This document shows positions 1 to 64,000 of a stretch of 64,000 nt of DNA, in pieces. The translations under genes were made by a program, and so were the position numbers. The stretch is from Clostridiales bacterium (GTDB lineage Bacteria > Bacillota > Clostridia > Christensenellales > UBA1242). Below the pieces are notes generated by a model that made no database searches, had not been told where the DNA came from, and was given only the letters and a program-made list of their open reading frames with translations. Location of the stretch: NCBI GenBank assembly GCA_015069325.1, contig SVIV01000002.1, positions 181,694-245,693 on the forward strand, written 5' to 3'. How positions within the stretch are numbered: the stretch's first letter is position 1; every line of letters begins with the position of its first letter.

Positions 1-975
1 TTCTTCCATAACATTGGCTTTCTTCTTGAGTTCTCTATTTTGTTCTCTCATATTTTCAATTTTAAGATTATGAAGTTCGCCAAGTTCCAACGCATATTCA
101 AGTGCCTTATTAGGTTCGTTTGAATGCACGTGAACTTTTACAAGGTTTAAGTCCCCAATACAGATTACAGAATCACCAAGAGCACACAACTTATCACGAA
201 GTTTGTCAATGTCAGCTTCTGTGGTTTTCTTGTGCATATTAATAATCATATATTCTGTGCAATAACCAAATTCAATTTCTCCAAGGTTTTCAATGTCTGC
301 AAGAACATCATCCATAGTTTGTGGTTGTTTTTCATCGTCAAACTTGAATTCAAAATCTTCTTCACCCATAACAAGTTTATAAAAACCTGTAAAGATAACT
401 AAAATTCCCCTTCCGCCTGCATCAACAACACCAGCTTTTTTAAGCACTGGCAACATTTCAGGAGTTTGACTTAAAATTTCTTCACCTACTTGAAGAACAT
501 TTTTCAAAAACACTTCAAAGTCATCACACTTTTTCGCCATATTAACAGCATTTTCAGCCATAACGCGAATTACAGTGAGAATTGTGCCTTCCTTTGGTTT
601 AGTTACTGCTTTATAAGCAACATTTGCCCCTTCTTGCATCGCTCTTGCAAAATCTTTAGTAGTAATCTCTTCGTGTTTTGCAGTTTCACTGCAGAACCCT
701 TTAAAAATTTGTGAAGTGATAACACCACTGTTTCCCCTTGCACCTTTAAGTGCGCCTTTTGCGAAAGCATTACTGAGTGCTTCAGTTGTATTTTGCCCAC
801 ATTGAGACACTTCATTTACAGCTGACTTCATTGTAAGAAACATATTAGTTCCTGTATCTCCGTCTGGGACAGGAAAAACGTTGAGCGAGTCAACGTATTT
901 TTTATTTTGTTCAAGAAGGCTTGCGCCTGCTACTATCATTTTACGGAAAGTTGTTCCGTTTATTGTTTTAATCAT
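1..975 (-). CDS. DAK2/DhaL-domain protein, YloV-like (N-terminal part; gene runs off the window start)
   Basis: Absent from the ORF track because there is no stop in the window. Reverse translation from the ATG at 975 gives MIKTINGTTFRKMIVAGASLLEQNKKYVDSLNVFPVPDGDTGTNM...GARGNSGVI, the DhaL/DAK2 signature. Synteny yloV-asp23-rpmB matches Bacillus. Confidence 0.8.
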   Translation of the reverse strand, partial: MIKTINGTTFRKMIVAGASLLEQNKKYVDSLNVFPVPDGDTGTNMFLTMKSAVNEVSQCGQNTTEALSNAFAKGALKGARGNSGVITSQIFKGFCSETAKHEEITTKDFARAMQEGANVAYKAVTKPKEGTILTVIRVMAENAVNMAKKCDDFEVFLKNVLQVGEEILSQTPEMLPVLKKAGVVDAGGRGILVIFTGFYKLVMGEEDFEFKFDDEKQPQTMDDVLADIENLGEIEFGYCTEYMIINMHKKTTEADIDKLRDKLCALGDSVICIGDLNLVKVHVHSNEPNKALEYALELGELHNLKIENMREQNRELKKKANVMEE

Positions 976-996
976 AATTTAAATTACCTTTTGCTC

Positions 997-1347
997 CTAT
1001 ACTCTAACTCCGACAACGTGGACATTGACGGCATCAACAAGCATACCTGTAAAATTTTCAACGCTATACTTAACTGCTTTTCTGAGAGATTCAGCTACGG
1101 CACTAATCGATACGCCATATTTTAAAAGACAATAAACATCAATAAATATCCTGTTGTCTATATGATTAATCTTAATTCCTTTTGAATAAGATTCTTTTTT
1201 AAACGTTTCCTTTGCACTATCAATAATAGAACGGCTGACAAGGTCAACCACGCCATAACAATCAAGGGCAGCATAACCCGCAACAACCCTAATAGAGTTG
1301 TCGGAAATTGAAATATTGCCATAATAGTTGTTTGTATCGACTGTCAA
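997..1347 (-). CDS. Asp23/Gls24 family alkaline-shock protein (YloU-like)
   Basis: 116 aa with YGNISISDNSIRVVAGYAALDCYGVVDL, typical of the Asp23 family. It sits beside the DAK2 gene, as yloU-yloV do. Confidence 0.85.
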   Translation of the reverse strand: MTVDTNNYYGNISISDNSIRVVAGYAALDCYGVVDLVSRSIIDSAKETFKKESYSKGIKINHIDNRIFIDVYCLLKYGVSISAVAESLRKAVKYSVENFTGMLVDAVNVHVVGVRV

Positions 1348-1534
1348 ATTAGCCTCCTATCTGATTCTATGCAATTATATAATACTATAAACCGAGAAAA
1401 AAAACAACACTTTTTTAGTCTTTTATCAAAACTTTTTTAGTTTTTATAAGATTTTTTAAAAAAAGAGTTGATTTTTTCAACAAAAAATGATATAGTAGAG
1501 TGCAAAGACAAATATGAAATGGAGGACTATAACT

Positions 1535-1717
1535 ATGAGTAAAGTATGTGATATCTGCGGAAGAGGCAAAATGTCAGGAAAACAAGTATCTTTCTCTAAT
1601 AAGAAATATAACAGAACTTTTGACCTCAACCTTCAAAAAGTAACAGTTGAAGTTGATGGAAAAGAACAAACTGTTAAGGCTTGCACAAACTGCATCAGAA
1701 CTTTAAAGAAAGACTAA
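1535..1717 (+). CDS. rpmB: 50S ribosomal protein L28
   Basis: MSKVCDICGRGKMSGKQVSFSNKKYNRTF matches L28. GGAGGA RBS lies 7 nt before the ATG at 1535. The track start at 1514 is an upstream extension. Confidence 0.9.
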   Translation: MSKVCDICGRGKMSGKQVSFSNKKYNRTFDLNLQKVTVEVDGKEQTVKACTNCIRTLKKD

Positions 1718-1728
1718 TAAAAACAAAA

Positions 1729-1755
1729 AGAGAAGCAACTATGCTTCTCTTTTTT
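1729..1755. terminator. bidirectional rho-independent terminator
   Basis: Stem agagaagc/gcttctct flanked by an A-run and a T-run, between convergent rpmB and the 234-aa gene. Confidence 0.75.
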
Positions 1756-2458
1756 AATAACTTAATGCATTTTCAATCTCTTCTGACGAGACGTCTTTAA
1801 ACCCCACTAAAATGCTTGGCGGAGTTTTAATTTCTTGCTTGACGGGCTTCCAAAGGAGAATGCTATCCGTGTTTTTATCGTTAAATTTAGTTAGCGAGTC
1901 GCCCTTCTCTCCGTGAAAACTTACTGCCACTTCATCTCCAAATACTTCTTGCTTAATTTTACACATTGCGTTCCACGTAGGACGTTTATTAAAACCGCTT
2001 TTAACTTCCACCTGTTCAAATTCTTCGTTTTTTGAATGAGTATATGAATAAATCACCCCATCAATTTGAATTACTTTTTTACATAATAATTGTGGCTTGT
2101 TTTTCTTAAATTCATTTAAGTCCGGGTATGGAATTTTATCTTCTAGCGGAATCCACATATGAAGGCAGTTTTCTTTATTATTAACATAATCTGCTTTTTT
2201 AGGGTGGAATTCAACAACTCGTTCTTCACTTTCAAAAAATTTCTTTTTAATAGTTTCCATTATGTCCCAAGAAGGAATTCCACCTGAATAACTTGACACA
2301 GAAACGTGTTGCCAACCACAACCTACTGAAGCGATAACAAAATATTTATCTCCATTTATATCAAACTTGAATGCACCTGACGTTTGCTTGCTTTCATTAG
2401 TTTCGCTATAACCATCAATATGCACTCTATTAAGATTTAACGCCATTAAATTTTTCAT
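1754..2458 (-). CDS. hypothetical protein with internal two-fold duplication
   Basis: 234-aa ORF. Upstream promoter TTGCAA-N17-TGtgaTATAAT and RBS GGGGG. Two ~75-aa halves share the pattern ...(I/R)P(S/T)W(D/N)...K..(F/V)F...E..V.FH. Confidence 0.55.
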   Translation of the reverse strand: MKNLMALNLNRVHIDGYSETNESKQTSGAFKFDINGDKYFVIASVGCGWQHVSVSSYSGGIPSWDIMETIKKKFFESEERVVEFHPKKADYVNNKENCLHMWIPLEDKIPYPDLNEFKKNKPQLLCKKVIQIDGVIYSYTHSKNEEFEQVEVKSGFNKRPTWNAMCKIKQEVFGDEVAVSFHGEKGDSLTKFNDKNTDSILLWKPVKQEIKTPPSILVGFKDVSSEEIENALSY

Positions 2459-2517
2459 AAAGCCCCCTAAATCAATTCTATTATATCACACTTTAATAGA
2501 ATTGCAATAGGGATCTT

Positions 2518-2619
2518 CTAATCTTTACTTTTACAAAATTTTCTCAATAAAAATGCGAGCCACTTTGGTGCTTTAAAGCACATAATTTTATACTTTCCAT
2601 TTTCTTTTTGTTTAGTCAT
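2518..2619 (-). CDS. candidate SpoVM-like small amphipathic peptide (33 aa; alternative 21-aa form from the ATG at 2583)
   Basis: Below the ORF-track length cut-off. Translation is MTKQKENGKYKIMCFKAPKWLAFLLRKFCKSKD. The core FKAPKWLAFLLR resembles B. subtilis SpoVM IKLPKFLGGIVR. spoVM lies next to rpmB in Bacillus. The RBS is weak. Confidence 0.35.
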   Translation of the reverse strand: MTKQKENGKYKIMCFKAPKWLAFLLRKFCKSKD

Positions 2620-2650
2620 ATTATCTTTTATGAAGGCAATTTTAAAATTG

Positions 2651-4726
2651 TTACTTTTTATTACACTCTTTTAAACAATTTTTACCATATGGACATCTTC
2701 TTTTTTTAAGTTTTTTGAATATCACAACCACAGAAATGATTATAGTAAACATTGCCAACAGCAACAAAACAACTCTTGTAACTCCAAATATTTCGCAGGC
2801 AGAAGAGATTGAATAAACAACAAAAGCACAAATGTAAGCAACAACAAACTCAATTAATACAGATATTGCTGTCCACTTCCTTCCTATTTCCTTATTTAAA
2901 ACCGAGATGGTCGCAAAGCAAGGCATATACAACAGGCAAAATACTAAAAACGAAAGCACCGAACTTGCACTTGCAAAACTGGCAACTGCACTTAAGGACA
3001 AAATGGACGATGCTATCTCACCTGGTGGCACATTATTGAACATTGCTATTGACGAAACTATCACTTCTTTCGCCACAAGCCCCGCAATCAAACTTGCCAC
3101 TAGTGCCCAAGAACCAAACCCTAAAGGAATAAACATCGGCGCGAGCAACCGCCCAAACGTTTCAAGCATACTTTGACCTTTCCCGTTAGGAACATATTTA
3201 AAGGAAATAGTAAAATTTGACAGGAGCCATACAATCACATTCATCGCAATAATAATCCCGCCGACACGTGAAATAAAGAGTTTTATATTTTTCCACAGCA
3301 CTTTAACCGCCGATTTGATACTGGTCATTCTATAAGACGGAAACTCTAAAATAAAGGATTGTTTTTGGCTTTTTAAATATGTTTTTTCAAAAATAAATGA
3401 GATAAGAAGTGCAATAATCACACCAAGTAGGTATAATCCCAAAACCACCCAAATATTGTTTGCTCCAAAGAATGCACCTCCCAAAACTGTGTAAATGGGG
3501 AATTTTGCACTACAACTCATATATGGGGTAAGGAGCGCTGTTTTCATTTTTGATTTTTCATCTTCCATATTTCTTGAAGTCAAGACTGCTGATGTAGAAC
3601 ACCCAAACCCCATCAAAAGTGTATAAATCGCTTTCCCACTAAGCCCCACCTTAGATAAGATATCATCAAACAAAAAGGCTATTCGAGCAAGATATCCGCT
3701 ATCTTCTAAAATAGACAAGAATAAAAAAAGAAGACCAACTTGCGGTAAAAAAGCGAGAATTGCACCAGCACCACCAAAGACCCCATCACAAAATAGGTTT
3801 GTAATCCAACTACCCTGCCCAAACAATGAAATCAGCCCGCATGATAATGGCGAGAAGATGAGTTTTTCAATTGTCAACGCAAGTAAATCAGAAAGCCATC
3901 TGCCTACAGAGAAAAAGGTAATATAAAACACACTTGCAAGAATGCCCAAAAACACAGGAAATGCCAAAATTTTGTTTAAAAACAGGCCATCTAACTTACT
4001 TTTCCCCTGAACTTTTCCATTCGAAACTATTGAATCTTTCAAAACATCATCAATATAGTCATATCGTATTTTCGCAATTTCATCACAAAAGTTGAACATT
4101 TCATTGATTTTAAACTTTTCTTTTACATATTCATCATCTTCCAGTGTTTTTATTTTATAATAACGGCTGTTCTTTTCCCCAAAATCAAACCTTGACACCT
4201 TTTGTAAATCAATTTTTCTTACATAGTGCAAAGCATATTCTCTTTCTTCTTGAAAATTAACAATTGCTCTGTTTATCTCTTGACAGGCGTTTCTATCACC
4301 CGCATTAAGATGTATTATTTTTACTCCCAATAAATTTGATAATTTCAAATAATCACATTTTTGCATAGGCTTTTTATCAATTTGATTTACCACTAAAATC
4401 ACTTTAAGTCCCAGTTCCAAAAGAGAAAGTGTGAGATATAAATTTCTTCGTAAATTGCTTGCATCACAAATATTAATCACAATATCTTGCAAATTTTTGT
4501 ATATATAATCTCTTGCAACCTTTTCTTCAAAACTTAAAGACGAAAGTGAGTAAATCCCCGGAAGATCAATTAACCTTATTTGTTCTTCTTTAAACTGATA
4601 TACTCTTGCCTTTTCTGTGACGGTTACCCCGTGCCAATTTCCCGTTTTTTCATTTGCCCCTGTCAAAGAATTGAAAAGAGTTGTCTTCCCCGTATTTGGG
4701 TTGCCTACTAACATCACATTAATCAT
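2651..4726 (-). CDS. feoB: ferrous iron transporter FeoB (with Cys-rich C-terminal tail)
   Basis: 691 aa. N-terminal G-domain VMLVGNPNTGKTTLFN...DLPG, followed by a polytopic membrane domain. The C-terminus ends RRCPYGKNCLKECNKK. Confidence 0.95.
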   Translation of the reverse strand: MINVMLVGNPNTGKTTLFNSLTGANEKTGNWHGVTVTEKARVYQFKEEQIRLIDLPGIYSLSSLSFEEKVARDYIYKNLQDIVINICDASNLRRNLYLTLSLLELGLKVILVVNQIDKKPMQKCDYLKLSNLLGVKIIHLNAGDRNACQEINRAIVNFQEEREYALHYVRKIDLQKVSRFDFGEKNSRYYKIKTLEDDEYVKEKFKINEMFNFCDEIAKIRYDYIDDVLKDSIVSNGKVQGKSKLDGLFLNKILAFPVFLGILASVFYITFFSVGRWLSDLLALTIEKLIFSPLSCGLISLFGQGSWITNLFCDGVFGGAGAILAFLPQVGLLFLFLSILEDSGYLARIAFLFDDILSKVGLSGKAIYTLLMGFGCSTSAVLTSRNMEDEKSKMKTALLTPYMSCSAKFPIYTVLGGAFFGANNIWVVLGLYLLGVIIALLISFIFEKTYLKSQKQSFILEFPSYRMTSIKSAVKVLWKNIKLFISRVGGIIIAMNVIVWLLSNFTISFKYVPNGKGQSMLETFGRLLAPMFIPLGFGSWALVASLIAGLVAKEVIVSSIAMFNNVPPGEIASSILSLSAVASFASASSVLSFLVFCLLYMPCFATISVLNKEIGRKWTAISVLIEFVVAYICAFVVYSISSACEIFGVTRVVLLLLAMFTIIISVVVIFKKLKKRRCPYGKNCLKECNKK

Positions 4727-4729
4727 AAC

Positions 4730-4957
4730 CTACTCCACCCATACAAATTCTGTTAAACTCTTTCTCATTGAAATATAATACCCTTTGATTTCAAGCAAAT
4801 ATGTTTCTCCTAAAATAGACTTTTTTGCAATTTTTACCAATTGCCCAGCGGTAAAACCTAGTTCCAAAAGCCTTCTTTTTATTTGCATAGGGGCAACTGC
4901 ATCAATCATAACAATTTTTCTATATTTCCCCACCTTGCATTGCATCAGTTTTTCCAT
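4730..4957 (-). CDS. feoA: FeoA family iron transport protein
   Basis: 75 aa, ending 3 nt upstream of the feoB start. Contains RRLLELGFTAGQLVKI, a FeoA/SH3-like motif. Confidence 0.85.
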   Translation of the reverse strand: MEKLMQCKVGKYRKIVMIDAVAPMQIKRRLLELGFTAGQLVKIAKKSILGETYLLEIKGYYISMRKSLTEFVWVE

Positions 4958-5069
4958 ATCTTAAATTACTCTGTCTACCTGTTTTATATGACAAAATTTG
5001 ATAAATTACACTCTTTTGGTTGCAAAACATCGCAAGTTGTGATATCCTATACAAACAAGGAGAACTATT

Positions 5070-5513
5070 ATGAAATGTATTTATTGTGGTGGTGAAGAAA
5101 GCAAAGTGCTTGACTCAAGAAATAGCGATGAAAGCAACGCAATCCGAAGAAGAAGAGAATGCCTTGAATGTGGAAGAAGATATACTACCTATGAAACTAT
5201 TGAAACAACACCCATTTTAGTTGTAAAAAATGATGGCTCAAGACAATCATTTGATCCATTGAAAATTAAAAATGGGATTATTAAAGCTTGCGAAAAAAGA
5301 CCAGTGAGCATAAATCAAATTGAAGAAGTTGTGCAGGCAATAGAAAAACAAATTCAAAATAAACTTACACAAGAAATTAAATCATCAGAGCTTGGCGAAA
5401 TGGTTATGGACGCTTTAAAAGGGCTTGACGAAGTGGCTTATGTCCGCTTTGCATCTGTTTATCGTCAATTTAAAGATATTGAATCTTTCAAAAAACTTCT
5501 GGAAAATATGTAG
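5070..5513 (+). CDS. nrdR: transcriptional repressor NrdR
   Basis: MKCIYCGGEESKVLDSR...CLECGRRYTTYE zinc ribbon followed by an ATP-cone. RBS AAGGAG. Confidence 0.95.
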   Translation: MKCIYCGGEESKVLDSRNSDESNAIRRRRECLECGRRYTTYETIETTPILVVKNDGSRQSFDPLKIKNGIIKACEKRPVSINQIEEVVQAIEKQIQNKLTQEIKSSELGEMVMDALKGLDEVAYVRFASVYRQFKDIESFKKLLENM

Positions 5514-5542
5514 GAAAACTTAGTTTGCATCATTTTATAAAC

Positions 5543-5572
5543 AAAAAAACAGGCCACTATCGCCTGTTTTTT
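5543..5572. terminator. bidirectional rho-independent terminator
   Basis: Stem acaggc/gcctgt with an A-run and a T-run, between convergent nrdR and ylmC. Confidence 0.75.
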
Positions 5573-5849
5573 ATTTATTTCCCAAAACATATGGATTCGT
5601 TGGCACGCCTTGCGAGTGAAGTTCAATTAAAATAGCATCTTCCCCTATTCGCTTTACACAATTATATGGCACGAAAAGTTGGTCGCAAGGCTTAAAAATA
5701 TTCCAACCTGTTTTTTCTCCTGGCAAAATAAAACCCAGCACTCGTGCACAAGAAAGGTCAAAAACAATATCTGTTATATGCCCCAGCCTTCGACCATCTA
5801 AAACATTGACAACTTCTTTGCATCGAAGTTCTAAAAAAGTAGCTTCCAT
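5571..5849 (-). CDS. YlmC/YmxH family sporulation protein (PRC-barrel)
   Basis: 92 aa with LRCKEVVNVLDGRRLGHITDIVFD, typical of YlmC/YmxH. Located downstream of sigG, as in many spore formers. Confidence 0.8.
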   Translation of the reverse strand: MEATFLELRCKEVVNVLDGRRLGHITDIVFDLSCARVLGFILPGEKTGWNIFKPCDQLFVPYNCVKRIGEDAILIELHSQGVPTNPYVLGNK

Positions 5850-5971
5850 AGTGTAAGATATTGTCGAATTTTAAAAAATATTACAAAAAATCAAGTCTTT
5901 TATAAATTTAAATTTTCCAGCTTTTTGCCCAACTTCTATAAATTTTTCATCTCCTTATAAAAGCATTTGTA

Positions 5972-6062
5972 GGAGTTCGGGGCGAGCCTAACGCTCGGCG
6001 ACTTTTTATCACTCTATTACAGTCGTCCAACATTTGGTTGGCCCGAGTCTTTTGGGACTTTT
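5972..6062. ncRNA. GC-rich structured intergenic element (unknown class)
   Basis: GC-rich island in an AT-rich spacer. Nested helices: tcggg(5977-81)/cccga(6042-46), cgagc/gctcg(5983-97), ggcgact/agtcg-cc(5997-6028), ccaac/gttgg(6027-41). Confidence 0.3.
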
Positions 6063-6836
6063 CTAGCATAGAAAAGTTTTAATCACTTTTAATGCATTTT
6101 TTTCAAGTCTTGAAACCTGTGCTTGACTTATCCCTATTTCTTCTGAAACTTCTGTTTGGGTTTTCCCAACATAATATCTCATCAAAAGAATTTCTTTTTC
6201 TCTGCCTGAAAGAGATTTTATTGCATCTTTAATTGAAAGATTTTCAAAAATATTTTCATCTGTATTTTTAGTGTCAGCAATTTGGTCTAAAATATGAATA
6301 GTATCTGCCCCGTCTGTATACACAGGATCATTTAATGAAACGGTATCACTAATTGCATCAAGGGCAAAAGTTACATTTTGAGCGGGGATATCAATAAACT
6401 TCGCAATCTGTTCGATTGTAGGCTCTTCAAAAGAGTTCTTAGAAAGTTCTTCTTTTGCTTGCAACGCTTTATATGCAATATCCCTTAAGCTGCGACTTAC
6501 ACGCATTGAATTGTTGTCCCTTAAATATCTTCTTATTTCTCCTACAATCATCGGCACTGCATATGTTGAAAACTTAACATTTAAAGTGTTGTCAAAATTA
6601 TCGATTGCTTTCATAAGTCCCACGCAACCTACTTGAAACATATCGTCTGCCCTATCTCCCTTTCCGCCAAAGCGGTGAACTACCGAAAGCACCAGCCTAA
6701 GATTTGCAACCACAAAATGCTCTCGCGCCCTTGCATCACCTGACTTTACCTTTTTCATAAGTTCTTCCATATCCTTGCTTGAAAGCTTAGGAAGATGAGT
6801 TGTATCAACACCTGCTATACTTACCTTTGAAGCCAT
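6063..6836 (-). CDS. sigG: RNA polymerase sporulation sigma factor SigG
   Basis: 257 aa. Sigma-70 regions 2-4 (FVVANLRLVLSVVHRF, GCVGLMKAIDNFD, C-terminal HTH). Immediately downstream of sigE, as in the spoIIG-sigG locus. Confidence 0.85.
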   Translation of the reverse strand: MASKVSIAGVDTTHLPKLSSKDMEELMKKVKSGDARAREHFVVANLRLVLSVVHRFGGKGDRADDMFQVGCVGLMKAIDNFDNTLNVKFSTYAVPMIVGEIRRYLRDNNSMRVSRSLRDIAYKALQAKEELSKNSFEEPTIEQIAKFIDIPAQNVTFALDAISDTVSLNDPVYTDGADTIHILDQIADTKNTDENIFENLSIKDAIKSLSGREKEILLMRYYVGKTQTEVSEEIGISQAQVSRLEKNALKVIKTFLC

Positions 6837-6949
6837 AAATCCCCCTTAGATAAAAATATCTTTCGCTTATGACTTTAAAAATATTCAATGCCGACAAAAA
6901 TGGACAAAACTCCACAAAATGATCGTTATATTGCAAAAACAAGCGGGAA

Positions 6950-7681
6950 TTAAACTTGAAACTCCTTAATAAGCTTATCTTTCATCTCCGAAAGTATGCG
7001 TTTTTCAAGTCTAGAAATATAACTTTGACTGATGCCCAGTTTAACGGCAACTTCTCTTTGAGTAAGTTCATCATGTCCTTCGAGTCCATAACGAAGCACC
7101 ATAATCTCTCTTTCTCTTTTCCCCAGTTTTTCTATAATAGAATCTATCACCTGCTTTTCTGAAGGTTTGTCAATTGTTTCTTCCTGCATATCGTCATCTG
7201 ATGGAATAATATCACCAAGCACTAATTGGTTGCCGTCATAGTCTTCGCAAAGGGGATTATCTAAACTCAAATCATTTTTAATTTTGCTTGTTTTTCTTAT
7301 TTGCATCAATATTTCATTCTCTATGCAACGAGACGCATAGGTTGCAAGACGAATGTTTTTGTCGCTTTTAAACGTTTTTACCGCCTTTATAAGTCCAATT
7401 GCACCAATAGCAATTAAATCTTCATATTCAATGTTTGCATTGTCAAACTTGCGGGCAATATAAGCAACCAATCTTAAATTATGTTCAACCAGTTTCTCCA
7501 CAGCAAAAGTATCGCCATTTTCTTTGGCATCTAATAGATTTCTTTCTTCTTCAACTTCTAAAGGTGGCAAAAACTCTTCATTGCCACATACATAACATAC
7601 TATCCCCTTGACTGACAATAACCCTTTTTTGTCAAACAAAGTCTTCAACCAAAGCTTAAAATTAAATAAAAGTTTATTCAT
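6950..7681 (-). CDS. sigE: RNA polymerase sporulation sigma factor SigE (pro-sigma-E)
   Basis: 243 aa with an N-terminal pro-sequence, then YVCGNEEFLPPLEVEEE, then sigma regions 2-4. Follows spoIIGA. Confidence 0.9.
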   Translation of the reverse strand: MNKLLFNFKLWLKTLFDKKGLLSVKGIVCYVCGNEEFLPPLEVEEERNLLDAKENGDTFAVEKLVEHNLRLVAYIARKFDNANIEYEDLIAIGAIGLIKAVKTFKSDKNIRLATYASRCIENEILMQIRKTSKIKNDLSLDNPLCEDYDGNQLVLGDIIPSDDDMQEETIDKPSEKQVIDSIIEKLGKREREIMVLRYGLEGHDELTQREVAVKLGISQSYISRLEKRILSEMKDKLIKEFQV

Positions 7682-7765
7682 ATTTTCTCCTTTTAATTAT
7701 TTTAAAAGATATTAATTTTCTCTTGAAATAAAAATATATTAAAAAAAGTCGAAAAAAGTCGACTT

Positions 7766-8566
7766 TTATATCATCTCATAGTTGAGTAAAACATTTTTAC
7801 CAAAACTCTTTTCAAAACCGGAAAAAGATAGCCCCAGCATTGCATCTTTAAAAAGCTTATTTTCTCCAATCCAAAGTTCATCAACACTGAAAACCAAAAT
7901 TTTATTTCCACTGCCAATCCCTTTAATAGAAACAAAATGTCCCAACTTAAAATCTTTAAAATTGTATTGTTTAGTCAGTGCTGAAACATAATTTACATTC
8001 TCATAAAGTTTATGAAAAACATCAAAAGTAACTAGTATAATAGGCTTGTTTGTAACGCTATCTTTCATCACATTTCCGCTATCTAAATACCCTTGTTCAC
8101 AAATGACTTTTTCGCCATCTTTTATCTTTATTTCAAAGGTAAATTGATTAATTTTATTTGACCGGTCAATTGAATGTAAAAGATATTTAATGCAGAAATA
8201 ACTTACAAGCAAAATCAAACTTGCCACAAACAAAGAAAACTCACCTATCAAGTTTTTAATGCCTTCCATTATTCCACCAAACACACAGGTAGCGAGTAGC
8301 ACCAACGCAATATTACGCAAAAACAACAAAAAATTGTAATATTTAAAAGATATTAAAACAATTAAATTTACACAAAAAATCAAGAGTAAAATTTTCAAAA
8401 TATTACTAAGTTGAAAAATGGGATATATTACACTTACTATGCTTCCTAAAAACGCAGAAAAAAACTTGAATCGAGCTTTTTGTTTTAATACCTTTGACGA
8501 CAATTCTAAAGATAAAAGACAAGATAAAAAAGATATTGCAAGAGTGTGCTCAACAATAATTAGCAT
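7766..8566 (-). CDS. spoIIGA: sigma-E processing peptidase SpoIIGA
   Basis: 266 aa. N-terminal multi-TM domain and C-terminal aspartic protease motif GYLDSGN. Synteny with sigE/sigG. Confidence 0.85.
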   Translation of the reverse strand: MLIIVEHTLAISFLSCLLSLELSSKVLKQKARFKFFSAFLGSIVSVIYPIFQLSNILKILLLIFCVNLIVLISFKYYNFLLFLRNIALVLLATCVFGGIMEGIKNLIGEFSLFVASLILLVSYFCIKYLLHSIDRSNKINQFTFEIKIKDGEKVICEQGYLDSGNVMKDSVTNKPIILVTFDVFHKLYENVNYVSALTKQYNFKDFKLGHFVSIKGIGSGNKILVFSVDELWIGENKLFKDAMLGLSFSGFEKSFGKNVLLNYEMI

Positions 8567-8696
8567 TTTTTCTCCTTATCTTAAATTTATCAAAAATAAA
8601 CATCATTTCAAAAAAATTAATTGTCAAATGTTTGCGAATAAAAAAATAAAACAGAGAAATTCTCTGTTTTATTTTAATAAAATATCAATCATCATT

Positions 8697-9416
8697 TTAT
8701 TTTCCATATTCTTCATCATCTTCTTCATTCACGCAAATCATTTTTCTTTCATCTTCTGACGCATCACCAAACTTATAATTATCTAAAAACTTAATTCCGT
8801 GTTCGTATGCATTTTTTCTTCTCAAAGCTGCTGAGTTCTTTTTTTCTAAATCCTGAAGTGCAACTTTTCTTTTCTCGAAACAAATGTTTTTGATTTTTTG
8901 TAATACTTCTCTAATGGTTTGTTCACAGTCTTGTTGCAAATTATTTTCATAAGCATATTGCACTTCATCACGTAAATATTTGACCATCATTTTGATCATA
9001 CCTTCATAAAATACTTCGTCTGCAAAATATGAATAATCAAAATCTTCTAACGCTGAAATAAGATATTCGTGTGTAACCCTTAAACAATCTTTTGCATAAA
9101 GCAAAGAAAATAATCCATAAGCAGCCGCTCCACTATATGTTGGCGAATCCGATTCTCTTAAAAATATATCTAAATAACGTGGTTTATCACCAGGCTTACT
9201 AATGTTTGCAAAACCACTATCGTCGTAAACAGTTGCATAAGAATAATCTTTGCTTGCCCTATTGCCAAAATGGTCAATAAAACGAACATAATCTCCGTGA
9301 TCTATTCGCAAATACATTGTAGATGGTTTTATGTCAACTGCATAAGTTGAAAAGTGTTTTCCATCAAGCGTTTTAATTCCTTTATTTATATCAAACTCTG
9401 GGTAATAAAATTTCAT
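8697..9416 (-). CDS. hypothetical protein
   Basis: 239-aa ORF. RBS AAGGAGA. Starts 9 nt after the stop of the upstream ORF, so probably co-transcribed. No motif recognised. Confidence 0.5.
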   Translation of the reverse strand: MKFYYPEFDINKGIKTLDGKHFSTYAVDIKPSTMYLRIDHGDYVRFIDHFGNRASKDYSYATVYDDSGFANISKPGDKPRYLDIFLRESDSPTYSGAAAYGLFSLLYAKDCLRVTHEYLISALEDFDYSYFADEVFYEGMIKMMVKYLRDEVQYAYENNLQQDCEQTIREVLQKIKNICFEKRKVALQDLEKKNSAALRRKNAYEHGIKFLDNYKFGDASEDERKMICVNEEDDEEYGK

Positions 9417-9425
9417 ATTGTCTCC

Positions 9426-9830
9426 TTAAATGTTGCAATAACGCTCGTCAGCTTCAAGTTCTACACTTTCATCTTTCTTAAGTTCTTCTTGAAGTCTTTT
9501 TGCCGTTTCAATTTCAGCTAAATCTTTTTCATACGATTTCACTTCACTATAAAGCTCTTCCCAAAATCTATGCCCGCTATGTTTTTTGTCTGCGTGAAGC
9601 AAACTTGCTTGATAATAGATTTTTCTTCTATTGTTTTCTTCTGCAAAAAATTCTTGATTTTCTCTCATTAAACTGCGAGCTAATGATTGAGCATAACCGG
9701 TAGTCTTTTTTTGAATATCTTCAACATTGTCTTCACCCAATTTCCCTAAATAGAAATCAAAATATGCGTTTACTTGAAGTTCTCTCAAATTTGCTAAATC
9801 GATAATCTTTTTTGTATTTCGTGTTGCCAT
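9426..9830 (-). CDS. hypothetical protein
   Basis: 134-aa ORF. Own promoter TTGACA(9872-77)-N16-TGtgaTATAAT(9850-55) and RBS AAGGAGA. No motif recognised. Confidence 0.5.
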   Translation of the reverse strand: MATRNTKKIIDLANLRELQVNAYFDFYLGKLGEDNVEDIQKKTTGYAQSLARSLMRENQEFFAEENNRRKIYYQASLLHADKKHSGHRFWEELYSEVKSYEKDLAEIETAKRLQEELKKDESVELEADERYCNI

Positions 9831-9906
9831 TATAATCTCCTTGCTTTAAATTATATCACACTTACTTTTATTGTCAAGATTAAAATAAAGTGAAATTAAA
9901 TTCACT

Positions 9907-10557
9907 TTATTCTATAATTTGTTCAATTTCTTGGGCAGAAATAAATTGCCAGCCTTTTTCATTTTTTACCATAACTAAATCATGACTTTCAAGCCTATCC
10001 CATACTGTTTTTTGCCATTCATTTGCTTTTGCAATATTGAATTTTGTTTGCGTTTCATCAAATATGTTTAACTGTTCATTCAATTTATTATAAAAGATTG
10101 CACTTTGCATAAACGATTGAACATCTTCCATATCAACATTTTGATTTTTATCATATTGCTTTATTACACCGCCTGTTGAATCAAGTTTTATTTTTAAATT
10201 TTTCAAAATAAATTTAAGTCTGTTTTGAACTTTTTTAAGGTTGCTTTTTACCGTTTTCCCTTCTTTTACAATATCTGTATATCCACCATTTTTGCACGCT
10301 TCTACAACTGCATCAATCATTTTAACAAACAAAAAGGTTCTTTTCATTTCAAGCTCAGTGAGTTTAAAATGACACTTCATCATTTCATAATAGGTATTGT
10401 AATATTCATTGTTATTTTCATTCAAATTACGATTATATTTTTTCTTTAATTGAGAAATTTTTACGCACTTATTTTGATAATCTTTTTGCGCCTGTTGAAT
10501 TTTTTGTGATAAAAATTCACTTTCTATTGAAAATATACTAATAGTTTGTTGCTCCAT
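9907..10557 (-). CDS. hypothetical coiled-coil-rich protein
   Basis: 216-aa ORF. Own promoter TTGACA-N17-TGtgaTATAAA and RBS AAGGAGA. No motif recognised. Confidence 0.5.
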   Translation of the reverse strand: MEQQTISIFSIESEFLSQKIQQAQKDYQNKCVKISQLKKKYNRNLNENNNEYYNTYYEMMKCHFKLTELEMKRTFLFVKMIDAVVEACKNGGYTDIVKEGKTVKSNLKKVQNRLKFILKNLKIKLDSTGGVIKQYDKNQNVDMEDVQSFMQSAIFYNKLNEQLNIFDETQTKFNIAKANEWQKTVWDRLESHDLVMVKNEKGWQFISAQEIEQIIE

Positions 10558-10611
10558 AAATTCTCCTTGAAAACTTTATATCACAATCAAGGTCTTTTGT
10601 CAATAGTCAAC

Positions 10612-10640
10612 AAAAAAAGAGTGCAAGACGCACTCTTTTA
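10612..10640 (-). terminator. rho-independent terminator after ftsZ
   Basis: Stem agagtgc/gcactct with a U-run in the minus sense. Confidence 0.75.
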
Positions 10641-10708
10641 TCATTTTCTTATTAATGTTTAAAATCGCCCATAGTTTTTATTTTTTTAGCGATGCAAACA
10701 AAATCTGC

Positions 10709-11905
10709 CTATTTTCTATTGTTTCTTAATTTTTCAATCCAAGGTGGAACTGCTGTATTTTTCACTTCCACACGAGATGAAAATTCATTTTTCTTTTCAA
10801 AAGAAACTTCTGGCTTCACAGATGCTTCTTCTTCAACCTTCTCTTCTGGTTTTACATAGTTTGAGAAAAGGCTTCTTGCAGAATATTCTGTCTTAGTCGC
10901 CATATTACCCATTGCTTTTGCTTGAGCAATTTCGTTTGCTTTTTCTTCCTTTCTTTTTTCTTCTTCAGGGTTTTTAAATCCTGTAGCGATAAGAGTAATT
11001 TCAACTTCATCATGCATATTTTCATCAATGCTTGTTCCGAGAATGATATTGCAGTTTTCGTCAACAACTTCCCTTACAAGAGAAGCCGCTTCGCTTACGT
11101 CATCTTGAGTAAGATCTGTGCCACCTTTAATGTTGATAAGAAGGCCTGTTGCACCTTCAATTGTAGTTTCAAGAAGTGGTGACGCAACAGCTTGTTTAAC
11201 AGCTTCAAGTGCTTTATTGTCACCAGCACCATAACCAATACCCATATGTGCAAGACCTTTGTCTTTCATAATTGTAGTAACGTCAGCAAAGTCAAGGTTG
11301 ATAAGACCTGGATAAACAATAAGGTCTGAAATTCCTTGCACGCCTTGACGAAGCACATCATCTGCAAATCTGAATGATTCAAGAAGTGGTGTCTTCTTAG
11401 GCACAATTTGAAGAAGTTTTTCATTTGGAATAACCACTAGGGCATCAACATATTTTCTTAACTTTTCAAGCCCTTCTTCTGCATTTTTCTTTCTTACTGG
11501 ACCTTCAAAAAGGAATGGTTTTGTGATAACCGCAATAGTAAGTATGCCAAGTTCTTTTGCAATTTGAGCAATAACAGGAGCCGCACCTGTGCCTGTTCCA
11601 CCACCCATACCAGCAGTAATAAACACAAGATTTGCATCTTTAAGCATTTCTGTAATCGATGTTTTGCTTTCTTCTGCGGCCTTTTGTCCTATCTCGGGCT
11701 TAGCGCCAGCGCCACCACCACCTGTAAGACGTTCGCCAATTTGAAGTCTAACAGGAGCTTTAGATAAAAGCAACGCTTGTTGGTCAGTATTAACAGAAAT
11801 AAACTCAGCTGAACTCACACCTGCTTCTATCATTCTGTTGACAGCATTTCCACCACCACCGCCAACGCCAATAACTTTGATTTTTGTTGCACAATTGTTT
11901 TCCAT
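10709..11905 (-). CDS. ftsZ: cell division protein FtsZ
   Basis: [17 protein letters not shown] and [15 protein letters not shown] tubulin signatures. RBS AAGGAGA before the ATG at 11905. The track start at 11968 is an extension. Confidence 0.97.
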
Positions 11906-12041
11906 AACATTCTCCTTAAAGTTTCTATTAATTGTATTGTAATATATTTGAGTTTTTTTTGCAAACATTTATATAAATTTTTTAAAAAAAGTGATTAAAT
12001 TAACAAAATATCTAATTATTTCATTAATTTTATTGTTTTTG

Positions 12042-13166
12042 TTATCTTCTTTCTAAAGAAGTTAATGCGTAATCAACAAGAGAATAAATTGATGCCATTG
12101 TAGGTTTTTCTTGTCCAGGAATTGGTGGAACACCTAATTTTATATTTCTTCCCAAGCATTTCGCAAGATAATCCTTCCCACCTTTCACTTTTGCAATTCC
12201 ACCACCTGTCAAATAAATAGGTAAGTGCGCAATATATTCTTTTGAATACTCTTGCAGGCAAGTGTTTACAACTTCCGCCAATTCTTCAATTCGATATGCA
12301 ACAACTTCATTTGCACTGTTAAGCACAACTTTTTCAATCTTTCCGTTTTCTAATACTACATCATAACAGTCATTTGGTTTTCCCTTAATTGAAAGCACAA
12401 CTTCGTTTTTAAGCCTTAGCGCATCTTTGATTGATAGTTCAAATGCTTCGGCAAGATCATTTGTAATAAATCCACCGCCACGAGAAAGAGAAGTAAGCAT
12501 TAACAACCCATTACCTTTTACAAGAGATATACTTGTTGAGATATCACCACTATCAAGCAAAAGAGATAGGTCTTCTTTTTTATCTTTAGGAAGAATAAAT
12601 TGTGATTGAGCAAGCACTTCGCTTATATATTCAACATATTGAAATCCTAAAGAAGATGCAATATCATTAAATAAGTCAATAAACATTTTATTTGCATAGA
12701 CAACTGAAAGCTTGCCTACCAGAGTGCTTCCTACATATCCCACTGGTTCAAGCATAGTTTTTCCATCAACGTCAAAAGAAATAGGACTTACTGAAACTAC
12801 TTCAACTTCAGTATTTTTACTTTTTTCGCTGGCCATATAAAAAAGTTCATCAATATCATCTTTTTTAATTTTTCTTCGTTCGGCAAAATTCAAACTGCAT
12901 TCCAATTGCATAACAGAAGAAAACTCTGCAGGCACTCCCACATAAATTTTTTTAATCTTGTTTAAATATGGCGCAAATTCTTGAACGATTTCCTTAAATA
13001 GTTTAGGTAATTCTTCTTTGTTTAAAAATTCGCCTTCATAAAAACCGTCATATTCAATTTCTTTAAATCCTTTAACCGCAAACGTCCTGTTTAATCCCCT
13101 TCCTGCAATCATAGCGCGAAGGCGAGAAGAACCAATGTCAAAAGCTAAAACAAATTTTTCTTTCAT
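12042..13166 (-). CDS. ftsA: cell division protein FtsA
   Basis: 374 aa. Actin-like ATPase with an AFDIGSS phosphate-1 motif. Directly upstream of ftsZ. Confidence 0.9.
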   Translation of the reverse strand: MKEKFVLAFDIGSSRLRAMIAGRGLNRTFAVKGFKEIEYDGFYEGEFLNKEELPKLFKEIVQEFAPYLNKIKKIYVGVPAEFSSVMQLECSLNFAERRKIKKDDIDELFYMASEKSKNTEVEVVSVSPISFDVDGKTMLEPVGYVGSTLVGKLSVVYANKMFIDLFNDIASSLGFQYVEYISEVLAQSQFILPKDKKEDLSLLLDSGDISTSISLVKGNGLLMLTSLSRGGGFITNDLAEAFELSIKDALRLKNEVVLSIKGKPNDCYDVVLENGKIEKVVLNSANEVVAYRIEELAEVVNTCLQEYSKEYIAHLPIYLTGGGIAKVKGGKDYLAKCLGRNIKLGVPPIPGQEKPTMASIYSLVDYALTSLERR

Positions 13167-13209
13167 AATCCACCCTTTAAAACAATTTTAATAAAAAAGC
13201 CCAAAAATG

Positions 13210-14079
13210 TCAAACACCTTGGGCAATAAAAATTTTAAAATAACATTTTTCATTTTCTAGATTAAGAATTCCATCTTCTGTGTAATAGTTATTAATATAA
13301 ATCTCGCAGTTTTTTAAGTTTTCAAGTGTCAATCTCTCATAAGTTCCATCTTTCTGCAAACTTTCCTTGCCTGCCATTTCAAATAAAGACGAATAAACTT
13401 GACTAAACAAATAAACCTTATATGGCAAATTAACTTGATAGTTTGCAATTGAAACGGTTTGTCCACTATAAAGATTTAATTTTAAAACCTTTCTTTCTTG
13501 TGCAATTGAATCATCAAACTCTTTTTCAACTTTAATTTCTTTAATCAAATCTTTACACATTCCTAAACGATAATTGTTTTGATAAAAAGCCTGATAAAGT
13601 TTGACATCAATATCAAGATAATCACCAACTTTTTCATTTTTAATTTGCAAGTCTCCACTTAAAAGAATTGCATTTTCCGTTGTCGATTCAAACGTTTCTT
13701 TTATTTTTAAAACTTTAAATTCTTCATCACAAATATAAAATCCATCTTGTCCTTCAACTGCATACACTTCCTGCCTATATGCAATATGAATTACCATTGT
13801 TGATGGAAATTCGGTTTCAATATTAATAACATTTAAATAAGGATATTCATATTCAATATTGTCAATATATTTTTGTTTATTTCTAAAAAAGACCGTCCCA
13901 CCAAGTTCAATACCACTAGCTTTTATAATATCTTCTTCTGTCGCATTTTCTTCAATAGTGGCACTCGTCCTAAAATCAATTTTGACTTCACCAAGCGAGA
14001 AAAAAGTATATGCTAATAAAACAATAATGCCTACTACAAAAAAAACACTACATACACTGATTATTAATTTCTTTTTCAA
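13210..14079 (-). CDS. cell division protein FtsQ/DivIB-like
   Basis: 289 aa. One N-terminal TM helix followed by an extracytoplasmic domain. Called by its position between murA and ftsA; sequence similarity was judged by eye only. Confidence 0.6.
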   Translation of the reverse strand: MKKKLIISVCSVFFVVGIIVLLAYTFFSLGEVKIDFRTSATIEENATEEDIIKASGIELGGTVFFRNKQKYIDNIEYEYPYLNVINIETEFPSTMVIHIAYRQEVYAVEGQDGFYICDEEFKVLKIKETFESTTENAILLSGDLQIKNEKVGDYLDIDVKLYQAFYQNNYRLGMCKDLIKEIKVEKEFDDSIAQERKVLKLNLYSGQTVSIANYQVNLPYKVYLFSQVYSSLFEMAGKESLQKDGTYERLTLENLKNCEIYINNYYTEDGILNLENEKCYFKIFIAQGV

Positions 14080-15331
14080 CTTTTACCCTCTTAATATCAC
14101 CGCCCAGTGCAGTGAATTTTTCTTCAATGTTTTTGTATCCCCTATCAATATAACAAATGTTATCAATAGTCGTATAGCCTTGAGCAACAAGCCCTGCCAA
14201 AACAAGCGATGCCCCGCCACGCAAATCCCCCGCACTTACATCGGCACCAAAAAGATGTTTTTGTCCCTTTGCAATCACTATCCCATTTCTAGAAATTAGG
14301 TCAGCACCCATTTTTTTTAATTGTCCTATGTGCTTGTTTCTACTTTCAAAAATATTTTCAATAATTAAACTATACCCATCGCTTATGCTTGAAAGCGCTG
14401 TCATCTGAGATTGCAAATCGGTGGGGAATGCAGGATATACACCCGTTTCTATTTCCCCAAAAGATTTCAGTTTTCCATTTCTAGTCAAAATTATTGTATC
14501 ATTTTCACATTTGATTTTGCAAGCAGATTTTATAAGTTTTGACAAAAGTTCTTGATTTTGCTGTGGATTTGCACCTTTAACCACAATTTCGCCCCCTGTC
14601 ATAGCACCTGCAATTAAAAATGTCCCCGCTTCAATCCTATCTGTGATAGGCCTAAATGAAAGAGAATGCAATTTTTTCCCGCCTTGAATCGAAACGACAT
14701 CTGTTCCTGCTCCACAGACTCTTCCGCCTGCTTTATTTATAAAGTTTGCAAGGTCCACTATTTCAGGTTCCTTCGCGCAGTTGATTATCCTAGTTTCTCC
14801 TTCAATGCAAGTTGCAAGCATCATAAGATTTTCAGTAGCCCCTACACTTGCAAAAGAAAGTGCAATATCTTTTGCCTGCATCTTTTCTTTGCGGGCATAA
14901 ATATATCCATTTTTTTCAACAACCTTTGCCCCTAGATTTCTTGCACCCGACAAATGCAGGTCAATTGGGCGAAGACCTATATCGCAACCACCAGGATATG
15001 CAATTTTCACACTTCCCAGCCTTGCAAGAATTGGTCCTAAACAAAAAATAGAAGACCTTAACGGGCTTGCCAGCTCATTTGGGACTTCATTTGAAGAAAG
15101 TGAAGAGTTGTCAATTATTAAATCGTCTTTTTCCCAATAGACTTTACTTCCCAAATTCTCTAAAATGTCTATCATTGCAAACACATCACTATACCCCACC
15201 ACCCTTTCAATTCTCACCTGGCCTTCAATCAAAATACTGCACGCCATTATAGGTAATAATGAGTTTTTTGCACTATCAATTTGAACTTCTCCGTTAAGTT
15301 TATTTCCACCAACAATAAAAAACTGTTCCAT
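14048..15331 (-). CDS. murA: UDP-N-acetylglucosamine 1-carboxyvinyltransferase
   Basis: 427 aa with GNKLNGEVQIDSAKNSLLPIMA and GGCDIGLRPIDLH (catalytic Cys loop), typical of MurA. Confidence 0.95.
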   Translation of the reverse strand: MEQFFIVGGNKLNGEVQIDSAKNSLLPIMACSILIEGQVRIERVVGYSDVFAMIDILENLGSKVYWEKDDLIIDNSSLSSNEVPNELASPLRSSIFCLGPILARLGSVKIAYPGGCDIGLRPIDLHLSGARNLGAKVVEKNGYIYARKEKMQAKDIALSFASVGATENLMMLATCIEGETRIINCAKEPEIVDLANFINKAGGRVCGAGTDVVSIQGGKKLHSLSFRPITDRIEAGTFLIAGAMTGGEIVVKGANPQQNQELLSKLIKSACKIKCENDTIILTRNGKLKSFGEIETGVYPAFPTDLQSQMTALSSISDGYSLIIENIFESRNKHIGQLKKMGADLISRNGIVIAKGQKHLFGADVSAGDLRGGASLVLAGLVAQGYTTIDNICYIDRGYKNIEEKFTALGGDIKRVKVEKEINNQCM

Positions 15332-15489
15332 ATTTTCTCCTGATGATATTTTATATGTGCATATTTTAATCAGAGTTCAAAATAGTTTTTTCGCACAATC
15401 GCCATTCAAATTAACTTTCTTCTTTTAAACGGTTCAACAAACCTTGACAATTAAATATTAAATATGTTAAAATTTTTGCAGGAGAAAAT

Positions 15490-16791
15490 ATGAGAAAAAC
15501 ATCAACAACATTTAGAGAAGTAATTGATACGTATTATAATTTTCGAAGAAATCTTGCAGACTGGAACGACTTTTATAATGATGCATCAGACTTTCTTTCA
15601 ACAATAATTCTCGCATCAAACAATCAATTTCTAGAATCGCTGAGTTTAAATAACAAAATTTCTCTTTGCGAACGTTTAGTCTTTGTAATTGACGGATTTC
15701 CAAGTGCCTTTCCTTATGGAGAAAGCAATTCCTACGCATCTCAAGTAAACAAACTTGACGGACAACAGCATTTAGATGGCTACTATAATTTATGGAAAGA
15801 TTCAAATAAAATTTTTTTAGGCTCTTTCTTTCCATATGGTATAAACGGACCACGCAAAGATATTAAAACAAATATCTATCTTGACAGCACAAATGCAAAC
15901 CTGTTAGTAGATATTAAAACAATGACAAAAAATCAAGAAAAAGTAGCAAGATTTTGTTTTGCAGATCGCTATAGCATTTATGTAAAAAGACCAAGATCAG
16001 TTTTTGTTCAATCTATTACAAATGATATTGAAAACATAATTTTTACAGACCGTTTTGACCCTTTCCACACAGGCAGAGATTCAAAAGATGACCATACAAA
16101 TAATTTTCCACAACATTCAAGTCCACAAATGCTAGAGTTGTTCAACAAATACTTTCAATCAACTGCAAAAACACCACACTTGCACTTTTACTTTGAAAGT
16201 GTATGCGCCGGAGACGTTATCCCTACAAAAGATGGCCATCAACCTAAAGGCAATGATAAATCATTAGCAATAAACCTTGGTGGATTATCGCAATACATAA
16301 ATGACCTTTGCATAGCAATTAAATCCTATGACAACACACAGCCATTGCCAGCTATTTTAAAATACGATTTGGGAATGCCATACCTTTCAATACTATATGG
16401 CTCAACAGCTTTTAATGATAGTTATTTTATATCAAAAATAAAACGACTTCCTAATTTAGATGACGCCATTAAAAGAGATATTCTTGGCAAACTTAGTGCG
16501 ACAAAGTTTTTAAAATTAAACCTTCAATTCTTTGCAAAAGGCAACGACAATTTACCAATTTTCCCAAAAGAAGCAGCTCACATAAAAATTGCTTTAAAAC
16601 AACTAAAACAATTGTCAATCGCATACAAATTCATTGATGACAATGCCGAACGTTTAACATCAGGACAACAAAGATCGCTTGTTTCAGCAATTAATGATGG
16701 ATTAAACCAGCATCAGAAAATATATCTTGAATCCAACAATGAAAAAGATTTCAATGAAAATCGTGAAGACGATTTTGAACCAATACTATAA
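15490..16791 (+). CDS. hypothetical protein (433 aa orphan)
   Basis: Promoter TTGACA-N17-TAAAAT, RBS AGGAGA, terminator at 16811-16842. No motif recognised. Confidence 0.5.
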   Translation: MRKTSTTFREVIDTYYNFRRNLADWNDFYNDASDFLSTIILASNNQFLESLSLNNKISLCERLVFVIDGFPSAFPYGESNSYASQVNKLDGQQHLDGYYNLWKDSNKIFLGSFFPYGINGPRKDIKTNIYLDSTNANLLVDIKTMTKNQEKVARFCFADRYSIYVKRPRSVFVQSITNDIENIIFTDRFDPFHTGRDSKDDHTNNFPQHSSPQMLELFNKYFQSTAKTPHLHFYFESVCAGDVIPTKDGHQPKGNDKSLAINLGGLSQYINDLCIAIKSYDNTQPLPAILKYDLGMPYLSILYGSTAFNDSYFISKIKRLPNLDDAIKRDILGKLSATKFLKLNLQFFAKGNDNLPIFPKEAAHIKIALKQLKQLSIAYKFIDDNAERLTSGQQRSLVSAINDGLNQHQKIYLESNNEKDFNENREDDFEPIL

Positions 16792-16852
16792 AAAATCAAA
16801 TTTATAACATAAAAAAAGATATTCGTAGTTGAATATCTTTTTGTTTTAAATT

Positions 16853-17989
16853 TTACCATAACATTAAACTTAAATATGACAACGGCACTAAAATAAGTGC
16901 TCCTACAACATTGTATAGTGTATCAAGTCCTATATAATACCAAACGCCGTGCTTCTTATCCAATTTTTCATTTCTTGCAACTTTCATATATTCTTTCATT
17001 GCAATAACTCCCGATAACGATGAGAATATAATCCCCAAACTTGCAACATTTACCGATACCAACAAATGTGGCCAGTTCATTGTAAATTTTGAAAGCAAAA
17101 CCGCTGTCGGAACGTTGCTTATTGCTTGACAACTCACATATGCTGTCATATACGTATGTTCATTTATAAGAGATTCAAGAAGATTCACAATTGCAGGAAT
17201 TCTTGCTAAATTCCCTGAAAAGATAAAAAATGCAACAAAAATTAAAGGAATGGTATAATCTACTTTTAAAAAGGCCTTCCAATCACACGCAAGCATTGTA
17301 ATTACAATAAGAATTGTTGAAATCCACCAAGGCACTATCCCTAAAACGACCAATATTGTTAATAAAAACAAAACTCCATAAACTATTGCTCTTGGCACAT
17401 CAAATGCAATAGGTTCGTCATCTTTATACTGCAAAGGCTCTTTTTTCACAAACATACAAACTGCTATAATCAATACAAGCGCAATTGCAGTTGGTATAAG
17501 CATAATTTTAAAAAATTCCCATATTGAAACATCATAAAATGAAAAGATATAAAGATTTTGTGGATTGCCAATAGGAGTAATCATTCCACCAAGATTACTA
17601 GCAATATTTTGCATAATAAAAGTAAATGCAACATACCTTAAGTTGTTTGTATATTTTAAAACTATATAAGAAAGCGGTAGAAATGTCAAAAGAGACATAT
17701 CGTTCGCATTAACAAGCGCTGAAACATAGGTGATAAAAATCAAACACATAATAATGCTTCTTGTATTTTTGAATTTCTTTACAAGCCATTTTGCGACTTT
17801 TTGAAAGAAATTTATGTTTGAAAAACCTGCAATTACCAGCAACAGCAAAGTTATACACACAAGCGTATCAACATCAAAATATCCTAAATATTGTTTATCT
17901 GGCGGCACAAAAAAACAAGAAATTACAGCAATAATTACAGCAATGACAAAAATAAAGTTGTTTTTCAAAAAAGTCCAAACACGTTTCAT
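16853..17989 (-). CDS. ArsB/NhaD-superfamily anion permease (YbiR-like)
   Basis: 378 aa, about 10 TM helices, with GGMITPIGNPQNLYI characteristic of this permease superfamily. Confidence 0.7.
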   Translation of the reverse strand: MKRVWTFLKNNFIFVIAVIIAVISCFFVPPDKQYLGYFDVDTLVCITLLLLVIAGFSNINFFQKVAKWLVKKFKNTRSIIMCLIFITYVSALVNANDMSLLTFLPLSYIVLKYTNNLRYVAFTFIMQNIASNLGGMITPIGNPQNLYIFSFYDVSIWEFFKIMLIPTAIALVLIIAVCMFVKKEPLQYKDDEPIAFDVPRAIVYGVLFLLTILVVLGIVPWWISTILIVITMLACDWKAFLKVDYTIPLIFVAFFIFSGNLARIPAIVNLLESLINEHTYMTAYVSCQAISNVPTAVLLSKFTMNWPHLLVSVNVASLGIIFSSLSGVIAMKEYMKVARNEKLDKKHGVWYYIGLDTLYNVVGALILVPLSYLSLMLW

Positions 17990-18382
17990 TATCTCACCTT
18001 TTTTTATGTTAAGATAATTTTAACACTTTCTACATATAAAATGCAAACAAAATTAACCTACCTTTAAAATTTCACATAAAATCTATTAACTTTTCAATAT
18101 TTTTGAATACAAATAAAAAAATCTACTAAGATCTGATAAAAAAGTCGCATCAACATTTCTCTTTGCAAATATATGCCTATATGATTTTGGATTGATTTTG
18201 CCATTAATTAATATCATCTAATTCAAATCTACCACTCTTGTTAAAAAAAACAAATTTATTTCATATTTTTTATGTCTTCTTGTGTATTTTAAAGCATTAA
18301 TCTTATTATTTAATTGTTATTCAACTTTGATATTGCAAAAATGTTAATACTATGATATATTCATATTATCAAGGAGAAAGCA

Positions 18383-18844
18383 ATGTCAAAGTATATTAAA
18401 AAACTATCTAATGAAGAAATTGAAATATTTTTTAACAATAATGGTTATAAACTTGCTAAAGATATTACGGATGATAATGATTTACCAATCGATTCAATAG
18501 AAAGAGATGATGATTCTATTTTTGTGCGTACACAACAAATGAATGACAATGAAATTGATTTGCACCTAAACTCTATTTCTAGCAAAAAATATGCCGGAAT
18601 CTTGGCATTAACTACACTTTTCTCAATGCACGCCCCATACTCAAGAGATATCCATTTGTTTCATATTACAGATTATTTTTTGTCAAAATTTTGCATTTTC
18701 CCAGAAGATAGTGAAATAGGTAAAACCTTACTTACTTCATATTTCAAATTTATGATAGATAAATTCCCAACATACAAAAAAGATTTAGAAGAATATGTTG
18801 AATCTCTCCCTGATGATGAATCTGAAAGTGAAAATACAATATAA
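18383..18844 (+). CDS. hypothetical protein with acidic C-terminus
   Basis: 153-aa ORF. RBS AAGGAGA. Terminator aaaaaccgcaatcatttgcggttttta follows. No motif recognised. Confidence 0.5.
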   Translation: MSKYIKKLSNEEIEIFFNNNGYKLAKDITDDNDLPIDSIERDDDSIFVRTQQMNDNEIDLHLNSISSKKYAGILALTTLFSMHAPYSRDIHLFHITDYFLSKFCIFPEDSEIGKTLLTSYFKFMIDKFPTYKKDLEEYVESLPDDESESENTI

Positions 18845-18896
18845 AAACCGCAATCATTTGCGGTTTTTATTTCACGTTTCATTAAATTGGCATTGA

Positions 18897-19529
18897 TTAT
18901 TTTATAATTTTATTGTTTTTGACATAATCCGAAACAGCTAAAAAATTTTCATCATAATTATATCTTTCTTGCCCATATGTTAACCACATCTCAGCCCAAG
19001 ACATACCTGTTGTAAGCAATTTTTTTACATCTTCATTCTTTGCAGTTTCATTCTGCTCTTGCATATTCAAATCTACACACCCCTGCTCATCATAAAGCTT
19101 TGCTTGAATATCGCATTCCAATTTATCGCAAAAATATGCAAACTGAGATTCTAGCGTTTGCCGTTTCTCAAATTCAAAAATCAACTCTCGAATTTCATCT
19201 GCGTTACATAATTTTTTGAAAATATCAACAACAGCTTGATGTCCAAGTTTAACTTTTTCCTCTTTCGTCTTTTGAAAACAAGTTATGTCCCCAATTATCG
19301 TTTCTTCCATTTCATGAACAGCAATCATTGTGAGTGTTTTTTTTATGTCCAAATCATATTTAAATTCTGCCCACATTGCAATCGCAAGCATTTGGACGCC
19401 ATAAATATGCTCTGCTACGCTTTCAACCCTATGTCTGTTTACATTCCAATTCTGCCAACCAGTTCTTACAAGATCTTTTAATTTATTGCATAATACATAA
19501 AATTCAATAACCCTTTTTTCTCTTTGCAT
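18897..19529 (-). CDS. HD-domain hydrolase (YfbR-like 5'-deoxynucleotidase family)
   Basis: 210 aa with RTGW...ESVAEHIYGV...HEMEETIIGDIT, the H..HD..D metal ligand pattern. Confidence 0.8.
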   Translation of the reverse strand: MQREKRVIEFYVLCNKLKDLVRTGWQNWNVNRHRVESVAEHIYGVQMLAIAMWAEFKYDLDIKKTLTMIAVHEMEETIIGDITCFQKTKEEKVKLGHQAVVDIFKKLCNADEIRELIFEFEKRQTLESQFAYFCDKLECDIQAKLYDEQGCVDLNMQEQNETAKNEDVKKLLTTGMSWAEMWLTYGQERYNYDENFLAVSDYVKNNKIIK

Positions 19530-19660
19530 TTGCTTCTCCTAATAATCTCATATTATCATATGGGCATTTTTTTTGCAATGAAAATAAACAAAAAATCAAC
19601 TAAATAGTGGACAACAAACAAATTTTATGATATACTGAATATCGTTAATAGGAGAAGATA

Positions 19661-21118
19661 ATGAACGATAAAGCAATAAGAACAAGATTTGCACCAAGCC
19701 CAACTGGATATATGCATATCGGCAACTTAAGGACAGCCTTATATTGTTATTTGTTTGCCAAACATTGCAATGGCAAATTTATTTTAAGAATTGAAGATAC
19801 AGACCAGAAAAGATATGTTGAAGGTGCAACTGATGTCATTTACAGCACATTAAAAAAATCAAAACTCTTTCACGATGAAGGGCCAGATATTGGCGGAAAT
19901 TACGGACCTTATGTTCAAACTGAAAGAATGGAAATTTATAAAAAGTATGCATTAGAATTAGTCGAAAAGGGTTTTGCCTACTATTGTTTCTGTGATAAAA
20001 GCAGTCACGAAGAAAAAGAAGGAGAAGCTTCTATTGGTTATGACCGCCACTGTAGAAATTTATCAGCAGAAGAAATTGAAAACAACTTAAAATTAAATAA
20101 GCCTTATGTAATCAGACAAAAAGTTCCACTTGATGGCACAACTTCTTTTTATGACGAAGTTTATGGAGAAATCACCGTTGAAAACTCAACATTAGATGAT
20201 CAAGTTTTATTGAAAAGCGATGGACTTCCAACCTATAACTTTGCCAATGTAATAGATGATCACTTAATGAATATTACTCATATCTTAAGGGGAAAAGAAT
20301 ATATTTCTTCCACACCAAAATATCAATTATTATATAATGCCTTCGGTTGGGAACCTCCAAAAACGGCTCACCTTTCAACAATTATGGGAAAGAATGCCGA
20401 CGGATCGGTTTCTAAACTTTCTAAAAGACACGGCTCAGTAAGTTTTGAACAATTAATTAAAGATGGCTATTTGGTCGAAGCAGTTATAAATTACATTACT
20501 TTACTCGGCTGGAGCCCTAGACAAGAAAGAGAAATTTTCTCTTTGGAAGAATTGATTGAAATTTTCGATTTAGAAGGTTTAGTAAAGACAAATGCAATAT
20601 TTAGTTATGAAAAACTTGCTTGGATGAATGGAGAATACATTAAAAAACTTGCCCCATCTGAGTTTGAAAAAATTTCATATGACTATGCAACAAATCTTCC
20701 ATCATTTATAAAAGATAAATGGACATATGTTGCTAAGTTGTTGCAGAATAGAATCAATGTTTTCACAGAAGTTGAAGATAAACTTAAGTTTTTATATAAT
20801 TATGGAGAATTTGACTTAGAACTTTTAATAAACAAGAAAAACAAAACAACCATTGAATCAAGCATTCAAGTTTTAAAAGACTCTATTGATTATTTAGGTT
20901 CTATTAATGATTGGACAGATTCAAATATAAACGAAGCAATCACCCAATATTCAAATCAATTAAACTTAAAATTAGGCTTTGTAATGTGGCCTTTGAGAAT
21001 CGCAGTTACAGGCGAAGTTGTTACTCCTGGTGGCTGTGGCGAAATGATGTATATCTTAGGCAAAGAAGAAACATTATCTAGGCTTCAACAAACATTAAAT
21101 AGAATTGAAAACAAATAA
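19661..21118 (+). CDS. gltX: glutamate--tRNA ligase
   Basis: RTRFAPSPTGYMHIGNLRTALY (HIGH) and KLSKRHG (KMSKS), class I GluRS. Confidence 0.95.
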   Translation: MNDKAIRTRFAPSPTGYMHIGNLRTALYCYLFAKHCNGKFILRIEDTDQKRYVEGATDVIYSTLKKSKLFHDEGPDIGGNYGPYVQTERMEIYKKYALELVEKGFAYYCFCDKSSHEEKEGEASIGYDRHCRNLSAEEIENNLKLNKPYVIRQKVPLDGTTSFYDEVYGEITVENSTLDDQVLLKSDGLPTYNFANVIDDHLMNITHILRGKEYISSTPKYQLLYNAFGWEPPKTAHLSTIMGKNADGSVSKLSKRHGSVSFEQLIKDGYLVEAVINYITLLGWSPRQEREIFSLEELIEIFDLEGLVKTNAIFSYEKLAWMNGEYIKKLAPSEFEKISYDYATNLPSFIKDKWTYVAKLLQNRINVFTEVEDKLKFLYNYGEFDLELLINKKNKTTIESSIQVLKDSIDYLGSINDWTDSNINEAITQYSNQLNLKLGFVMWPLRIAVTGEVVTPGGCGEMMYILGKEETLSRLQQTLNRIENK

Positions 21119-21146
21119 AAACCTTGCAAACCTGCAAGGTTTTTAT
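21117..21146 (+). terminator. rho-independent terminator after gltX
   Basis: Stem accttgca/tgcaaggt followed by a T-run. Confidence 0.8.
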
Positions 21147-21281
21147 TTGTTGCTTTGATATTTCTTTACTACACAATCTACACTCATTAAAACATTTAGT
21201 CGTCCAATAAGCACATAAATTTATTAAGTAACCAATCAATTTTTGACAAATAAACAATTAAATTCAATACAAACAACCTAG

Positions 21282-21734
21282 TTAATTGTAATAAGCCATT
21301 GTATCTACATTATTAATAAATATCTCAAGAGCTTTTTTGTGATAAGGCAAAGGCAATAGACTTTCAATATCTTTCATATCAATTTCATCAACAATATGTC
21401 CTTCTTCAGTAGGTTCACAAAGTTTTTCTCCCAAATCAACCAAATAAAAATTTGCAAGTGACTCAAGTGGCCATTTCCCTGCAGCCAGCCAAAAACAATC
21501 AATAGTAATAACAGGAGTTATCTTTTGTATTGAATAACCAGACTCTTCGATAAACTCTCTTTTTAAGCACTCTTCATGAGTTTCTCCTCGTTCTAGTCCA
21601 CCACCAATCAAAGAATACTGTTCATTTTTTTTAACCACTAAAAATTTATTATCTTTCATGCAAATACCAAAACAAGTTTCACGAAAATCGTATTTTGCAT
21701 CAACAATCTTTTCACCAATTATTATCTTTTTCAT
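21282..21734 (-). CDS. NUDIX hydrolase
   Basis: 150 aa. Nudix box GGGLERGETHEECLKREFIEESG. Confidence 0.85.
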   Translation of the reverse strand: MKKIIIGEKIVDAKYDFRETCFGICMKDNKFLVVKKNEQYSLIGGGLERGETHEECLKREFIEESGYSIQKITPVITIDCFWLAAGKWPLESLANFYLVDLGEKLCEPTEEGHIVDEIDMKDIESLLPLPYHKKALEIFINNVDTMAYYN

Positions 21735-21846
21735 AAATCCCTCTTGATCATTATAGCAAAACCAGGCTATTTATACAATTAAAATATTGACTTTCATATT
21801 AAAAAGCTTTACAATATATTGCATAATCACAAAAAGGATAAAAAAG

Positions 21847-22389
21847 ATGACAATATTTGAAACTGAAAGATTAATAATCAGACAATGGAAACCAAACGAT
21901 TATAAAGATCTATTTGAATTTGCAAGTAACCCACAAGTTACAAAATTTTTGCAATATCCTACTTATACAGATATACAAACAGCAAAAAATAGAATTAAAT
22001 TTTTGATTGAAAAATATAAAACACAGGAAATTACACAAGAATACGCAATTGAGTTAAAACAAAACAAAAAAGTAATTGGCTCACTCAATATAGGTTCATT
22101 TAAACCAACTGCTGGTGGAATCATTCGTTTTGGCTATACATTAAATCCCCTTTTTCAAGGCAATGGGTATATGACAGAAACAATTAATTCGTTTTTAAAA
22201 TATATTAAAAATAACAACATTGCAAAAAGAATTGAAGCAACACATGATATATTAAATGAAAAAAGTGGAAATGTTTTAAAACGTGTAGGAATGACATTAG
22301 AAGGAATCCTTAGAAAATCCGGAGAAAACAACCTTCACAGCAGATACGATGTCGCATTGTATTCAATATTATACGAAGAAATCAAATAA
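21847..22389 (+). CDS. GNAT N-acetyltransferase (RimJ/RimL-like)
   Basis: MTIFETERLIIRQW... typical RimJ/L N-terminus, plus QGNGYMTE in the acetyl-CoA loop. The track start at 21787 is an extension. Confidence 0.85.
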   Translation: MTIFETERLIIRQWKPNDYKDLFEFASNPQVTKFLQYPTYTDIQTAKNRIKFLIEKYKTQEITQEYAIELKQNKKVIGSLNIGSFKPTAGGIIRFGYTLNPLFQGNGYMTETINSFLKYIKNNNIAKRIEATHDILNEKSGNVLKRVGMTLEGILRKSGENNLHSRYDVALYSILYEEIK

Positions 22390-22419
22390 AAAATATAACT
22401 TGAAAAAGTTATATTTTTT

Positions 22420-23136
22420 TTATAATAATTCTATTTCTAAAATATCTTTAGTCGTGCTAGACATTGTTTTTAAAAATTTATATGCTTTAAAAGCTTCAAT
22501 TATATGACTATCCCAAATATCCCAACCACCATGTTCAGTTGAATGTGACAGCTTAAAATATTTTCCTTCTCGCATTTCTTGAATAAACATATCTGCAGTT
22601 ATGTCATCACACTGCATAACAATCATTTTAATAAGCTTTTTATAAATTTCTCTCGCGTCAAAAGAATCATTTACATCTGGTATATTTTTCACATCACACT
22701 CATAAAAACAACTCAAAATTTCTCTACGTTTTTTCAATAACCTTATGCAAGAACAAGCATCTTTAAATTCAAAAGCACACATAGCTAAATCTTCTAATGC
22801 TTCTGGAATGCCATTGATATCATATTCTCCTATATGCAACTGTTTATCAACCTTTTCAGCAATTTCTTTAAATAGCTGTTGTTTCTCTTGAATATCCTTG
22901 CAATCTTCTAAAATTTGAATTTCTTTCAATAATTGTTTTGTTTTTAATACATCGCTTTTTGCATATTTTGCATAAATACCACCAAAATACGCTTTAGAAA
23001 ACATTTCCATAAATTCAGACGGATATAATTCATCAAGTTCTTGCATCATCACCAAAATTTTTTCTTTTGACATTTTTGATACGTCTTCAGCAAGTTGCTC
23101 GAAATATCGTTTTTTCAATATACTTTCTTGTTTCAT
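22420..23136 (-). CDS. hypothetical protein
   Basis: 238-aa ORF starting 14 nt after asnA, probably co-transcribed. No motif recognised. Confidence 0.5.
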   Translation of the reverse strand: MKQESILKKRYFEQLAEDVSKMSKEKILVMMQELDELYPSEFMEMFSKAYFGGIYAKYAKSDVLKTKQLLKEIQILEDCKDIQEKQQLFKEIAEKVDKQLHIGEYDINGIPEALEDLAMCAFEFKDACSCIRLLKKRREILSCFYECDVKNIPDVNDSFDAREIYKKLIKMIVMQCDDITADMFIQEMREGKYFKLSHSTEHGGWDIWDSHIIEAFKAYKFLKTMSSTTKDILEIELL

Positions 23137-23149
23137 GCTATGCTTCCCC

Positions 23150-24145
23150 CTATAACAACTCTATCTGTAATTCTTCACACTGTTTGAGTGTGTCTTTATC
23201 CCAATAACTTGCTTGAACTTCTCCAATATGTGCACGACCAAGAAGCAACATACATAATCTGCTTTGACCTATTCCACCACCAATTGTAAGCGGCAACTCT
23301 TCTTTGACAATTGATTGATGATAAGCATATTCTAATCGTTCTTGCTTACCTGATTTTTCAAGTTGCTTAATTAAAGTATCTTTATCAACCCTAATTCCCA
23401 TACTTGAAATTTCAATAGCCATATCCAACACTTCGTGATAGAAAAGTAAATCTCCGTCTAAACTCCAATCATCATAGTCTGGCGCTCTCGTATCGTGCGG
23501 TTTGCCATCGCTTAAATCATCACCAATGCCAATAATAAATACAGTTTTATATTGTTTTGTAATCAAATATTCTCTTTCTTTATCTGTTTTATCTGGATAC
23601 AAATCCAAAAGTTCTTGACTTGTTATAAAGAAAACATCTTTGCATATTTCCACACCATCAAACCCTTTTGTCTTTAAAAATTCACTAGTGTCCGCAATTG
23701 CTTTAACAATCTTTTTGACAGTTTTCTTTAAAAAATCTACAGTTCTATCTTTTCTAACTATAACTTTTTCCCAATCCCATTGATCAACATAAATTGAATG
23801 AGTTTCATCCATTTTATCATCTCTTCGAATTGCAGTCATATCAGTGTATAAACCCTTATGAATAGGAAAATCATATTTTTTTAGTGCCATACGCTTCCAT
23901 TTAGCAAGAGATTGAACTATTTCGAGCTGTTTACCATCTTTCAAAATATCAAACGATACTTTACGCTCAACTCCACTTAAATCATCTTGCAAACCACTTT
24001 CTTTCGTTACAAGTAATGGTGCTGAAACTCTTGTTAAATCTAATGCTCCAGCCAATTTTCTTTCAAACTTATCTTTGATAAATTTTATATATTTTTGTTT
24101 ATCTAATATTCTTAAATGTGTATATTTTTCTTTAATAAATTTCAT
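23150..24145 (-). CDS. asnA: aspartate--ammonia ligase (asparagine synthetase A)
   Basis: 331 aa with LDLTRVSAPLLV..SGLQDDLSG.ERKVSF and a class-II aaRS-like core ending GGGIGQSRLCMLLL. Confidence 0.9.
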   Translation of the reverse strand: MKFIKEKYTHLRILDKQKYIKFIKDKFERKLAGALDLTRVSAPLLVTKESGLQDDLSGVERKVSFDILKDGKQLEIVQSLAKWKRMALKKYDFPIHKGLYTDMTAIRRDDKMDETHSIYVDQWDWEKVIVRKDRTVDFLKKTVKKIVKAIADTSEFLKTKGFDGVEICKDVFFITSQELLDLYPDKTDKEREYLITKQYKTVFIIGIGDDLSDGKPHDTRAPDYDDWSLDGDLLFYHEVLDMAIEISSMGIRVDKDTLIKQLEKSGKQERLEYAYHQSIVKEELPLTIGGGIGQSRLCMLLLGRAHIGEVQASYWDKDTLKQCEELQIELL

Positions 24146-24213
24146 AATTTTTCTCCTTCAACTTAATATTTTGGCAAATTTTGAAATTACAATATATTTA
24201 AGGAACATCAAAT

Positions 24214-24288
24214 TCACCTAAAAACTCTCCTTAAATATTTATTATTGTTATTATCATCTTCGCCCGCTACGGCGTTTGTCTTTTTCAT
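24214..24288 (-). promoter_or_regulatory. second Asn-rich mini-ORF in the asnA leader (MKKTNAVAGEDDNNNNKYLRRVFR)
   Basis: RBS AAAGGAG 5 nt before the ATG at 24288. Four consecutive Asn codons. Stop at 24216-24214. Confidence 0.4.
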
Positions 24289-24330
24289 AACATCTCCTTT
24301 TTTCAATTTTTTTTATAGTTAACAACACTA

Positions 24331-24429
24331 AGTAAAAATAGCACACCCTTTAGAGAGTGTGCTGTGATATGTGTTATTTTAATAACATCAATATAAACAA
24401 AACACTCTCTTGGATTTCAAGAGAGTGTT
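24331..24429 (-). promoter_or_regulatory. asnA leader attenuator: hairpin 24401-24429, terminator 24331-24362, alternative pairing between them
   Basis: Minus-sense AACACTCTCTTG-aaatc-CAAGAGAGTGTT followed by UUUUGUUUAU, then GCACAC-ucucuaaag-GGUGUGC followed by UAUUUUU. AGAGAGUGU of the first hairpin can instead pair with ACACUCUCU, which overlaps the terminator 5' arm. Confidence 0.55.
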
Positions 24430-24450
24430 GATTATCTATTTTAAATATGC

Positions 24451-24534
24451 TTAGATTTTTTCAACAACAAAAATGAAACCCATATTAAATGCGTTTAAAT
24501 TATTATTGTTGTTATTATTTATAACTCTAAACAT
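24451..24534 (-). promoter_or_regulatory. Asn-run leader peptide (MFRVINNNNNNNLNAFNMGFIFVVEKI) upstream of asnA
   Basis: Promoter TTGACA-N17-TGtgaTAAAAT at about 24565-24590. RBS AAAGGAGAAGG. Seven consecutive AAT/AAC codons plus two more Asn. Confidence 0.55.
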
Positions 24535-24666
24535 ACCTTCTCCTTTCATTTAGATGTCTCTATTTTATCACATAATTCACCATATGTCAATACATTTTGA
24601 AAAATTTTTAAATTCATAACAACCCAGTCAATCAATTACACATTTTAGAGGAGTTATAGTATCTTA

Positions 24667-25095
24667 TTATGGTTTATATTTTAAAATAAAGTGTGAATGA
24701 TTTTCTCCATCAACAATAAAACCATGCCTTTCGTAAAATCTTTTAGCTGGATTTGTTTTAAATGTGTCTAAATAAATTGGTTTATTAAGTTGATTTGCTT
24801 GTTTTATAAAATGTTGCATTATCTCAGAACCCAAACCATTGTTTCTAAAGTTTGGAAATAAACACAAAACATCAACAGTAATTTTTGTCTCTTCTTCTTT
24901 AAAATAAACAAACCCCGCGATCTCGTTTCCCACCATTATTTTAAACAAACTTGATTTTAATCTCTCCAAATGTTGTTCCATTATACTTTGATCAAACTGT
25001 CCAAAAAATTCTATAACATATTTTTCAAAAGCATCTTTTTGCATTTTTAAATATAAATCTCGATCTTTTTGTTCATATAATTTCAATTCAAACAT
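24667..25095 (-). CDS. GNAT N-acetyltransferase (array unit 6)
   Basis: 142 aa from the ATG at 25095 (MFELKLYEQ...). RNNGLGSEIM acetyl-CoA loop. The track start at 25179 translates the promoter region. Confidence 0.8.
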   Translation of the reverse strand: MFELKLYEQKDRDLYLKMQKDAFEKYVIEFFGQFDQSIMEQHLERLKSSLFKIMVGNEIAGFVYFKEEETKITVDVLCLFPNFRNNGLGSEIMQHFIKQANQLNKPIYLDTFKTNPAKRFYERHGFIVDGENHSHFILKYKP

Positions 25096-25117
25096 ATTTT
25101 TATCCCTTAATAATTTC

Positions 25118-25170
25118 ATTATACCACACAAATAAAAAAATGTATACACTTTGAATGCAAAATGTATACA
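25118..25170 (-). promoter_or_regulatory. unit-6 promoter with twin TGTATACA palindromes
   Basis: TGTATACA at 25141-48 and 25163-70, 22 bp apart. Extended -10 TGtGgTATAAT with TATAAT at 25118-23. Confidence 0.65.
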
Positions 25171-25184
25171 TTTTATCAAAAAAA

Positions 25185-25435
25185 TTAAATTTTACTTTTC
25201 CTACTCTGTCTATCCACATTCAAAACCACCCCTATTGCACTCATAAAAACAAGGAGCGCAGTTGAACCTGCAGAGTTTTGGGGCCCCCGCAAATCGTGAG
25301 AATTGCGGGGAAAAGGAAAAACGGAGCGTCAAATTTTGTGCAAGCAAAGCGAGCACAACTCACAAAGCGAGTGTTTTGACGCAGGTAGTGGCAAACCCGT
25401 TGGTGGTATGCTACCTGTTACCACGAGTTATTGCA
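25185..25435 (-). repeat. decoy copy A of the ftsW 3' tail (with structured insert)
   Basis: Encodes ..PPTGLPLP | insert | AGSTALLVFMSAIGVVLNVDRQSRKSKI* and aligns to ftsW 29534-29680. An in-frame TGA lies inside the insert. Confidence 0.85.
25272..25382 (+). ncRNA. structured insert, copy A (111 nt)
   Basis: Hairpin CCCCGCAA/TTGCGGGG, outer stem GCGTCAAA/TTTGACGC, inner hairpin TTGTGC/GCACAA, purine linker GGGGAAAAGGAAAAAC. The strand call is tentative and rests on G-T pairs. Confidence 0.45.
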
Positions 25436-25446
25436 CTATGGATTTC

Positions 25447-25965
25447 TTATTTAATTTTTTCATCTTCAAGTGGTTCACATTCAATTAATTTACTTTCATA
25501 AGCCAAATAATTAAACAATTGCATAAAAACCTGTTCAACCTTAGGCACCCTGCTACCACTGTTGCAAAAACAAATTGCGCAACCCATATGTGGATAACTC
25601 CAACTTTCTTTATCTTCATTTTTTATGAATTTTATTGTAAAAGCATCTTCAGTTTTTATAATATTTAAAACATTCGCTTCATCTTCTGGCCAATCTTCAC
25701 TAATATAAGATATTATGTTCCCTTGTAATACTGGACGATATTTGTCATCATTCTTCCCTACAGCATTAAATAATTGATTAAAAACACCATACGTTATTTT
25801 ATCGCTTTTATCTATTTCAAAAATTTTATTTTCTTTATGATTCTCTGGCAACCAATATAAATCCAAATTGCCACCAACTGTCATTACAAATGACTTACCA
25901 TTTTTATCGGTAATTTTTACATCATAATATCCTTCTTTATTGTTTCTTAGTTGTTTTGTAATCAC
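25447..25965 (-). CDS. hypothetical protein (array unit 5)
   Basis: 172-aa ORF with a GTG start after RBS AGGAGAA. Own promoter TTTACA-N17-TGgTAATAT. The stop abuts decoy tail A. Confidence 0.55.
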   Translation of the reverse strand: MITKQLRNNKEGYYDVKITDKNGKSFVMTVGGNLDLYWLPENHKENKIFEIDKSDKITYGVFNQLFNAVGKNDDKYRPVLQGNIISYISEDWPEDEANVLNIIKTEDAFTIKFIKNEDKESWSYPHMGCAICFCNSGSRVPKVEQVFMQLFNYLAYESKLIECEPLEDEKIK

Positions 25966-25981
25966 TATTTTCTCCTAAAAA

Positions 25982-26057
25982 ATATTACCACATTTTCAAA
26001 CAATTGTAAATAGAATGAAATAAAAAATGTATACACTTTGATTACAATATGTATACA
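25982..26057 (-). promoter_or_regulatory. unit-5 promoter region with twin TGTATACA palindromes
   Basis: TGTATACA at 26028-35 and 26050-57, 22 bp apart. Divergent -10 TAATAT at 25982-87. Confidence 0.6.
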
Positions 26058-26070
26058 TTTCATTAAAAAA

Positions 26071-26327
26071 TTAAATTTTACTCTCTCTACTCTGTCTATC
26101 CACATTCAGCACCACCCCTATCGCACTCATAAAAACAAGGAGCGCAGTTGAACCTGCAGAGTTTTGGGGCCCACGCAAATCGTGAGATTTGTGGGGAAAA
26201 GGAAAAACAGAGCGTCAAATTTTGTGCAAGCAGAGCGAGCACAAATCACAAAGCGAGTGTTTTGACGCAGGTAGTTGCAAACCTGTTGGTGGGATTGAGC
26301 CTCTTAACATCAGTTATTGTATTATAA
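26071..26327 (-). repeat. decoy copy B of the ftsW 3' tail (with structured insert)
   Basis: Same architecture as copy A. Insert at 26158-26268. Confidence 0.85.
26158..26268 (+). ncRNA. structured insert, copy B (111 nt)
   Basis: Same helices as copy A. The P1 3' arm reads ATTTGTGGGG, which makes a G-T pair on the plus strand. Confidence 0.45.
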
Positions 26328-26846
26328 AGTTACCCAATACCTTTCTAAATTTATTCCCTCTCTTTCAAGTGTTCTAGTATCCTCATATTGTCCACCATTT
26401 GCTAAAATACATTTTCTTGATGCAATGTTGGTGTCTTTACAAGACAATAGCACTTTATCAATTCCCAACTCTTTGCATTTCTTTAACCCAAGAGCAAGTA
26501 ATTTTTTACCATAACCTTTCCTTCTTTCATCAACAGCAACACTATCTCCACAATGCCCGCCATAATTCAATAAGAAATCACTTAATTTATGTCTAATTTG
26601 AAACATTCCTATTAACTTGTTATCAGACTTCCTTATACAAATGTATTGCGTTGAAGGAACATATCCTGCAGGTAAATTTTTTCCCTCTCTCCAATCATTA
26701 TTTTTTTGTAGCCATGTTTCAAAATCATCTTTTCTTAAATCTCCACAGCCATCCATACTAGAACCCGATTCAATCATATCTTTTTTATATCTTTCTACTT
26801 GCTCTTTATATTCAGCTGTTGGTATTATTAACTCTAATTCATCCAT
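26322..26846 (-). CDS. GNAT acetyltransferase (COG3981-like; array unit 4)
   Basis: 174 aa with VAVDERRKGYGKKLLALGLKKCKELG, the acetyl-CoA binding motif. The stop codon lies inside the conserved repeat boundary ttattgtattataa. Confidence 0.8.
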   Translation of the reverse strand: MDELELIIPTAEYKEQVERYKKDMIESGSSMDGCGDLRKDDFETWLQKNNDWREGKNLPAGYVPSTQYICIRKSDNKLIGMFQIRHKLSDFLLNYGGHCGDSVAVDERRKGYGKKLLALGLKKCKELGIDKVLLSCKDTNIASRKCILANGGQYEDTRTLEREGINLERYWVTL

Positions 26847-26875
26847 AAATTACACCCCACGCTATCACTATATCA

Positions 26876-26928
26876 ATTATACCACACAAATAAAAAAATG
26901 TATACACTTTTCTTACAATTTGTATACA
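26876..26928 (-). promoter_or_regulatory. unit-4 promoter with twin TGTATACA palindromes
   Basis: TGTATACA at 26899-906 and 26921-28, 22 bp apart. TGtGgTATAAT with TATAAT at 26876-81. Confidence 0.65.
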
Positions 26929-26942
26929 TTTCTATAAAAATT

Positions 26943-27130
26943 TTATTTGAGATTCACTCCACTCATTTCTCTCGGTCGGAATGACAGTGTTTTACTTTGT
27001 TTATCTACGTTGAGAACAACTCCGATGGCAGACATAAAGACAAGCAAACTTGTTGACCCTGCAGAGATGAACAGAAGTAGTAATCCTGTTGGTGGGATTG
27101 AGCCCCTTAACATCAGTTATTGTATTATAA
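26943..27130 (-). repeat. decoy copy C of the ftsW 3' tail (no insert; intact alternative C-terminus)
   Basis: Reads in frame as IPPTGLLLLFISAGSTSLLVFMSAIGVVLNVDKQSKTLSFRPREMSGVNLK*. It lacks the ~110-nt insert. Confidence 0.85.
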
Positions 27131-27140
27131 AATTTCACAC

Positions 27141-27170
27141 AAAAAAAGAGCAAAATTTATTGCTCTTTTT
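27141..27170 (-). terminator. terminator of the PnuC unit
   Basis: Stem agagcaa/ttgctct with A and T runs. Nearly identical to the hairpin at 29064-29091. Overlaps the pnuC stop. Confidence 0.7.
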
Positions 27171-27864
27171 GCTTATATTGTTTTTTCTCTTCTAACTTCC
27201 AATGAATCAGACCATAGGTATCATTGGTTAAAAAAACAAAAAACGTAACAACGGTTGGCAAATAACCAATTCCGCTATTCACAACAACAATCGACCATAA
27301 AACGATTAAAATAATATCATTAAGAATAAAAGCTAAAGCATAATAGCTACATCTTCTAAGCATTAAATATGAAGCAACTAAAGATGTAATTAAAGACAAT
27401 GTGCTTATAATCAACTCACTAGTGTTTAATGCTTTTAATAAAAAATAAAATCCAATTGTTGCAAAAACTGTTGCAACAGACAAATATGCATATTCCTTTC
27501 CTTTTATCTTATTAACTTCAACAACTTGTGTATTTTCCTTATTTTTATTTCTCAACCAAGTAATTATTGAAAAGAAATAAATAGGAATCATTAATACAAT
27601 ATAAATTATTGCTTCACCATAATAACGTTGAACTATTGATATAATGGCATATAAAACACAATATATAATATTAAGAAATGGCGAAACAATTAAACCCTTA
27701 GCCAAAGTAAAAACAGCAATAATGCCAACTAATGAAGTAATTAACGAAAAAGCATTTTTATCTAAACTAAAAACAAAACACAAAACAATTGCCAACAAAC
27801 TAACAAATAAAAATAAAATTTCAAACAAATTCCAATTCTTAAAAAATTTTTTAAGCATAAGCAT
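27157..27864 (-). CDS. pnuC: nicotinamide riboside transporter PnuC family (array unit 3)
   Basis: 235 aa, 7-8 TM helices. N-terminal WNLFEILFL...LAKG...YGEAI..., a PnuC-like pattern. Confidence 0.75.
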   Translation of the reverse strand: MLMLKKFFKNWNLFEILFLFVSLLAIVLCFVFSLDKNAFSLITSLVGIIAVFTLAKGLIVSPFLNIIYCVLYAIISIVQRYYGEAIIYIVLMIPIYFFSIITWLRNKNKENTQVVEVNKIKGKEYAYLSVATVFATIGFYFLLKALNTSELIISTLSLITSLVASYLMLRRCSYYALAFILNDIILIVLWSIVVVNSGIGYLPTVVTFFVFLTNDTYGLIHWKLEEKKQYKQKEQ

Positions 27865-27878
27865 TCTCCAATGAGTTA

Positions 27879-27931
27879 ATTATACAATAAAAATAACAAA
27901 ATGTATACAAATTGCATGCAAAATGTATACA
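27879..27931 (-). promoter_or_regulatory. unit-3 promoter with twin TGTATACA palindromes
   Basis: TGTATACA at 27902-09 and 27924-31, 22 bp apart, flanking a TTGCATGCAA centre. TATAAT at 27879-84. Confidence 0.65.
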
Positions 27932-27947
27932 CTTTAACAAAAAAAAT

Positions 27948-28198
27948 TTAAATACTACTTTTTCTACTCTGCCTATCTACATTAAGCACAACCCCTATTG
28001 CACTCATGAATACTAGCAAACTTGTTGAGCCTGCATTTTGGCCCCCGCAAATCGTGAGATTTGTGGGGAAAAGGAAAAACAGAGCGTCAAATTTTGTGCA
28101 AGCAGAGCGAGCACAAATCACAAAGCGAGAGTTTTGACGCAGGTAGTGGCAATCCTGTTGGTGGGATTGACCCATTAACATCAGTTATTGTATTATAA
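27948..28198 (-). repeat. decoy copy D of the ftsW 3' tail (with structured insert)
   Basis: GSIPPTGLPLP and AGSTSLLVFMSAIGVVLNVDRQSRKSSI* are separated by the insert at 28035-28140. The upstream part is in a different frame. Confidence 0.85.
28035..28140 (+). ncRNA. structured insert, copy D (106 nt)
   Basis: P1 CCCCGCAAAT/ATTTGTGGGG (one G-T pair), P2 GCGTCAAA/TTTGACGC, P3 TTGTGC/GCACAA. Confidence 0.45.
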
Positions 28199-28219
28199 AA
28201 AAGCACAAAAAAAGAGTCT

Positions 28220-28699
28220 TTACAACTCTTTTTCCTCACTTTCTTGAATAACGTCTTGCTTGTGCAAGACCTCCAAACATTCTTGTTTAAACTTAGCAAT
28301 TTCCTCTTTATCTTCACCAAAATAAAGTTCACCTGCTATATCTAATAATTCATCTATAGTCATTAAATTATCATCATCTTTATAATAATTTATACCACTT
28401 CGTCTATTGGTATAATCTTGAGCAAGCAAACATGCCTCATCATATCTTGTCACACCATGATTTTTGCTTAAATCAGTATTCCTCAATGCCTTAATAAAAT
28501 ATTTTGGTTCTTTATATGGATCAAAAACATATTCACCAGTTTTACTTCTAGATAAATGTATTCGTGCACTCTCACTCAATCTTGTCATAAAAGTTTGAAA
28601 TGCATTTTTATTGTCGATAACAAATTCAATATGATAAAAATGATGACCTACACACTCATTACCACAAAAAACTCTAATTTCCTTAAATCGTTTTTTCAT
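28220..28699 (-). CDS. hypothetical protein (array unit 2)
   Basis: 159 aa from the ATG at 28699 (MKKRFKEIRVF...), preceded by RBS TAGGAGAAAG. The track start at 28780 translates the promoter. No motif recognised. Confidence 0.55.
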   Translation of the reverse strand: MKKRFKEIRVFCGNECVGHHFYHIEFVIDNKNAFQTFMTRLSESARIHLSRSKTGEYVFDPYKEPKYFIKALRNTDLSKNHGVTRYDEACLLAQDYTNRRSGINYYKDDDNLMTIDELLDIAGELYFGEDKEEIAKFKQECLEVLHKQDVIQESEEKEL

Positions 28700-28720
28700 A
28701 CATCTTTCTCCTATGCTTGC

Positions 28721-28773
28721 ATTATACCACACAAACAAAAAAATGTATACACATTGATTATAATTTGTATACA
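28721..28773 (-). promoter_or_regulatory. unit-2 promoter with twin TGTATACA palindromes
   Basis: TGTATACA at 28744-51 and 28766-73, 22 bp apart. TGtGgTATAAT with TATAAT at 28721-26. Confidence 0.65.
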
Positions 28774-28791
28774 TTTGCATTAAAATTTTTT

Positions 28792-29050
28792 TTAGATTTT
28801 ACTCTTCCTACTCTGTCTATCTATATTTAGAACAATCCCTATCGCACTCATAAAAACTAGCAAAGAAGTTGAGCCGGCATTCTGGGGCACCCCGCAAGTT
28901 GCAGGAGCGAAACTTGTGGGGATAAGGAAAAACCAAGCGTCAATTTTTGTGCGACCAACAGCGAGCACAAACTTAAAAGCGAGTGTTTTGACGCAGGTAG
29001 TGGCAAGCATGTTGGTGGAATTGAACCTCTTAACATCAGTTATTGTATTA
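28792..29050 (-). repeat. decoy copy E of the ftsW 3' tail (with structured insert)
   Basis: Tail AGSTSLLVFMSAIGIVLNIDRQSRKSKI*. Insert at 28879-28994. This is the most diverged copy. Confidence 0.85.
28879..28994 (+). ncRNA. structured insert, copy E (116 nt)
   Basis: P1 CCCCGCAAGTT/AACTTGTGGGG carries a compensatory A-T to G-C change relative to copies B and D. The loops differ but the stems are kept. Confidence 0.45.
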
Positions 29051-29063
29051 CAAATTTTTGCAT

Positions 29064-29091
29064 TAAAAAAAGAGCAAATTTATTGCTCTTT
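29064..29091 (-). terminator. terminator of the LytTR unit
   Basis: Stem agagcaa/ttgctct with A and T runs. Confidence 0.7.
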
Positions 29092-29093
29092 AC

Positions 29094-29444
29094 CTAAAAT
29101 TCTCTTTCATGTTCTCGATTTAATTTGGGGATGACATTTCTTTCAAAATCCACCACAGATAATTTTTTTAGTTGCATACCATTTCTAAATTTAACAGTAA
29201 CAAAAGACCCATTACTTAAATATGAATTCATTTCATTTGGATTTATATAAACAACGCAATTGTGTTTATAGCAAAATACTTTAGGCAACTTGTTTAATAA
29301 GTTTTCCATATCGCCCCATTGCAATGTAACGGTTTCTCCATCGATAAAATGTGTATCACATTTAAAACCATCTTCAACTATATACAAAATATCTCTTGAA
29401 TTAAATTCAATTCTTTTCCATGATCCAAATGGCGTAGCTTGCAT
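29094..29444 (-). CDS. stand-alone LytTR-type DNA-binding domain protein (array unit 1)
   Basis: 116 aa. RIEFNSRDILYIVEDGFKCDTHFIDGETVTLQWGDMENLLNKLPKVFCYKHNCVVYINPNEM fits the LytTR pattern (..I.yie......i.t.......sl..le..Lp..F.r.hrs.iVN...i). No receiver domain. Confidence 0.65.
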   Translation of the reverse strand: MQATPFGSWKRIEFNSRDILYIVEDGFKCDTHFIDGETVTLQWGDMENLLNKLPKVFCYKHNCVVYINPNEMNSYLSNGSFVTVKFRNGMQLKKLSVVDFERNVIPKLNREHEREF

Positions 29445-29464
29445 ATTGTTTCTCCTACTTTTTC

Positions 29465-29518
29465 ATTATACCACAAAAATAAAAAAAATGTATACACTTT
29501 GATTACGATTTGTATACA
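29465..29518 (-). promoter_or_regulatory. unit-1 promoter with twin TGTATACA palindromes, directly after the ftsW stop
   Basis: TGTATACA at 29489-96 and 29511-18, 22 bp apart. TGtGgTATAAT with TATAAT at 29465-70. Confidence 0.65.
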
Positions 29519-29533
29519 TTTATATTGAAAATA

Positions 29534-30649
29534 TTAAATTCTACCTTTTCGAGATTGTCTATCAACATTCAACACCACCCCTATCGCCGACATAAAAACA
29601 AGCAAACTTGTACTGCCGGCACTTATGAAAGGCAACGGCAGTCCTGTTGGTGGGATCGAACCTGTTACAACAGCGACATTAAGAAGGGTTTGCACTGCAA
29701 TAACAAATGCGACTCCGCAAGAAAGCATACTGCCAAAGCGGTCTTTTGCATTAAGACCTATTTTTATAATTTGCAAACATAAAAATAAGACAAACGAAAG
29801 ATATAAAACCACTCCCACAAATCCTATTTCTTCTCCCATAATTGAAAGAATAAAATCTGATTCAGCAAATGGAAGAAATAAATATTTTTGACGAGAGTTG
29901 AAAAGCCCAACACCAAACCATCCACCATCACCAAGAGAATAAAGCGATTGAATAAGCTGAAAACCTTCACCCTGCGGAGACGCCCAAGGATCAATAAACG
30001 CTAACAATCTTTTCATTCGATATGGCTCTGCAATAATTAGTAGTGGCACTGCAAGACCTGCAGGAATTGAAAACATAAGCGTATGCTTTTTGCTCATTCC
30101 ACCTATAATAAGCATACACAGCAAAACAAAACATATGCACATAGTTACACTCATACTAGGCTCCAACATAATCAGCAAAGCCATAACACCGCCTACCACA
30201 AGCACAGGAAATAACCCTTTTAAAGTTTTTACCTTATGATTATTATCTGCCAAATATGATGCTGTAAAAATCACCAATGCAAATTTTGCCACTTCTGATG
30301 GTTGAATTGAAAAGCCTAAAAGAGAAATCCATCTTTTTGCACCATATATTTCAACGCCCAAACCTGGAATAAAAACAAGGGATAAAAGCACACACGTTCC
30401 AACTACAATCCACCACTTAAGCTTTGCTAAGATATGATAATCCACCATTGAAAAGAAAATTAATCCACATATGCCCAAAATAAAACCAAAAAGTTGTTTA
30501 AAAAGAAAAAATTCGCTATTTCCATAATGATGCTGAGCAGAATAAAAACTTGCACTGTAAACCATAACACAGCCAAACAGTGCTAAGATTGCCACTATTG
30601 AAAAAATTAAAAGATATTCACCCTTGAAATTCAATTTTTTCAGTTTCAC
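29534..30649 (-). CDS. ftsW: SEDS-family peptidoglycan polymerase FtsW/SpoVE
   Basis: 371 aa, about 10 TM helices. C-terminal GSIPPTGLPLPFISAGSTSLLVFMSAIGVVLNVDRQ matches the SEDS signature. Located after murD in the dcw cluster. Confidence 0.9.
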   Translation of the reverse strand: MKLKKLNFKGEYLLIFSIVAILALFGCVMVYSASFYSAQHHYGNSEFFLFKQLFGFILGICGLIFFSMVDYHILAKLKWWIVVGTCVLLSLVFIPGLGVEIYGAKRWISLLGFSIQPSEVAKFALVIFTASYLADNNHKVKTLKGLFPVLVVGGVMALLIMLEPSMSVTMCICFVLLCMLIIGGMSKKHTLMFSIPAGLAVPLLIIAEPYRMKRLLAFIDPWASPQGEGFQLIQSLYSLGDGGWFGVGLFNSRQKYLFLPFAESDFILSIMGEEIGFVGVVLYLSFVLFLCLQIIKIGLNAKDRFGSMLSCGVAFVIAVQTLLNVAVVTGSIPPTGLPLPFISAGSTSLLVFMSAIGVVLNVDRQSRKGRI

Positions 30650-31934
30650 CCAAAATTATCTCCTTAAACACCTGACCGCGCACCGCATAATTATCAAACT
30701 CATCAAAACTCGCACAAGAAGGCGACAACAAAATCTTTTGACCTTCTTTTGCATTATCACGTGCATATCGCACCGCTTCTTTCATAGTCACAAAAAATTT
30801 TGGACTATAGCCATATTTAACAGCACAATCAAAAATCTCTTGCCCACAAGCCCCAAAACACAAAACAGTTTCAAAAGAATACCCTTTGTCAAAAATTTCG
30901 TCAAATTCAAAATCTTTGTTTTGCCCACCAAGAAGCAAAACCAATCCACGCTCTCCCACCGACTCAATTGCACCAAGCGTAGATGCAATATTCGTCGCCT
31001 TTGAATCATCAAAAACTATAGCTCCATTTATTTCCCCCAAATATTCAAGCCTATGAGCAGGAGCCTTAAACGACATAATTGCTTCTTTAATCACGTTAGG
31101 TTTTACTTTATTTATTACAGCCAAAGCCACAGCAGCCATTACATTTTCGATGTTCTTTTCTCCAAATAGCGGGATATCTAAAAGAGAAATTATCTTTGTT
31201 TTATTGTGATAAATCGCGTTATTTTTAATAAAAATACCCTTTTTTAGCATATTTTTTGAAAAATAAAGAACATTTTTGCTAATTATTAAATTTCTAGTAT
31301 TTTTATCATCATAATTAAGCACCACTCTTTGTTTGCGTTTCCCTGAAATTATCTTCTTTTTCACACGCACATACTCGTCAAAACTTTCGTGCCTATCTAA
31401 ATGATCAGGGGCAAGATTCAACACTGCACAAATATCTGCTTGAAAAATTGAAGATAACTCTAATTGCAAATTACTCACTTCACAAACAATATTGCTTACC
31501 TTTGTAGAGTTTTTCACAATCGAGGAAAACGGCAGACCGATATTTCCACAAACAAAAGTTTCGCGGCCCGCCTTTTTAAAAATCTCACCAACAAGAGAAG
31601 TAACTGTCGTTTTTCCGTTCGTGCCAGTAATGCCAATAATCTTGCCTTTATTAAAAAGATACGCCAAATCCAGCTCTGAAATCACCTTGGTTTTTGAAAG
31701 AATAAAGTAAGACAATATTTTATTTCCTAAAACTTTTACCCCCGGACTTACAACAACTATGTCATATTTTTTTGACATAGGACTGCTTTCAAAAGGAAAA
31801 AACGCGCCAAACCTATTCTCATCATCATACACACTTACACAAGCACCTTCTTCGTGTAAAAGCTTTGACGCCGACTGACCACTTACTCCCATACCATACA
31901 CAAGAACCTTCTTTCCCCTAAAATTTATTTTCAT
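30618..31934 (-). CDS. murD: UDP-N-acetylmuramoylalanine--D-glutamate ligase
   Basis: 438 aa with GITGTNGKTT P-loop and an N-terminal Rossmann GMGVSG. Located between mraY and ftsW. Confidence 0.9.
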   Translation of the reverse strand: MKINFRGKKVLVYGMGVSGQSASKLLHEEGACVSVYDDENRFGAFFPFESSPMSKKYDIVVVSPGVKVLGNKILSYFILSKTKVISELDLAYLFNKGKIIGITGTNGKTTVTSLVGEIFKKAGRETFVCGNIGLPFSSIVKNSTKVSNIVCEVSNLQLELSSIFQADICAVLNLAPDHLDRHESFDEYVRVKKKIISGKRKQRVVLNYDDKNTRNLIISKNVLYFSKNMLKKGIFIKNNAIYHNKTKIISLLDIPLFGEKNIENVMAAVALAVINKVKPNVIKEAIMSFKAPAHRLEYLGEINGAIVFDDSKATNIASTLGAIESVGERGLVLLLGGQNKDFEFDEIFDKGYSFETVLCFGACGQEIFDCAVKYGYSPKFFVTMKEAVRYARDNAKEGQKILLSPSCASFDEFDNYAVRGQVFKEIILGETEKIEFQG

Positions 31935-32893
31935 AAAACTCCTTTCATAGTTAAATATCCTAGCAAAACAATTAACCCCGCAATTAAAGTTGCAACAATA
32001 TAACTTATGACGATTTTATTTTCGTGAACACCGCTTTTTTCAAAATGATGATGAAGCGGTGCCATTTTAAAGATTCTTTTCCCTTTTGTTAACTTAAAAT
32101 ACCCCACCTGCAATACATCACTTAAAACAGAGAGCACAAACATAACCCCAATTATCGGCATAATCAGTTCAAGCCCACTAAAAGACGCCAGCGACGCAAT
32201 CACACCGCCCAAAGCAAGCGATCCAGTATCCCCCATAAATATTTTAGCAGGAAAACCATTGAATAGCAAAAAACCTAAAACAGCCCCCGCCATCGCAAAT
32301 GAAATTATGGCAAAATTATCAAAACCGCCAATAACTGCAAGAAGCACACCAAAAATGATAAAATAAACAAAACTCACTCCGCCCGCAAGACCATCAAGCC
32401 CGTCAGTTAAGTTCACCGCATTCGTCACAGCAACAAAAAAAATGACAACAAAAGGAATTATCCACCACTCCAAATTAATAGAAAAACCAAACAAATCCAA
32501 TCTGCCACCAAAATTTAAATATACATAAATCGCAACAATAAGCGCTATGCCAACTTGTCCAATGATTTTTTGATAAGGTTTAAGCCCTTCATTTTGTCGA
32601 TATTTAATTTTGATAAAATCATCTAAAAATCCCAGAAATCCATAGGAAAAAGAAATTAACAAAACAAAACACCCCTGCAAAACTTCCCCAGAAAGAAAAA
32701 ATAGCGAACTAAGCGACGCAATTAAAAATATCCAACCGCCCATTGTAGGAGTCCCCGCTTTCCCAGAATGATTGTCCACATAATGAAGAATCGTCTGAGA
32801 CAAATGAAACTTTTTACAGATTTTTAAAACAGGAAAACCTATCACCACTGCTACTACAAACGAAACTATAAAAACAAGAAAAAAATTCAACAT
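31931..32893 (-). CDS. mraY: phospho-N-acetylmuramoyl-pentapeptide transferase
   Basis: 320 aa with GTPTMGG, NAVNLTDGLDGLA and HHHFE motifs. Confidence 0.95.
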   Translation of the reverse strand: MLNFFLVFIVSFVVAVVIGFPVLKICKKFHLSQTILHYVDNHSGKAGTPTMGGWIFLIASLSSLFFLSGEVLQGCFVLLISFSYGFLGFLDDFIKIKYRQNEGLKPYQKIIGQVGIALIVAIYVYLNFGGRLDLFGFSINLEWWIIPFVVIFFVAVTNAVNLTDGLDGLAGGVSFVYFIIFGVLLAVIGGFDNFAIISFAMAGAVLGFLLFNGFPAKIFMGDTGSLALGGVIASLASFSGLELIMPIIGVMFVLSVLSDVLQVGYFKLTKGKRIFKMAPLHHHFEKSGVHENKIVISYIVATLIAGLIVLLGYLTMKGVL

Positions 32894-33042
32894 ATCCCCT
32901 CTCCTTAAATCTATGATTAGTTTTTGTAATTTATTAAAAAAACTTGCATCACAAAATAAAAAAACAATTTGAAGGTTTTATTTTTCAACTCAAATAAAAC
33001 ATTTGCAAAAATAAAAACAGGCAGAAAATCACCTGTTGTTTT

Positions 33043-34569
33043 TTATTTTATCTCATTTTCTTCGCAAAAATCGTTATTTTCTTTGTTTTTTATTATATTT
33101 GCATTTGTTTTTTGCAAATTATTAATCGGTTTTATGTTTTTTCTAAAATAATTATACACCACATCAAAATCATTATAAGGATATTTTATTCCATTTATGT
33201 CCTGATACTTTTCTCCACCTTTACCAGCGATAATTATCGTTTCGTTGTTACAAAAATTAGAAAGCGTCCATTCAATCGCCTTTTTCCTGTCTTCTTCACA
33301 AATGTAATCCCCTTTTATCCCTTGACCTATTTCTTTAATGATTTCTTTTGGATTCTCAAATCGTGGGTTATCACTTGTCAGCACGATAAAATCTGCATAT
33401 TTTTCTGCAATATGCCCCATAATCGGCCTTTTAAATCGGTCCCTATTTCCGCCACAACCAAATACCACGACTATTTTATCGCCAGTAAGCTCTTTTGCGG
33501 TTTTAAGCACCTTTTCAAGCCCATCTGGCGTATGAGCAAAGTCAATGACGATATTTCTGCCACTTATATTTATCACATTAAACCTTCCTTCGACAGTTGG
33601 AAGGCAATTCATTCCTAATTGAATTAATTTTTTATCTATCCCCAAGCTTCGACAAACTGCAATACTTGCAAGTGCATTTTCAACATTATATGCCCCCACT
33701 AACGGCATATCTATTTCGCTTTTTTCACCAATATAATCACAAACAAAATGGCTATTTTGAAAAGTCATATTAACATTTTTTGCACAAACATCATAATCGC
33801 CATCTATGCCATAAGTAATAATAGGCACTTGAGCATTCTCAGCTGCCTGCACCGAATATTCCTTGCCGCCGCAAATTATACCCAATTTAATCCTACCCTG
33901 CTCAAATAATTTAAACTTTGTCTTTGCATAACAGTCCATATCTTCAAAAAAATCCAAGTGGTCTTCTGTTATGTTGGTCAAAACCCCAATTTCAAACTTT
34001 ATGCCATCAACTTTACTTAATGCAAGAGCGTGAGCTGACACTTCCATAACAACAAATTCCGCCCCTTCTCCAGCCATTTTGTTTAAAATTTTATGCAAAA
34101 TATAAGGATCGGGCGTAGTAAAGCCTGTTTCTATATTTTTACCATTAAAACTTGCACCCAATGTGCCAATCACTCCCGCCTTAGCCCCCGCAGTTTTAAG
34201 CAAACTCGCAATAGAGTTTGCGGTGGTAGTTTTGCCATTAGTGCCGGTAATTGCAATCATTCGCAAATTATCACAAGCATCTGAAAAATAATGTTTTGAC
34301 ATTATCGCATATGCACTACGTGCATTTTCCACCTGCACACTATTTTTAAAGGGCAATTTGTCTTCAGATATTACACAGCTTGCACCATTATTAATTGCTT
34401 CCCCTGCAAAGTCATTCCCATTATGACTCACGCCTTTTAACGCAATAAAGACATCGCCCTTTTTAACACTTCTATGATCAATTTTAATATCCGCAACTTC
34501 TGTAGTCATTAAATTTTCATTAATAGACACAACATTCACATCTTTTAAAAGTTCACCCAGCCACATCAT
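33043..34569 (-). CDS. murE: UDP-N-acetylmuramoyl-L-alanyl-D-glutamate--2,6-diaminopimelate (or lysine) ligase
   Basis: 508 aa with ITGTNGKTTT P-loop and a Mur ligase central and C-terminal domain. Extra ~35-aa Asn/Lys-rich tail. Confidence 0.9.
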   Translation of the reverse strand: MMWLGELLKDVNVVSINENLMTTEVADIKIDHRSVKKGDVFIALKGVSHNGNDFAGEAINNGASCVISEDKLPFKNSVQVENARSAYAIMSKHYFSDACDNLRMIAITGTNGKTTTANSIASLLKTAGAKAGVIGTLGASFNGKNIETGFTTPDPYILHKILNKMAGEGAEFVVMEVSAHALALSKVDGIKFEIGVLTNITEDHLDFFEDMDCYAKTKFKLFEQGRIKLGIICGGKEYSVQAAENAQVPIITYGIDGDYDVCAKNVNMTFQNSHFVCDYIGEKSEIDMPLVGAYNVENALASIAVCRSLGIDKKLIQLGMNCLPTVEGRFNVINISGRNIVIDFAHTPDGLEKVLKTAKELTGDKIVVVFGCGGNRDRFKRPIMGHIAEKYADFIVLTSDNPRFENPKEIIKEIGQGIKGDYICEEDRKKAIEWTLSNFCNNETIIIAGKGGEKYQDINGIKYPYNDFDVVYNYFRKNIKPINNLQKTNANIIKNKENNDFCEENEIK

Positions 34570-34646
34570 TCTCTCCTTTACAACATTGTAATTGTTTTAA
34601 TTTTTAATTTGACTATACCGACAAAAGTAGTTTACTTTCGACAATT

Positions 34647-35759
34647 TTATTTTTGAAGTTTTCCACTTTTCCCCATTTCAATATACCTTTCAATTGCCTG
34701 AGAGTTGAATCTATAAACTATCCGCCTGTCATTTCGCTTTTGTGCATTAATAATTAGCGAGTGCAATAAATCGCTAAATTTGCTTTCAAATAAATTAAAA
34801 GCAAGCGAACCGGGGATTGTGTTCACTTCATTTACATAAAGTTGGCCATCTTTTGACATAAGAAAGTCAACTCTTACCACTCCAGCACACTCTAAACACT
34901 TATATGCGCATTTTGCCATTTGTTTGACTTTATCCGTCAATGCTTTATCTACTTTAACTTCTTTTCGTTTCTTTTGCTCGAGATATTTTTCTTCAAAAGT
35001 GTAAAACTTATCTTTGCTCGCTTCATCAATCTTGCTAGTCAGCAGCGTCCCATCAACGCTAACAACTGCACAAAAAAATTCTCTTGCATTTTCAATAAAT
35101 TCTTCAACAATTACTTTATCATCATAAAGTAGTGCGCCTTTAATGCATTCATCTAACTTTTCCGGATATTCACATATGCTGATACCAACACTACTGCCGC
35201 ATCGTGCAGGTTTTACTATACAAGGGAAACTCAGTTCACTTGCAATCTTTTGTTTTATCTCATTGTTCATTTGTTCATATTCGCATCTTTTAAAATACAA
35301 ACATAGCGGGGTGGGCAAATCATTTTCAAGCAAAACCGTTTTGGTCAAAACCTTATCCATACAAACCGCACTAGATGCCACTCCCGGAGAAGTATAAGGA
35401 ATGTTGCAAAGTTCCAACAGGCCTTGTAAACTTCCATCTTCTCCACCATTGCCGTGATTGCAAAGCACCGCCCCATCAATTTTGATTGTCTCTTTTATTT
35501 TCCCCTTGCCTTGAAAATAAACAAACGGGCTTCCTACCCTAAAAAATACTTTCCTTTCGTTTTTGACATTTTTCGCATAGTTTAAATATAGTTTTTCATC
35601 ACTCAAATTTTCCCCATTGACCATAATCCCATCAATGCGAACATACAAAGGAATCATATTATACCCTTTCGGAAAAGCCTTCATAACCTGAAGTGCGGTA
35701 ATGATTGAAATATCGTGTTCAACGCTTTTCCCACCAAAAATTACTGCAATATTTTCCAT
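34647..35759 (-). CDS. ddl: D-alanine--D-alanine ligase
   Basis: 370 aa with VIFGGKSVEHDISI, an ATP-grasp fold and EVNTIPG. Confidence 0.9.
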   Translation of the reverse strand: MENIAVIFGGKSVEHDISIITALQVMKAFPKGYNMIPLYVRIDGIMVNGENLSDEKLYLNYAKNVKNERKVFFRVGSPFVYFQGKGKIKETIKIDGAVLCNHGNGGEDGSLQGLLELCNIPYTSPGVASSAVCMDKVLTKTVLLENDLPTPLCLYFKRCEYEQMNNEIKQKIASELSFPCIVKPARCGSSVGISICEYPEKLDECIKGALLYDDKVIVEEFIENAREFFCAVVSVDGTLLTSKIDEASKDKFYTFEEKYLEQKKRKEVKVDKALTDKVKQMAKCAYKCLECAGVVRVDFLMSKDGQLYVNEVNTIPGSLAFNLFESKFSDLLHSLIINAQKRNDRRIVYRFNSQAIERYIEMGKSGKLQK

Positions 35760-35768
35760 ATTTTCTCC

Positions 35769-37184
35769 TTATTTATAATTATCCGGCAAATCATTTTCAA
35801 AAAGTATTACCGCACCTTGACAGGTAAGCATTTTTACCAGGTCCATCTGCTCCGCCCTAGTGCTAGCAAAAAATATATTTTCTCGTTTAAAGTTATGCGC
35901 AATCGCCCCACTCAATAAATCATTTTTATTTTCTGCATTCATAATAATCAAAAAATCACAAACATCTGCAATTTTTCCGCCCAGTTTAAAGTTGGCATCT
36001 GACTGTTTCTTGCCAAGCTCAACAATGCCAGGCGTAATAACAATTTTTCGCCCTTCAAACATATTAAGCACATTTAAGGCTTCTTGAAAACCTATCTCAT
36101 TTGAATTATAGCTATCATCAATAATGGTGCACCCTTGTCTTTCAATCACTTCAAGTCTGTGAGCTGGTGAGATTAGCGACGAAATTGCAGATTGAATATC
36201 CTTTAAAGATACCCCTATTTTATAAGCTACCGCACTTGCAAGAACGATATTTTCAACATTAAATCTCCCAAGGAGTTTTGTTTTAACTTGCGCCTTCTCC
36301 CCATTTATCACCAAAGTAAACTCGCAACCTTGTTTAGATGCAACTATATTTTCAGCATAAGCAAATGCATTTTCTTGGCAAACAACAATTTTATTCCCCG
36401 CATACTTTTTAAAAAGTTTTTTGCACCCTTCGTCTCCCCCAAAAAACATTACTCCACTAGGAGAAATATTTTCTGCAAGTTCAAATTTTGTATCTTCGAT
36501 ATTCTGAATACTTTTGAAACTTTCGATATGACAGTCGCCAATCGCCGTAATAACACCATAATCAGGACGCACAATTTTGGTCAACTTCTCAATATCCCGT
36601 CTATGTCTTGCCCCCATTTCAGAAATAAAAACGTCGTGATCTTCAAGATTTTTCAAGATAGTCAATGTTGTGCCCATTTCTGTATTATAATTTTTAGGCG
36701 TTGCGCACACTTTGTATTCTTTCTCTAAAATATGCTTCAAAATGTTTTTAGTTGATGTTTTACCAAAACTTCCCGTAATTGCAATTTTTATCACATTTTT
36801 CTTTGCTAGTTTATTTTTAGCTTTGATAATATAAATCTTTTTTATTGCCACTTCAATTGGCAAAACAATATAATGACTTAATACAATCCAAATAGGAGTC
36901 AAAACAAAGACAACACAACAATCAAACGCTACCAAAAATGGACTAGTTAAAAATTTCATAGGAAGGAAAAACAATCCAGCGCAAATCAACAACAAAACAA
37001 TATAAAACCTAATAATACGCTTTGTAAAAACAAGTTTATTTTTATCGCCAAACGCAAGGCGAAAGCAAGCACAACAATTTATAAATTTTTTGATGTTATA
37101 ACCACTAAGCTGATAAGTTTTTACAAAAATACAACTAAAAAGCCCTAATAAAATAACATTTACACATATCAGAAAATACAACAT
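35769..37184 (-). CDS. murF: MurF-type Mur ligase with N-terminal transmembrane region
   Basis: 471 aa with ITGSFGKTSTKNIL P-loop and Mur ligase middle and C-terminal domains. The first ~110 aa are 3-4 hydrophobic helices rather than the usual MurF domain 1. Confidence 0.75.
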   Translation of the reverse strand: MLYFLICVNVILLGLFSCIFVKTYQLSGYNIKKFINCCACFRLAFGDKNKLVFTKRIIRFYIVLLLICAGLFFLPMKFLTSPFLVAFDCCVVFVLTPIWIVLSHYIVLPIEVAIKKIYIIKAKNKLAKKNVIKIAITGSFGKTSTKNILKHILEKEYKVCATPKNYNTEMGTTLTILKNLEDHDVFISEMGARHRRDIEKLTKIVRPDYGVITAIGDCHIESFKSIQNIEDTKFELAENISPSGVMFFGGDEGCKKLFKKYAGNKIVVCQENAFAYAENIVASKQGCEFTLVINGEKAQVKTKLLGRFNVENIVLASAVAYKIGVSLKDIQSAISSLISPAHRLEVIERQGCTIIDDSYNSNEIGFQEALNVLNMFEGRKIVITPGIVELGKKQSDANFKLGGKIADVCDFLIIMNAENKNDLLSGAIAHNFKRENIFFASTRAEQMDLVKMLTCQGAVILFENDLPDNYK

Positions 37185-37928
37185 TTATTTCTCCTTTAAA
37201 AAATTTAAAACAATACTAGAGAATGCAAGCGGACAATCTAAAAATGAGAAATGGCCTGCGTTTTTAAGCACTACAAGTTCAGAATCAGAAATTAGCCTAT
37301 TTAATCTTTTCGCCATATACAAAGGTGTTTCCTTATCTTCTTCTCCCCAAACAATCAACGAAGGACAAACTATTTCTTTTGCAAAAGCTTCAAGATGGGT
37401 GTTGACAATATTGTTAAACAACGATCTCATTTCAGGCGATAACGCTCTATAATCACGTGATCCTCCTTGAGCATTTTTCCCAAGCTTTTTGCAAAGTTTA
37501 TATTTGAAAACTTTATAGTGATAGCCAATTCTCCGTTTCGGCTTCATTCCTGCACTATCCACATATATGCATTTATGCACAAGCGATGGCTTTATTGCAG
37601 ACAAAAGTATACATATTCTTCCGCCAAATGAATGCCCCAAGAAATCCGCCGAAGATATGCCCAAATGTTCACATAAACCTATCACAATATTTACATAAGA
37701 AAAAACACTAAACCTTTCATGATTAAACTTGCTCTTCCCAAACGGCGGAAAATCAATAGTCAAAATATTAAAATCAGAAAAAACATCTTCAAATTTTTCA
37801 AAATCTTCACTGCTCCTTCCCCACCCGTGCAAAAAAACCAATGTCTTGTCGCTATAGCCTTTTATCAATTTATAATTGATTTCTGCCCCACAAAAATTAA
37901 AAATCATATCATTTTGTATGAAAAACAT
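37185..37928 (-). CDS. alpha/beta-fold hydrolase
   Basis: 247 aa with HGWGRS and the nucleophile elbow GHSFGG, plus a C-terminal GH. Confidence 0.8.
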   Translation of the reverse strand: MFFIQNDMIFNFCGAEINYKLIKGYSDKTLVFLHGWGRSSEDFEKFEDVFSDFNILTIDFPPFGKSKFNHERFSVFSYVNIVIGLCEHLGISSADFLGHSFGGRICILLSAIKPSLVHKCIYVDSAGMKPKRRIGYHYKVFKYKLCKKLGKNAQGGSRDYRALSPEMRSLFNNIVNTHLEAFAKEIVCPSLIVWGEEDKETPLYMAKRLNRLISDSELVVLKNAGHFSFLDCPLAFSSIVLNFLKEK

Positions 37929-38046
37929 TCAAAATTGTTGAAAATAAATAAAAAATATGTGAAAATTATTTTGATTTTTTATATGTTTTGTCTAAAATAA
38001 AGATAAGTCATCAAGACTAAAACAAATAAAAGGAAGGTATAGACAC

Positions 38047-38313
38047 TTGAAAATCACAGACGTTAGAATCAGACTCAAAGAAGAAGAAAAATTAAAAGGA
38101 ATTGCATCAATCACTATTGACGAATGCTTCGTAGTTCACGACATTAAAGTAATTGATGGAAAAGACGGTCTTTTCGTTTCAATGCCAAGCAAAAAACATG
38201 CTGATGGAGAACACAGAGACATCGCTCACCCAATCAAAACTGAAACTAGAGAGTATATCAAAACTGAAGTTCTCGCTGCTTACAACCAAGCACTTGAAAC
38301 AAAAGCTGAATAA
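38047..38313 (+). CDS. spoVG: septation/sporulation regulator SpoVG
   Basis: [10 protein letters not shown]...[35 protein letters not shown] start. Confidence 0.93.
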
Positions 38314-38321
38314 TATACAAA

Positions 38322-38349
38322 AAAAAGAGCCTTCCGGCTCTTTTTTTTT
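38322..38349 (+). terminator. rho-independent terminator after spoVG
   Basis: Stem gagcc/ggctc followed by a run of nine T. Confidence 0.8.
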
Positions 38350-38415
38350 ATCAAATCCCATAATCGTCCATTCTACCATATCCACAAACAAAAAAAACAA
38401 TCTTTCGATTGTCTT

Positions 38416-39792
38416 TTACATTATTAAATTTCCATTATCCGTTTCAATAACTTTTTGCACGTTTTCTAGTTCCCCAGTTTCGCCATTAAAGAAGAAATAA
38501 TATTTCCCATCTTCACCATTTGCTTCAACTTCCATACAAACAACTTCTCTGTTATAATCAAGCGGAGAAAGAACCCAGCGAGAATTGATAATTTCAAAAG
38601 TTGAATGTAAATATCCAACTGCTTGAGATTTCGTCAAACTTCCCTTTGTCAACACTCTATTTGTATGATTAGTAAAATATGAAGTCGCGTCATAGCCCAC
38701 AATTGTCCCTGTTGCCATATTTATCTTTACTTTGACAAGGTCTGGATATAAAATTATACCATTTTGAATTGGAGCAATATTAAAATAAACATCTCCTTTT
38801 ATGCTATCCGACCAGACAACTTGACCATCTTGAATGCCATTTTCTTTTGCAAATCTTAAAGCCAAATCTTTTGCTTCTGATTCATCAATTGATGCGTCTC
38901 CTTCTTCTCCCGTTCCACTTATTGTCAAAATATGCCCACCTATTTTAGAAACTTGCAAATACAGCATTTCATCATCTGAATTTGTCAATCTAAAATTATA
39001 GGTTTCAAATCGCCCGTTGGTTTCTCCTTCAAAGTCCGTTCGGACAAGATTAGGAAAGAGTTTTTCAATTTTTGCCAAAACATCTTCTTGGCCAACCGCT
39101 TTCCCTTTAAGCCCCTTAACAGTAACATTGACAACCGAATCTGAAAACGGACCATCATAAATCATTGTTGGATATTCAATCTCTGTTGACTTTAACGATG
39201 TTAAATTTGTGCTAAACTCATTGCTACCACTGTCAACATTCATACTTGAATCAATTATTGAATAACCTTTATTTAATTTTCGTGCAAATTCATTCAGTTG
39301 ATTTTGCAAATCCAACACACTTTGATGAACATTTACAAGCGTTGACTTTTCTTCCCCTGTCAAAGATTCTCCTTGAGCAAGTTTTTCCGCCAAAATGGAA
39401 GTGTAACCTGAAATTTGATTCACAAGTTTAACAGTATCTTGAACATCATTTTGAGATAACGGTAATGCAGAAAGAGAAATCCCCGCTTCACTAGCATTTT
39501 TTGACGCTTCAAGTAATGTTTTTCGTTGATAAGTTCCACTTGAATGAATAGTTTTAGCAAGTTTAGTTTCTAAATTATTTACACTTTCTAAAAGATTATA
39601 AAAATTATCATTATACACATTTTCGAGTTCGGTTTTATACCCCTGCGCTTGACTCTCACTCACACCATACGAAATTGCCAGCACTGTTGTCGAAAGTGCC
39701 AAAACTCCTGCTGAAACAGCAAGTGCAGTAATAACTCTATTTTTTCTTTTTTTATCTTCTTTTTTTAAAAATTGCGTTTTTCGCCCTTCCAT
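38416..39792 (-). CDS. ypeB: germination protein YpeB
   Basis: About 458 aa from the ATG at 39792 (RBS AAGGGGG). N-terminal TM helix and C-terminal PepSY-like repeats. Immediately downstream of sleB. Confidence 0.75.
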   Translation of the reverse strand: MEGRKTQFLKKEDKKRKNRVITALAVSAGVLALSTTVLAISYGVSESQAQGYKTELENVYNDNFYNLLESVNNLETKLAKTIHSSGTYQRKTLLEASKNASEAGISLSALPLSQNDVQDTVKLVNQISGYTSILAEKLAQGESLTGEEKSTLVNVHQSVLDLQNQLNEFARKLNKGYSIIDSSMNVDSGSNEFSTNLTSLKSTEIEYPTMIYDGPFSDSVVNVTVKGLKGKAVGQEDVLAKIEKLFPNLVRTDFEGETNGRFETYNFRLTNSDDEMLYLQVSKIGGHILTISGTGEEGDASIDESEAKDLALRFAKENGIQDGQVVWSDSIKGDVYFNIAPIQNGIILYPDLVKVKINMATGTIVGYDATSYFTNHTNRVLTKGSLTKSQAVGYLHSTFEIINSRWVLSPLDYNREVVCMEVEANGEDGKYYFFFNGETGELENVQKVIETDNGNLIM

Positions 39793-39802
39793 TTTCGCCC
39801 CC

Positions 39803-40483
39803 TTATAATGCAAATACGTGCTTACCAATAGTTACCACCGTTTGTCTTGACCAAATCCAAGAACTTGTTGCGGTTGCAGGATTATAATAATATAAACATC
39901 CATACGTAGGATCCCAACCATTCAACGCATCTTGAGCTGCTTTATATGCAGTTGAATTAGGGCTTAAATTTATCTGACCATCATTAACTGCAGTAAATGC
40001 CCAAGGTTGATAAATCACCCCCGAAATAGTATTAGGGAAAGCTGAATTTTTTACCCTGTTTAAAACGACAGCCGCAACGGCAACTTGCCCGGTGTAAGGT
40101 TCTCCACGCGCTTCAGCATACACGCACCTTGCAAGCAAGTTTAAATCACTGGAACTTACCTTACTACTTGAAGAACCTGATGATAATGTTATCCCCATTG
40201 CAGCCGCAGTTTTAGGACCAACAATGCCATCTACAGCAAGTCCATTTTTTCTTTGAAAATACCGGACAGCTTCTTTTGTTTTTGGACCATATATGCCATC
40301 AATAGCACCAGTATAATAACCCCAACGCTTTAACTTGGTCTGAATTTTCACACTCTCTGAATATGTAGTTGCCGCTTCTGCCACCACTTCTTGATGAGAT
40401 AAATCATTTGCAACTGCAACCCCAACTAAAGATGATGGAGCAAGAATAGATAGTGCAAGCAACGAAATCAACTTTTTCTTCAT
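39803..40483 (-). CDS. sleB: spore cortex-lytic enzyme SleB
   Basis: 226 aa. Signal peptide, then a PG-binding repeat (LKRWGYYTGAIDGIYGPKT...), then a hydrolase-2 domain (ARGEPYTGQVAVAAVVLNRV). Confidence 0.88.
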   Translation of the reverse strand: MKKKLISLLALSILAPSSLVGVAVANDLSHQEVVAEAATTYSESVKIQTKLKRWGYYTGAIDGIYGPKTKEAVRYFQRKNGLAVDGIVGPKTAAAMGITLSSGSSSSKVSSSDLNLLARCVYAEARGEPYTGQVAVAAVVLNRVKNSAFPNTISGVIYQPWAFTAVNDGQINLSPNSTAYKAAQDALNGWDPTYGCLYYYNPATATSSWIWSRQTVVTIGKHVFAL

Positions 40484-41008
40484 TTAATCCCCCTTTGTTA
40501 TATTTTTAATTATCTCCAAAATTTTAGAAATATATACAACATTGTCAGAATTTGTTGAAGAAGTAAAACAAAATGCAGGATAAACAAGACACCACCAATT
40601 ATTTCCTTGCCCACTTCCCAAATTGATAATCAGCGATTCATAATCGCCTTCTTGCAAAACAATTTCATCATATTGACGCGTAGGAAAATGTTCGGTATTA
40701 ATCAATGCACTGCTTTTATAATTGAATCCATAATTTTGCAACACACCATTCGCCACACTTTCAATTTCACTATAATTTTGCTCAACACAATTTTTGGCAT
40801 CTTCAAAAGAATTAACTTCACTTAACAGCGGAATAAGAAAATCTACTACCGCATCTTTCACAATATATTTTACCATTTGATCGGCCTGTGAATCTGAATT
40901 TGCCCTGATATGTATTCTTAAATATTTTGTTTCATTCACATTAGTAGGACCACAAATAAAAATTAAAATTATGCCTATAGTCGAAATAAAAGATATCACC
41001 CATTTCAT
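40484..41008 (-). CDS. spoIIR: stage II sporulation protein R
   Basis: 174 aa. Signal or TM segment, then YLRIHIRANSDSQADQMVKYIVKDAV and NWWCLVYP, typical of SpoIIR. Confidence 0.85.
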   Translation of the reverse strand: MKWVISFISTIGIILIFICGPTNVNETKYLRIHIRANSDSQADQMVKYIVKDAVVDFLIPLLSEVNSFEDAKNCVEQNYSEIESVANGVLQNYGFNYKSSALINTEHFPTRQYDEIVLQEGDYESLIINLGSGQGNNWWCLVYPAFCFTSSTNSDNVVYISKILEIIKNITKGD

Positions 41009-41109
41009 ATTTTTTCTCCTTCGATATGTTTATTTGCATATTTTTGAAAGCAAAAACAAAGAAAAAACGCAAAAATCAATTTTTTTTGCGTTTTTTAATA
41101 TATTTTTAA

Positions 41110-42639
41110 TTAATTATTTTCTCGATCTGACTTTCTTTGATAAAAAAGAATCAACGGAGTGTCCTTTTCAACAGGGAAAGTTACATCTGGGTTTTGCAAT
41201 CTTATAAGACCTTCTTGCACGTGTGCAGACTTTGCAATATCCCACAAATCTTTTCCTTTAGGAGCAAAAATAACTTCCATTGCGCAATCTTTTTTATCAA
41301 ACTCTTCCGCAAAAACAGCGTCCGAAATAATTGCCCCATTAATACTTCTGCAACAATTTACACCAACTTTCACCTTCGCATCATATATAAGTTCTCTTCC
41401 TTTTTTCACCACAACATCGGCATCTGTTATCACCGCACTAAGAGACAGCATTGAATCGCTTGGGCACTTAATTTTATCTGATATCACAAAAGGGACATCT
41501 AAAACTACACTATAAAGCGAAGAAGTGTCATCGTTTAAATATACTACTGTTGTTTGGGCAATACCTTCAACAAAAAGTTCTCCTTCATTTATATAATGAT
41601 TTATTATGCTAACTTTATTGCCACCGCTAAATAGAAGTTTGTCAACTCTTGGTTTTTCATCGTCAAGTGTAAGCGAACCTTCAATTTTTCCTTCAATAAG
41701 TTCTATTCCACACATATCACTCATTTCATAAGAATTCATAGCAATATTTACATTTGCTTTAACACTATATAAATCTTTAATTACAGACGTTACGCCTTTT
41801 TCATAAGCAAATACGCTTAGGTTGATTGGAACTTTAATCACAAGTTTTCCGCCCTTCTCATCTTGCACAATATCGCAAGCCACACCTTCTTGACAAATAC
41901 CCACATATCCTTCCGCTAAAGAATCTCTAGTGCTTCCAGCAAGTTCAACTTCCTGTTTAAAAGTATCGTGAATATACCCACTTTCAAACTTATCATTTTC
42001 TGTAAGATATAATACTCGACTGATCACATCTCCGCTTGCCGCAACATAATTCGCACCCGCTTCCACCGATTTTACAATTGCATTACTTTCAACAAGCAAA
42101 ATCTTTTTAATATTTTCTCTTAAATTGACATCGCTTTCACTTACAAACGAATCTTTTGCACAATCAACAAATTTTACAATCTCAACATCTTCATTTTGAT
42201 AACAAACATCTTCATCATCACAATATAATGAATAATTGCTATTGTTATTAACAACAAAGCCACTTTGAGAAAGCACTACATTCACTCTAATACTATCACT
42301 GCCAACAATTTCACTTGTATAATCAATTACATCAACTTTTACAAAAGCACAAGCACTTGATGAAATTTCATCACTTTCAAATTTAGAAGAAAAAGGACAA
42401 CTTGAATTAATTGAAATAATTTCTCCTTCTTCATTCGTAAATACAGCCTTAATATCAATAATTCCAGAATAAGTTATGATTTTATCCACAACTTCTTGCC
42501 CTTGCACACAAACTTGTGCTGATATAGCAAGAATTTTCCCGCAACTAACACCTGCAGAAATGTTACACTCTACATTAAATTCGCTTTTTTCAAGCAACCT
42601 TTTTCTTGCCGTTAAAAAAGTTTTCTTCTCAAATGCCAT
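41110..42639 (-). CDS. DUF3794-like repeat protein (spore-associated family), function unknown
   Basis: About 509 aa from the ATG at 42639 (RBS GGAGGG). Repetitive beta-rich sequence. The family assignment is from memory of neighbours of veg/spoVG in Clostridia. Confidence 0.4.
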   Translation of the reverse strand: MAFEKKTFLTARKRLLEKSEFNVECNISAGVSCGKILAISAQVCVQGQEVVDKIITYSGIIDIKAVFTNEEGEIISINSSCPFSSKFESDEISSSACAFVKVDVIDYTSEIVGSDSIRVNVVLSQSGFVVNNNSNYSLYCDDEDVCYQNEDVEIVKFVDCAKDSFVSESDVNLRENIKKILLVESNAIVKSVEAGANYVAASGDVISRVLYLTENDKFESGYIHDTFKQEVELAGSTRDSLAEGYVGICQEGVACDIVQDEKGGKLVIKVPINLSVFAYEKGVTSVIKDLYSVKANVNIAMNSYEMSDMCGIELIEGKIEGSLTLDDEKPRVDKLLFSGGNKVSIINHYINEGELFVEGIAQTTVVYLNDDTSSLYSVVLDVPFVISDKIKCPSDSMLSLSAVITDADVVVKKGRELIYDAKVKVGVNCCRSINGAIISDAVFAEEFDKKDCAMEVIFAPKGKDLWDIAKSAHVQEGLIRLQNPDVTFPVEKDTPLILFYQRKSDRENN

Positions 42640-42741
42640 AAACCCTCCAAACATTTACGAGATATACATACTCGCAAATGACAGATTTTATTCCTAAAGT
42701 TTAAATATTTTTAAAATGGATATAAACTATTAGGAGGAAAT

Positions 42742-42975
42742 ATGAGAAAAGCAGGATTAGGCCTAAACGAAATAAAAACAAAGATACTTTCACTTAAAGG
42801 CACAGAAGTAGAAATGAATATAAATAGGGGAAGAAAAAAAATTGACTTTTTCAGTGGAATAGTTACCGATGTTTATCCAAGCGTTTTTACAGTTGTTGAA
42901 AAAGATGGAAACAAAAACATTCAAACATTCTCGTATTATGATGTGCTTTGCGGCAATGTAGTTTTCCTTAAATAA
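42742..42975 (+). CDS. veg: Veg protein
   Basis: 77 aa with LKGTEVEMNINRGRKKIDFFSGIVTDVYPSVFTV, matching Veg. Confidence 0.85.
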   Translation: MRKAGLGLNEIKTKILSLKGTEVEMNINRGRKKIDFFSGIVTDVYPSVFTVVEKDGNKNIQTFSYYDVLCGNVVFLK

Positions 42976-43144
42976 AAAAGACAACCTAACCCATTGCCTT
43001 GTTTTCATTTCTAAAAACATTTATAAATAATTAATACAATTTAATTGATTGTTTGTTTATTTTTGTAATTTTTGATAAAAAACATCTATAAACTTGACAT
43101 TTTGTTTGGTTTTTGATAAAATATACACATACTTAGGGGGATGT

Positions 43145-43372
43145 ATGAAAGAAGTTAAAATTAATGGCGCTACCCAAATCGACATCTTTGGAAAGACAAA
43201 AGAAAATCAAGAAGATTTAGTTGATGAAGTTGTTGAAATTTACGATGCTAGCACCGAAAAAACAAAAATCACAAGCCATAAAGTTAATGACGCAGGCCAA
43301 GAAATTTCGGTAGAAAATGGTTATGCCCCTGCTGACATTGAAGAAATGGCAAACGAAGAAAAAGAAATTTAA
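43145..43372 (+). CDS. hypothetical acidic protein
   Basis: 75 aa from the ATG at 43145 (RBS GGGGGA). No motif recognised. Confidence 0.45.
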   Translation: MKEVKINGATQIDIFGKTKENQEDLVDEVVEIYDASTEKTKITSHKVNDAGQEISVENGYAPADIEEMANEEKEI

Positions 43373-43383
43373 AGGAGACAATA

Positions 43384-43779
43384 ATGGCAAACGTAATCAG
43401 AAATATGAATTTTAAACCAATTTTAGAAAAAATCACTTATCAAAGACTATCAGAACCAGAACAAAACTCAAATGTAAATGTTCAAGTATGGGACGAAATG
43501 GAAGTAAAAAGACTTCGCTCTGATGCTGTGAAAGTTGAACTTCAAAGAAACATTAAACCAGATCCTTCTTGCCTTTTCACTGTTGAAGCAAGAATCGGTG
43601 TTGAAGTAATTGTAAACACAAGTGAATTTGATGCACTTGATGATGCTGTTGAATTTTTTAAAACAAGCCCTGTTACTAGAGTATTAGTAAACAACTTAGT
43701 TACAATACTTGCAAACCTTACTACGCACTCTCAACTTGGTCCTATTATCACTGCACCTATGTGCCAATTCCCTAAATAA
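43384..43779 (+). CDS. hypothetical protein
   Basis: 131 aa. RBS AAAGGAGA. Terminator at 43789-43818. No motif recognised. Confidence 0.5.
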   Translation: MANVIRNMNFKPILEKITYQRLSEPEQNSNVNVQVWDEMEVKRLRSDAVKVELQRNIKPDPSCLFTVEARIGVEVIVNTSEFDALDDAVEFFKTSPVTRVLVNNLVTILANLTTHSQLGPIITAPMCQFPK

Positions 43780-43876
43780 GTTACAATAAAAAAGCATATC
43801 AAATTGATATGCTTTTTTATTCATATATTTAGTTATTTCAGTATTACAAAATCGCAAATTGCATTTTTATGTGTTT

Positions 43877-44128
43877 CTAATAATCATATTCTACATCATC
43901 ATCTTCTTCTTCAAAATCACCATCGTTAAAATTCGTCAAATTGTCTGTTGCTGTATTAGGTTCATCATAATAATCTTCAGCCGCACCATATCCCTTGTCA
44001 AATTTCCATTGTTCATAATCTTCATCCGCATCAAGAGTTTCTTCATCAATAACCGGTATATGATGGCCGCTTTTGATTGAATTTTCATAACGATCCCTGA
44101 TCTCTGCTTCAGGTAAAATTTTTGTCAT
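43877..44128 (-). CDS. hypothetical highly acidic small protein
   Basis: 83-aa ORF, Asp/Glu/Tyr-rich. RBS AGGAGAGAG. Confidence 0.4.
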   Translation of the reverse strand: MTKILPEAEIRDRYENSIKSGHHIPVIDEETLDADEDYEQWKFDKGYGAAEDYYDEPNTATDNLTNFNDGDFEEEDDDVEYDY

Positions 44129-44198
44129 ACTCTCTCCTATTAATAAAAAAGTTAATATAACTCTGATTTGTCATTTTGTGCATTATAAACATAACAAA

Positions 44199-45053
44199 TT
44201 ATGCTGCTTTGTATGTCAAATATCCTGTTTCCCAGTTTGCCATTGACGCATCTGTTTTGCTATCATCAAATGCAACAGCTCCTACTAATTTATTATTTCG
44301 TCTAAAAATATCATATGAGCGATCTGCCAAGTTACTTGTTGACCATTTATCACCAACATAAATTGTTTCCAGTTCAAAACAATCAGCAAACATATAAAAC
44401 ATAGTTGCCACTTTTGAAGTATCAAAACCAGATAAATCCACAACCTTCAAGCTTTTACAACCTGAAAAAATTTGATCTATTTCTGTTACATTTTCCGTTG
44501 CAAAACCAGTCAAATCTAACTCTGACAATTTTAAGCATTGACAAAACATCGCCGCCATAGTTGTCACTTTTGAAGTATTAAATTCAGATATATCCAACAC
44601 TTCTAAGTTTGTGCACCCCAAAAACATATAATCCATTCTTACTACATTTGATGTATCAACATTGTTAAACTTCATTGTCGTAACTTTATCCTTGTCAACA
44701 AAGAAAAGGCAACAATCTTCAGGCAATTCAATTTTAAGATTAGATAAAACAAACATTTGCGTGCCATTAGAATAAAGCTTTATACTTTCATCTTTAGCAT
44801 CGCTAACATCAACAAATGAAAGCCCTTCAATTACATTAACATCTCCGCCATTATAAAATACATTTTCATCATCAAATGCGTTAAAATATATTTCTGTTTC
44901 ATTATTATATGCATTTTTAAAAGCCCTCCCATTCAACAAACTGGTGGTAGGCTGATTTAACACAAATAGTCCCAGCACAACTACAATTGCAGCAGCAATT
45001 AATACCGCAGCTATGCTAACAGCCACTACTTTGATTTTTTTCGATTTATCCAT
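44199..45053 (-). CDS. DUF285 (BspA-like leucine-rich repeat) surface protein, membrane anchored
   Basis: 284 aa. N-terminal TM helix. Repeats of the form L..LD.S.F(N/D)TS.V..M..MF..C. The C-terminus LVGAVAFDDSKTDASMANWETGYLTYK is paralogous to the end of the 50324-52450 gene. Confidence 0.75.
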   Translation of the reverse strand: MDKSKKIKVVAVSIAAVLIAAAIVVVLGLFVLNQPTTSLLNGRAFKNAYNNETEIYFNAFDDENVFYNGGDVNVIEGLSFVDVSDAKDESIKLYSNGTQMFVLSNLKIELPEDCCLFFVDKDKVTTMKFNNVDTSNVVRMDYMFLGCTNLEVLDISEFNTSKVTTMAAMFCQCLKLSELDLTGFATENVTEIDQIFSGCKSLKVVDLSGFDTSKVATMFYMFADCFELETIYVGDKWSTSNLADRSYDIFRRNNKLVGAVAFDDSKTDASMANWETGYLTYKAA

Positions 45054-45184
45054 ATTCTTTTCTCCTTTTTTACAGATAATCCTCTCGCAAAAACAACAAC
45101 CTTATTTGCTTCCATTCTATCATATATGGGGTGGGGAAAGTCAAACAAATTAAGAAAAAAACATATCAATTTGATATGTTTTTT

Positions 45185-46075
45185 TTATTTTTCAAATACA
45201 GCAACAACCCTTGCTTCAATTTCAACTTCGCCCACATAGTCAGCAAGTTTAACATCACTACAACATCTTGCAAAAAAATTACTACAGTGCAACGATTCCT
45301 CTTTAACATTGACTAGTGAAAGTCCTTCTCCTGCAATAGCTTGTGCCTTGTTTTTTGCATTTTCAATAGCACTTGTTAAGGCAGTATTGTATTGCAAATC
45401 CATATCTGCCACTTTATAACAAATATTCTCAATTGACGTTATTCCATTTTCAGTCAACACGTCAATATATTCTTGCAAAGAATCCATTTGAACAACTTCA
45501 ATAGACATAGTGCAAGATGAAGAATAACCGGAAATAGATTTTGCTAAAGAAAATTCATAACAAGGAAAACAATTAAAGCAATCAAGTTTCACATTTTCTT
45601 TTGTCAACCCCTTGTCTAAAAGTGAAGAAGTTACATTATCAAAAATTTCAAGTGCACTTTCTTTAGATGCATCAATGTCTCCTTCTAATGTTTCAATTCT
45701 GGCTTTAATAACCGCACTATCTGGCGCGACTTTAACTTTTGCACAGCCCACAACCATAACCGACAATTCGTCATCTAATTGATACTCAACTACTTCAGAC
45801 TCACTTGTTGTATCAAAGGCATTTGTTGAATAATCAACAAAATCTTTTGTGATATTTTCTTCAGTCTTAAAAGGAAATTCTTTCCCCATTTCAACAGTTT
45901 CACTTTCTTCCACCGATAACGACGAGTCGGCATTAAATTCTACCACTTCTTCAGCTACCGCCATTTGTTTCATAATAATTGGTTTTTTGCTCCCTTCTTC
46001 CGTCTTAACCACACAAAACAGAGCAAGGGTTAAGCAACCCAAAGCAACCGTTCTTTTCAAAATTTGTTTATTCAT
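45185..46075 (-). CDS. SIMPL/DUF541-like secreted protein
   Basis: 296 aa. Signal peptide. AKVKVAPDSAVIKARIE...DASKESA resembles SIMPL-domain proteins. Assignment by eye. Confidence 0.5.
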   Translation of the reverse strand: MNKQILKRTVALGCLTLALFCVVKTEEGSKKPIIMKQMAVAEEVVEFNADSSLSVEESETVEMGKEFPFKTEENITKDFVDYSTNAFDTTSESEVVEYQLDDELSVMVVGCAKVKVAPDSAVIKARIETLEGDIDASKESALEIFDNVTSSLLDKGLTKENVKLDCFNCFPCYEFSLAKSISGYSSSCTMSIEVVQMDSLQEYIDVLTENGITSIENICYKVADMDLQYNTALTSAIENAKNKAQAIAGEGLSLVNVKEESLHCSNFFARCCSDVKLADYVGEVEIEARVVAVFEK

Positions 46076-46205
46076 TTTTATCCTCCGCTTTTAAGTTGAG
46101 TAAAGTTTTCAAAATTATTTATATTTTTTAAAGAAAGACAAAATTCAACATAATACAACAAAAAAAAGTCCGATTTTGATTCGGACTTTTTGTTTTTTTC
46201 ATTTT

Positions 46206-46859
46206 CTATAAGATAGTAGAATATGCGATTGCCATTGGAAAGCTTAAAGCAATAAACAATAATACCGCAAACACAATTAATGGCTTATTAGAATCTGTAT
46301 GTTTTAATTCTAGTGAATGATAGAGATTAGTAACTAAACCAATTAAAATTCTTACAGCAAAAGTATAAGCGAATGAAGTTTCTAAGTTTGGAACTAAACC
46401 AGTAATTGTTAAAAGTGTGATTAAACCAAAAACTAGCATTTCAAAAGCAAAGAAGTATGGTGCTTTTTCTTCGCTTTTAAATTTTTTAACAAATAGCGTA
46501 AAAATCCAAAGAATTGCCCCAAAAATTAACGCCCCCGCAAAAACGTAATACAAAATTTGTTCAAACTCGCCTATTCCCACTTTTAAATTATTCAACACTG
46601 TTAAAGCTAAAATTGCTAATATTCCTATCCCCATAAATATTTGAGCAATTTTTTTAATTACGCCTTTAACTAAAAAGATAGACATAATTATTGTCGCTAA
46701 TAAAAATGCCATAACTGCAACATTTACCCAACGAGAAACAACACCTGGAATTTCTACATCAGCTAAAATTTGTACTGGCACCAAAATAGCACTAGCGAAA
46801 GCTAAAATAACACCTATTAACGAAACAATAAAATAAGCCTTGTTTAATGTTTTATTCAT
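46206..46859 (-). CDS. hypothetical integral membrane protein
   Basis: 217 aa, about 6 TM helices. RBS AAGGAGGAAA. Confidence 0.55.
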   Translation of the reverse strand: MNKTLNKAYFIVSLIGVILAFASAILVPVQILADVEIPGVVSRWVNVAVMAFLLATIIMSIFLVKGVIKKIAQIFMGIGILAILALTVLNNLKVGIGEFEQILYYVFAGALIFGAILWIFTLFVKKFKSEEKAPYFFAFEMLVFGLITLLTITGLVPNLETSFAYTFAVRILIGLVTNLYHSLELKHTDSNKPLIVFAVLLFIALSFPMAIAYSTIL

Positions 46860-47086
46860 AATATTTCCTCCTTATAATAAGGATACATAAAAATGCATTT
46901 TAAGTCAAGTAAAATCACGCATAAAACAAATCGCATAATTCTTTCGTAAACTTGTCGATAATTCTTTCGCCTTTTGGTTTAAAACCAAGTTTTCAGGGCG
47001 TAATTAAAAAAAGTTAAGACTTTTTGAATCCCAACTTTTTTATCCATAATACTCATTTAACATTAATCAGTCCTTCATTCGGTCTT

Positions 47087-47812
47087 TTATTTTACATATT
47101 TCGTCTGTAAAATCTCAAGATATTTGCCGTCTTTATCATTTGTTGTCAGTTGTGGCAAAACGGTTACCCCACTTTTCCCGCCCTTTACAGCTTCTATAAC
47201 AACTAAAACCACTCGACCTTTTCCATTCTCAGTAAAGAACATTTTTTTGGGTTGAAGATTGTTGCTTAAAAGATTCGCTATAAGTTCTGCACTTCGTTCT
47301 GAAGTATAAACAACATAAAATTTCCCACCAACTTTAAGCATTTTCCCCGCAACCGAGCAAAGTGTTTGTATAGGCAAATATGAAGAATGCCTTGCAATAT
47401 CTCTCACTTGATTTTGATTTCTTGAGATATCCTCTTTCATATAAGGCGGATTTGAGAAAACCACATCAATCTCTCCGCTTTTTATATATTTATCAAAGTT
47501 TGCAATATCATCATTTATGGCTACGAGTTTTTCATTTAAATTGTTTAAAGAAATATTTTTATTAAGCAAATTAAACATTTGTTCTTGTATTTCAAAGCAC
47601 AAACATTTTTGAAATTTAGATTTGGCACTTAAAAGAATTGATATAACCCCACTTCCGCTTCCAACTTCTACACAAAAATCACTTTTTTTTGTTTTTACAA
47701 AGTTTGCTAAAACCACTGAATCTGAAGTAAAAGTATATAATGATTTATCTTGAATAATTTTCAAGCCATCGCATTGCAAATCGTCTATTCGTTCATTTTC
47801 TGCAAGTTTCAT
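47087..47812 (-). CDS. SAM-dependent N6-adenine methyltransferase (YabB/TrmN6-like)
   Basis: 241 aa with VEVGSGSGV SAM motif I and catalytic NPPY (FSNPPYMK). Synteny holB-ricT-yabB. Confidence 0.8.
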   Translation of the reverse strand: MKLAENERIDDLQCDGLKIIQDKSLYTFTSDSVVLANFVKTKKSDFCVEVGSGSGVISILLSAKSKFQKCLCFEIQEQMFNLLNKNISLNNLNEKLVAINDDIANFDKYIKSGEIDVVFSNPPYMKEDISRNQNQVRDIARHSSYLPIQTLCSVAGKMLKVGGKFYVVYTSERSAELIANLLSNNLQPKKMFFTENGKGRVVLVVIEAVKGGKSGVTVLPQLTTNDKDGKYLEILQTKYVK

Positions 47813-47820
47813 ATTCCTGC

Positions 47821-48642
47821 CTACTTGTTGTCATTTTTAAATTTAATTTGATCCAGCGGAAAAGATTTCACTTCGCTTGATGAATCATTTTCAAATTTAA
47901 CTGAAACTGTTTTATTAAGAAGATCATTATAAATTGCCACACCTTCACCTTCTTCTGTAGTAACTTTACTATTGATTTTTGGCATTACTTTTAATGCTTC
48001 AACATAATAAGGATTTTCATAAGCAAGACAGCACAACAGTTTTCCACATAAACCACTTATATTGTTTGGATTTAATGACAATCCTTGATTTTTCGCCATT
48101 TTTATTGACACATAATCATTAATACCAAAGCCTTCTTTACAACAACAAACTTTCCCGCAAATACCAAGTCCACCAATAAGCCTTGTTGCATCTCTAGGCC
48201 CAATTTGGCGAAGCTCTATTCTTGTCTTATATTTATCTGCAAGTTTCTTAACAAGTTCTCTAAAATCAACTCTATCTTCACTTGTAAAATTTATCGTTAG
48301 ACGTGAGAAGTTGTAATTTGACTCAACGTTTACAACTTTCATATCTAAGCCTTCTTTATTTACAATTGCCTTTATTTCAGGATAAAGCGAATTTGCCTTT
48401 TTATAGTTTTCTTCCCCTTCATCAAGTTCTTTTTGTGATGCGATTTTTAAAACATTTTTAAGAGCACCTTCAATTTTACTTTCATCAACCAAAGAAGCAC
48501 CTTTTGTAATTCGCACAATATCTTTTCCCTTCTCTGTATCCACAATTACATAATTGCCCACATTAAGCACAAGACCATTCGGACTAAACCAATAATCGTG
48601 CACCCCATTTCTAAACCTCGCAGAAACAACTTCTATCTGCAT
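47821..48642 (-). CDS. ricT: PSP1-domain protein RicT (YaaT)
   Basis: 273 aa with GLCGKLLCCLAYE and GICGKVCCC Cys clusters, typical of YaaT/PSP1. Downstream of holB. Confidence 0.85.
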   Translation of the reverse strand: MQIEVVSARFRNGVHDYWFSPNGLVLNVGNYVIVDTEKGKDIVRITKGASLVDESKIEGALKNVLKIASQKELDEGEENYKKANSLYPEIKAIVNKEGLDMKVVNVESNYNFSRLTINFTSEDRVDFRELVKKLADKYKTRIELRQIGPRDATRLIGGLGICGKVCCCKEGFGINDYVSIKMAKNQGLSLNPNNISGLCGKLLCCLAYENPYYVEALKVMPKINSKVTTEEGEGVAIYNDLLNKTVSVKFENDSSSEVKSFPLDQIKFKNDNK

Positions 48643-49580
48643 ATATATTTTACCTCCAAAATGTTTAATAATAAGTTTTCAATAACAATAATAAAATTGC
48701 AATTATACATCATTTCTTTGACCGCTTTGGCAAATAATTTTCGTATTTCATTTATAGCAGATATAGTAAATTCGCTTTCAATCATCTGCAATTGCTGAAT
48801 ATACCCTTTAAGTTTAACTTTATTGATTTTTCCCGTCTTGATAAAAAGCATATCTTCAAAAATCAAAGAAAACATTTCTATTAAAAGATTAAACTCATCT
48901 TTATAAGAAGACAGTTTTTTTGAATAAAGAATCAAGTTTTTACTGTTTTTAAGACCTGTAATACAAGACAGCACATCATCAAACATAAACTTTAAATTTT
49001 CTTTTTGACTTAATCTTAATGCCTTTCCCGCATAGCCATCACACAAAGAAACTGCCAGTTCGTTTCCTTCGCATAACTGCCTTGCAACTTCAACAGGCAG
49101 TTTTTCAAGAACTGTTTTATTGCAGCGGGAACGAATTGTTGGCAGAACTTGCTCAATCAATGTTGTAGTTAAAATAAAATATACATTATTTGCTGGTTCT
49201 TCCAACGTTTTTAAAAGTTTATTTTGCGCCTGCTCCATCGCATTATCAATATTTCTAATAATTATAACTTTTTTATCTGCAAATATCGGCTTAATTGATG
49301 CTTCTTCTACAATACTATCGCTATCAGCGACCATAAGCTTTTCTTTTTGTGGATAAATCTTTAAGTCTGGGTGAGATAAATTTTCAACCTTCAAATAGTT
49401 TTCGTTTTTTATAAAATCTCCATTATTAAAAATTACAGATGCTAAGCTCAGTGCAAATTCATAACTATAATTCCCGTCTTGAGTAACAAGCAAAATAGAC
49501 TTTGCAAGAGATCCTTTTTGCATTTCTTCTTGCAATTTTAAAAAGTCACTGCTTTTTGTAATAATATTCTGTAGTTCCAT
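48633..49580 (-). CDS. holB: DNA polymerase III delta' subunit
   Basis: 315 aa. AAA-like clamp-loader fold with LLKTLEEP and TIRSRC (SRC motif). Confidence 0.85.
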   Translation of the reverse strand: MELQNIITKSSDFLKLQEEMQKGSLAKSILLVTQDGNYSYEFALSLASVIFNNGDFIKNENYLKVENLSHPDLKIYPQKEKLMVADSDSIVEEASIKPIFADKKVIIIRNIDNAMEQAQNKLLKTLEEPANNVYFILTTTLIEQVLPTIRSRCNKTVLEKLPVEVARQLCEGNELAVSLCDGYAGKALRLSQKENLKFMFDDVLSCITGLKNSKNLILYSKKLSSYKDEFNLLIEMFSLIFEDMLFIKTGKINKVKLKGYIQQLQMIESEFTISAINEIRKLFAKAVKEMMYNCNFIIVIENLLLNILEVKYICR

Positions 49581-49654
49581 AACTTTATTTTATCACAAAC
49601 TAAACAAGAATGCAAATATATTTTTTAAATAAAAAAGACATCATTTTTGATGTC

Positions 49655-50224
49655 TTAATATCCTGTCCTAATTTCAATTATTGCAACATTATCTTTTTTA
49701 ACCCCTACCTTAATAGAATAAACCACAAATTCAATTATCACATCATAAAGTTCATTGTCGGAAATATATCTCATAAGTTTGCTAAAGCCAGGTATATCCC
49801 AAAGCCTGTCATCGTCTAAAGATGCGTGAAAATTATACTTTGGATTTTCGTAAATATTTCTATGATTTGCATTTTCATCATCTCTTGCAGTAATATCCAC
49901 CATTTCACTTGTGCTATCACGTTTTACAGTAATATCGCCAAGCAAAACAATATCTTCTTGATATGGTCTCATTGAAACAGATATTGTCAGTTCATCGTCA
50001 AACTCAGAAAACTTTTCTTTTGCTTCTTCAAAACTCTTTACATAAAAAAATGCCCCGTTTGTTTTGCTAGTGCTTCTAAGCACATATTCGTCAGCAGGAT
50101 TTAGCTTAAAAAACTCTTCAATTGCATTTTCATCATCAATGTCAAAAACATCTTGTGGAAAATGATTTAATCCCATTTGTTTTATTTTTGCAATGCTATC
50201 TTTTTTATCTTTAATAATAATCAT
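49655..50224 (-). CDS. hypothetical protein
   Basis: 189-aa ORF. Terminator-like palindrome upstream and downstream. No motif recognised. Confidence 0.45.
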   Translation of the reverse strand: MIIIKDKKDSIAKIKQMGLNHFPQDVFDIDDENAIEEFFKLNPADEYVLRSTSKTNGAFFYVKSFEEAKEKFSEFDDELTISVSMRPYQEDIVLLGDITVKRDSTSEMVDITARDDENANHRNIYENPKYNFHASLDDDRLWDIPGFSKLMRYISDNELYDVIIEFVVYSIKVGVKKDNVAIIEIRTGY

Positions 50225-50323
50225 ATCTTCACCTTTAATTCATTTTATCATAAAACATTATATTTATTCAATTAAAATAGTGTGAAAAATAAAAAAGATG
50301 CAAAATTTGCATCTTTTTTTTGT

Positions 50324-52450
50324 TTATTTTAAAGTCAAATATCCAGTTGTGTAATTTGCCATTGACTTGTCTGTTTTACTTGAATTATACGCAACAGCAC
50401 CTACAAGACTTGTGCAATTAGTAAACATATACTCACTAATTGAAACCTTAGCTGTTGACCAAGCACTGCCAACATAAATTGTTGTAAGATTACTGCTGTT
50501 GTAAAACATATATGACATATCTTTTACATTTGATGTGGAAAAACCAGATAAATCTAAAACGGTAAGGACATCACACTTCCCAAACATATATGACATATTT
50601 GTTACATTTGACGTATCAAAATTAGATACATCTATACTTGTAAGACTTTCGCAACCTGCAAACATATTAGCAATATCTGTTACACGCGATGTATCAAAAT
50701 TGACCACATCTATACTTGCAAGACTTTTGCAACCGTTAAACATAAATGACATATCTATTACACGTGATGTGTCAAAACTAGATATATCTAGACTTGTAAT
50801 GGCATAGCAAGATCGAAACATCAGTGACATATCTATTACGAATGATGTATTAAAACTAGATATATCTAAACTTAAAAGCTTAAAGCACTGATTAAACATA
50901 CCGGACATATCTGTTACACGTGATGTATCCCATTCAGATAAATCTAGACTAGTAAGACTTTCGCAATTCCAAAACATAGATGACATATCTGTTACATTTG
51001 AGGTATCAAAACTAGATAAATCTAGACTTTTTATGGCATCACAAGAAGAAAACATTCCTGACATATTTGTTACGTTTGATGTATCCCAGTCAGATAAATC
51101 TAGACTAGCAAGCCTTTTGCAATTCCAAAACATACGTGACATATCTGTTGCACACGATGTATCAAAATTGGACACATTTATACTTCTAAGACTGTTGCAA
51201 CCTGAAAACATAGATGATATATTTGTTACACTTGATGTGTCCCAGTCCGATAAATCCAGACTAGCGAGACTTTCGCAATTCAAAAACATTCCTGACATAT
51301 CTGTTACATTTGAGGTATCAAAACTAGATAAATCTAGACTTGTAAGTTTGCATTCTGAAAACATAGATGACATTTCTTCGACGCTTGATGTGTTTAAATT
51401 TTTAAATATTAAGCTGGTCATATGCGGATAATACCCCTGTTCTATTATATACGGGGAATCATCATATAGATTGCCGTAATCTGCATCAAATTCCATAGAA
51501 CACTCAAACAAGTAAGAAGAGTCTGCGGGCAAACAAATAGTGCCTTCTGAAAGAATATAAGTTTTGCCATCATTCTTAACGACCCAAATGCTGCCGTCTC
51601 CGGCATCAGATACATCGGGTCCTGTTTTCGCAAGTGATGGGTTGTTTTGTGCATAGTCAAAAATCAAATCACCAACTTTATCTTCTTCTAAAACGGTTCC
51701 TGCCCCATAACCCTCTAAATAATACCAAAAATTATTTCTCAATGCTGTCTTTGAAAGCGTTGATACACTTTGTTCTGCTTCACTAAAGTATAACCCTAAC
51801 GCAATGTCTCCTTCAATCGTTGCTTGCTTGTTTATATCAATTACCGAAAGTTCAAAACAAATGATTTTTACGCCAAGTCCTGATACATTGTCATATTGTT
51901 TATTTACATAATCATCAGCTGACATTATTGACGCTGAAGATGAAAGCGCAAATGATTCTGTATTTAAATATGTTGTTTTAACTGTTACATTGTTTCTTGT
52001 TTCATAGTTCCCATTTACAATAACCTGAATAAAATTTCCGTCTGTTTCAATGAGATTATGAATTGTAAAATAAAAATATACCTTTGGAGTTTGTGGAGTA
52101 AGTTTAATATTGCCTATATATACTTCTTTTTCTGTTGACTCATCACTTGAATTAAATGTTATATAGCCGTTACCATCGTGTTCAACATCATTGCCTGCTT
52201 CATTTGTAGTAACTGTAATCGCACCGTCTTCTTTGCCATCACCATCACTATCTTGATTTGGCACGTAATATTCTGTGCGCACCTTCGCTGCAACGTTGTC
52301 GCCTACTGAATAACTTACATTAAATCCTGCCTTATAGTTTTGAGTAGTTGCAGCCCATACTCCGATTACAGCACCAACAACCATTAAAAAACCAAGACAC
52401 ATTGAAATAACGGTAGTTTTAAATTTTTTGCTTGAAACTTGATTTGACAT
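50324..52450 (-). CDS. large DUF285 (BspA-like LRR) surface protein
   Basis: 708 aa. N-terminal TM or signal segment. About 11 tandem 26-aa repeats L.SLDLS.(F/W)DTS.VT.MS.MF..C. C-terminus AVAYNSSKTDKSMANYTTGYLTLK. Confidence 0.8.
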   Translation of the reverse strand: MSNQVSSKKFKTTVISMCLGFLMVVGAVIGVWAATTQNYKAGFNVSYSVGDNVAAKVRTEYYVPNQDSDGDGKEDGAITVTTNEAGNDVEHDGNGYITFNSSDESTEKEVYIGNIKLTPQTPKVYFYFTIHNLIETDGNFIQVIVNGNYETRNNVTVKTTYLNTESFALSSSASIMSADDYVNKQYDNVSGLGVKIICFELSVIDINKQATIEGDIALGLYFSEAEQSVSTLSKTALRNNFWYYLEGYGAGTVLEEDKVGDLIFDYAQNNPSLAKTGPDVSDAGDGSIWVVKNDGKTYILSEGTICLPADSSYLFECSMEFDADYGNLYDDSPYIIEQGYYPHMTSLIFKNLNTSSVEEMSSMFSECKLTSLDLSSFDTSNVTDMSGMFLNCESLASLDLSDWDTSSVTNISSMFSGCNSLRSINVSNFDTSCATDMSRMFWNCKRLASLDLSDWDTSNVTNMSGMFSSCDAIKSLDLSSFDTSNVTDMSSMFWNCESLTSLDLSEWDTSRVTDMSGMFNQCFKLLSLDISSFNTSFVIDMSLMFRSCYAITSLDISSFDTSRVIDMSFMFNGCKSLASIDVVNFDTSRVTDIANMFAGCESLTSIDVSNFDTSNVTNMSYMFGKCDVLTVLDLSGFSTSNVKDMSYMFYNSSNLTTIYVGSAWSTAKVSISEYMFTNCTSLVGAVAYNSSKTDKSMANYTTGYLTLK
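50470..51420 (-). repeat. 78-bp-period coding tandem repeats (DUF285 units)
   Basis: About 11-12 imperfect 78-bp units. They also create long spurious antisense ORFs (50535-50807 and 51033-51431). Confidence 0.85.
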
Positions 52451-52640
52451 TCAATTAATCCCCATTATATTATTTTTAAAATCGAAAAATTTCTCTTATC
52501 TCTTTTATTATAAAGAGAACATCGAAAATAAGTCAAGCAATTTGATTATAAATTCATCTTTGTAGCCTTCTTTTACTTCAATAGCCAATTATACTTACTT
52601 ATTTAAACAAAAAAGAGAGAGCTATTCTCTCTTTCCCCGA

Positions 52641-54668
52641 TTAAAATCCAAAATCGTCGTCTGGTTTATTTCCAAAAACAATATTATTTCTCTTATCAAT
52701 GTCATAGAAAATTCTGCTTACATCTAATGGCTTTGACGTTCTTGCCGGCATTTTTGCCGAACTCTTTTCCATAAATTCACATTCAAAGAATGGAGTCATA
52801 ATATCTTTCATAATGCTCTTTCTGAAAATTTTTGCAATAACAGTCCAACGTGGAAGCTGACGAAGTTCTTGCTTATCGATAAGCGGTTTTCTTGTGCGTT
52901 GAGTTGAAGTCGAAATGTTTTCTCCTTGATTTGTATCTTTTGTATTTCTTGATCTATTTTCTTCTTCGTGGAAGACTGTAGTTTCACCGCAGGCTTCAGA
53001 GAAGGCTTGAATTGTTGAAGGATCTTCCGAACCTAAGAACACTTCCATTTGGAAGTTTCCGCGAATATTCTTCGCTTCTTCTGAACCATATTTAATATCA
53101 AGCTGAGTATAAGATTGTAAGATAATTTCAAAGAAAACATTTCTCGAACGAGCAACAGTAACCATAGTCCCAAATCCAGGAATTGCAGGCATATTACCAA
53201 ATTCATCAAGGATAAAGTAAACAGGACGTTTAAGTTTTCCTTTCTTGCCATTTTTAGGATTAACTGTTTTATTTGCCACATCTACAAGCACTTTATATAG
53301 TTGGCTTATGCAAAGGACACCAATTGGGTGTCTTTCTGTTTTATGGTCAGGAATTCTAATAAAGAATGCTGTTGGTTGATCTGCAAATTTAGTAAAGTCA
53401 ATTTCCGTTCCGCTTGTAACATACAAAATACCGTCATCACCAAGAGTTTTACCTACTGATGAACCAAGAGTTGAAAGGAATGATCTTTGTGTAACTGATG
53501 CCGCACCGCAAACAGTTGACATGAGTTGTTGAACATTTCCGTTGATTGTATCTCTGCCTTCCGCGTATTTTGCAAGAGTTTTCAGTTGACTTTCTCTTTC
53601 CCCTGCAGGATCTCTTTTCATAGCCATTTTGTAAAGGTTGAAGAAGTTGAATTTTTCTTTTGTCATACCAAGTCTTGGATCGCGAGTATCTTCAAGCATC
53701 GCATACATAAGACCTGTAATAAAGTCTCTACAACCATTTGGCCAAGTTGGATCTTTGCATTGTGGATCATCTGGAATAAGAGAAAGCGCAATATTTCTTA
53801 AGTCGCTTTTTGCTTCATCTTCAAGTTTGATTTTTGTCGCAAGAAGTTCTCGCTTAATCATATCGTGAGTTGGGAATGCCTTTCCTTCGAAACCATACCA
53901 AGTATTGCCATAAGTAGCACCATTAAGGTCTGCTTCTGAAATTCGAGTAAATCCCATATCTTCAGGAGTGCAATCAATATACTTTTTCACTTCTTTCGCA
54001 AGATTGCCTGCTCTTTGATAAGTATTGTAAGCAATTTCCATTGGGTTCCACATAGAAGACTCGTAAGGATCGTTAAGGTTTAAAACAATTACGTTATACC
54101 CTTCCTTTCTAAGCACATCTGCGTTGTCTTCATAAAGTTCTCCCTTAGGGTCAGTCATAACAATACTTGGTTTCTCTGCCGAGTGAGATAAAATTCTGAT
54201 TGTTGGGTTTGCGAGAAGTTGTGTTTTACCAGTTCCTGTAGTTCCCAAAACGAGAGCGTGAGTTTCTGGTTTCATATTAACTTCAAACTTACTGCCTACT
54301 CTTTTATTTCTAAAAATGAAACCTGTTTTATTGCACATTGGAAGATCTTTCCAAGTAGAATAAATAAGTTCTTTATCAGTCCTTAAAGTTTCAGCCGAAA
54401 TGAATTTAGAGTCAAATGCAATATCAGTCTCTTCCCCTTCGGTAGTAACACCTTTATTTTTGTGTTTTTCTTCCTTTTTGCCTTTTGTGCATAATCCCAA
54501 AATAAATCCGCCCCCAGCAGCGCACCCCATTATCATAAGTGCAAGATCTGACGTGAGTGAAGCTTGAATATCTTGAGCATTCATATAATTAAGCCCGAAA
54601 CCCGCAGCATAGCCTAGGATTCCAAAAAGTATCATGAATACTATAGCCATTTTGAATTTTCTTCCCAT
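52641..54668 (-). CDS. type IV secretion coupling protein (TraG/VirD4 family)
   Basis: 675 aa. Two N-terminal TM helices. Walker A LGTTGTGKTQ and Walker B-like YFILDEFGN. Confidence 0.8.
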   Translation of the reverse strand: MGRKFKMAIVFMILFGILGYAAGFGLNYMNAQDIQASLTSDLALMIMGCAAGGGFILGLCTKGKKEEKHKNKGVTTEGEETDIAFDSKFISAETLRTDKELIYSTWKDLPMCNKTGFIFRNKRVGSKFEVNMKPETHALVLGTTGTGKTQLLANPTIRILSHSAEKPSIVMTDPKGELYEDNADVLRKEGYNVIVLNLNDPYESSMWNPMEIAYNTYQRAGNLAKEVKKYIDCTPEDMGFTRISEADLNGATYGNTWYGFEGKAFPTHDMIKRELLATKIKLEDEAKSDLRNIALSLIPDDPQCKDPTWPNGCRDFITGLMYAMLEDTRDPRLGMTKEKFNFFNLYKMAMKRDPAGERESQLKTLAKYAEGRDTINGNVQQLMSTVCGAASVTQRSFLSTLGSSVGKTLGDDGILYVTSGTEIDFTKFADQPTAFFIRIPDHKTERHPIGVLCISQLYKVLVDVANKTVNPKNGKKGKLKRPVYFILDEFGNMPAIPGFGTMVTVARSRNVFFEIILQSYTQLDIKYGSEEAKNIRGNFQMEVFLGSEDPSTIQAFSEACGETTVFHEEENRSRNTKDTNQGENISTSTQRTRKPLIDKQELRQLPRWTVIAKIFRKSIMKDIMTPFFECEFMEKSSAKMPARTSKPLDVSRIFYDIDKRNNIVFGNKPDDDFGF

Positions 54669-54851
54669 AAAAATCTCCTTAATTTTAAAATACCACTTTT
54701 AATACTAGTATGTCAAATAATTTGAAGATTTTTCATAATTTATATTACTAATAATATGATTAACACGCACAGGGACGTTTCAAACAAAGTGCTTTTTATT
54801 CAAATTAAAACACCTTGAAGCTGCAATATTTAAAAAACATTTTCTTATTTA

Positions 54852-56690
54852 TTATTCAACCGTTACACTTTTTGCAAGCGACCTTGGCTTATCGGGATTT
54901 ATTCCTAATGCAAGCGACGTATAGTAGGCAATTTTTTGCATATACACAACTGCATATACAGGAAAATACTTTTCTAGCAAGTTATCCACTTTTACACATT
55001 CCGCACCGCACGACACCCCAAAACGACTTATAGCAACTACGTCTGCCCCACGACTCTGAACTTCTTTTATATTCGCTTCCATTAAACCCGCCACTTCATC
55101 AACCGAACAAAAAGCGAAAACTTTACTTCCATTCTCTATTAATGAAATCGTCCCGTGCTTAAGTTCCCCCGCCGGCATCGCTTCACAGTGAATATAAGAA
55201 ATCTCTTTAAGTTTTAGTGCACTTTCTTTTGCAAGAAGATAATCCAGTCCCCGCCCAATCATATAAATACTTTTTTCATTTTTGATTTTTTCAGCAATTT
55301 TTTTACACCACAAATCATTGTTTGTTTGCCTGATTTTTTCAGCAACTTTTTTCAATTGTTCCCCTTCTTCCCGCAAATAATCCTTCCCTTCTTTAACAGA
55401 TTTTAAGAATGCCGAAAAAAGATAGATAAGGGCAACTTGACAGTTGAACGCCTTTGTGCTTGCAACCGCAATTTCTTTGCCAGCATAAGTATAAATTACA
55501 TAATCACACACTCTTGTAATTGTGCTGTTTTTCACATTTGTAATTGCTAGTGTTGATATGCCATTTTCTTTACATCGCGATATCGCCTTCAATGTATCTG
55601 CCGTTTCCCCACTTTGACTTATAAAGACTGCAAGCGTCTTTTGGTCATACAAAAACTCTTTTGAAATAAACTCAGATGCCAGCATAGTTTCAGTTTTAAT
55701 TTTGCACTCTTTTTCAATAATTTCTCCGCCTATTTTCCCTGCATGATATGCTGTTCCGCAACCAATTATCAACAATTTATCGATGCTTTTTAAGTCAATT
55801 TTATCAAAAACACACAAAAAATCATCAATTTTTTCGTATTTTTCAATAGTTTTTAATAAAACTTTAGGAGTTTCGTTTATTTCCTTACACATATAATGTG
55901 GATGATTTTCAACTTCAAAACTATCATTTTCCCTTTCTATATTGATAGATTTTTTTACTTGCTTATTTAGTTTATAATCATATATCTCTACGCAATTTCG
56001 TCCAACAACTGCAAGGTTTTCTTCGTCAAGAATAAATATTTTTTCACACTCTTCAATACTATTTAAATCCGAACATACAACGCCAAATCCTTCCCCACAA
56101 CCAACAACAACCGGACTTTCTTTCTTTGCCACAAAAATTTCATTTGGCCAGTCACTACAAATCACCGCTAGTGCATAACTACCTTCCAAAAGCTCACATA
56201 CATTTCTCAACGTTTCTAAAGGATTTCCGTTATCCATTTTTTCTAAAAGATGAACCACAACTTCAGTATCTGTTTGGCTAACAAAATCACTATCATTAAA
56301 TGAAGATTTTAAATCTATGTAATTTTGAATTATTCCATTGTGAACAAGTGTCCACTTCCCATTTTTACTTATGTGCGGGTGCGAATTTTCAATGCTTACC
56401 TTTCCGTGTGTCACCCACCTGGTATGACAAACTGCAATTTCAGATTCCGCTTCAACGCCTGCCATAACTTTCATTAGCTCTTTTATTTCGCCAGTTTGCT
56501 TAATACAAACAATGTTTTTATCATATATTTTGATATTTTTATTTAATTTTTCATCTCTAATCTGCAAATTTTTGTTTTTATTCAAAAAAGCAATCCCAGC
56601 AGAATCATACCCCCTATATTCTAATCGAGATATTCCCTTCAATGTTTTTTCAATTGCATTGTTTCCTATATAACCATAAACTCCGCACAT
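54852..56690 (-). CDS. glmS: glutamine--fructose-6-phosphate aminotransferase
   Basis: 612 aa. MCGVYGYIG N-terminal nucleophile, two SIS domains, C-terminal KSVTVE. Confidence 0.97.
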   Translation of the reverse strand: MCGVYGYIGNNAIEKTLKGISRLEYRGYDSAGIAFLNKNKNLQIRDEKLNKNIKIYDKNIVCIKQTGEIKELMKVMAGVEAESEIAVCHTRWVTHGKVSIENSHPHISKNGKWTLVHNGIIQNYIDLKSSFNDSDFVSQTDTEVVVHLLEKMDNGNPLETLRNVCELLEGSYALAVICSDWPNEIFVAKKESPVVVGCGEGFGVVCSDLNSIEECEKIFILDEENLAVVGRNCVEIYDYKLNKQVKKSINIERENDSFEVENHPHYMCKEINETPKVLLKTIEKYEKIDDFLCVFDKIDLKSIDKLLIIGCGTAYHAGKIGGEIIEKECKIKTETMLASEFISKEFLYDQKTLAVFISQSGETADTLKAISRCKENGISTLAITNVKNSTITRVCDYVIYTYAGKEIAVASTKAFNCQVALIYLFSAFLKSVKEGKDYLREEGEQLKKVAEKIRQTNNDLWCKKIAEKIKNEKSIYMIGRGLDYLLAKESALKLKEISYIHCEAMPAGELKHGTISLIENGSKVFAFCSVDEVAGLMEANIKEVQSRGADVVAISRFGVSCGAECVKVDNLLEKYFPVYAVVYMQKIAYYTSLALGINPDKPRSLAKSVTVE

Positions 56691-56691
56691 A

Positions 56692-57645
56692 CTATTCTCC
56701 CTTTTCGTAAATCTTTAAAATCTTTTCTTTCAACTCTTCCTTTCGCACAAACATTCTATTATTAGACGACACTATCAAAACACCCTTTTTATTTTCTTTA
56801 TAACACACGAAAAAACTCTTCTCTGCAAAATCATCAACAGTTGTTTTTTCGCCATTTATATTAAAAATATTTGCAACAAGCAGCTCAATGCCTTTACCCT
56901 TTAAAATATCTGCGCAATCTTTATGAATCACTTTGGCGTCCATACTTGTCATCAATTTCAGCTGAGAATAATTCATTTTCCTGATTGTATTTGAATGACT
57001 AAAAATAGGATTAATTTCTTTAACCCCATCAACATCTGTCCAATTTTCATATATGCAGGATTTTAAAATTTTAGCAAAAATCGCCCCAGTAACATCACTT
57101 CCCCCACGAGAGAATAATTTCAACTTATTATTCTCATCTATCCCATAAAAACCCGGAACAATTATTTGCTGATATTTATTTAAATAATAGCTTAATTTTC
57201 TTCTGATTTTTCTATAATCAATTTTTTCATTTTTAAAATACACTATTTTTTCAGCAGGCACAAAAGGAATATTTAAATATTTACTAAGCAAATAACTTGT
57301 TAAATATTCTCCCCTGGAAATCAAATAATTAAAATCTTTATTTTTATTATATTTAGCAATTGTTTTGTTGATTTTTTCATTAATATTGACGTTTTTGTCG
57401 ATTTTTAAAGAAATTTTATCAAATTTATCTTTTATTTTGTTAATTATCAAAACCTTGTCATTTTCTTTTGTCAACGCAATCAACAAATCAGTGATTTTAA
57501 AATCATTTTGAAATTCTTTGCCAATAGCAGAAAAAACTAAAATCCTCCTAGTTTTATCCTGTGTCAACAACCGGATATTTTCAATGGATTGTTCACTAGT
57601 CGTCGCGCTTCCTCCAAATTTACAAACTACTATTTTTTCTTTCAA
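56692..57645 (-). CDS. aspartate kinase catalytic domain protein (no ACT domains)
   Basis: 317 aa with VVCKFGGSA and FSRGGSDVTGAIFAKIL...WTDVDGV, the aspartokinase amino-acid-kinase fold. It ends before any ACT regulatory domain. Confidence 0.7.
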   Translation of the reverse strand: MKEKIVVCKFGGSATTSEQSIENIRLLTQDKTRRILVFSAIGKEFQNDFKITDLLIALTKENDKVLIINKIKDKFDKISLKIDKNVNINEKINKTIAKYNKNKDFNYLISRGEYLTSYLLSKYLNIPFVPAEKIVYFKNEKIDYRKIRRKLSYYLNKYQQIIVPGFYGIDENNKLKLFSRGGSDVTGAIFAKILKSCIYENWTDVDGVKEINPIFSHSNTIRKMNYSQLKLMTSMDAKVIHKDCADILKGKGIELLVANIFNINGEKTTVDDFAEKSFFVCYKENKKGVLIVSSNNRMFVRKEELKEKILKIYEKGE

Positions 57646-58591
57646 TCAACTTCTCCAATATTTGCACACCATTTTGACCTGCCCCTTTCCTTAAATTGTC
57701 AGACGACAAAAACAGTGAAAAACTTTTATCATTAAACTCGTCTTTTTTAAGCCTTCCAACCAAAACATAATCTTGCTCTCTGCTAAGCATTGGCATTGGG
57801 TGAGTAATATATTTCACTCCTTCGCTTTCATCTAACACTTTTCGCAATTCGTCCACACTTACATTCTGTTTAGTTTCAAAAAAAATTGAAATGCTATGCC
57901 CAATATCAACAGGAACCCTCACCGTCATCGCAGAAATTTTTATATCAAAATCATTTAAAATTTTCTTCGTCTCAAACAGCATTTTCTTTTCTTCGGTGCA
58001 ACAGCCATTTCCATCAATACTGCCGATATATGGAATTAAATTATTCTTAATAGGATAATCCAAAAATTGAAGATGCATTGAATTTGTTTCGTCAAATTCA
58101 GACATTGCACCTTTTCCTGCTCCGCTTACAGCTTGATAAGTTGAATAGACTATTCTTTCAAGCCCAAATCTTTTATGTATCTCATTAAGCGCAACAACGC
58201 TAGCAATTGTTGAGCAATTTGGATTGCAAATAATATTCCCTTGCGCATCTGCCATATTCACTTCTGGGACAATCAACGGATAATCCTTTCGATACGCCGA
58301 AGAAAAATCAATCACTTGGCAACCTGCTTTAGCTAGCAAGTCAATATACTTCCTTGAAATATCTTCGCCAGTGCAAAACAGCGCAAAGTCATATACTCTT
58401 TGATAAAGAGTTTCTTCGCAAAGGCTGATTATTTTTTTGCTTTTTCCCGCAAACAAAACTTTTTCGCCTTCACTTTTTGACGACGCAAATAAAAATATAT
58501 TATGCCTGCAAAGCCCCCTTTCTTCTAAAATCTTTAAAGTAGTCCTGCCAACCAATCCTGTTGCACCTATAATTGCAATATTAAATTTCAT
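57620..58591 (-). CDS. asd: aspartate-semialdehyde dehydrogenase
   Basis: 323 aa from the ATG at 58591 (RBS AGGGGGGA). IAIIGATGLVGR Rossmann motif and NPNCSTI active-site Cys. The track start at 58690 is an extension. Confidence 0.9.
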   Translation of the reverse strand: MKFNIAIIGATGLVGRTTLKILEERGLCRHNIFLFASSKSEGEKVLFAGKSKKIISLCEETLYQRVYDFALFCTGEDISRKYIDLLAKAGCQVIDFSSAYRKDYPLIVPEVNMADAQGNIICNPNCSTIASVVALNEIHKRFGLERIVYSTYQAVSGAGKGAMSEFDETNSMHLQFLDYPIKNNLIPYIGSIDGNGCCTEEKKMLFETKKILNDFDIKISAMTVRVPVDIGHSISIFFETKQNVSVDELRKVLDESEGVKYITHPMPMLSREQDYVLVGRLKKDEFNDKSFSLFLSSDNLRKGAGQNGVQILEKLIERKNSSL

Positions 58592-58717
58592 AATCCCCCC
58601 TATATTTTTAAATGAAATAAAATATAAAAATGTGAACTTTATCAACAAATATATTTTTACAAATAAAAAAAAGACATTTTGAAAATTCAAAATATCTTCT
58701 TTTTTATGATTTTATTA

Positions 58718-59245
58718 TTAATATTTTCGGATTTTCTTGATAATCGCTAAATATCCCCAAGCAATCAATCCCCCTACAGTTACACTCAGGCAATTTAAAA
58801 GGACATCACTTAATTGCACTGAACGCGGGATAGGTAAAACAAACTGACAAGTTTCAATCAATAAGCCTGTTAGCAATCCAAAACCAATTAAAATCAAAAG
58901 CTTTGCCCACCACTGCTTTTTTCTCGCAAAATAATAAATCATCATTCCTACAGGAATTAACATTAAAAGATTGATAACCAAATCAAATGTCGCAATGTGA
59001 GAAAGCGACCACTTAATTGTTTTACTACACCATTGCCCACCGAAATCAAAATCCACTATTATTTGATTTTCAGATATCGCAAGACTTCCAAACACCCCGC
59101 AAAATAGAACAATCAAATACATACAAAAAAATACTATTGTAAGAATATTTCTTACCCTATCCTTTCTAATACACCAAATTGCGATTGGCAAAGCAAAATA
59201 ACAAAGCACGCCAACGCACAACACTAGCCAAGTTGGTAAAATCAT
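58718..59245 (-). CDS. VanZ-like membrane protein
   Basis: 175 aa, 4-5 TM helices. R.VQLSDVLLN..... motif of the VanZ family. Confidence 0.7.
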   Translation of the reverse strand: MILPTWLVLCVGVLCYFALPIAIWCIRKDRVRNILTIVFFCMYLIVLFCGVFGSLAISENQIIVDFDFGGQWCSKTIKWSLSHIATFDLVINLLMLIPVGMMIYYFARKKQWWAKLLILIGFGLLTGLLIETCQFVLPIPRSVQLSDVLLNCLSVTVGGLIAWGYLAIIKKIRKY

Positions 59246-59270
59246 ATTTTCTCCTTTGCGATCAATTTTA

Positions 59271-60488
59271 TTACAAGATATATCCGTTGAGTTCTAATAA
59301 TTTTTGTGCACTTTCAACCGAATCAACACCTTCTTTGTTTTTAATAGGTGCAAATTCTTCTTCTCGGATAACTTCAAAAGGCAAAACAGACGAAGCAAAT
59401 TCAACCAAATCAACATTAAGATATTCAAATTTATGTGCATTTGGCTCTTGCGGTTTTACAAGTTCACCTTCATCATTTACAAAAGAAACCTTTTTGGTAA
59501 CTATATGAAGTGGGAGTTTTTCATCTTTAATTTTATAAAGTAAATCGATATCATACAGATAATTGAAAATCACACCAAAATTATAAAGTCTTTCACCTTG
59601 CTCATCCACTGCTGTTGCCATATCTTCTGTCAAGTCAACATATTCTATTACACTTGGACTGCCGCCACGTTTACATATAACCCCAACTTTTTCATAAGGA
59701 TTTGCTTTGCGAATTACCTTTGCACCAACTTGATATTGTCCCTTGATAGTAGCACCTACAAAAACCGGATCACCAACTTTTTGTAAAACATTATCAACCG
59801 CAAAAATATTCAGCCACTTTACCCCGCTTGATTGCAAAAGCTTGTATGCTTCTTTATTTTTAAGCAAGGATTTAAACATTCCGCCATTCCCATTAGGCGA
59901 CGACGCAACTCTTCCTTTTTCTTCAAGCAAAACTTTGCCATTAAAATCTACACAAGGTGCCATCTCTTGAACAAAAAATCTTATATAGTTTTTATCATAT
60001 CCAAAATAATTTTTTTCTTCTAAAAATGCTTTTGTTTCTTCGTCATTTTTTTCACTCGTCATAATGAAAAATGGCATCATTCTTCCGCACTCTTTTACAA
60101 CTTCTAGCGCATTTTCAAAAAGACGCTGAAAAATAAAAACATCTTTTGTTTTACCTATATTATAAACTCCTTTTGGGTGATCAGAGCCAAGTCTTGTGCC
60201 CATACCACCAGCCACTAAAAGAAGCCCTACGTCTCCTTTTCTTAATGCGTCAAGCCCAACTTTCTTAAACTCAAGTTTCCTTTCTTCAATTTCTTTTCTT
60301 GTCATTGCCTTTATTGGTGAAACTTCTCTTATGTCAGGTTCAGCTTTTTTATTCAATTCATCTAAATATGAAAAATCAATCGTTTCAAGTTGTTTTTCAA
60401 GAATACTTAACTCTTCTTTCGTAAGATCTTTTTCAAACTTTAATAATTGCTCTTGCCCTAATTCTTTTAATTTTTCTCTTATATTCAT
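59271..60488 (-). CDS. UDP-sugar (UDP-N-acetylhexosamine/UTP-hexose-1-P) pyrophosphorylase, UDPGP family
   Basis: 405 aa from the ATG at 60488 (RBS AAAGGAG). LLVAGGMGTRLGSDHPKG signature. Confidence 0.8.
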   Translation of the reverse strand: MNIREKLKELGQEQLLKFEKDLTKEELSILEKQLETIDFSYLDELNKKAEPDIREVSPIKAMTRKEIEERKLEFKKVGLDALRKGDVGLLLVAGGMGTRLGSDHPKGVYNIGKTKDVFIFQRLFENALEVVKECGRMMPFFIMTSEKNDEETKAFLEEKNYFGYDKNYIRFFVQEMAPCVDFNGKVLLEEKGRVASSPNGNGGMFKSLLKNKEAYKLLQSSGVKWLNIFAVDNVLQKVGDPVFVGATIKGQYQVGAKVIRKANPYEKVGVICKRGGSPSVIEYVDLTEDMATAVDEQGERLYNFGVIFNYLYDIDLLYKIKDEKLPLHIVTKKVSFVNDEGELVKPQEPNAHKFEYLNVDLVEFASSVLPFEVIREEEFAPIKNKEGVDSVESAQKLLELNGYIL

Positions 60489-60573
60489 AAACGCTCCTTT
60501 TGATTTATTATAACATATCACAAAAACATAACAAACTATTATTAAACAAAACAGGGCAAACAAAAACACTGCC

Positions 60574-60996
60574 CTATTTATTTAATTTATCTTCTCGCTT
60601 ATACGGATATGGCAAAAGTTTATCTGATGAAACTTTTAATATTTTCTTATTTTCAATATCTTCTACAACAACATTTAAATTCAATCCAAACTTTTCGAAA
60701 ATATATCTACATAACCCGCAAGGCGAAACAACCCTTGTTTTACCTTCTTTATCCATTTTGACTGCAACAATACTATCAAGCGCTCTTTCTCCACAAGCGT
60801 ATGCTTGCCCTATTGCTACCTGTTCGGCACACACAGAGTGAGACGTTTTTAAATTTACTCCAATATACACCTTGCCTGATTTTGCACGAACAGCACAACC
60901 TACGTGCATAGAAGGATCATTATAAATATCACTATTTTTAAGCACAACTTCGCGAGCAATCTCAATTAATTCTTCATCTTGCTTTGTCAGTTTCAT
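60574..60996 (-). CDS. cdd: cytidine/deoxycytidine deaminase family protein
   Basis: 140 aa with zinc ligands CAEQ...PCGLCR. Confidence 0.8.
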   Translation of the reverse strand: MKLTKQDEELIEIAREVVLKNSDIYNDPSMHVGCAVRAKSGKVYIGVNLKTSHSVCAEQVAIGQAYACGERALDSIVAVKMDKEGKTRVVSPCGLCRYIFEKFGLNLNVVVEDIENKKILKVSSDKLLPYPYKREDKLNK

Positions 60997-61004
60997 TCTT
61001 TCTC

Positions 61005-61463
61005 CTATTCACTAAATGTATATGTGATTTCTTTGCAGTTGATCATCAATCTTGCTTCAACTCCTGCCTTACCTTCAAAAACAATATGCACCTTTTCGAC
61101 GCCAACCATTGTGCGAGCAAAATATAATGGATAGCCTTTATAAATTTTCAAGAAATCTCTTATTGCATAAATATTTGATTTTTTTCCATATCCAAGCTTA
61201 CTTCTTTCCTTAAGCATTTTTTTATGGAATGTTTTTGAAATTTCAATATCACAATCTGCATCATCTAAAAGATTTGTTGAAATAGTCAGTCTGTTTGCAT
61301 CAAAATCCACAACAGAATTTATATATCCTTTGCTACCAGATAAACTGCAAGACAAAATAAGCTTATCTCCTTCCATCTTAATATCTTCCAATACTTCACC
61401 GTGAATATACGGAAGAAGTGGCAATGTTTTATTTGTTAATTTAAATTTTATTTCTTTATTCAT
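61005..61463 (-). CDS. hypothetical protein
   Basis: 152-aa ORF. RBS AGGGAGAAA. No motif recognised. Confidence 0.45.
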   Translation of the reverse strand: MNKEIKFKLTNKTLPLLPYIHGEVLEDIKMEGDKLILSCSLSGSKGYINSVVDFDANRLTISTNLLDDADCDIEISKTFHKKMLKERSKLGYGKKSNIYAIRDFLKIYKGYPLYFARTMVGVEKVHIVFEGKAGVEARLMINCKEITYTFSE

Positions 61464-61678
61464 TATTTCTCCCTATTGTTTTAACTAAGTATAACACAAA
61501 AATCTTCTTTTTCGAAATAAATATACAATGTTTTTGGGTTATTATAAGTGTCAAATAATTTTTTTTGTCAAAATATCGCTACAAATAGGAATAAATCTAT
61601 ATTTCAAATAAAAACAAAATTATAATTTGGTTTGCAAACTAAAAAAACAAAAAACACTGGAGTATATGAACCCAATTT

Positions 61679-61888
61679 TTATTCAAAATAAAACAAATGC
61701 TCAAAATCCACGTCAAGGGCAATACATAATAGAATTGCAAGTTTTACTGACGGATTAAATATCCCCTTCTCAATGGAAATAATTGTTTGTCTAGTTGTTC
61801 CAACCGTTTTCGCCAAGTCTTCTTGGGATAAGTTTTTTTCTTTACGAAGCTGTCTGACCTTGTTTTTTAAAATCAATCTATTGTTCAT
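61679..61888 (-). CDS. XRE-family HTH transcriptional regulator (YozG-like)
   Basis: 69 aa with NKVRQLRKEKNLSQEDLAKTVGTTRQTIISIEKG. Confidence 0.85.
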   Translation of the reverse strand: MNNRLILKNKVRQLRKEKNLSQEDLAKTVGTTRQTIISIEKGIFNPSVKLAILLCIALDVDFEHLFYFE

Positions 61889-62220
61889 TAAATCACTCCA
61901 GATAAGTCAAGAATAAAATTAATAATCATAATACATGCACCAAAACCTTCTAAAACAGCTCCAATCAAAACTCCGACTAGACGTTTCGCAATAAAATACT
62001 GACAAAAATAAAACGCACTCGCCCAAGTAAAACAAATCGCACCAATTGCCCAAATGCATTCTCTGAGTCCCAAAGCACCTAAAACAATCATAAAAACAAC
62101 TGCCATAACGCCTGCACAAATCACTGCTATCCAATTTGACTTATCAATTTTTGTCTTTTCCATCTCCCCAATAACCACTTTTTTGCTTTGTGATTTTTTT
62201 AATATTTCGTCTTTTTCCAT
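61888..62220 (-). CDS. small membrane protein co-transcribed with the XRE regulator
   Basis: 110 aa, 3 TM helices. Its stop overlaps the XRE gene start. Confidence 0.55.
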   Translation of the reverse strand: MEKDEILKKSQSKKVVIGEMEKTKIDKSNWIAVICAGVMAVVFMIVLGALGLRECIWAIGAICFTWASAFYFCQYFIAKRLVGVLIGAVLEGFGACIMIINFILDLSGVI

Positions 62221-62234
62221 ACTTTTTCCCTTTT

Positions 62235-62254
62235 ATGTAAAGTAAACTTTACAT
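62235..62254. promoter_or_regulatory. 20-bp perfect palindrome operator ATGTAAAGT-TT-ACTTTACAT just downstream of a TTGACA-N18-TATAAT promoter
   Basis: -35 at 62283-88 and -10 at 62259-64 (minus strand). The palindrome overlaps the expected transcription start of the membrane-protein/XRE operon. Confidence 0.55.
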
Positions 62255-62327
62255 TGTTATTATACGCAAAGAAAAAACAAAATGTCAAGTATTATTTACA
62301 AAAAAAGAAAGTCTTTTCAACTTTCTT

Positions 62328-62780
62328 TTAATTTAATATCCATAAAGCCATATTTAAGCTTGTAGCTATGCAAAGCCAAATAGGATAAAGAGAGATGATA
62401 AATCCGTTCATTGCATCATCTTTGCATATTTCTAAATACAATCTGATGGCAAATAGAGCATTTATGATAATGACAACATTTCCCAAAAACAATTGATTAA
62501 GGGTAAAGAATACCAAACACCAAAGAATATTTAAAACCCCATTGACAATCAAAAGGATGATATTTTCCTTTGAAATTGGTCTTCTTGATTGCCATTTGAT
62601 AAGCACATATGCAAACAGCCCATATATCACCGTCCACACAATGGGAATAATCCAAGACGGAATCCACTCTGTTGGCTTATCTAAACCGTCAAACCACCCC
62701 ATTCCAAGTTGAGTAAAAAGAGTCCCCAGCCCTGCAACAATTAAAATTGAAACTACAATATAAATCACATTCTTTTTCAT
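62328..62780 (-). CDS. tspO: TspO/MBR family tryptophan-rich sensory protein
   Basis: 150 aa, 5 TM helices, with W..L.KP.W.P....PIVWTVIY. Confidence 0.8.
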   Translation of the reverse strand: MKKNVIYIVVSILIVAGLGTLFTQLGMGWFDGLDKPTEWIPSWIIPIVWTVIYGLFAYVLIKWQSRRPISKENIILLIVNGVLNILWCLVFFTLNQLFLGNVVIIINALFAIRLYLEICKDDAMNGFIISLYPIWLCIATSLNMALWILN

Positions 62781-62941
62781 AATGCTATTATATGCCTTAT
62801 TTGTTCAATTTATACATAATAATATGCACAAAATTAACTAAGCCAATACAAATGCTTTTGAAAGACACAAAACTTAAACTAGCATAATAATTAAACTTAA
62901 CATCTCGGAAAAATAAAACAGATTACGTATGTAAGCCTTTT

Positions 62942-63796
62942 TTATTTTATAAAATCTGCAATAGACGATTCTTTATCCACATAATTTTTTGCATAGACTC
63001 CCGGATTTTGAACATTTTGAACTGCCAACCCTTTCCCTGACAACATATTATCTACACAATCATTTTCCAACATACAAAAATTGTTCATCGACACATCATA
63101 CAATCTAAACTTATTATCATACTCCACTATGGTAAAATGATGAGAATCCCGTTCATACGACATGGAGCCACCTGCTAAATTTTCACTTTTAGATAAACAA
63201 TGATAAGATGTCGCCCCTGTAAGAAGCCACAGATTGTGCGCTATTGCCGATTTCTCCGTGCAAAGCAAACAACAATGTCCCCTTTGCCTATCAATTGATT
63301 GACAAATAAAATCATCACTTTCCTGATCATAAGTTTTTTCAGTCAAAAGCAATCTTAACTCTCGGCGTCGCCCTTCGATATCGTCTTCTGAGGTTTTATA
63401 CTCTACTTTATAGTCATACTTTTTTTCTTTAGCGTTATAATCATCAATTGTTAAACGAATTGCTTTGTTAATTATAGCACCATCAGTCGGTTTGGCTTCT
63501 AAATTATTTTCGATTATTTGTTTTAAATAATCAAAAAATATATAATAAATTTCCTTATCATCTATTTTAAACCCACGATTAGCACCACAATCAACAATAT
63601 CTTGATTTCCATAAAATCCATTTTTTTCTGAGTTCTGTTCAAGAATGCCGACAAGATTGTCAATCAAAACTTTTCTTTGTTCAACATCAGGTTCTTGTGA
63701 GATCTCTTTCCAAATATTTTCAATGTTTTCTTGTTTCCCATATCTAATTTCAACATCTGGCAAAACTTCTTTTGGCGGTGTATATTTCCCTTTCAT
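62942..63796 (-). CDS. hypothetical protein, possible papain/transglutaminase-like Cys-His-Asp fold
   Basis: 284 aa. RGHCCLLCTEKSAIAHNL (Cys) ... SHHFTIVEY (His) ... YDVS (Asp) in the usual order. Weak assignment by eye. Confidence 0.4.
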   Translation of the reverse strand: MKGKYTPPKEVLPDVEIRYGKQENIENIWKEISQEPDVEQRKVLIDNLVGILEQNSEKNGFYGNQDIVDCGANRGFKIDDKEIYYIFFDYLKQIIENNLEAKPTDGAIINKAIRLTIDDYNAKEKKYDYKVEYKTSEDDIEGRRRELRLLLTEKTYDQESDDFICQSIDRQRGHCCLLCTEKSAIAHNLWLLTGATSYHCLSKSENLAGGSMSYERDSHHFTIVEYDNKFRLYDVSMNNFCMLENDCVDNMLSGKGLAVQNVQNPGVYAKNYVDKESSIADFIK

Positions 63797-63821
63797 GTAA
63801 TCTCCTTTTCAATCATTTATA

Positions 63822-63896
63822 TGGTGCACCCAGAAGGACTCGAACCCTCGATAATCGTTCCGAAGACGATTGTGATATCCACTTCACTATGAGTGC
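63822..63896 (-). tRNA. tRNA-Arg (anticodon UCG)
   Basis: 75-nt cloverleaf. Acceptor GCACTCA/TGGGTGC, D arm GTGA/TCAC, anticodon stem ATCGT/ACGAT with loop CTTCGGA, T arm GAGGG-TTCGAGT-CCTTC, encoded CCA. Confidence 0.9.
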
Positions 63897-63951
63897 ATTA
63901 TTGATTCACAAAAGGTAATTTGGTTTCATATATATTCAAAAAAGGAATTGT

Positions 63952-64000
63952 ATGAATTTTATTGACGACAAACTTTTATCGATTAAAGAATATGAAGTTA
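63952..64000 (+). CDS. start of an unidentified ORF running off the window end
   Basis: ATG at 63952 after RBS AAAGGAA. Only 16 codons are visible (MNFIDDKLLSIKEYEV). Confidence 0.25.
   Translation, partial: MNFIDDKLLSIKEYEV

Follow-up and report, generated by a model that had tools for sequence, protein, structure and literature searches.

The asnA gene of this locus (aspartate-ammonia ligase, 331 aa, 23150..24145 on the minus strand; Pfam AsnA PF03590, E = 1e-96) raises the question of how its expression is adjusted to the supply of asparagine. T-boxes are the usual choice in Firmicutes, while leader-peptide attenuation is a textbook mechanism for a few amino acids, mostly in Proteobacteria and Actinobacteria. 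A preliminary description of the locus held that asnA is controlled by a leader with Asn codons and a terminator/antiterminator switch and not by a T-box, and given the lack of an Rfam match, the conservation and the compensatory changes reported below this was largely right. A search of the leader region against Rfam gave neither a T-box (RF00230) nor any other family, whether at the gathering score or with the limit relaxed to E <= 10, and no leader family reached the gathering score in the window, that is, the whole 64-kb stretch of DNA analysed. A regular-expression search of the leader for the T-box sequence likewise gave no match, and with no covariance-model match at E <= 10 the T-box reading was rejected. 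The same Rfam search detected T-boxes in two other loci (L071 and L006), in the first of these, from Intestinibacter bartlettii, directly upstream of asnA with 117 bits. The best matches in the present leader were sub-threshold terminator look-alikes, SpF11 with 26.9 bits (cut-off 54) and the PyrG leader with 23.2 (65). Neither Rfam 15 nor a full-text literature search yielded an Asn-specific leader-peptide attenuator. The elements of the leader, their conservation and the covariation of its competing helices were observed, and we suggest that the roughly 440 nt upstream of asnA probably form a two-stage, ribosome-mediated sensor of Asn-tRNA supply.

The leader spans 24590-24145 on the minus strand, on which all features given below lie, and runs from a promoter through ORF1, terminator T1, terminator T2 and ORF2 to asnA. 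Promoter, ORFs and terminators were all found where they had been placed before. The sigma-70-type promoter (24562..24590) consists of TTGACA at 24590-24585, a 17-nt spacer and TGaTAAAAT with the -10 hexamer at 24567-24562; it agrees with the consensus at 11 of 12 positions and carries an extended -10 TG in addition. Nearly all relatives keep TTGACA and the TGn -10; one leader (L209) has TTGCAT. A terminator scan of the 1-kb region returned three sites against 0.2 expected from shuffles, and the fold of the 431-nt leader has a z-score of -6.8 relative to shuffles.

ORF1 (24451..24534) is preceded by the SD AAAGGAG at 24546-24540 and encodes the Asn leader peptide MFRVINNNNNNNLNAFNMGFIFVVEKI. 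As first described, nine of its 27 codons are Asn codons and seven of these are consecutive (AAU AAU AAC AAC AAU AAU AAU, 24499..24519); we propose that this run holds the regulatory codons. It had been cautioned that such runs arise easily by chance in an AT-rich genome, but only about 1e-4 runs of this length are expected from the base composition (32.5% GC). Further, no other run of at least five Asn occurs in any of the six frames of the window, and a chance origin was rejected on these two grounds.

The same arrangement recurs in nineteen further distinct asnA leaders: the promoter is followed by ORF1, which has an SD and contains the Asn run in frame, then by a terminator and by ORF2, again with an SD. 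It should be noted that 14 of these 19 were picked by AsnA similarity alone (66-91% identity), and all 14 share the layout, with T2 and the stage-2 helices described below absent in some. Comparison of the related leaders, as suggested in the preliminary description, shows that the reading frame, the RBS, the Asn run and the alternative helices are conserved with covariation. In two loci, L001 (85% AsnA identity) and L002, the entire leader is absent. Among 80 GTDB loci, Asn-rich mini-ORFs were found upstream of asnA in L003 and L004 only; a loose motif search with three mismatches gave nothing but noise in this set, and the leaders of L014, L021, L028, L046, L047, L062 and L078 proved unrelated on inspection. 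A metagenome scan with the ORF2 motif gave 120 matches, most of them chance occurrences inside genes of high-GC DNA; the relevant ones were AT-rich, and all AT-rich matches with enough downstream DNA lay 100-150 nt upstream of an asnA homolog. As the metagenome loci were chosen by this motif they were excluded as evidence of its invariance. In the cases examined this leader unit was always found immediately upstream of asnA and only there. The gene downstream of asnA has no Pfam domain and is not conserved, hence there is no constant operon partner.

The order of SD, AUG, five codons and Asn-rich ORF1 is conserved in frame in 18 other full leaders, and the ORF1s of the relatives hold 5-9 Asn codons, mostly as runs of 3-7. 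Region 1 (CAACAAUAA and AAACGCAU, 24489..24511) pairs with region 2 (AUGGGUUUCAUUUUUGUUGUUGA, 24461..24483) in the RNAalifold consensus, where 94-98% of the alignment cells are paired. This 1:2 helix joins the Asn codons with UUUUUGUUG and would act as an anti-antiterminator; region 2 has a second possible partner in the 5' arm and loop of T1. The antiterminator strand, GGGUUUCA...UGUUGA in the 3' part of ORF1, had been missed in the preliminary description; its alternative partners are the Asn codons on one side and, on the other, T1 with its conserved loop and 5' arm. The preliminary description had added the caveat that the Asn run lies about 80 nt from the first hairpin, and with the antiterminator located in the 3' part of ORF1 this caveat falls away.

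T1, recovered by the terminator scan (24389..24431), comprises a 5' arm (regions 3 and 4), the conserved loop UGAAAUCC, a 3' arm and a U tract. Its 12-bp stem at 24429-24401, followed by UUUUGUUUAUAU, is 98.8% paired with four compensatory pairs, and the loop consensus UGAAAYYC is the complement of GGGUUUCA. A further helix in the MFE fold, P0, pairs UCUAAGCAU at the ORF1 stop codon (24447..24455) with AUGUUUAGA at the start codon (24534-24526); it is 83% paired and three of its pairs have changed on both sides. In the terminated fold (P0, 1:2 and T1) 93.6% of the cells are paired with nine compensatory pairs, equalled by 0 of 500 shuffles and compared with 44-52% for slid controls, and in the antiterminator 99% are paired with three compensatory pairs, equalled by 1 of 500 shuffles and compared with 29-57% for slid controls; as the compared leaders are relatives of one another (mean column identity of 74% in alignment A1), the shuffle controls overstate significance. 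The antiterminator pairs are mostly invariant inside the main clade. Among divergent leaders the lower helix takes five different complementary forms, and the two-part duplex recurs with -11 to -17 kcal/mol by RNAduplex. The predicted energies of the stage-1 helices, about -13 kcal/mol for 1:2, -12 for the antiterminator and -14 for T1, are close to those of the E. coli trp leader. As predicted from these pairings, the layout of stage 1 is that of a classical attenuator with regions 1:2, 2:3 and 3:4.

The bases of region 2 seem to matter as RNA. In one relative (L115) GGGUUUC is read in a different frame, and in two others (L216 and L217) the ORF1 stop codon comes just 5' of it; the bases are retained in all three, which places the constraint on the RNA. 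Since frame and stop codon vary while the bases are retained, the idea of ORF1 as a conserved functional peptide was rejected.

T2 (24330..24363, terminator scan) has a 5' arm similar to that of T1 and a 10-bp stem at 24363-24340 followed by AUUUUUACUU, and it is present in 13 of the 20 leaders. The small hairpin reported between the two terminators does exist (24370..24389), but its core UGUUAU/AUAACA is 6 bp with two flanking pairs, G-C and U-A, where 8 bp had been given, and its 3' arm reads AATAACAC and not AATAACAT. A hairpin is predicted at this position in nine of 11 T2-bearing relatives, with variable sequence. The 3' arm of T1, AGAGAGUGU, finds a complementary stretch, ACACUCUCU, in the 5' arm of T2, with a duplex energy of -13.4 kcal/mol here and of -12 to -16 kcal/mol across leaders. 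This complementarity had been pointed out before as a source of mutually exclusive folds, and as such it stands, but the main antiterminator is the one formed by GGGUUUCA...UGUUGA with the loop and 5' arm of T1. When the antiterminator is enforced the MFE fold retains T2 in nine of 11 leaders, so that the proposed relay of the termination decision from T1 to T2 is argued for on purely kinetic grounds.

In stage 1 of the proposed mechanism, transcription would start from the conserved promoter and ORF1 would be translated. With plentiful Asn-tRNA the ribosome would reach the ORF1 stop codon and cover region 2, so that T1 could form and transcription would stop, T2 terminating those transcripts that leak past T1. 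If ORF1 were left untranslated, the Asn codons would pair with region 2 and T1 would again form. When Asn-tRNA is scarce, the ribosome would stall on the seven Asn codons with its footprint ending at least two codons 5' of region 2. Free region 2 could then pair with the T1 loop and the basal part of its 5' arm, preventing T1 and allowing read-through, and the released T1 3' arm may pair with the T2 5' arm and relay the decision to T2. We infer this response of read-through to Asn from the arrangement of codons and helices.

Further downstream ORF2 (24214..24288) encodes MKKTNAVAGEDDNNNNKYLRRVFR and has its own SD, AAAGGAG at 24300-24294. An SD-led ORF2 was found in all 20 leaders, which agrees with its earlier listing as a second leader ORF; its best-conserved feature is, on the other hand, the NAVAG(E/D) hairpin motif and not the Asn run. 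In the present leader the invariant motif reads AAC GCC GUA GCG GGC GAA, or N-A-V-A-G-E (24259..24276), and contains a GC hairpin of 24274-24271 with 24264-24261; the consensus is AAY GCC GUN GCR GGC GAN, N-A-V-A-G-(E/D), and the 4-bp hairpin is 100% paired. Selection appears to act on the GC hairpin as well as on the peptide. The nascent-chain sequence seems conserved beyond what the RNA needs, as in arrest peptides (SecM, TnaC, MifM), a likeness of conservation only. A run of four Asn codons (24241..24252) lies further along ORF2. Beyond the motif the ORF2s hold 0-7 Asn codons (none in L198, one each in L202 and L218).

No terminator lies between ORF2 and asnA, and ORF2 seems to control the exposure of the asnA SD, which argues for an action on translation and not on termination. 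Segment a (AAUAUUUAAGGAGA, 24226..24239), an SD mimic inside ORF2 that begins right 3' of the ORF2 Asn run, can pair with segment b (UGUUCCUUAAAUAU, 24194..24207), an anti-SD whose other partner is segment c (UUAAGUUGAAGGAGAA, 24151..24166), the asnA SD region. Segments a and c have about 10 nt in common, AUUUAAGGAG. Segment d (GGUGAAUUU, 24210..24218) overlaps the ORF2 stop codon and pairs with segment e (AAAUUUGCC, 24173..24181). The a:b helix covaries and has a duplex energy of -11.9 kcal/mol, and d:e is 90% paired with four compensatory pairs; taken together a:b and d:e are 91% paired with eight compensatory pairs, equalled by 0 of 500 shuffles. The b:c helix is 93% paired and was selected as the RNAalifold consensus, and it shows no covariation because c is invariant. 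Segments a, b, d and e are missing from two leaders (L004 and L215). Stage 2 looks translational, with the SD mimic and the true asnA SD competing for one anti-SD.

In the proposed stage 2 the strong SD of ORF2 would direct its translation, and ribosomes that reach its end would melt a and d:e so that b pairs with c and asnA is off. Ribosomes stalled on Asn-5, or on the first few Asn codons of the run, would instead leave a free to form a:b, to which d:e may lend stability in a pseudoknot, and the SD of asnA would be exposed. The direction of this switch is the more tentative part of the proposal. Were a ribosome to stall at the final Asn codon of the run, it would cover a and the switch would be expected to go the other way, and in an equilibrium model with ribosome masks the mean accessibilities of the asnA SD were 0.51, 0.42, 0.50, 0.32 and 0.44, with no consistent direction.

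The strong conservation of the ORF2 motif suggests another, in our view rather unlikely, reading of this second part, in which ORF2 is a sequence-specific arrest or pausing module made of the NAVAG(E/D) peptide, the acidic residues and the GC hairpin and not a second Asn-codon sensor. It would then be a new sensor module, whose peptide and hairpin pause the ribosome or the polymerase and thereby set the pseudoknot-type SD switch; the signal deciding between a:b and b:c might be free Asn, free Asp, a protein or Mg2+, and stage 1 would stay a classical Asn attenuator. In the 15 unbiased leaders the motif varies at four third-codon positions only, always to a synonymous codon or between E and D, a pattern with a chance of 0.005, and two third positions within the stem never vary although the codons are rare. 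Nearly every leader has acidic residues after the motif, and the motif stays invariant while the number of further Asn codons ranges as widely as given above. At the same time 17 of the 20 ORF2s have at least two Asn codons immediately 5' of segment a, which is the geometry expected of codon-dependent stalling. The analyses run did not indicate a ligand or a protein partner, and when the GC motif was run by RNAduplex against the leader and asnA, no long-range partner site recurred consistently. Should this reading hold, an input through ORF2 from free Asn, free Asp or a trans-acting factor would add a second one to tRNA-Asn charging.

It is far less probable that a trans-acting factor or ligand reads the leader, such as a TRAP-like protein on AAY triplets or a riboswitch, the small ORFs being incidental. 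The AAU and AAC triplets do form a regular repeat, the RNA structures are strongly conserved, and the conserved codon choice inside the ORF1 run speaks for a constraint on the RNA. This codon choice is, however, accounted for by pairing with UUUUUGUUGUUG, and the leader has no match to an Rfam family. A strong SD and an AUG are moreover in frame with the Asn run in 19 of 19 full leaders and ORF2 is found in every leader, its motif changes being limited to synonymous sites. Least probable of all is that ORF1 and ORF2 are functional small peptides, or that promoter to T1 is a small RNA gene, unrelated to asnA control: a promoter with a terminator behind it would yield a separate RNA of about 165 nt, the weak sub-threshold Rfam matches are small RNAs with terminator hairpins, and attenuator leaders can act in trans, as described for rnTrpL/peTrpL of Sinorhizobium in the available part of the source (PMC7968998), but in the cases examined the unit sits solely and directly upstream of asnA, it is the bases and not the C-terminal peptide of ORF1 that are conserved where frame or stop differ, and the antiterminator pairing would be purposeless in a free-standing small RNA.

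The preferred reading, a two-stage sensor of Asn-tRNA supply, shares with the leaders of hisL (E. coli, Salmonella), trp, leu, thr, pheA and ilv a short ORF that has an SD and contains cognate codons in a run. In hisL, too, seven cognate codons follow each other. Common to both are also the 1:2, 2:3 and 3:4 regions with an intrinsic terminator, similar helix energies, and a stop codon sited so that the terminating ribosome would cover region 2. The present leader differs from these classical ones in amino acid and gene (Asn and asnA) and in its AT-rich clade of uncultured Clostridia; its antiterminator uses the terminator loop as well as the 5' arm, it has the closing helix P0 between start and stop codon, a second terminator and a second leader ORF, and there is no sequence or Rfam relationship. 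With the T-box (RF00230) of asnA in other Firmicutes it would share the gene, the signal (tRNA-Asn charging) and the terminator/read-through output, but it lacks T-box sequence and structure, and charging is proposed to be read via the ribosome and not by direct tRNA binding.

For stage 2 the nearest likeness is the translational attenuation of ermC, cat and cmlA, where ribosome occupancy of a leader ORF selects between alternative hairpins, one of which hides the downstream SD. Here the proposed trigger is Asn codons and not a ribosome-bound antibiotic, three segments (SD mimic, anti-SD and SD) are involved together with a helix crossing both alternatives, and in the proposed model stalling keeps a helix instead of melting one.

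Ribosome-mediated attenuation in place of a T-box has been described in Gram-positive bacteria for the His leader of the hisS/hisZ paralogs of bacilli (PMC2965389) and for the leucine-rich attenuator peptide of S. aureus ilvBNC (PMC5794164); these concern other amino acids, genes and lineages and are single-stage as described in the available parts of the sources. The Salmonella mgtCBR leader likewise has two short ORFs in one long leader, each thought to steer RNA structure, which according to the part of the source available are thought to sense different signals, both acting on transcription (PMC3641672). Set against that account, the two ORFs of the asnA leader contain codons for one and the same amino acid, and translation seems to be the step on which the second one acts.

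On the sequence evidence gathered here, the asnA leader most likely gauges asparagine supply via the speed of ribosomes over runs of Asn codons. An Asn leader attenuator would add a new specificity, in a clade of uncultured gut Clostridia, and in its two-tier design one signal is apparently read twice, at transcription and then at translation initiation. The duplicated fail-safe terminator may be turned off by a relay, and the NAVAG(E/D) hairpin motif, which has no known counterpart, seems constrained as peptide and as RNA alike. The leader is small enough to serve as a genetic part that responds to Asn. In front of asnA, small ORFs are at times annotated as hypothetical genes, and we suggest that they be annotated as leader peptides instead.

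The elements that the preliminary description had read upstream of asnA were all recovered on the minus strand and above chance level. From 24590 the leader begins with a promoter, TTGACA and TGaTAAAAT around a 17-nt spacer, which matches the consensus at 11 of 12 positions and has an extended -10. This is followed by a first mini-ORF, ORF1 (MFRVINNNNNNNLNAFNMGFIFVVEKI, 24534-24451), behind the SD AAAGGAG; an intrinsic terminator, T1 (24429-24401), running into UUUUGUUUAUAU; a small hairpin; a second intrinsic terminator, T2 (24363-24340), running into AUUUUUACUU; a second mini-ORF, ORF2 (MKKTNAVAGEDDNNNNKYLRRVFR, 24288-24214), also behind AAAGGAG; and finally asnA (24145-23150; Pfam AsnA, E = 1e-96) with its own SD. 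The small hairpin had been described as eight contiguous pairs, but is a 6-bp core with two flanking pairs. A terminator scan of this kilobase gave 3 sites against 0.2 expected, the fold of the leader is 6.8 standard deviations more stable than that of shuffled sequences, and the run of seven Asn is the sole run of at least five in the six frames of the 64-kb window, where ~1e-4 such runs are expected by chance at 32.5% GC; together these observations argue against a chance arrangement. Neither a T-box nor any other Rfam family matched the leader even at E <= 10, in accordance with the earlier claim that a T-box is absent.

The whole analysis is a sequence comparison of related metagenomic leaders. 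Among the 80 loci returned by a GTDB scan with AsnA as query, Asn-rich mini-ORFs were seen only in two close relatives (L003 and L004), both of which keep ORF1 and ORF2. AsnA homologs from a large protein collection and their contigs gave 12 further distinct loci (L201, L202, L205, L207, L209, L211, L212, L214, L215, L216, L217 and L218), and the architecture was found in all 12. The conservation of asnA upstream regions, earlier raised as a check, is thereby confirmed for all 14 other leaders selected through AsnA. Scanning metagenomes for the ORF2 motif yielded mostly chance matches in high-GC genes; the matches in AT-rich DNA with enough 3' sequence (L081, L115/L148, L138, L139, L182 and L198) all have an asnA homolog 100-150 nt downstream, and L142 is a copy of the L003 leader whose sequence stops short of asnA. 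The set comprises 20 distinct leaders, 15 of them picked without regard to the leader, and the lowest pairwise AsnA identity is 66%.

To the first part of the leader, ORF1 and T1 (stage 1), we applied RNAalifold on an alignment of 15 leaders (A1). The consensus fold pairs the Asn codons CAACAAUAA (region 1) with UUUUUGUUG, the F-V-V codons in the 3' part of ORF1 (region 2), and holds a second pairing inside ORF1, AAAC.CAU with AUG.GUUU. In addition, AUGUUUAGA around the start codon and UCUAAGCAU around the stop codon form a helix, P0. P0, the pairing of regions 1 and 2, and T1 together make up the terminated fold, which has 93.6% of cells paired and both-sided changes in 9 pairs; 0 of 500 shuffles, which ignore phylogeny, reach it, and slid controls give 44-52%. 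The competing antiterminator, which the preliminary description had not identified, lies within ORF1 and consists of GGGUUUCA (24481-24474), which pairs with UGAAAUCC (24419-24412) spanning the end of the T1 5' arm and the loop, and UGUUGA (24466-24461), whose partner UCAACA (24431-24426) lies at the T1 base. Here 99% of cells are paired with 3 compensatory pairs, 1 of 500 shuffles (likewise blind to phylogeny) reaches this, and slid controls give 29-57%. Both folds of the proposed terminator/antiterminator switch, and covariation of these alternative helices in relatives, were hence found.

Unusually for the loop of a terminator, that of T1 is kept as UGAAAYYC, and it tracks GGGUUUCA by G-C, G-U and A-U exchanges. 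An unbiased RNAduplex search in the divergent leaders returned the same two-part duplex, the lower helix of which occurs in five forms: UGUUGA/UCAACA, UGCUU/AAGCA, UUGUAAU/AUUACA, GAUGCUAUUUA/UAAAUCAGCAC and GUUGUUGAUUUA/UAAAUUAACAC. As GGGUUUC is retained where the frame differs (L115) or where ORF1 stops just 5' of it (L216 and L217), the constraint is on RNA and not on peptide. The energies are about -13 kcal/mol for the pairing of regions 1 and 2, -12 for the antiterminator and -14 for T1. The distance of about 80 nt between the Asn run and the first hairpin had been seen as a problem, which the geometry of the ORF1 antiterminator answers. Region 2 begins five codons beyond the last Asn codon of the run; a ribosome with that codon in its A site would protect about 12 nt past it and so leave region 2 free, while one at the ORF1 stop codon would cover the lower half of region 2. 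Every sequence-level feature of a leader-peptide attenuator is found in stage 1, and from this comparison we consider it highly probable that stage 1 is a classical Asn attenuator.

T2 was found in 13 of the 20 leaders. Its 5' arm nearly repeats that of T1 and can therefore pair with the T1 3' arm; such cross-pairing had been read as allowing mutually exclusive folds, and the complementarity stands (duplex of -12 to -16 kcal/mol, T2 hairpin of -10 to -18 kcal/mol), but the main antiterminator lies in ORF1. The cross-match is tighter within leaders (-13.3 kcal/mol) than between them (-11.8 kcal/mol) and covaries in L211 and L198. As there is no ORF between T1 and T2, cross-pairing is the sole visible route by which the antitermination decision could reach T2. 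When the antiterminator is imposed on the folding, T2 remains in the minimum-energy structure of 9 of 11 leaders, and hence it is on kinetic grounds that we infer a possible relay from T1 to T2.

In an alignment of the downstream part (A2), ORF2 always has a strong SD and no terminator lies between ORF2 and asnA. An SD mimic in ORF2 codons 17-20 (segment a, AUUUAAGGAG-like) is nearly identical to the asnA SD region (c), and an anti-SD (segment b, CUCCUUAAAU) is complementary to each of them. Segment d (GUAAAUUU), which overlaps the stop codon of ORF2, pairs with segment e (AAAUUUAC). Jointly, a:b and d:e are 91% paired with 8 compensatory pairs, which 0 of 500 shuffles reach, phylogeny again being ignored; b:c, the choice of RNAalifold, is 93% paired and unable to covary because c is an SD. 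The alternatives a:b and b:c are near iso-energetic, and d:e crosses both, so it would form a pseudoknot or belong to a third state.

Our reading is that this second stage may be a translational copy of the classical attenuator, with a, b and c acting as its regions 2, 3 and 4. A ribosome at the ORF2 stop would mask a and d, b:c would form and asnA would be off, while a ribosome halted at Asn-5, or at the run's first Asn codon 12 nt 5' of a, would leave a free to pair with b and so open the SD. The sign would be that of stage 1, judging from physiology; for direction and mechanism the chances seem to us evenly balanced. Against the scheme count that a ribosome halted at the final Asn codon of the ORF2 run would cover a, that L198, L202 and L218 have only 0-1 further ORF2 Asn codons, and that L004 (2854-2997) and L215 (about 1065-1200) are without a, b, d and e yet keep the NAVAGE motif of ORF2. 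Equilibrium modelling with ribosome masks gave no consistent direction. The variant ORF2 of L004 and L215 is longer, with its stop codon right at the SD and 16-23 nt 5' of the asnA AUG, and this leader class points to occlusion or coupling and not to an RNA switch.

All ORF2s carry AAY GCC GUN GCR GGC GAN, encoding N-A-V-A-G-(E/D), a motif with a single occurrence in the window. Among the 15 unbiased leaders variation is confined to four third-codon positions, with synonymous or E/D changes; for 4 variable sites among 18 to be restricted to the six third positions by chance has a probability of 15/3060 = 0.005, from which the peptide appears to be under selection. Two third positions are invariant, the C of GCC and that of GGC, and they are exactly those paired in the hairpin Y3-G16, G4-C15, C5-G14, C6-G13. 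Since these codons are rare in the genomes (7% and 22% in asnA), and since four-fold sites at invariant AsnA residues keep their third base in only 1 of 42 cases, the stem appears to be under selection too. A search for a consistent long-range partner of the motif found none. With low confidence we suggest as its function an RNA polymerase pause hairpin synchronising the first ribosome, a nascent-chain effect sharpened by the acidic residues after the motif, or a binding site for a putative factor. In L203 (1-290, Ga0257091_10248725) a GC-rich sequence is fused to an asnA leader exactly within the GC motif (...GTTGCGGGCGAAGAAGAT...), probably an assembly chimera seeded by it.

Stage 1 belongs to none of the curated Rfam leader families, as expected from the suggestion that it lies outside the classical leader-peptide families, and full-text literature searches found no Asn-specific attenuator. 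A passage in Naville and Gautheret states that before the His leader of bacilli, leader peptides were known only in Proteobacteria and Actinobacteria (PMC2965389). Beyond stage 1, the leader as a whole appears to add a duplicated terminator, a second leader ORF acting on the SD and a motif constrained both as peptide and as hairpin.

The leader is absent from L001 (JAFTIY010000065.1; AsnA 85% identical to that of the window), where the region upstream of asnA is unrelated and GC-richer, and from L002 (CAMOCI010000007.1; 69% identity), so that leader loss, or asnA relocation, has happened more than once. Among 20 more distant asnA loci, L071 (Intestinibacter bartlettii) has a canonical T-box (2619-2858, 117 bits) directly 5' of asnA and L006 (Acutalibacteraceae MAG) one (1312-1545) 1.5 kb upstream, while the other 18 gave no Rfam element. 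In view of both results the Asn leader is, on comparative grounds, a lineage-specific alternative to the T-box.

The minus strand of the window at 25118-29602 holds six copies of a ~330-nt repeat, 840-1000 bp apart, each with the 3' end of an FtsW/RodA-like gene and a TGTATACA...TGTATACA inverted motif. The full gene (29534-30649, minus strand, 371 aa, ending ...IPPTGLPLPFISAGSTSLLVFMSAIGVVLNVDRQSRKGRI) adjoins putative murD and mraY, as read from the translations alone. Between the copies are single small genes (GNAT acetyltransferases, a 235-aa membrane protein and others). The array resembles the product of cassettes inserting one after another at the ftsW 3' end; the stretch examined showed no integrase. 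Its last cassette, with a GNAT gene (24667-25179), directly borders the asnA promoter, and in L002 an FtsW C-terminal fragment lies just 5' of asnA. On the other side, a 238-aa ORF (22420-23136, minus strand) begins 13 nt past the stop codon of asnA, with which it is probably co-transcribed. It has no Pfam domain and, save for a weak match in L207, is not kept downstream of asnA in relatives. Genes for class II aminoacyl-tRNA synthetases of the Asp/Asn/Lys type flank the leader and asnA in several of the related loci (L202 3219-3993; L214 1-975; L216 1-465 and 2285-3390; L217 1-436 and 2573-3390), with Pfam tRNA_anti-codon and tRNA-synt_2 and in some a GAD domain.

Follow-up and report, generated by a model that had tools for sequence, protein, structure and literature searches.

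In CIME/ICESt-type accretion and in the SCC arrays at rlmH, integrative elements accrete at the 3′ end of a gene or tRNA gene. The recombinase-associated acquired interbacterial defence (rAID-1) arrays of Bacteroidales adjoin a tyrosine recombinase gene. Integrative elements also accrete in the tycheposon islands at tRNA genes (bioRxiv 10.1101/2020.12.28.424599). A survey of Firmicutes genomes found no complete integrons (PMC4889954). The minimal mobile elements of Neisseria are described (Saunders and Snyder 2002, as cited in PMC3787668) as having no mobility genes of their own and relying on homologous recombination in their flanks. Here we describe an array from an uncultured gut Clostridium in which six unrelated accessory genes lie directly behind ftsW, as single-gene units kept apart by five degenerate copies of the ftsW 3′ end (E, D, C, B and A, each ~55 codons). 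Recurrence of this scaffold in related species, with different genes and no nearby recombinase, suggests a way of collecting genes for which we found no description in the literature.

As in the neisserial elements, related genomes have different whole genes within one and the same pair of conserved flanks. Unlike in those elements, the right-hand homology belongs to the island itself, being a pseudo-copy of the 3′ end of the left flank; insertions therefore accumulate as an array, each leaving one displaced tail behind, and all units bear copies of a single promoter. With CIME/ICESt, SCC and tycheposons the array has in common that a conserved gene takes successive insertions at its 3′ end and is restored each time, and that partial gene-end copies remain as direct repeats between cargo blocks. 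Those systems, however, have an integrase of their own and cross over at a short, fixed core, whereas here we found no integrase, the repeats span 140–450 nt, the crossovers vary and the units hold single ORFs. Integrons, sedentary chromosomal ones included, likewise consist of ORF-sized cassettes of unrelated accessory functions, with GNATs frequent, a repeated structured element between cassettes and content that varies among relatives. However, intI, attI and the attC signature are absent here, the repeats come from a host gene tail, and the cassettes, rather than being promoterless, each have their own and probably regulated promoter. rAID-1 arrays, too, occur in gut bacteria and consist of small orphan genes among recurring conserved intergenic sequences, and a few SUKH/SMI1 immunity-like genes occur among the cargo of ftsW arrays (in L100); the ftsW array, in contrast, lies within the dcw cluster and has no recombinase.

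Table 1. Features of the ftsW array, listed in the direction of ftsW transcription.
Feature	Position	Strand	Evidence and remarks
ftsW (371 aa), intact	29534..30649	minus	Pfam PF01098 FTSW_RODA_SPOVE, E 3e-94
Template of repeats (last ~165 nt of ftsW)	29534-29700	minus	Alignment
Junction 0	29465..29518	minus	Twin TGTATACA element (29489-29518) overlaps −35 of extended −10 promoter (TATACA-18-TGnTATAAT)
Unit 1 gene, 116 aa, orphan family	29094..29444	minus	No Pfam match
Terminator hairpin AAAGAGCAATAAATTTGCTCTTT, then T-run, behind unit 1	29069..29091	minus	Left end of module
Decoy tail E	28792..29051	minus	Leader 29034-29051, GSIPPT..LPLP, 115-nt two-hairpin insert (28880-28994), AGSTS...RKSKI, stop
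Junction E	28721..28773	minus	Twin TGTATACA element and extended −10 promoter
Unit 2 gene, 159 aa	28220..28699	minus	No family match (Pfam)
Decoy tail D	27948..28196	minus	105-nt insert (28036-28140); 1-nt deletion in 5′ part
Junction D	27879..27931	minus	Twin TGTATACA element and promoter
Unit 3 gene, PnuC-type nicotinamide riboside/NMN transporter	27157..27864	minus	Pfam PF04973, E 1.5e-28
Shared terminator hairpin behind unit 3	27143-27170	minus	
Decoy tail C	26943..27128	minus	No insert; open 56-codon ORF MLRGSIPPTGLLLLFISAGSTS...
Junction C	26876..26928	minus	Twin TGTATACA element and extended −10 promoter
Unit 4 gene, GNAT acetyltransferase, 174 aa	26322..26846	minus	Pfam; stop codon inside decoy B leader
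Decoy tail B	26071..26325	minus	110-nt insert (26159-26268)
Junction B	25982..26057	minus	Twin TGTATACA element (26028-26057); ~25 extra nt displace promoter (TTTACA-17-TAATAT)
Unit 5 gene, 172 aa	25447..25965	minus	No family match (Pfam)
Decoy tail A	25185..25439	minus	110-nt insert (25273-25382); other leader variant (ATAGTGCAATAACTCGTG)
Junction A	25118..25170	minus	Twin TGTATACA element and extended −10 promoter
Unit 6 gene, GNAT acetyltransferase, 142 aa (150 aa from upstream ATG)	24667..25095	minus	Pfam
Truncated decoy leader (taagatactataactcctc), distal array end	24647..24666	minus	Remainder deleted, fused to asnA leader region; read from sequence, compared with other leaders

Alignment and Pfam searches of the window, by which we mean the whole 64-kb stretch analysed, bore out the initial annotation’s picture of ftsW-tail repeats between unrelated single-gene units. 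All five copies lie where it had placed them, with ends that moved by a few bases on re-mapping; they do originate from the ftsW tail, of which they cover the last ~55 codons. The last unit, described as having no complete copy behind it, is followed by ~20 nt of decoy leader. Pfam identified PnuC and two GNATs among the cargo, as annotated, and left three genes without a match; unit 1, previously called a stand-alone LytTR protein, found no support for that assignment from Pfam, PDB sequences, AgrA comparison or AlphaFold2. The identical six genes recur in identical order on an independently assembled ENA contig, and JGI contigs carry units 3 to 6 and asnA in unchanged order (23 contigs with unit 6 were found). 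Because the array recurs on independently assembled contigs and the ftsW-tail copies in the window are only 60–93% identical to one another, it is not an assembly artefact, a concern that the initial annotation had itself raised. No presence/absence polymorphism within the species was seen among the 23 unit-6 contigs, suggesting that turnover is slow, unlike integron shuffling.

The motif TGTATACA-N14-TGTATACA has six exact matches in the window, against a chance expectation of 0.02, and all six fall at junctions. A TATACA-17/18-TATAAT promoter is found at five junctions, four of them with a TG extension, and is shifted at junction B; each unit has the twin palindromes and the separate promoter ascribed to it. 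Terminators had been claimed for three units; terminator-like hairpins lie behind units 1 and 3, but that of unit 2 is degenerate. The AAAGAGCAATAAATTTGCTCTTT hairpin also precedes decoy leaders in further units and further species and so marks the left end of the module, whose conserved part takes in this shared, though optional, terminator upstream of the leader. Both the terminator and a 105–115-nt two-hairpin insert, which replaces codons F-I-S in copies A, B, D and E, had been underplayed. In L093 the twin element sits directly upstream of murA; the module consists of the native ftsW tail and the native promoter upstream of murA, with no foreign att site.

A net loss of 12 nt, which introduces an in-frame TAA, cripples the decoys. 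One leader and one indel pattern relative to ftsW are common to all type-1 decoys (24/24, from 11 species), indicating that they form a single lineage. Compared with the host tail they show a pS of 0.60 and an almost unchanged amino-acid sequence, Ser codon-family switches included. Retention of the FtsW protein sequence despite saturated synonymous change indicates that decoys evolved mostly as working tails in other lineages. Inserts or frameshifts break up about one-third of type-1 decoys, and the hairpin insert is absent from most decoys outside one subclade. Within the window, decoys A and B are 90–93% identical from the PPT codons to the first TGTATACA, while their leaders differ.

At least ten related species have this scaffold: besides the window it occurs in L006, L007, L100, L102, L105, L109, L111, L113, L114 and L095, where the cargo differs and the decoys number from one to five or more. 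The cross-genome comparison proposed initially found that the number, order and identity of units are completely different between related species while the junction module persists. Altogether ~40 unrelated cargo ORFs lie between the same promoter/5′UTR and, in about half, the same terminator. None of the cassettes shared between species is near-identical, the best matches having 42–75% amino-acid identity. The ftsW–murA gap measures 37–230 nt in outgroups and in 14 of ~40 species with other tails (a count of those with both genes on the locus), and ftsW directly adjoining murA appears to be the ancestral state.

The tail types do not follow the FtsW body tree but are scattered across it, with five or more switches. 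Hybrid tails change over at four or more different positions, which contradicts the proposed fixed crossover downstream of PFIS: in L109 ftsW, type 2 gives way to type 1 between VFM and SAIG, and other switches fall between FMA and AIG (L060), between LRQS and RKNKI (P0071), within PTGLPLPF (L114_2) and at about −140 (L106). L106 has a type-2 tail in front of a type-1 remnant. In L114/L115 the distal decoy joins a decoy leader to a type-2 3′ half and is a fossil of a displaced resident tail, in keeping with the earlier suggestion that older tails are displaced outward. The ftsW genes of L006 and L113 share 92–98% identity only across −161 to −71 and ~70% elsewhere, marking a conversion tract, and the nearest neighbours of modules disagree segment by segment, as expected for mosaics.

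On our best reading the pseudo-tail acts as a portable homology arm in gene accretion, and we put at roughly even chances that the ftsW–murA junction in this uncultured gut Clostridia clade is a gene-accretion site built by homologous recombination. Among the three mechanisms initially offered, homology-driven exchange fits best. DNA would enter, by whatever route, from a relative already carrying an array; its left side would pair with the recipient ftsW and, on the right, one of the donor’s decoy tails would pair with the recipient’s working ftsW tail. A double crossover would then put the donor tail and cassette(s) behind ftsW and turn the recipient’s old tail into the next decoy, made of donor leader and resident 3′ half. 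Through the same homology, internal parts of the array could be replaced, the working tail could undergo gene conversion and stretches between modules could be deleted. The process would presumably depend on RecA, and each copy of the native promoter would drive transcription of its own cargo ORF. Homologous recombination moves and reshuffles existing cassettes but leaves the placement of ~40 ORFs between promoter and terminator unaccounted for, and the fairly clean cargo boundaries hint at a more specific capture step. The conserved 105–115-nt hairpin insert plays no part in this model, and the origin of the first decoy lies outside it. Also counted against it are the lack of gain or loss within the species (23 contigs) and of near-identical cassettes between species.

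Alternatively, a trans-encoded tyrosine or serine recombinase might have serially integrated non-autonomous cassettes, or remnants of larger elements, that carried an attP-like ftsW tail. Such a process, akin to accretion of the CIME or SCC type or to an integron whose integrase has become detached, with homologous recombination later blurring the junctions, we regard as possible but rather doubtful. It accords with direct repeats from the 3′ end of a target gene restored after each event, with one defined left boundary common to all decoys, with an independent second decoy lineage (L040) that begins at most ~30 nt from the same place in ftsW, and with ORF-sized cargo of fairly clean boundaries; the hairpin-forming insert in about one-third of type-1 decoys could be a protein-binding site. 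Yet Pfam gave no match to an integrase, transposase or resolvase in ORFs scanned across the 64-kb window, as first annotated, or across ~13 arrays with their flanks. Neither IMG/VR nor the INPHARED phages nor the PLSDB plasmids contain the module, and these viral, phage and plasmid collections yielded no circular or phage-borne copy. Crossover points vary, as does the left boundary of the cargo, the shared terminator is confined to some units, the insert is lacking in most decoys outside one subclade, and the module is a native tail plus native promoter rather than a foreign att region. The integron-like, attP-type integration first envisaged finds no support in the arrays scanned for an integrase, in the variable crossovers, in the native module or in the search for circular or phage copies.

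Purely local evolution would start from an ancestral tandem duplication or amplification of an ftsW tail-promoter-gene-terminator segment, with no horizontal input; illegitimate recombination and deletion would later exchange or remove genes, with gene conversion keeping the modules alike. The shared terminator-leader join is what a single ancestral duplication point would leave, some neighbouring modules are the most similar pairs (A/B in the window, 93%; decoys 1/2 of L006, 93%), arrays are stable within species, and shared cassettes are about as diverged as core genes (unit 3 of L111 and of L113, 75%; unit 2 of L007 and unit 1 of L040, 68%). We nevertheless consider this history unlikely: decoys and host tails differ at the between-species level (pS 0.6) with the protein sequence kept, unlike local pseudogene copies, tail types conflict with the FtsW body tree, the L114 type-2 fossil and the L106 type-2 tail before a type-1 remnant need DNA from another lineage, and duplication cannot yield ~40 unrelated cargo genes. 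It is more improbable still, to the point of being remote, that the decoys themselves function and the array serves ftsW, as silent cassettes switching the FtsW C-terminus or as 45–56-aa membrane peptides. Protein-level conservation, a start codon whose position nearly all decoys share (the intact ones begin with ATG, GTG or TTG) and the conversion-like patch in a working tail would suit such a role, but type-1 tails all encode practically the same peptide, so that switching would change nothing, about one-third of type-1 decoys are broken by the insert or frameshifts, and the start codon has no ribosome-binding site upstream.

In the native intergenic part of the junction module, three 11-bp-spaced boxes (TGTATA-N5-TGYAAT-N5-TGTATA) overlap the −35 of the extended −10 promoter. 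The promoter copies are probably all under a single regulator, which may be a response regulator of the WalR/OmpR type or a dimer that binds palindromes.

The six single-gene units that follow ftsW on the minus strand of the window are separated by further copies of the ftsW 3′ end, and the five additional copies described in the initial annotation were all recovered by repeat finding, alignment and tblastn with the FtsW tail. We refer to these degenerate copies as decoys A to E. Every decoy, as well as the real ftsW tail, is followed by the twin element TGTATACA-N14-TGTATACA, which has six exact copies in the window, all of them at junctions and against 0.02 expected by chance, and by a TATACA-17/18-(TG)nTATAAT promoter. 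At the distal end of the array, just ~20 nt of decoy leader are left after unit 6. Because the whole six-gene array was seen again on an independent ENA contig, and its distal part on JGI contigs, an assembly artefact could be ruled out. These contigs are among 23 that carry unit 6, and no within-species gain or loss of cassettes was seen in this set. The repeats break short-read assemblies at the ftsW locus, which matters for the quality of MAGs.

Positions of the ftsW array, its decoys and other features of the window
Feature	Position	Strand	Evidence or remark
ftsW	29534-30649	minus	PF01098, E 3e-94
Decoy E (ftsW tail)	28792-29051	minus	repeat finding, alignment, tblastn
Decoy D (ftsW tail)	27948-28196	minus	repeat finding, alignment, tblastn
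Decoy C (ftsW tail)	26943-27128	minus	repeat finding, alignment, tblastn; uninterrupted
Decoy B (ftsW tail)	26071-26325	minus	repeat finding, alignment, tblastn
Decoy A (ftsW tail)	25185-25439	minus	repeat finding, alignment, tblastn
Hairpin insert, decoy E	28880-28994	minus	
Hairpin insert, decoy D	28036-28140	minus	
Hairpin insert, decoy B	26159-26268	minus	
Hairpin insert, decoy A	25273-25382	minus	
Decoy leader after unit 6	24647-24666		
Two Asn-codon-rich leader ORFs, whole region	24214-24534	minus	upstream of asnA
asnA leader ORF MFRVINNNNNNNLNAFNMGFIFVVEKI	24454-24534	minus	
Terminator-like hairpin	24401-24429		after an asnA leader ORF
Terminator-like hairpin	24340-24363		after an asnA leader ORF
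asnA leader ORF MKKTNAVAGEDDNNNNKYLRRVFR	24214-24288	minus	
asnA	23150-24145	minus	
Type IV secretion coupling protein	52641-54668	minus	T4SS-DNA_transf, TraG-D_C, TrwB_AAD_bind; stand-alone
glmS	54852-56690		adjoins the coupling-protein gene

The arrangement extends across the whole clade. Searching one genome per species with FtsW gave 66 loci. In outgroups, ftsW and murA are 37-230 nt apart, as they are in 14 of the ~40 close species whose locus includes both genes, and we take ftsW lying directly by murA to be the ancestral state. Overall, the interval from ftsW to murA (or asnA) ranges from 37 nt to 14 kb, with unrelated content and no mobility genes. The two closest species, L006 (FtsW 85% identical) and L007 (81%), have the same scaffold with other genes in it, and arrays were also found on further contigs encoding FtsW homologues (L100, L102/103, L105, L109, L111, L113 and L114/115) and on one metagenome contig, L095. 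A scan of JGI metagenomes for the twin element returned 27 matches, among which L093 and L095 were the only real relatives; the remaining matches were dismissed as chance. Arrays hold from one to five or more decoys, and the cargo is wholly different in 11 species. The main test proposed in the initial annotation was whether units vary between relatives while the junction persists; number, order and identity of the units do vary and the junction is kept, which favours a real cassette-like system. Strict growth at the ftsW-proximal end was rejected, as cassettes common to species have unshared neighbours on both sides, and internal insertion or loss must therefore also occur.

To define the parts of the junction module, we aligned all junctions. 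In about half of the units the module includes a shared terminator hairpin, AAAGAGCAATAAATTTGCTCTTTTTT; then come a leader, (T/C)ATA(A/G)T(A/G)CAATAACT(G/C)(A/G)TG, the tail GSIPPTGLPLPFISAGSTS...RKSKI with its stop and, behind it, the twin element, the extended -10 and a short 5′ UTR. In its sequence the leader corresponds to ftsW codons AVQTLLNVAVVTG less a net 12 nt, a deletion that introduces a TAA in frame. This pattern is common to 24/24 type-1 decoys from 11 species, and these decoys are therefore all of one lineage. The twin element of L093 lies directly upstream of murA, from which we conclude that the module is the native ftsW end joined to the native downstream promoter and not a foreign att region. 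L040 has a second decoy lineage, which differs in its boundary and is 92% identical to the tail of L040 itself; the origin of a first decoy can therefore happen more than once. Nearly all intact decoys have ATG, GTG or TTG at one position just past the leader TAA, and could encode 45-56 codons with the last FtsW transmembrane helix (for example 26943-27113, MLRGSIPPTGLPLPFISAGSTS...). No ribosome-binding site is visible before these start codons. The stretch GGTTCGATCCC in ftsW has the look of a T-arm only and encodes GSIP; between 23500 and 30500 no tRNA was found, and Rfam families at E up to 10 gave chance-level matches only.

In decoys A, B, D and E, codons F-I-S are replaced by an insert of 105-115 nt with the potential to fold into two hairpins. 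The insert also occurs in decoys of L006, L007 and L111, a single subclade, and is absent from two thirds of type-1 decoys. A dispersed MITE was rejected, since in 1.43 Mb of fetched sequence the insert was found only inside decoys. Its structure is conserved and mostly invariant, with two covarying pairs only; inspection revealed no attC boxes (RYYYAAC...GTTRRRY), the insert had no match in Rfam, and attC and Xer/dif readings of insert and twin element were discarded for want of matching boxes or spacing. The plus-strand fold is slightly favoured by its G-U pairs, TTTTTCCTTTT follows hairpin 1 in the sense direction, and in decoy 5 of L111 the loop of hairpin 2 holds an extra 40-nt stem.

FtsW homologues carry one of two tail types, T1 (AGSTSLLVFMSAIGVVLNVDRQSRKSKI) or T2 (SGGTSVMVFMAGIGICLNVLRQSK). 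A neighbour-joining tree built on the FtsW body has the two types intermingled, with five switches at the least, and the trees of tail and body are incongruent. The working tail of L109 changes from T2 to T1 between VFM and SAIG, the tail of L060 switches between FMA and AIG, that of the homologue P0071 between LRQS and RKNKI, and in L106 a T1 remnant follows a T2 tail, the break lying at around -140. Hybrid tails switch at no fewer than four positions, spread over ~150 nt. In L114/L115, a T1 working tail is followed by one T1 decoy and by a distal decoy consisting of the decoy leader and a T2 3′ half, which is a fossil of the resident tail. L006 and L113 are 92-98% identical only at ftsW -161 to -71, against ~70% elsewhere, and this patch is exactly the decoy-homologous stretch. 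Recent tail transfer in general was rejected, as mean nucleotide identity of tails (76%) is barely above that of the gene body (73%) and only L006 versus L113 stands out. The nearest neighbours of module segments disagree segment by segment, as expected for mosaics. Decoys differ from the host tail at a pS of 0.60, with the peptide almost unchanged and Ser codon-family switches included, and must therefore mostly have been working tails in the past, not local pseudogenes.

No recombinase Pfam match was found in the scanned window ORFs of 100 aa or more or in ~13 arrays of relatives, scanned together with up to 10 kb of flank, and the module was not found in viral, phage or plasmid collections (IMG/VR scans; phage and plasmid BLAST). 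The variable crossovers, the length of the ftsW repeats (140-450 nt) and the native module point away from a fixed-core recombinase, as does the lack of a recombinase in window and arrays. The integron-like and integrase-lost readings of the initial annotation find no support; its third proposal, homology-driven exchange, does. Homologous recombination with a portable arm is the model that fits, and we give it about an even chance. Incoming donor DNA would pair with ftsW on the left, and on the right a donor decoy would pair with the recipient's working tail; a double crossover would install the donor tail and cassettes, and the recipient's old tail would become a new hybrid decoy. Internal replacement, conversion and deletion would be allowed by the same module homology. 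We infer these steps, from DNA entry to RecA dependence.

In appearance the array is close to att-site accretion in CIMEs, SCC and tycheposons, in which direct repeats likewise derive from the 3′ end of a target gene, here ftsW, and the gene is restored. Those elements, however, have a cognate integrase, whereas none was found here in the window or the arrays and no viral, phage or plasmid record with the module turned up, and they use one short crossover core in place of the dispersed switch positions seen in ftsW. We consider a site-specific system acting in trans unlikely. Purely local duplication and replacement is less probable still given that decoys were mostly working tails. That the decoys are themselves functional we regard as very improbable. 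Should homologous recombination be enough, a single duplication could give rise to a cassette platform, which could then pass from species to species with no mobile-element enzyme; a hidden recombinase, if there is one, would represent a new site-specific system targeting ftsW.

Compared with integrons, the array is alike in cargo and form, and every defining feature failed except variability. Integrons have an IntI-type tyrosine recombinase gene by the array, which was not found in the window or in the ~13 arrays; attC sites, imperfect palindromes, lie at their cassette 3′ ends, whereas the repeat here is an ftsW pseudo-tail and its only hairpin element, the insert, lacks the attC boxes; and their cassettes are promoterless and share a common Pc, whereas each unit here has its own promoter. 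In both, cassette content varies between related genomes. In Firmicutes genomes, no complete integrons were found (PMC4889954). The ftsW array works most like the Neisseria minimal mobile element, in which homologous recombination acts between conserved flanks (PMC3787668). As in such elements, different genes lie between conserved flanks (ftsW and murA/asnA) without mobility genes, and the flank bears signs of homologous recombination, here the tail/body incongruence, the conversion patch and the ftsW breakpoints. Unlike in Neisseria, the island itself contains the right flank, with the result that insertions stack. Literature searches for ftsW-tail arrays found nothing, and we class the array as a recombination-built islet at a gene 3′ end whose architecture is unusual and apparently undescribed.

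To our knowledge, it is poorly understood how Gram-positive bacteria, in which complete integrons have not been found, build expressed arrays out of small accessory genes. The array described here lies within the essential dcw cluster of abundant, uncultured gut Clostridia, the recombination handle is a copy of an essential-gene end, and a copy of the native promoter drives each captured gene. Tentatively, and with more doubt than confidence, we propose that this clade of Firmicutes possesses an integron-like platform for gene capture, which either works without a dedicated recombinase or uses an unknown one. In it, a portable module of essential-gene pseudo-tail, regulated promoter and terminator would at once be the arm for recombination, the signal for expression and the insulator of ORF-sized cargo. 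Each capture would rewrite the ftsW end, so the platform, if real, could not be lost without killing the cell.

By sequence, the extended -10 promoter is present as a separate copy in each unit. The twin element allows two equal readings, one as three direct hexamers that recur every 11 bp (TGTATA-N5-TGYAAT-N5-TGTATA) and one as two perfect 8-bp palindromes 22 bp apart. Operators of WalR/OmpR-type response regulators lie next to the -35 and are made of hexamers in direct repeat, with TGTWAH-N5-TGTWAH as the WalR consensus (PMC9210968); the middle hexamer of the junction element fits it and the outer two differ at position 5. Being close to consensus, the junctions may carry a candidate WalR-like operator, which we offer as a lead and not as a result.

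The cargo of the window comprises a 116-aa orphan, a 159-aa unknown, PnuC, a GNAT, a 172-aa unknown and a second GNAT. The 116-aa protein of unit 1 had been labelled LytTR, a label that finds no support: the protein has no Pfam match, to LytTR (PF04397) or any other family, even at E 10 and no match among PDB sequences. BLASTP against the AgrA C-domain, with an approximate AgrA sequence, gave E 0.65, and AlphaFold2 models were unusable (pLDDT 35-45). The orphan family of this protein is tiny, with five clusters; the four homologue clusters found (P0121-P0124) are all on contigs that are very short (653-2708 nt), which would be expected of loci that, too, lie between repeats that break assemblies. 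Relatives carry GNATs, methyltransferases, NUDIX, Ham1, a cytidine-deaminase-like protein, a 2-hydroxyacid dehydrogenase, a hexapeptide acyltransferase, a SUKH/SMI1 protein, a Pol-beta nucleotidyltransferase and many unknowns; few cargo proteins are common to different arrays, at 42-75% identity. The GNATs, methyltransferases, hexapeptide acyltransferase, deaminase, NUDIX and SUKH immunity-like proteins look like small-molecule modification and defence functions.

Among type-2-tail species with insertions, tail copies were found in L040 only, and five others (L011, L022, L032, L036 and L049) yielded no repeat scaffold. In about a dozen type-2 species (L008-L056), unrelated genes amounting to 1-8.5 kb separate ftsW from murA with no repeat scaffold, and the ftsW-murA junction is therefore a general insertion hotspot. 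The insert of L022 (11870-14140) includes at least 18 tandem repeats of 78-84 nt, and its gene or genes therefore encode repetitive proteins. Many type-2 FtsW proteins (L008-L056) have variable lysine-rich C-terminal extensions of 15-30 residues after LRQSK. The 550-aa FtsW homologue P0002 has an internal duplication of ~180 residues, which reflects either misassembly or a genuine tandem duplication within ftsW.

Elsewhere in the window, no other conjugation or integrase genes were detected near the coupling-protein gene, which may be an integrative-element remnant at glmS. Upstream of asnA, the two small Asn-codon-rich leader ORFs, each followed by a terminator-like hairpin, look like ribosome-mediated attenuation of asparagine synthetase by Asn supply, and the arrangement is conserved in L006 (13160-13470).

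Follow-up and report, generated by a model that had tools for sequence, protein, structure and literature searches.

The window, by which we mean the whole 64-kb stretch of DNA analyzed here, derives from an uncultured gut member of the Clostridia that forms spores, has a GC content of ~32%, and carries on its minus strand an ftsW gene, the product of which is named Clostridiales FtsW in public records. The gene ends the mur part of the dcw cluster, and murA, divIB, ftsA, and ftsZ are found only at ~15.3 kb and below; SpoIIR, YpeB, SpoIIGA, and sigE/G are located nearby. Between ftsW and asnA, six single-gene cassettes are stacked on the minus strand (24667-29700), containing a 116-aa ORF, a 186-aa ORF, PnuC, a GNAT, a 172-aa ORF, and a second GNAT. 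Each cassette gene is preceded by a module comprising a left motif (TTTATAATACAATAACTGATGTTAAGAGG), the last ~45 codons of ftsW, a stop codon, a palindrome pair, and a promoter of the extended -10 type (TATACA-17-TGnTATAAT). The live ftsW tail serves as the first module and the other five are displaced tails (A-E), with no tail after the last cassette gene. Contigs from several samples, 22 in all, share an identical array, and in related species, arrays of this kind hold other genes and are located between ftsW and murA. A literature search on ftsW-linked cassette systems found nothing relevant.

The palindrome pair (ATGTATACA-N14-TGTATACAT) occurs at only six sites in the 64 kb and overlaps the -35 element of every cassette promoter; read on the minus strand, it also gives a weak hairpin with a T-run after it. 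The loci L007 (~12657-12684) and L091 (~9843-9870) contain shorter variants of the 11-6-11 form (AAAATGTATGC-GATTTC-GTATACATTTT). The palindrome pair may function as an operator or as the core site of a recombinase. Unlike the live gene, all displaced tails begin with TTTATAATACAATAACT(G/C)(A/G)TGTTAAG, which supplies an in-frame ATG or GTG. As for the other end of the module, the conserved part reaches the start codon in many cassettes through CATAGGAGAAA, and the variable part of a cassette therefore begins at or just inside the ORF. The first ten codons (MGFFDIFK(R/K)K) are common to two otherwise unrelated cassette ORFs, one in L091 (9207-9240) and one in L093 (10541-10575).

Four of the five displaced ftsW 3' ends in the window are split by an insert at one fixed position, as became evident from the alignment of the five displaced tails with the native tail. 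The alignment bears out the coordinates of the preliminary description, which was made by reading the sequence alone, as well as its statement that native ftsW (tail at ~29630) and the displaced tail C (~27060) lack the element. Read in the ftsW direction, module A consists of the left motif, the 5' part of the tail, the insert, the 3' part of the tail, the stop codon, the palindrome pair, and the promoter. The coordinates are collected in Table 1.

Table 1. Features of ftsW and the array downstream of it in the window, with equivalents in other loci where available.
Feature	Coordinates	Strand	Description and basis
Live ftsW	29534-30649	-	Pfam FTSW_RODA_SPOVE, E = 2.9e-94; tail ~29534-29700, target motif uninterrupted
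Displaced tail module A, with insert	25130-25450	-	Tail alignment, motif and promoter scans
Displaced tail module B, with insert	26020-26335	-	
Displaced tail module C, without insert	26885-27135	-	Leftover ORF 26943-27113 intact
Displaced tail module D, with insert	27895-28205	-	
Displaced tail module E, with insert	28735-29060	-	
Insert copy A	25272-25382	+	111 nt; tail alignment; covariance-model score 141.9 bits
Insert copy B	26158-26268	+	111 nt; tail alignment; covariance-model score 139.7 bits
Insert copy D	28035-28140	+	106 nt; tail alignment; covariance-model score 144.1 bits
Insert copy E	28879-28994	+	116 nt; tail alignment, folds, pair counts; covariance-model score 139.1 bits
P1 hairpin of copy A	25285-25310	+	CCCCGCAAATC / GAATTGCGGGG, loop GTGA; folds, pair counts, pattern scan
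P1 equivalents	B 26171-26196; D 28043-28068; E 28890-28921	+	
Purine linker of copy A	25311-25325	+	AAAAGGAAAAACGGA; copy alignment
P2 domain of copy A	25326-25382	+	GCGTCAAA (25326-25333) pairs with TTTGACGC (25375-25382)
P3 within P2, copy A	25336-25341 with 25353-25358	+	TTGTGC pairs with GCACAA; two AGCGAG motifs also inside P2
3' tail parts	25185-25271, 26071-26157, 27948-28034, 28792-28878		Equivalents in L006, L007, L093
Palindrome-pair sites	25140-25171, 26027-26058, 26898-26929, 27901-27932, 28743-28774, 29488-29519		
Tail-start motif sites	27100-27135 (copy C), same position in all displaced tails		Also L091 9668-9700; L093 5680-5710, 6826-6856

In the ftsW direction, the insert starts directly 3' of the CCT (Pro) codon of the GLPLP stretch and ends 5' of (S)AGST. 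It takes the place of 6-10 nt of the target, corresponding to the F, I, and sometimes S codons. The position between GLPLP and AGST given in the preliminary description is thus the right one, whereas its exact replacement of the nine nucleotides encoding FIS has to be relaxed to a loss of 6-10 nt, with the TCT Ser codon retained in copies A and B. The insert lengths of 111, 111, 106, and 116 nt break every reading frame and copy A contains an in-frame TGA, also read as such before; the four lengths together with the stop codons therefore leave no conserved product from the insert. A conserved ORF on the plus strand was rejected as the frames differ between copies A and E, and a protein search with a spurious 45-aa ORF over copy D, an artefact of the gene caller, matched only itself.

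Tails without an insert contain an intact mini-ORF for the last ~45-60 FtsW residues with one transmembrane helix (e.g., 26943-27113 in the window), which the insert destroys. The preliminary description had considered a device that inactivates decoy tails; the interruption of the leftover ORF agrees with this, but the conserved structure described below is not explained by it. The 3' tail parts following the insert keep the frame AGSTSLLVFMSAIGVVLNVDRQSRK... in all ten copies despite a nucleotide divergence of 13-32%. We take this to mean that the tail ends were shaped by selection on the FtsW protein, in other species or while attached to ftsW. In L093 (10296-10440), ~130 nt after the last displaced tail are homologous to the DNA downstream of the live ftsW in L089 (6560-6680), as would be expected if the most distal tail was an original chromosomal ftsW end.

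We searched for further copies in ftsW neighborhoods, using 66 genome loci together with contigs reached via FtsW homologues, and a covariance model (R1) built from 10 copies (~81% identity). The insert amounts to 12 full copies and one truncated copy in four related species of uncultured Clostridia: the window species, JAFTTP01 (RGIG4138), JAGAKV01 (RGIG8534), and the genome behind ERZ28595300 scaffold_1990. The same two copies were found in each of L006 and L097, which are independent assemblies of a single species (FtsW identity of 85%). L007 (FtsW identity of 81%) has one full and one truncated copy, and L093 (82%) has three copies, with three of its tails split and two uninterrupted. All 12 full copies and the truncated one are located at the same site, starting after ...CC(T) of the LPLP codons. 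The insert occupies 11 of ~22 displaced tails and none of the live ftsW tails. Several assemblies of the window species also share the same copies, and we saw no presence/absence polymorphism among assemblies of one species.

Outside the displaced ftsW tails, the covariance model found nothing in 1.09 Mb of DNA, of which ~140 kb came from carrier genomes, and three additional loci gave no match. Two insert patterns produced only chance matches in viral contigs, in unrelated coding or other DNA. One pattern scan of metagenome contigs returned a single chance match (L079), which is a weak negative: the known carrier JGI contig 3300018475 was missed, so that this collection does not cover the samples concerned. 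Neither the plasmids nor the phages in the collections searched matched the insert by blastn. The contig L103 stops at ftsW.

Arrays of displaced tails with no insert at all are present in L091, L095, and L102, where FtsW is equally similar, and in L040, which has a different promoter. Because the arrays of these sister species and some of the L093 tails do without it, array accretion at ftsW does not need the insert, which is an add-on in part of the clade and outside the machinery making the arrays.

Comparison of the copies within each genome points to a discrete unit. The two copies of L006 have no difference over 110 nt, whereas their upstream tail parts differ at 10 of 48 positions, the nearest one 4 nt from the border, and the downstream parts at 6 of 84 positions, starting at +16. 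At the divergence rate of the 5' flank, the probability of observing no difference in 110 nt is ~5e-12. A very similar picture was obtained for the first two copies of L093 (1/109 in the insert; 9/48 upstream, the nearest at -4; 11/81 downstream, from +30) and for copies B and D of the window (2/106 plus a terminal indel; 4/47 upstream, the nearest at -8; 19/84 downstream, from +6). The adjoining tail DNA differs by 9-23% within a genome, with differences beginning 4-8 nt from a border, and on the 3' side the identical stretch extends beyond the insert, by 15 nt in the case of L006 and by 29 nt in that of L093. In four of five within-genome comparisons, the tails switch mosaic type at the insert borders.

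Near-identical inserts in diverged flanks indicate that the insert was copied as a unit between tails. Three genomes as well as independent assemblies show this pattern, so that assembly artefacts are unlikely to be its cause. Between genomes, the inserts diverge by 6-17% and their lineages are mixed: the third copy of L093 (L093c) is 6% from L006 and 6-7% from the other two L093 copies, and copy E of the window is separate from A, B, and D. No similarity was detectable between the insert and either ftsW or the remainder of the module, and a local duplication of either was rejected because the alignment scores equal those of shuffled sequences. Judged from these comparisons, the insert is foreign DNA that was copied with sharp borders into already diverged tails.

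The fold consisting of a P1 hairpin, a purine linker, and a P2 stem enclosing P3, originally proposed by eye, was reproduced as the minimum-free-energy structure. With DNA parameters, exactly P1 and P2(P3) are predicted on both strands, with z-scores of -2.5 to -5.6 and only 0-2 of 200 shuffles equally stable; RNA parameters gave z-scores of -1.3 to -4.5. Over 10 copies, 95.2% of the cells in P1, P2, and P3 are paired. RNAalifold proposed a pairing AAAAC/GUUUU in place of P2, and the two are indistinguishable because both are invariant. A P0 stem (CCTGC/GCAGG) formed with the tail flank is not retained in the E-type copies and was rejected, as was a P4 hairpin on the minus strand, which is not conserved in L006 or E.

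The compensatory base changes on which the preliminary description had placed weight are true but statistically weak. Copy E forms a separate lineage in which the P1 apex is extended and two P1 pairs are compensated (A-U to G-C and C-G to U-A), and these are the only both-sided changes among 25 pairs in the 10 copies, P2 being invariant throughout. A covariance model, as suggested at the outset, recovered copies in four species; covariation was not significant in these 10 closely related copies (~81% identity), as 20 of 500 shuffles matched the observed score. The structure nevertheless behaves as if constrained, judging from signs softer than covariation. Variable columns make up 10 of 50 paired but 30 of 60 unpaired positions. 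The P1 apex varies in length (by +6 nt in E and ~+40 nt in L093c) while the base of the stem is retained, the plus-strand sequence of the P1 loop is GTGA, GTAA, or GAGA, and the linker core AAGGAAAAAC is unpaired yet invariant across all 10 full copies. The enlarged P1 apex of L093c (L093 10140-10225) holds a nested second P1-like hairpin, which is diverged, inverted, and closest to the E type of the window; a pattern scan of the carrier loci found no P1-like C4-stem-G4 hairpin outside the tails.

As for the strand, the G-T pair noted earlier in copies B, D, and E is real, and the preference for the plus strand drawn from it holds when all wobble cells are counted: all 13 are G-U on the plus strand and none on the minus strand, where they become C-A. 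Accordingly, 95.2% of the cells are paired on the plus strand vs. 90.0% on the minus strand. The plus strand was also more stable in all eight copies folded both ways as RNA, by 0.2-9 kcal/mol, and in all four copies folded with DNA parameters, whereas shuffle z-scores did not separate the strands in either the RNA or the DNA folds. Because the 13 wobble cells trace to only 3-4 independent substitution events (p of about 0.06-0.12), the assignment to the plus strand is suggestive and not proven. The GC skew is negative on the plus strand across the whole window, with the genes on the minus strand, and the plus strand is therefore the leading-strand template.

Several known identities do not apply. 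Over the whole window, Rfam 15 gave nothing at the gathering score except one tRNA, and over the insert it gave no match on either strand with E-values up to 5-10, in keeping with the earlier impression that this is no described RNA family. An intrinsic terminator was rejected, as no stem is followed by a U-tract and the terminator scan listed none at P1 or P2; on the plus strand P1 is followed by AAAAGGAAAAA, and on the minus strand a U-rich run precedes it. A classical MITE of the DDE type was likewise rejected, the target being shortened by 6-10 nt rather than duplicated and terminal inverted repeats being absent. The latter had been named at the outset as a possible trivial source of the pairing. 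The termini are not inverted repeats of each other, apart from a 3-4 nt GCA(G) repeat in some copies. A Pfam scan of 50 ORFs across the window, among them all long minus-strand ORFs close to the array, detected no recombinase, integrase, transposase, or reverse transcriptase, and no recombinase, integrase, or transposase was seen adjoining the arrays in L091, L093, L095, L097, and L102.

By analogy, the insert would be most like the miniature elements derived from IS200/IS605 (PATEs) or the REP/REPIN units, which depend on Y1 HUH transposases. These are also non-coding and ~100 nt in size, lack terminal inverted repeats and target duplication, have imperfect hairpins near both ends, fold better on one strand, and have a fixed insertion point next to a short sequence. 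P1 begins ~13 nt from one end of the insert and P2/P3 is located at the other end, matching the subterminal hairpins of IS200/IS605-type elements, and hairpin units nested in inverted orientation, as in L093c, are shared as well. Unlike these elements, the insert has no cognate transposase in the window and no dispersed copies in the DNA available, removes 6-10 nt of its target, and uses a single target inside a coding motif instead of many intergenic sites; moreover, its better-folding strand is the leading-strand template and not the lagging-strand template. In its choice of site, the insert resembles homing elements such as group I introns and inteins, which likewise occupy the best-conserved coding motif of a gene that is essential and occur as identical copies between diverged flanks, the co-conversion on one side being variable. 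However, it is far too small for a homing element, has no ribozyme or endonuclease, and would not be removed from RNA or protein, hence its confinement to dead fragments. We have filed it in neither family because the strand differs from the expected one, and the defining enzyme and the distribution of copies are known from the window and the ftsW loci only.

Other comparisons are looser. BOX, RUP, and SPRITE of pneumococci and the bcr repeats of Bacillus cereus are also modular hairpin units of ~100 nt in a narrow clade, some of them transcribed, but they occur at scattered intergenic positions, with tens to hundreds of copies, whereas the insert is known from a single kind of site. SCC elements at rlmH, the orphan modules of Rhs/CDI loci, and tycheposon islands at tRNA genes resemble the host array, in that successive 3'-end insertions leave displaced ends and cargo; the likeness concerns the array context and not the insert. 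To our knowledge, no SCC, Rhs/CDI, or tycheposon system has a conserved structured insert splitting its displaced ends.

We favor, with a probability of roughly 40%, the reading that the insert is a miniature, non-autonomous, site-specific insertion element surviving only in dead ftsW tails. The P1 and P2(P3) domains would fold on the plus strand when single-stranded, and a trans-encoded enzyme, assumed together with its single-stranded substrate by analogy, might recognize the folded hairpin domains. The target would be the DNA of the conserved FtsW motif PLPFISAG, between the last Pro codon of GLPLP and (S)AG. An insertion into live ftsW would destroy FtsW, presumably with lethal outcome, and be lost, so that copies could persist only where cassette accretion has produced dead tails; there, the insert would interrupt the leftover reading frame and the homology with ftsW. 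The nested inverted hairpin of L093c is expected if hairpin units get inserted. Against such an element speak the lack of any transposase or recombinase in the 64-kb window or next to any array seen, the lack of copies beyond ftsW tails in the 1.09 Mb searched (~140 kb of it from carrier genomes), the lack of terminal inverted repeats and of a clear target duplication with 6-10 nt of the target missing, and the absence of insertion polymorphism within species. In addition, the leading-strand template is not the usual exposed single-stranded DNA, and gene conversion seeded in identical inserts and halted by diverged flanks could mimic the copying of a unit.

The last point leads to a reading that we hold to be unlikely but worth serious attention, in which the insert is a passive passenger that entered a displaced tail once, long ago and by accident, and was then spread and homogenized among tails by homologous recombination and gene conversion with neither a dedicated enzyme nor a function. 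The tails are direct repeats of 75-90% identity among which conversion is expected, the co-converted 3' stretches vary in length between L006 (15 nt) and L093 (29 nt), the window revealed no mobility gene, and the arrays are fixed within species. Conversion into insert-free tails, however, needs flanking homology and should co-convert the flanks, whereas the observed borders are sharp, the first differences lying 4 nt upstream in two genomes and, for B and D of the window, 6-8 nt away on either side. An accidental insertion would also leave the conserved stems, variable apex, and invariant unpaired linker in four species to be accounted for, when the coding 3' tail parts differ by 13-32%. A further reading, close to the guide or antisense RNA raised at the outset, is a functional non-coding RNA of the plus strand, antisense to ftsW and the cassette genes and acting, e.g., by cis or trans antisense pairing with the ftsW 3' end. 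The orientation of all 13 wobble cells, the higher fraction of paired cells and greater stability on the plus strand in every copy folded, the GNRA character of the P1 loop in three variants, the two compensated pairs in E, and bidirectional terminators 60-90 nt downstream on the plus strand of D and E all agree with it. We nevertheless consider such an RNA rather improbable, as neither the promoter scan nor direct reading revealed a convincing conserved plus-strand promoter, no stem is followed by a U-tract, the wobbles reduce to 3-4 events, covariation is not significant, z-scores do not separate the strands, and the expansion in L093c gives a UCAC loop on the plus strand; identical copies in diverged flanks and the single codon-precise site would also be unexplained. 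A sense RNA element on the minus strand, providing a 3'-end, processing, or insulator signal in read-through transcripts between cassettes, appears highly improbable. The minus strand is certainly transcribed where the upstream cassette has no terminator (copies A and B), and the hairpins form there as well, but the 13 wobble cells turn into C-A mismatches, no U-tract follows P1 while a U-rich stretch precedes it, and the presence of an insert is independent of the absence of a terminator, D and E having one upstream.

The preliminary description had also raised a recombination-site structure akin to attC. In its present form, the folded plus strand would be the substrate of a trans-encoded recombinase moving cassettes, with cassette borders at the insert borders, and the insert would be the site used for recombination by a cassette system of Gram-positive gut anaerobes, so far undescribed, that requires no integrase at the locus; we find this improbable. 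Integron attC sites are likewise structured, strand-biased elements of 57-141 nt with a variable apex length, found in one orientation between promoter-distal cassettes. Mosaic breakpoints do fall at the insert borders in the majority of comparisons, one insert is found between most cassettes, and the 3' tail parts keep the FtsW C-terminal frame despite ~20-25% nucleotide divergence, as if they at times had been the working end of ftsW. In sedentary chromosomal integrons, the folding strand has been reported to lie on the leading-strand template, which is the case here. Unlike integrons, the locus has no intI or other integrase in 64 kb, every cassette has its own promoter, and the array is the same in all 22 contigs. 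The R'' (RYYYAAC) and R' (GTTRRRY) cores are absent from the insert borders, the ends being GTTTTGGGG... and ...GTTTTGACGC on the plus strand and GCGTCAAAAC... on the minus strand, and it is the primary sequence that is highly conserved rather than the structure alone. Half of the inter-cassette modules have no insert. Taken with the wholly insert-free arrays of L091, L095, L102, and L040, the uninterrupted tail C of the window, two of the five L093 tails, and the lack of a nearby integrase, this means that the insert cannot be the site by which the array is built.

Were the insert a site-specific miniature element, as we favor, its lifestyle would be one little discussed so far, as the element would target a lethal site in an essential gene and yet persist. 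Cassette accretion would keep making dead copies of the target that act as safe havens, and the insert would mark dead tails. It also offers a handle on the ftsW-murA hotspot, at which gut Clostridia that are uncultured stack accessory genes equipped with promoters, coding for GNAT acetyltransferases, PnuC, and immunity-like proteins. An RNA or a recombination site would instead represent a new family with no counterpart in Rfam.

Some observations concern the surroundings of the array and other genomes. In L014, from another Clostridia MAG, many units of ~60 nt resembling the DNA downstream of ftsW are found on both sides of the gene (2919-3217 and 16193-16820). A lone TraG/VirD4-like coupling protein of type IV secretion is encoded in the window at 52641-54668, between genes for DUF285/LRR surface proteins and glmS; the window contains no further conjugation genes. 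Upstream of asnA (23150-24145), the minus strand contains two short Asn-rich leader ORFs (24214-24306 and 24451-24549), the peptides of which read MFRVINNNNNNNLNAF... with seven Asn in a row and ...GEDDNNNNKY.... With terminator-like hairpins nearby (24401-24429 and 24340-24363), the region looks like an Asn-sensing attenuator, as judged from its sequence, and the same leader is present in L006 (13169-13250).
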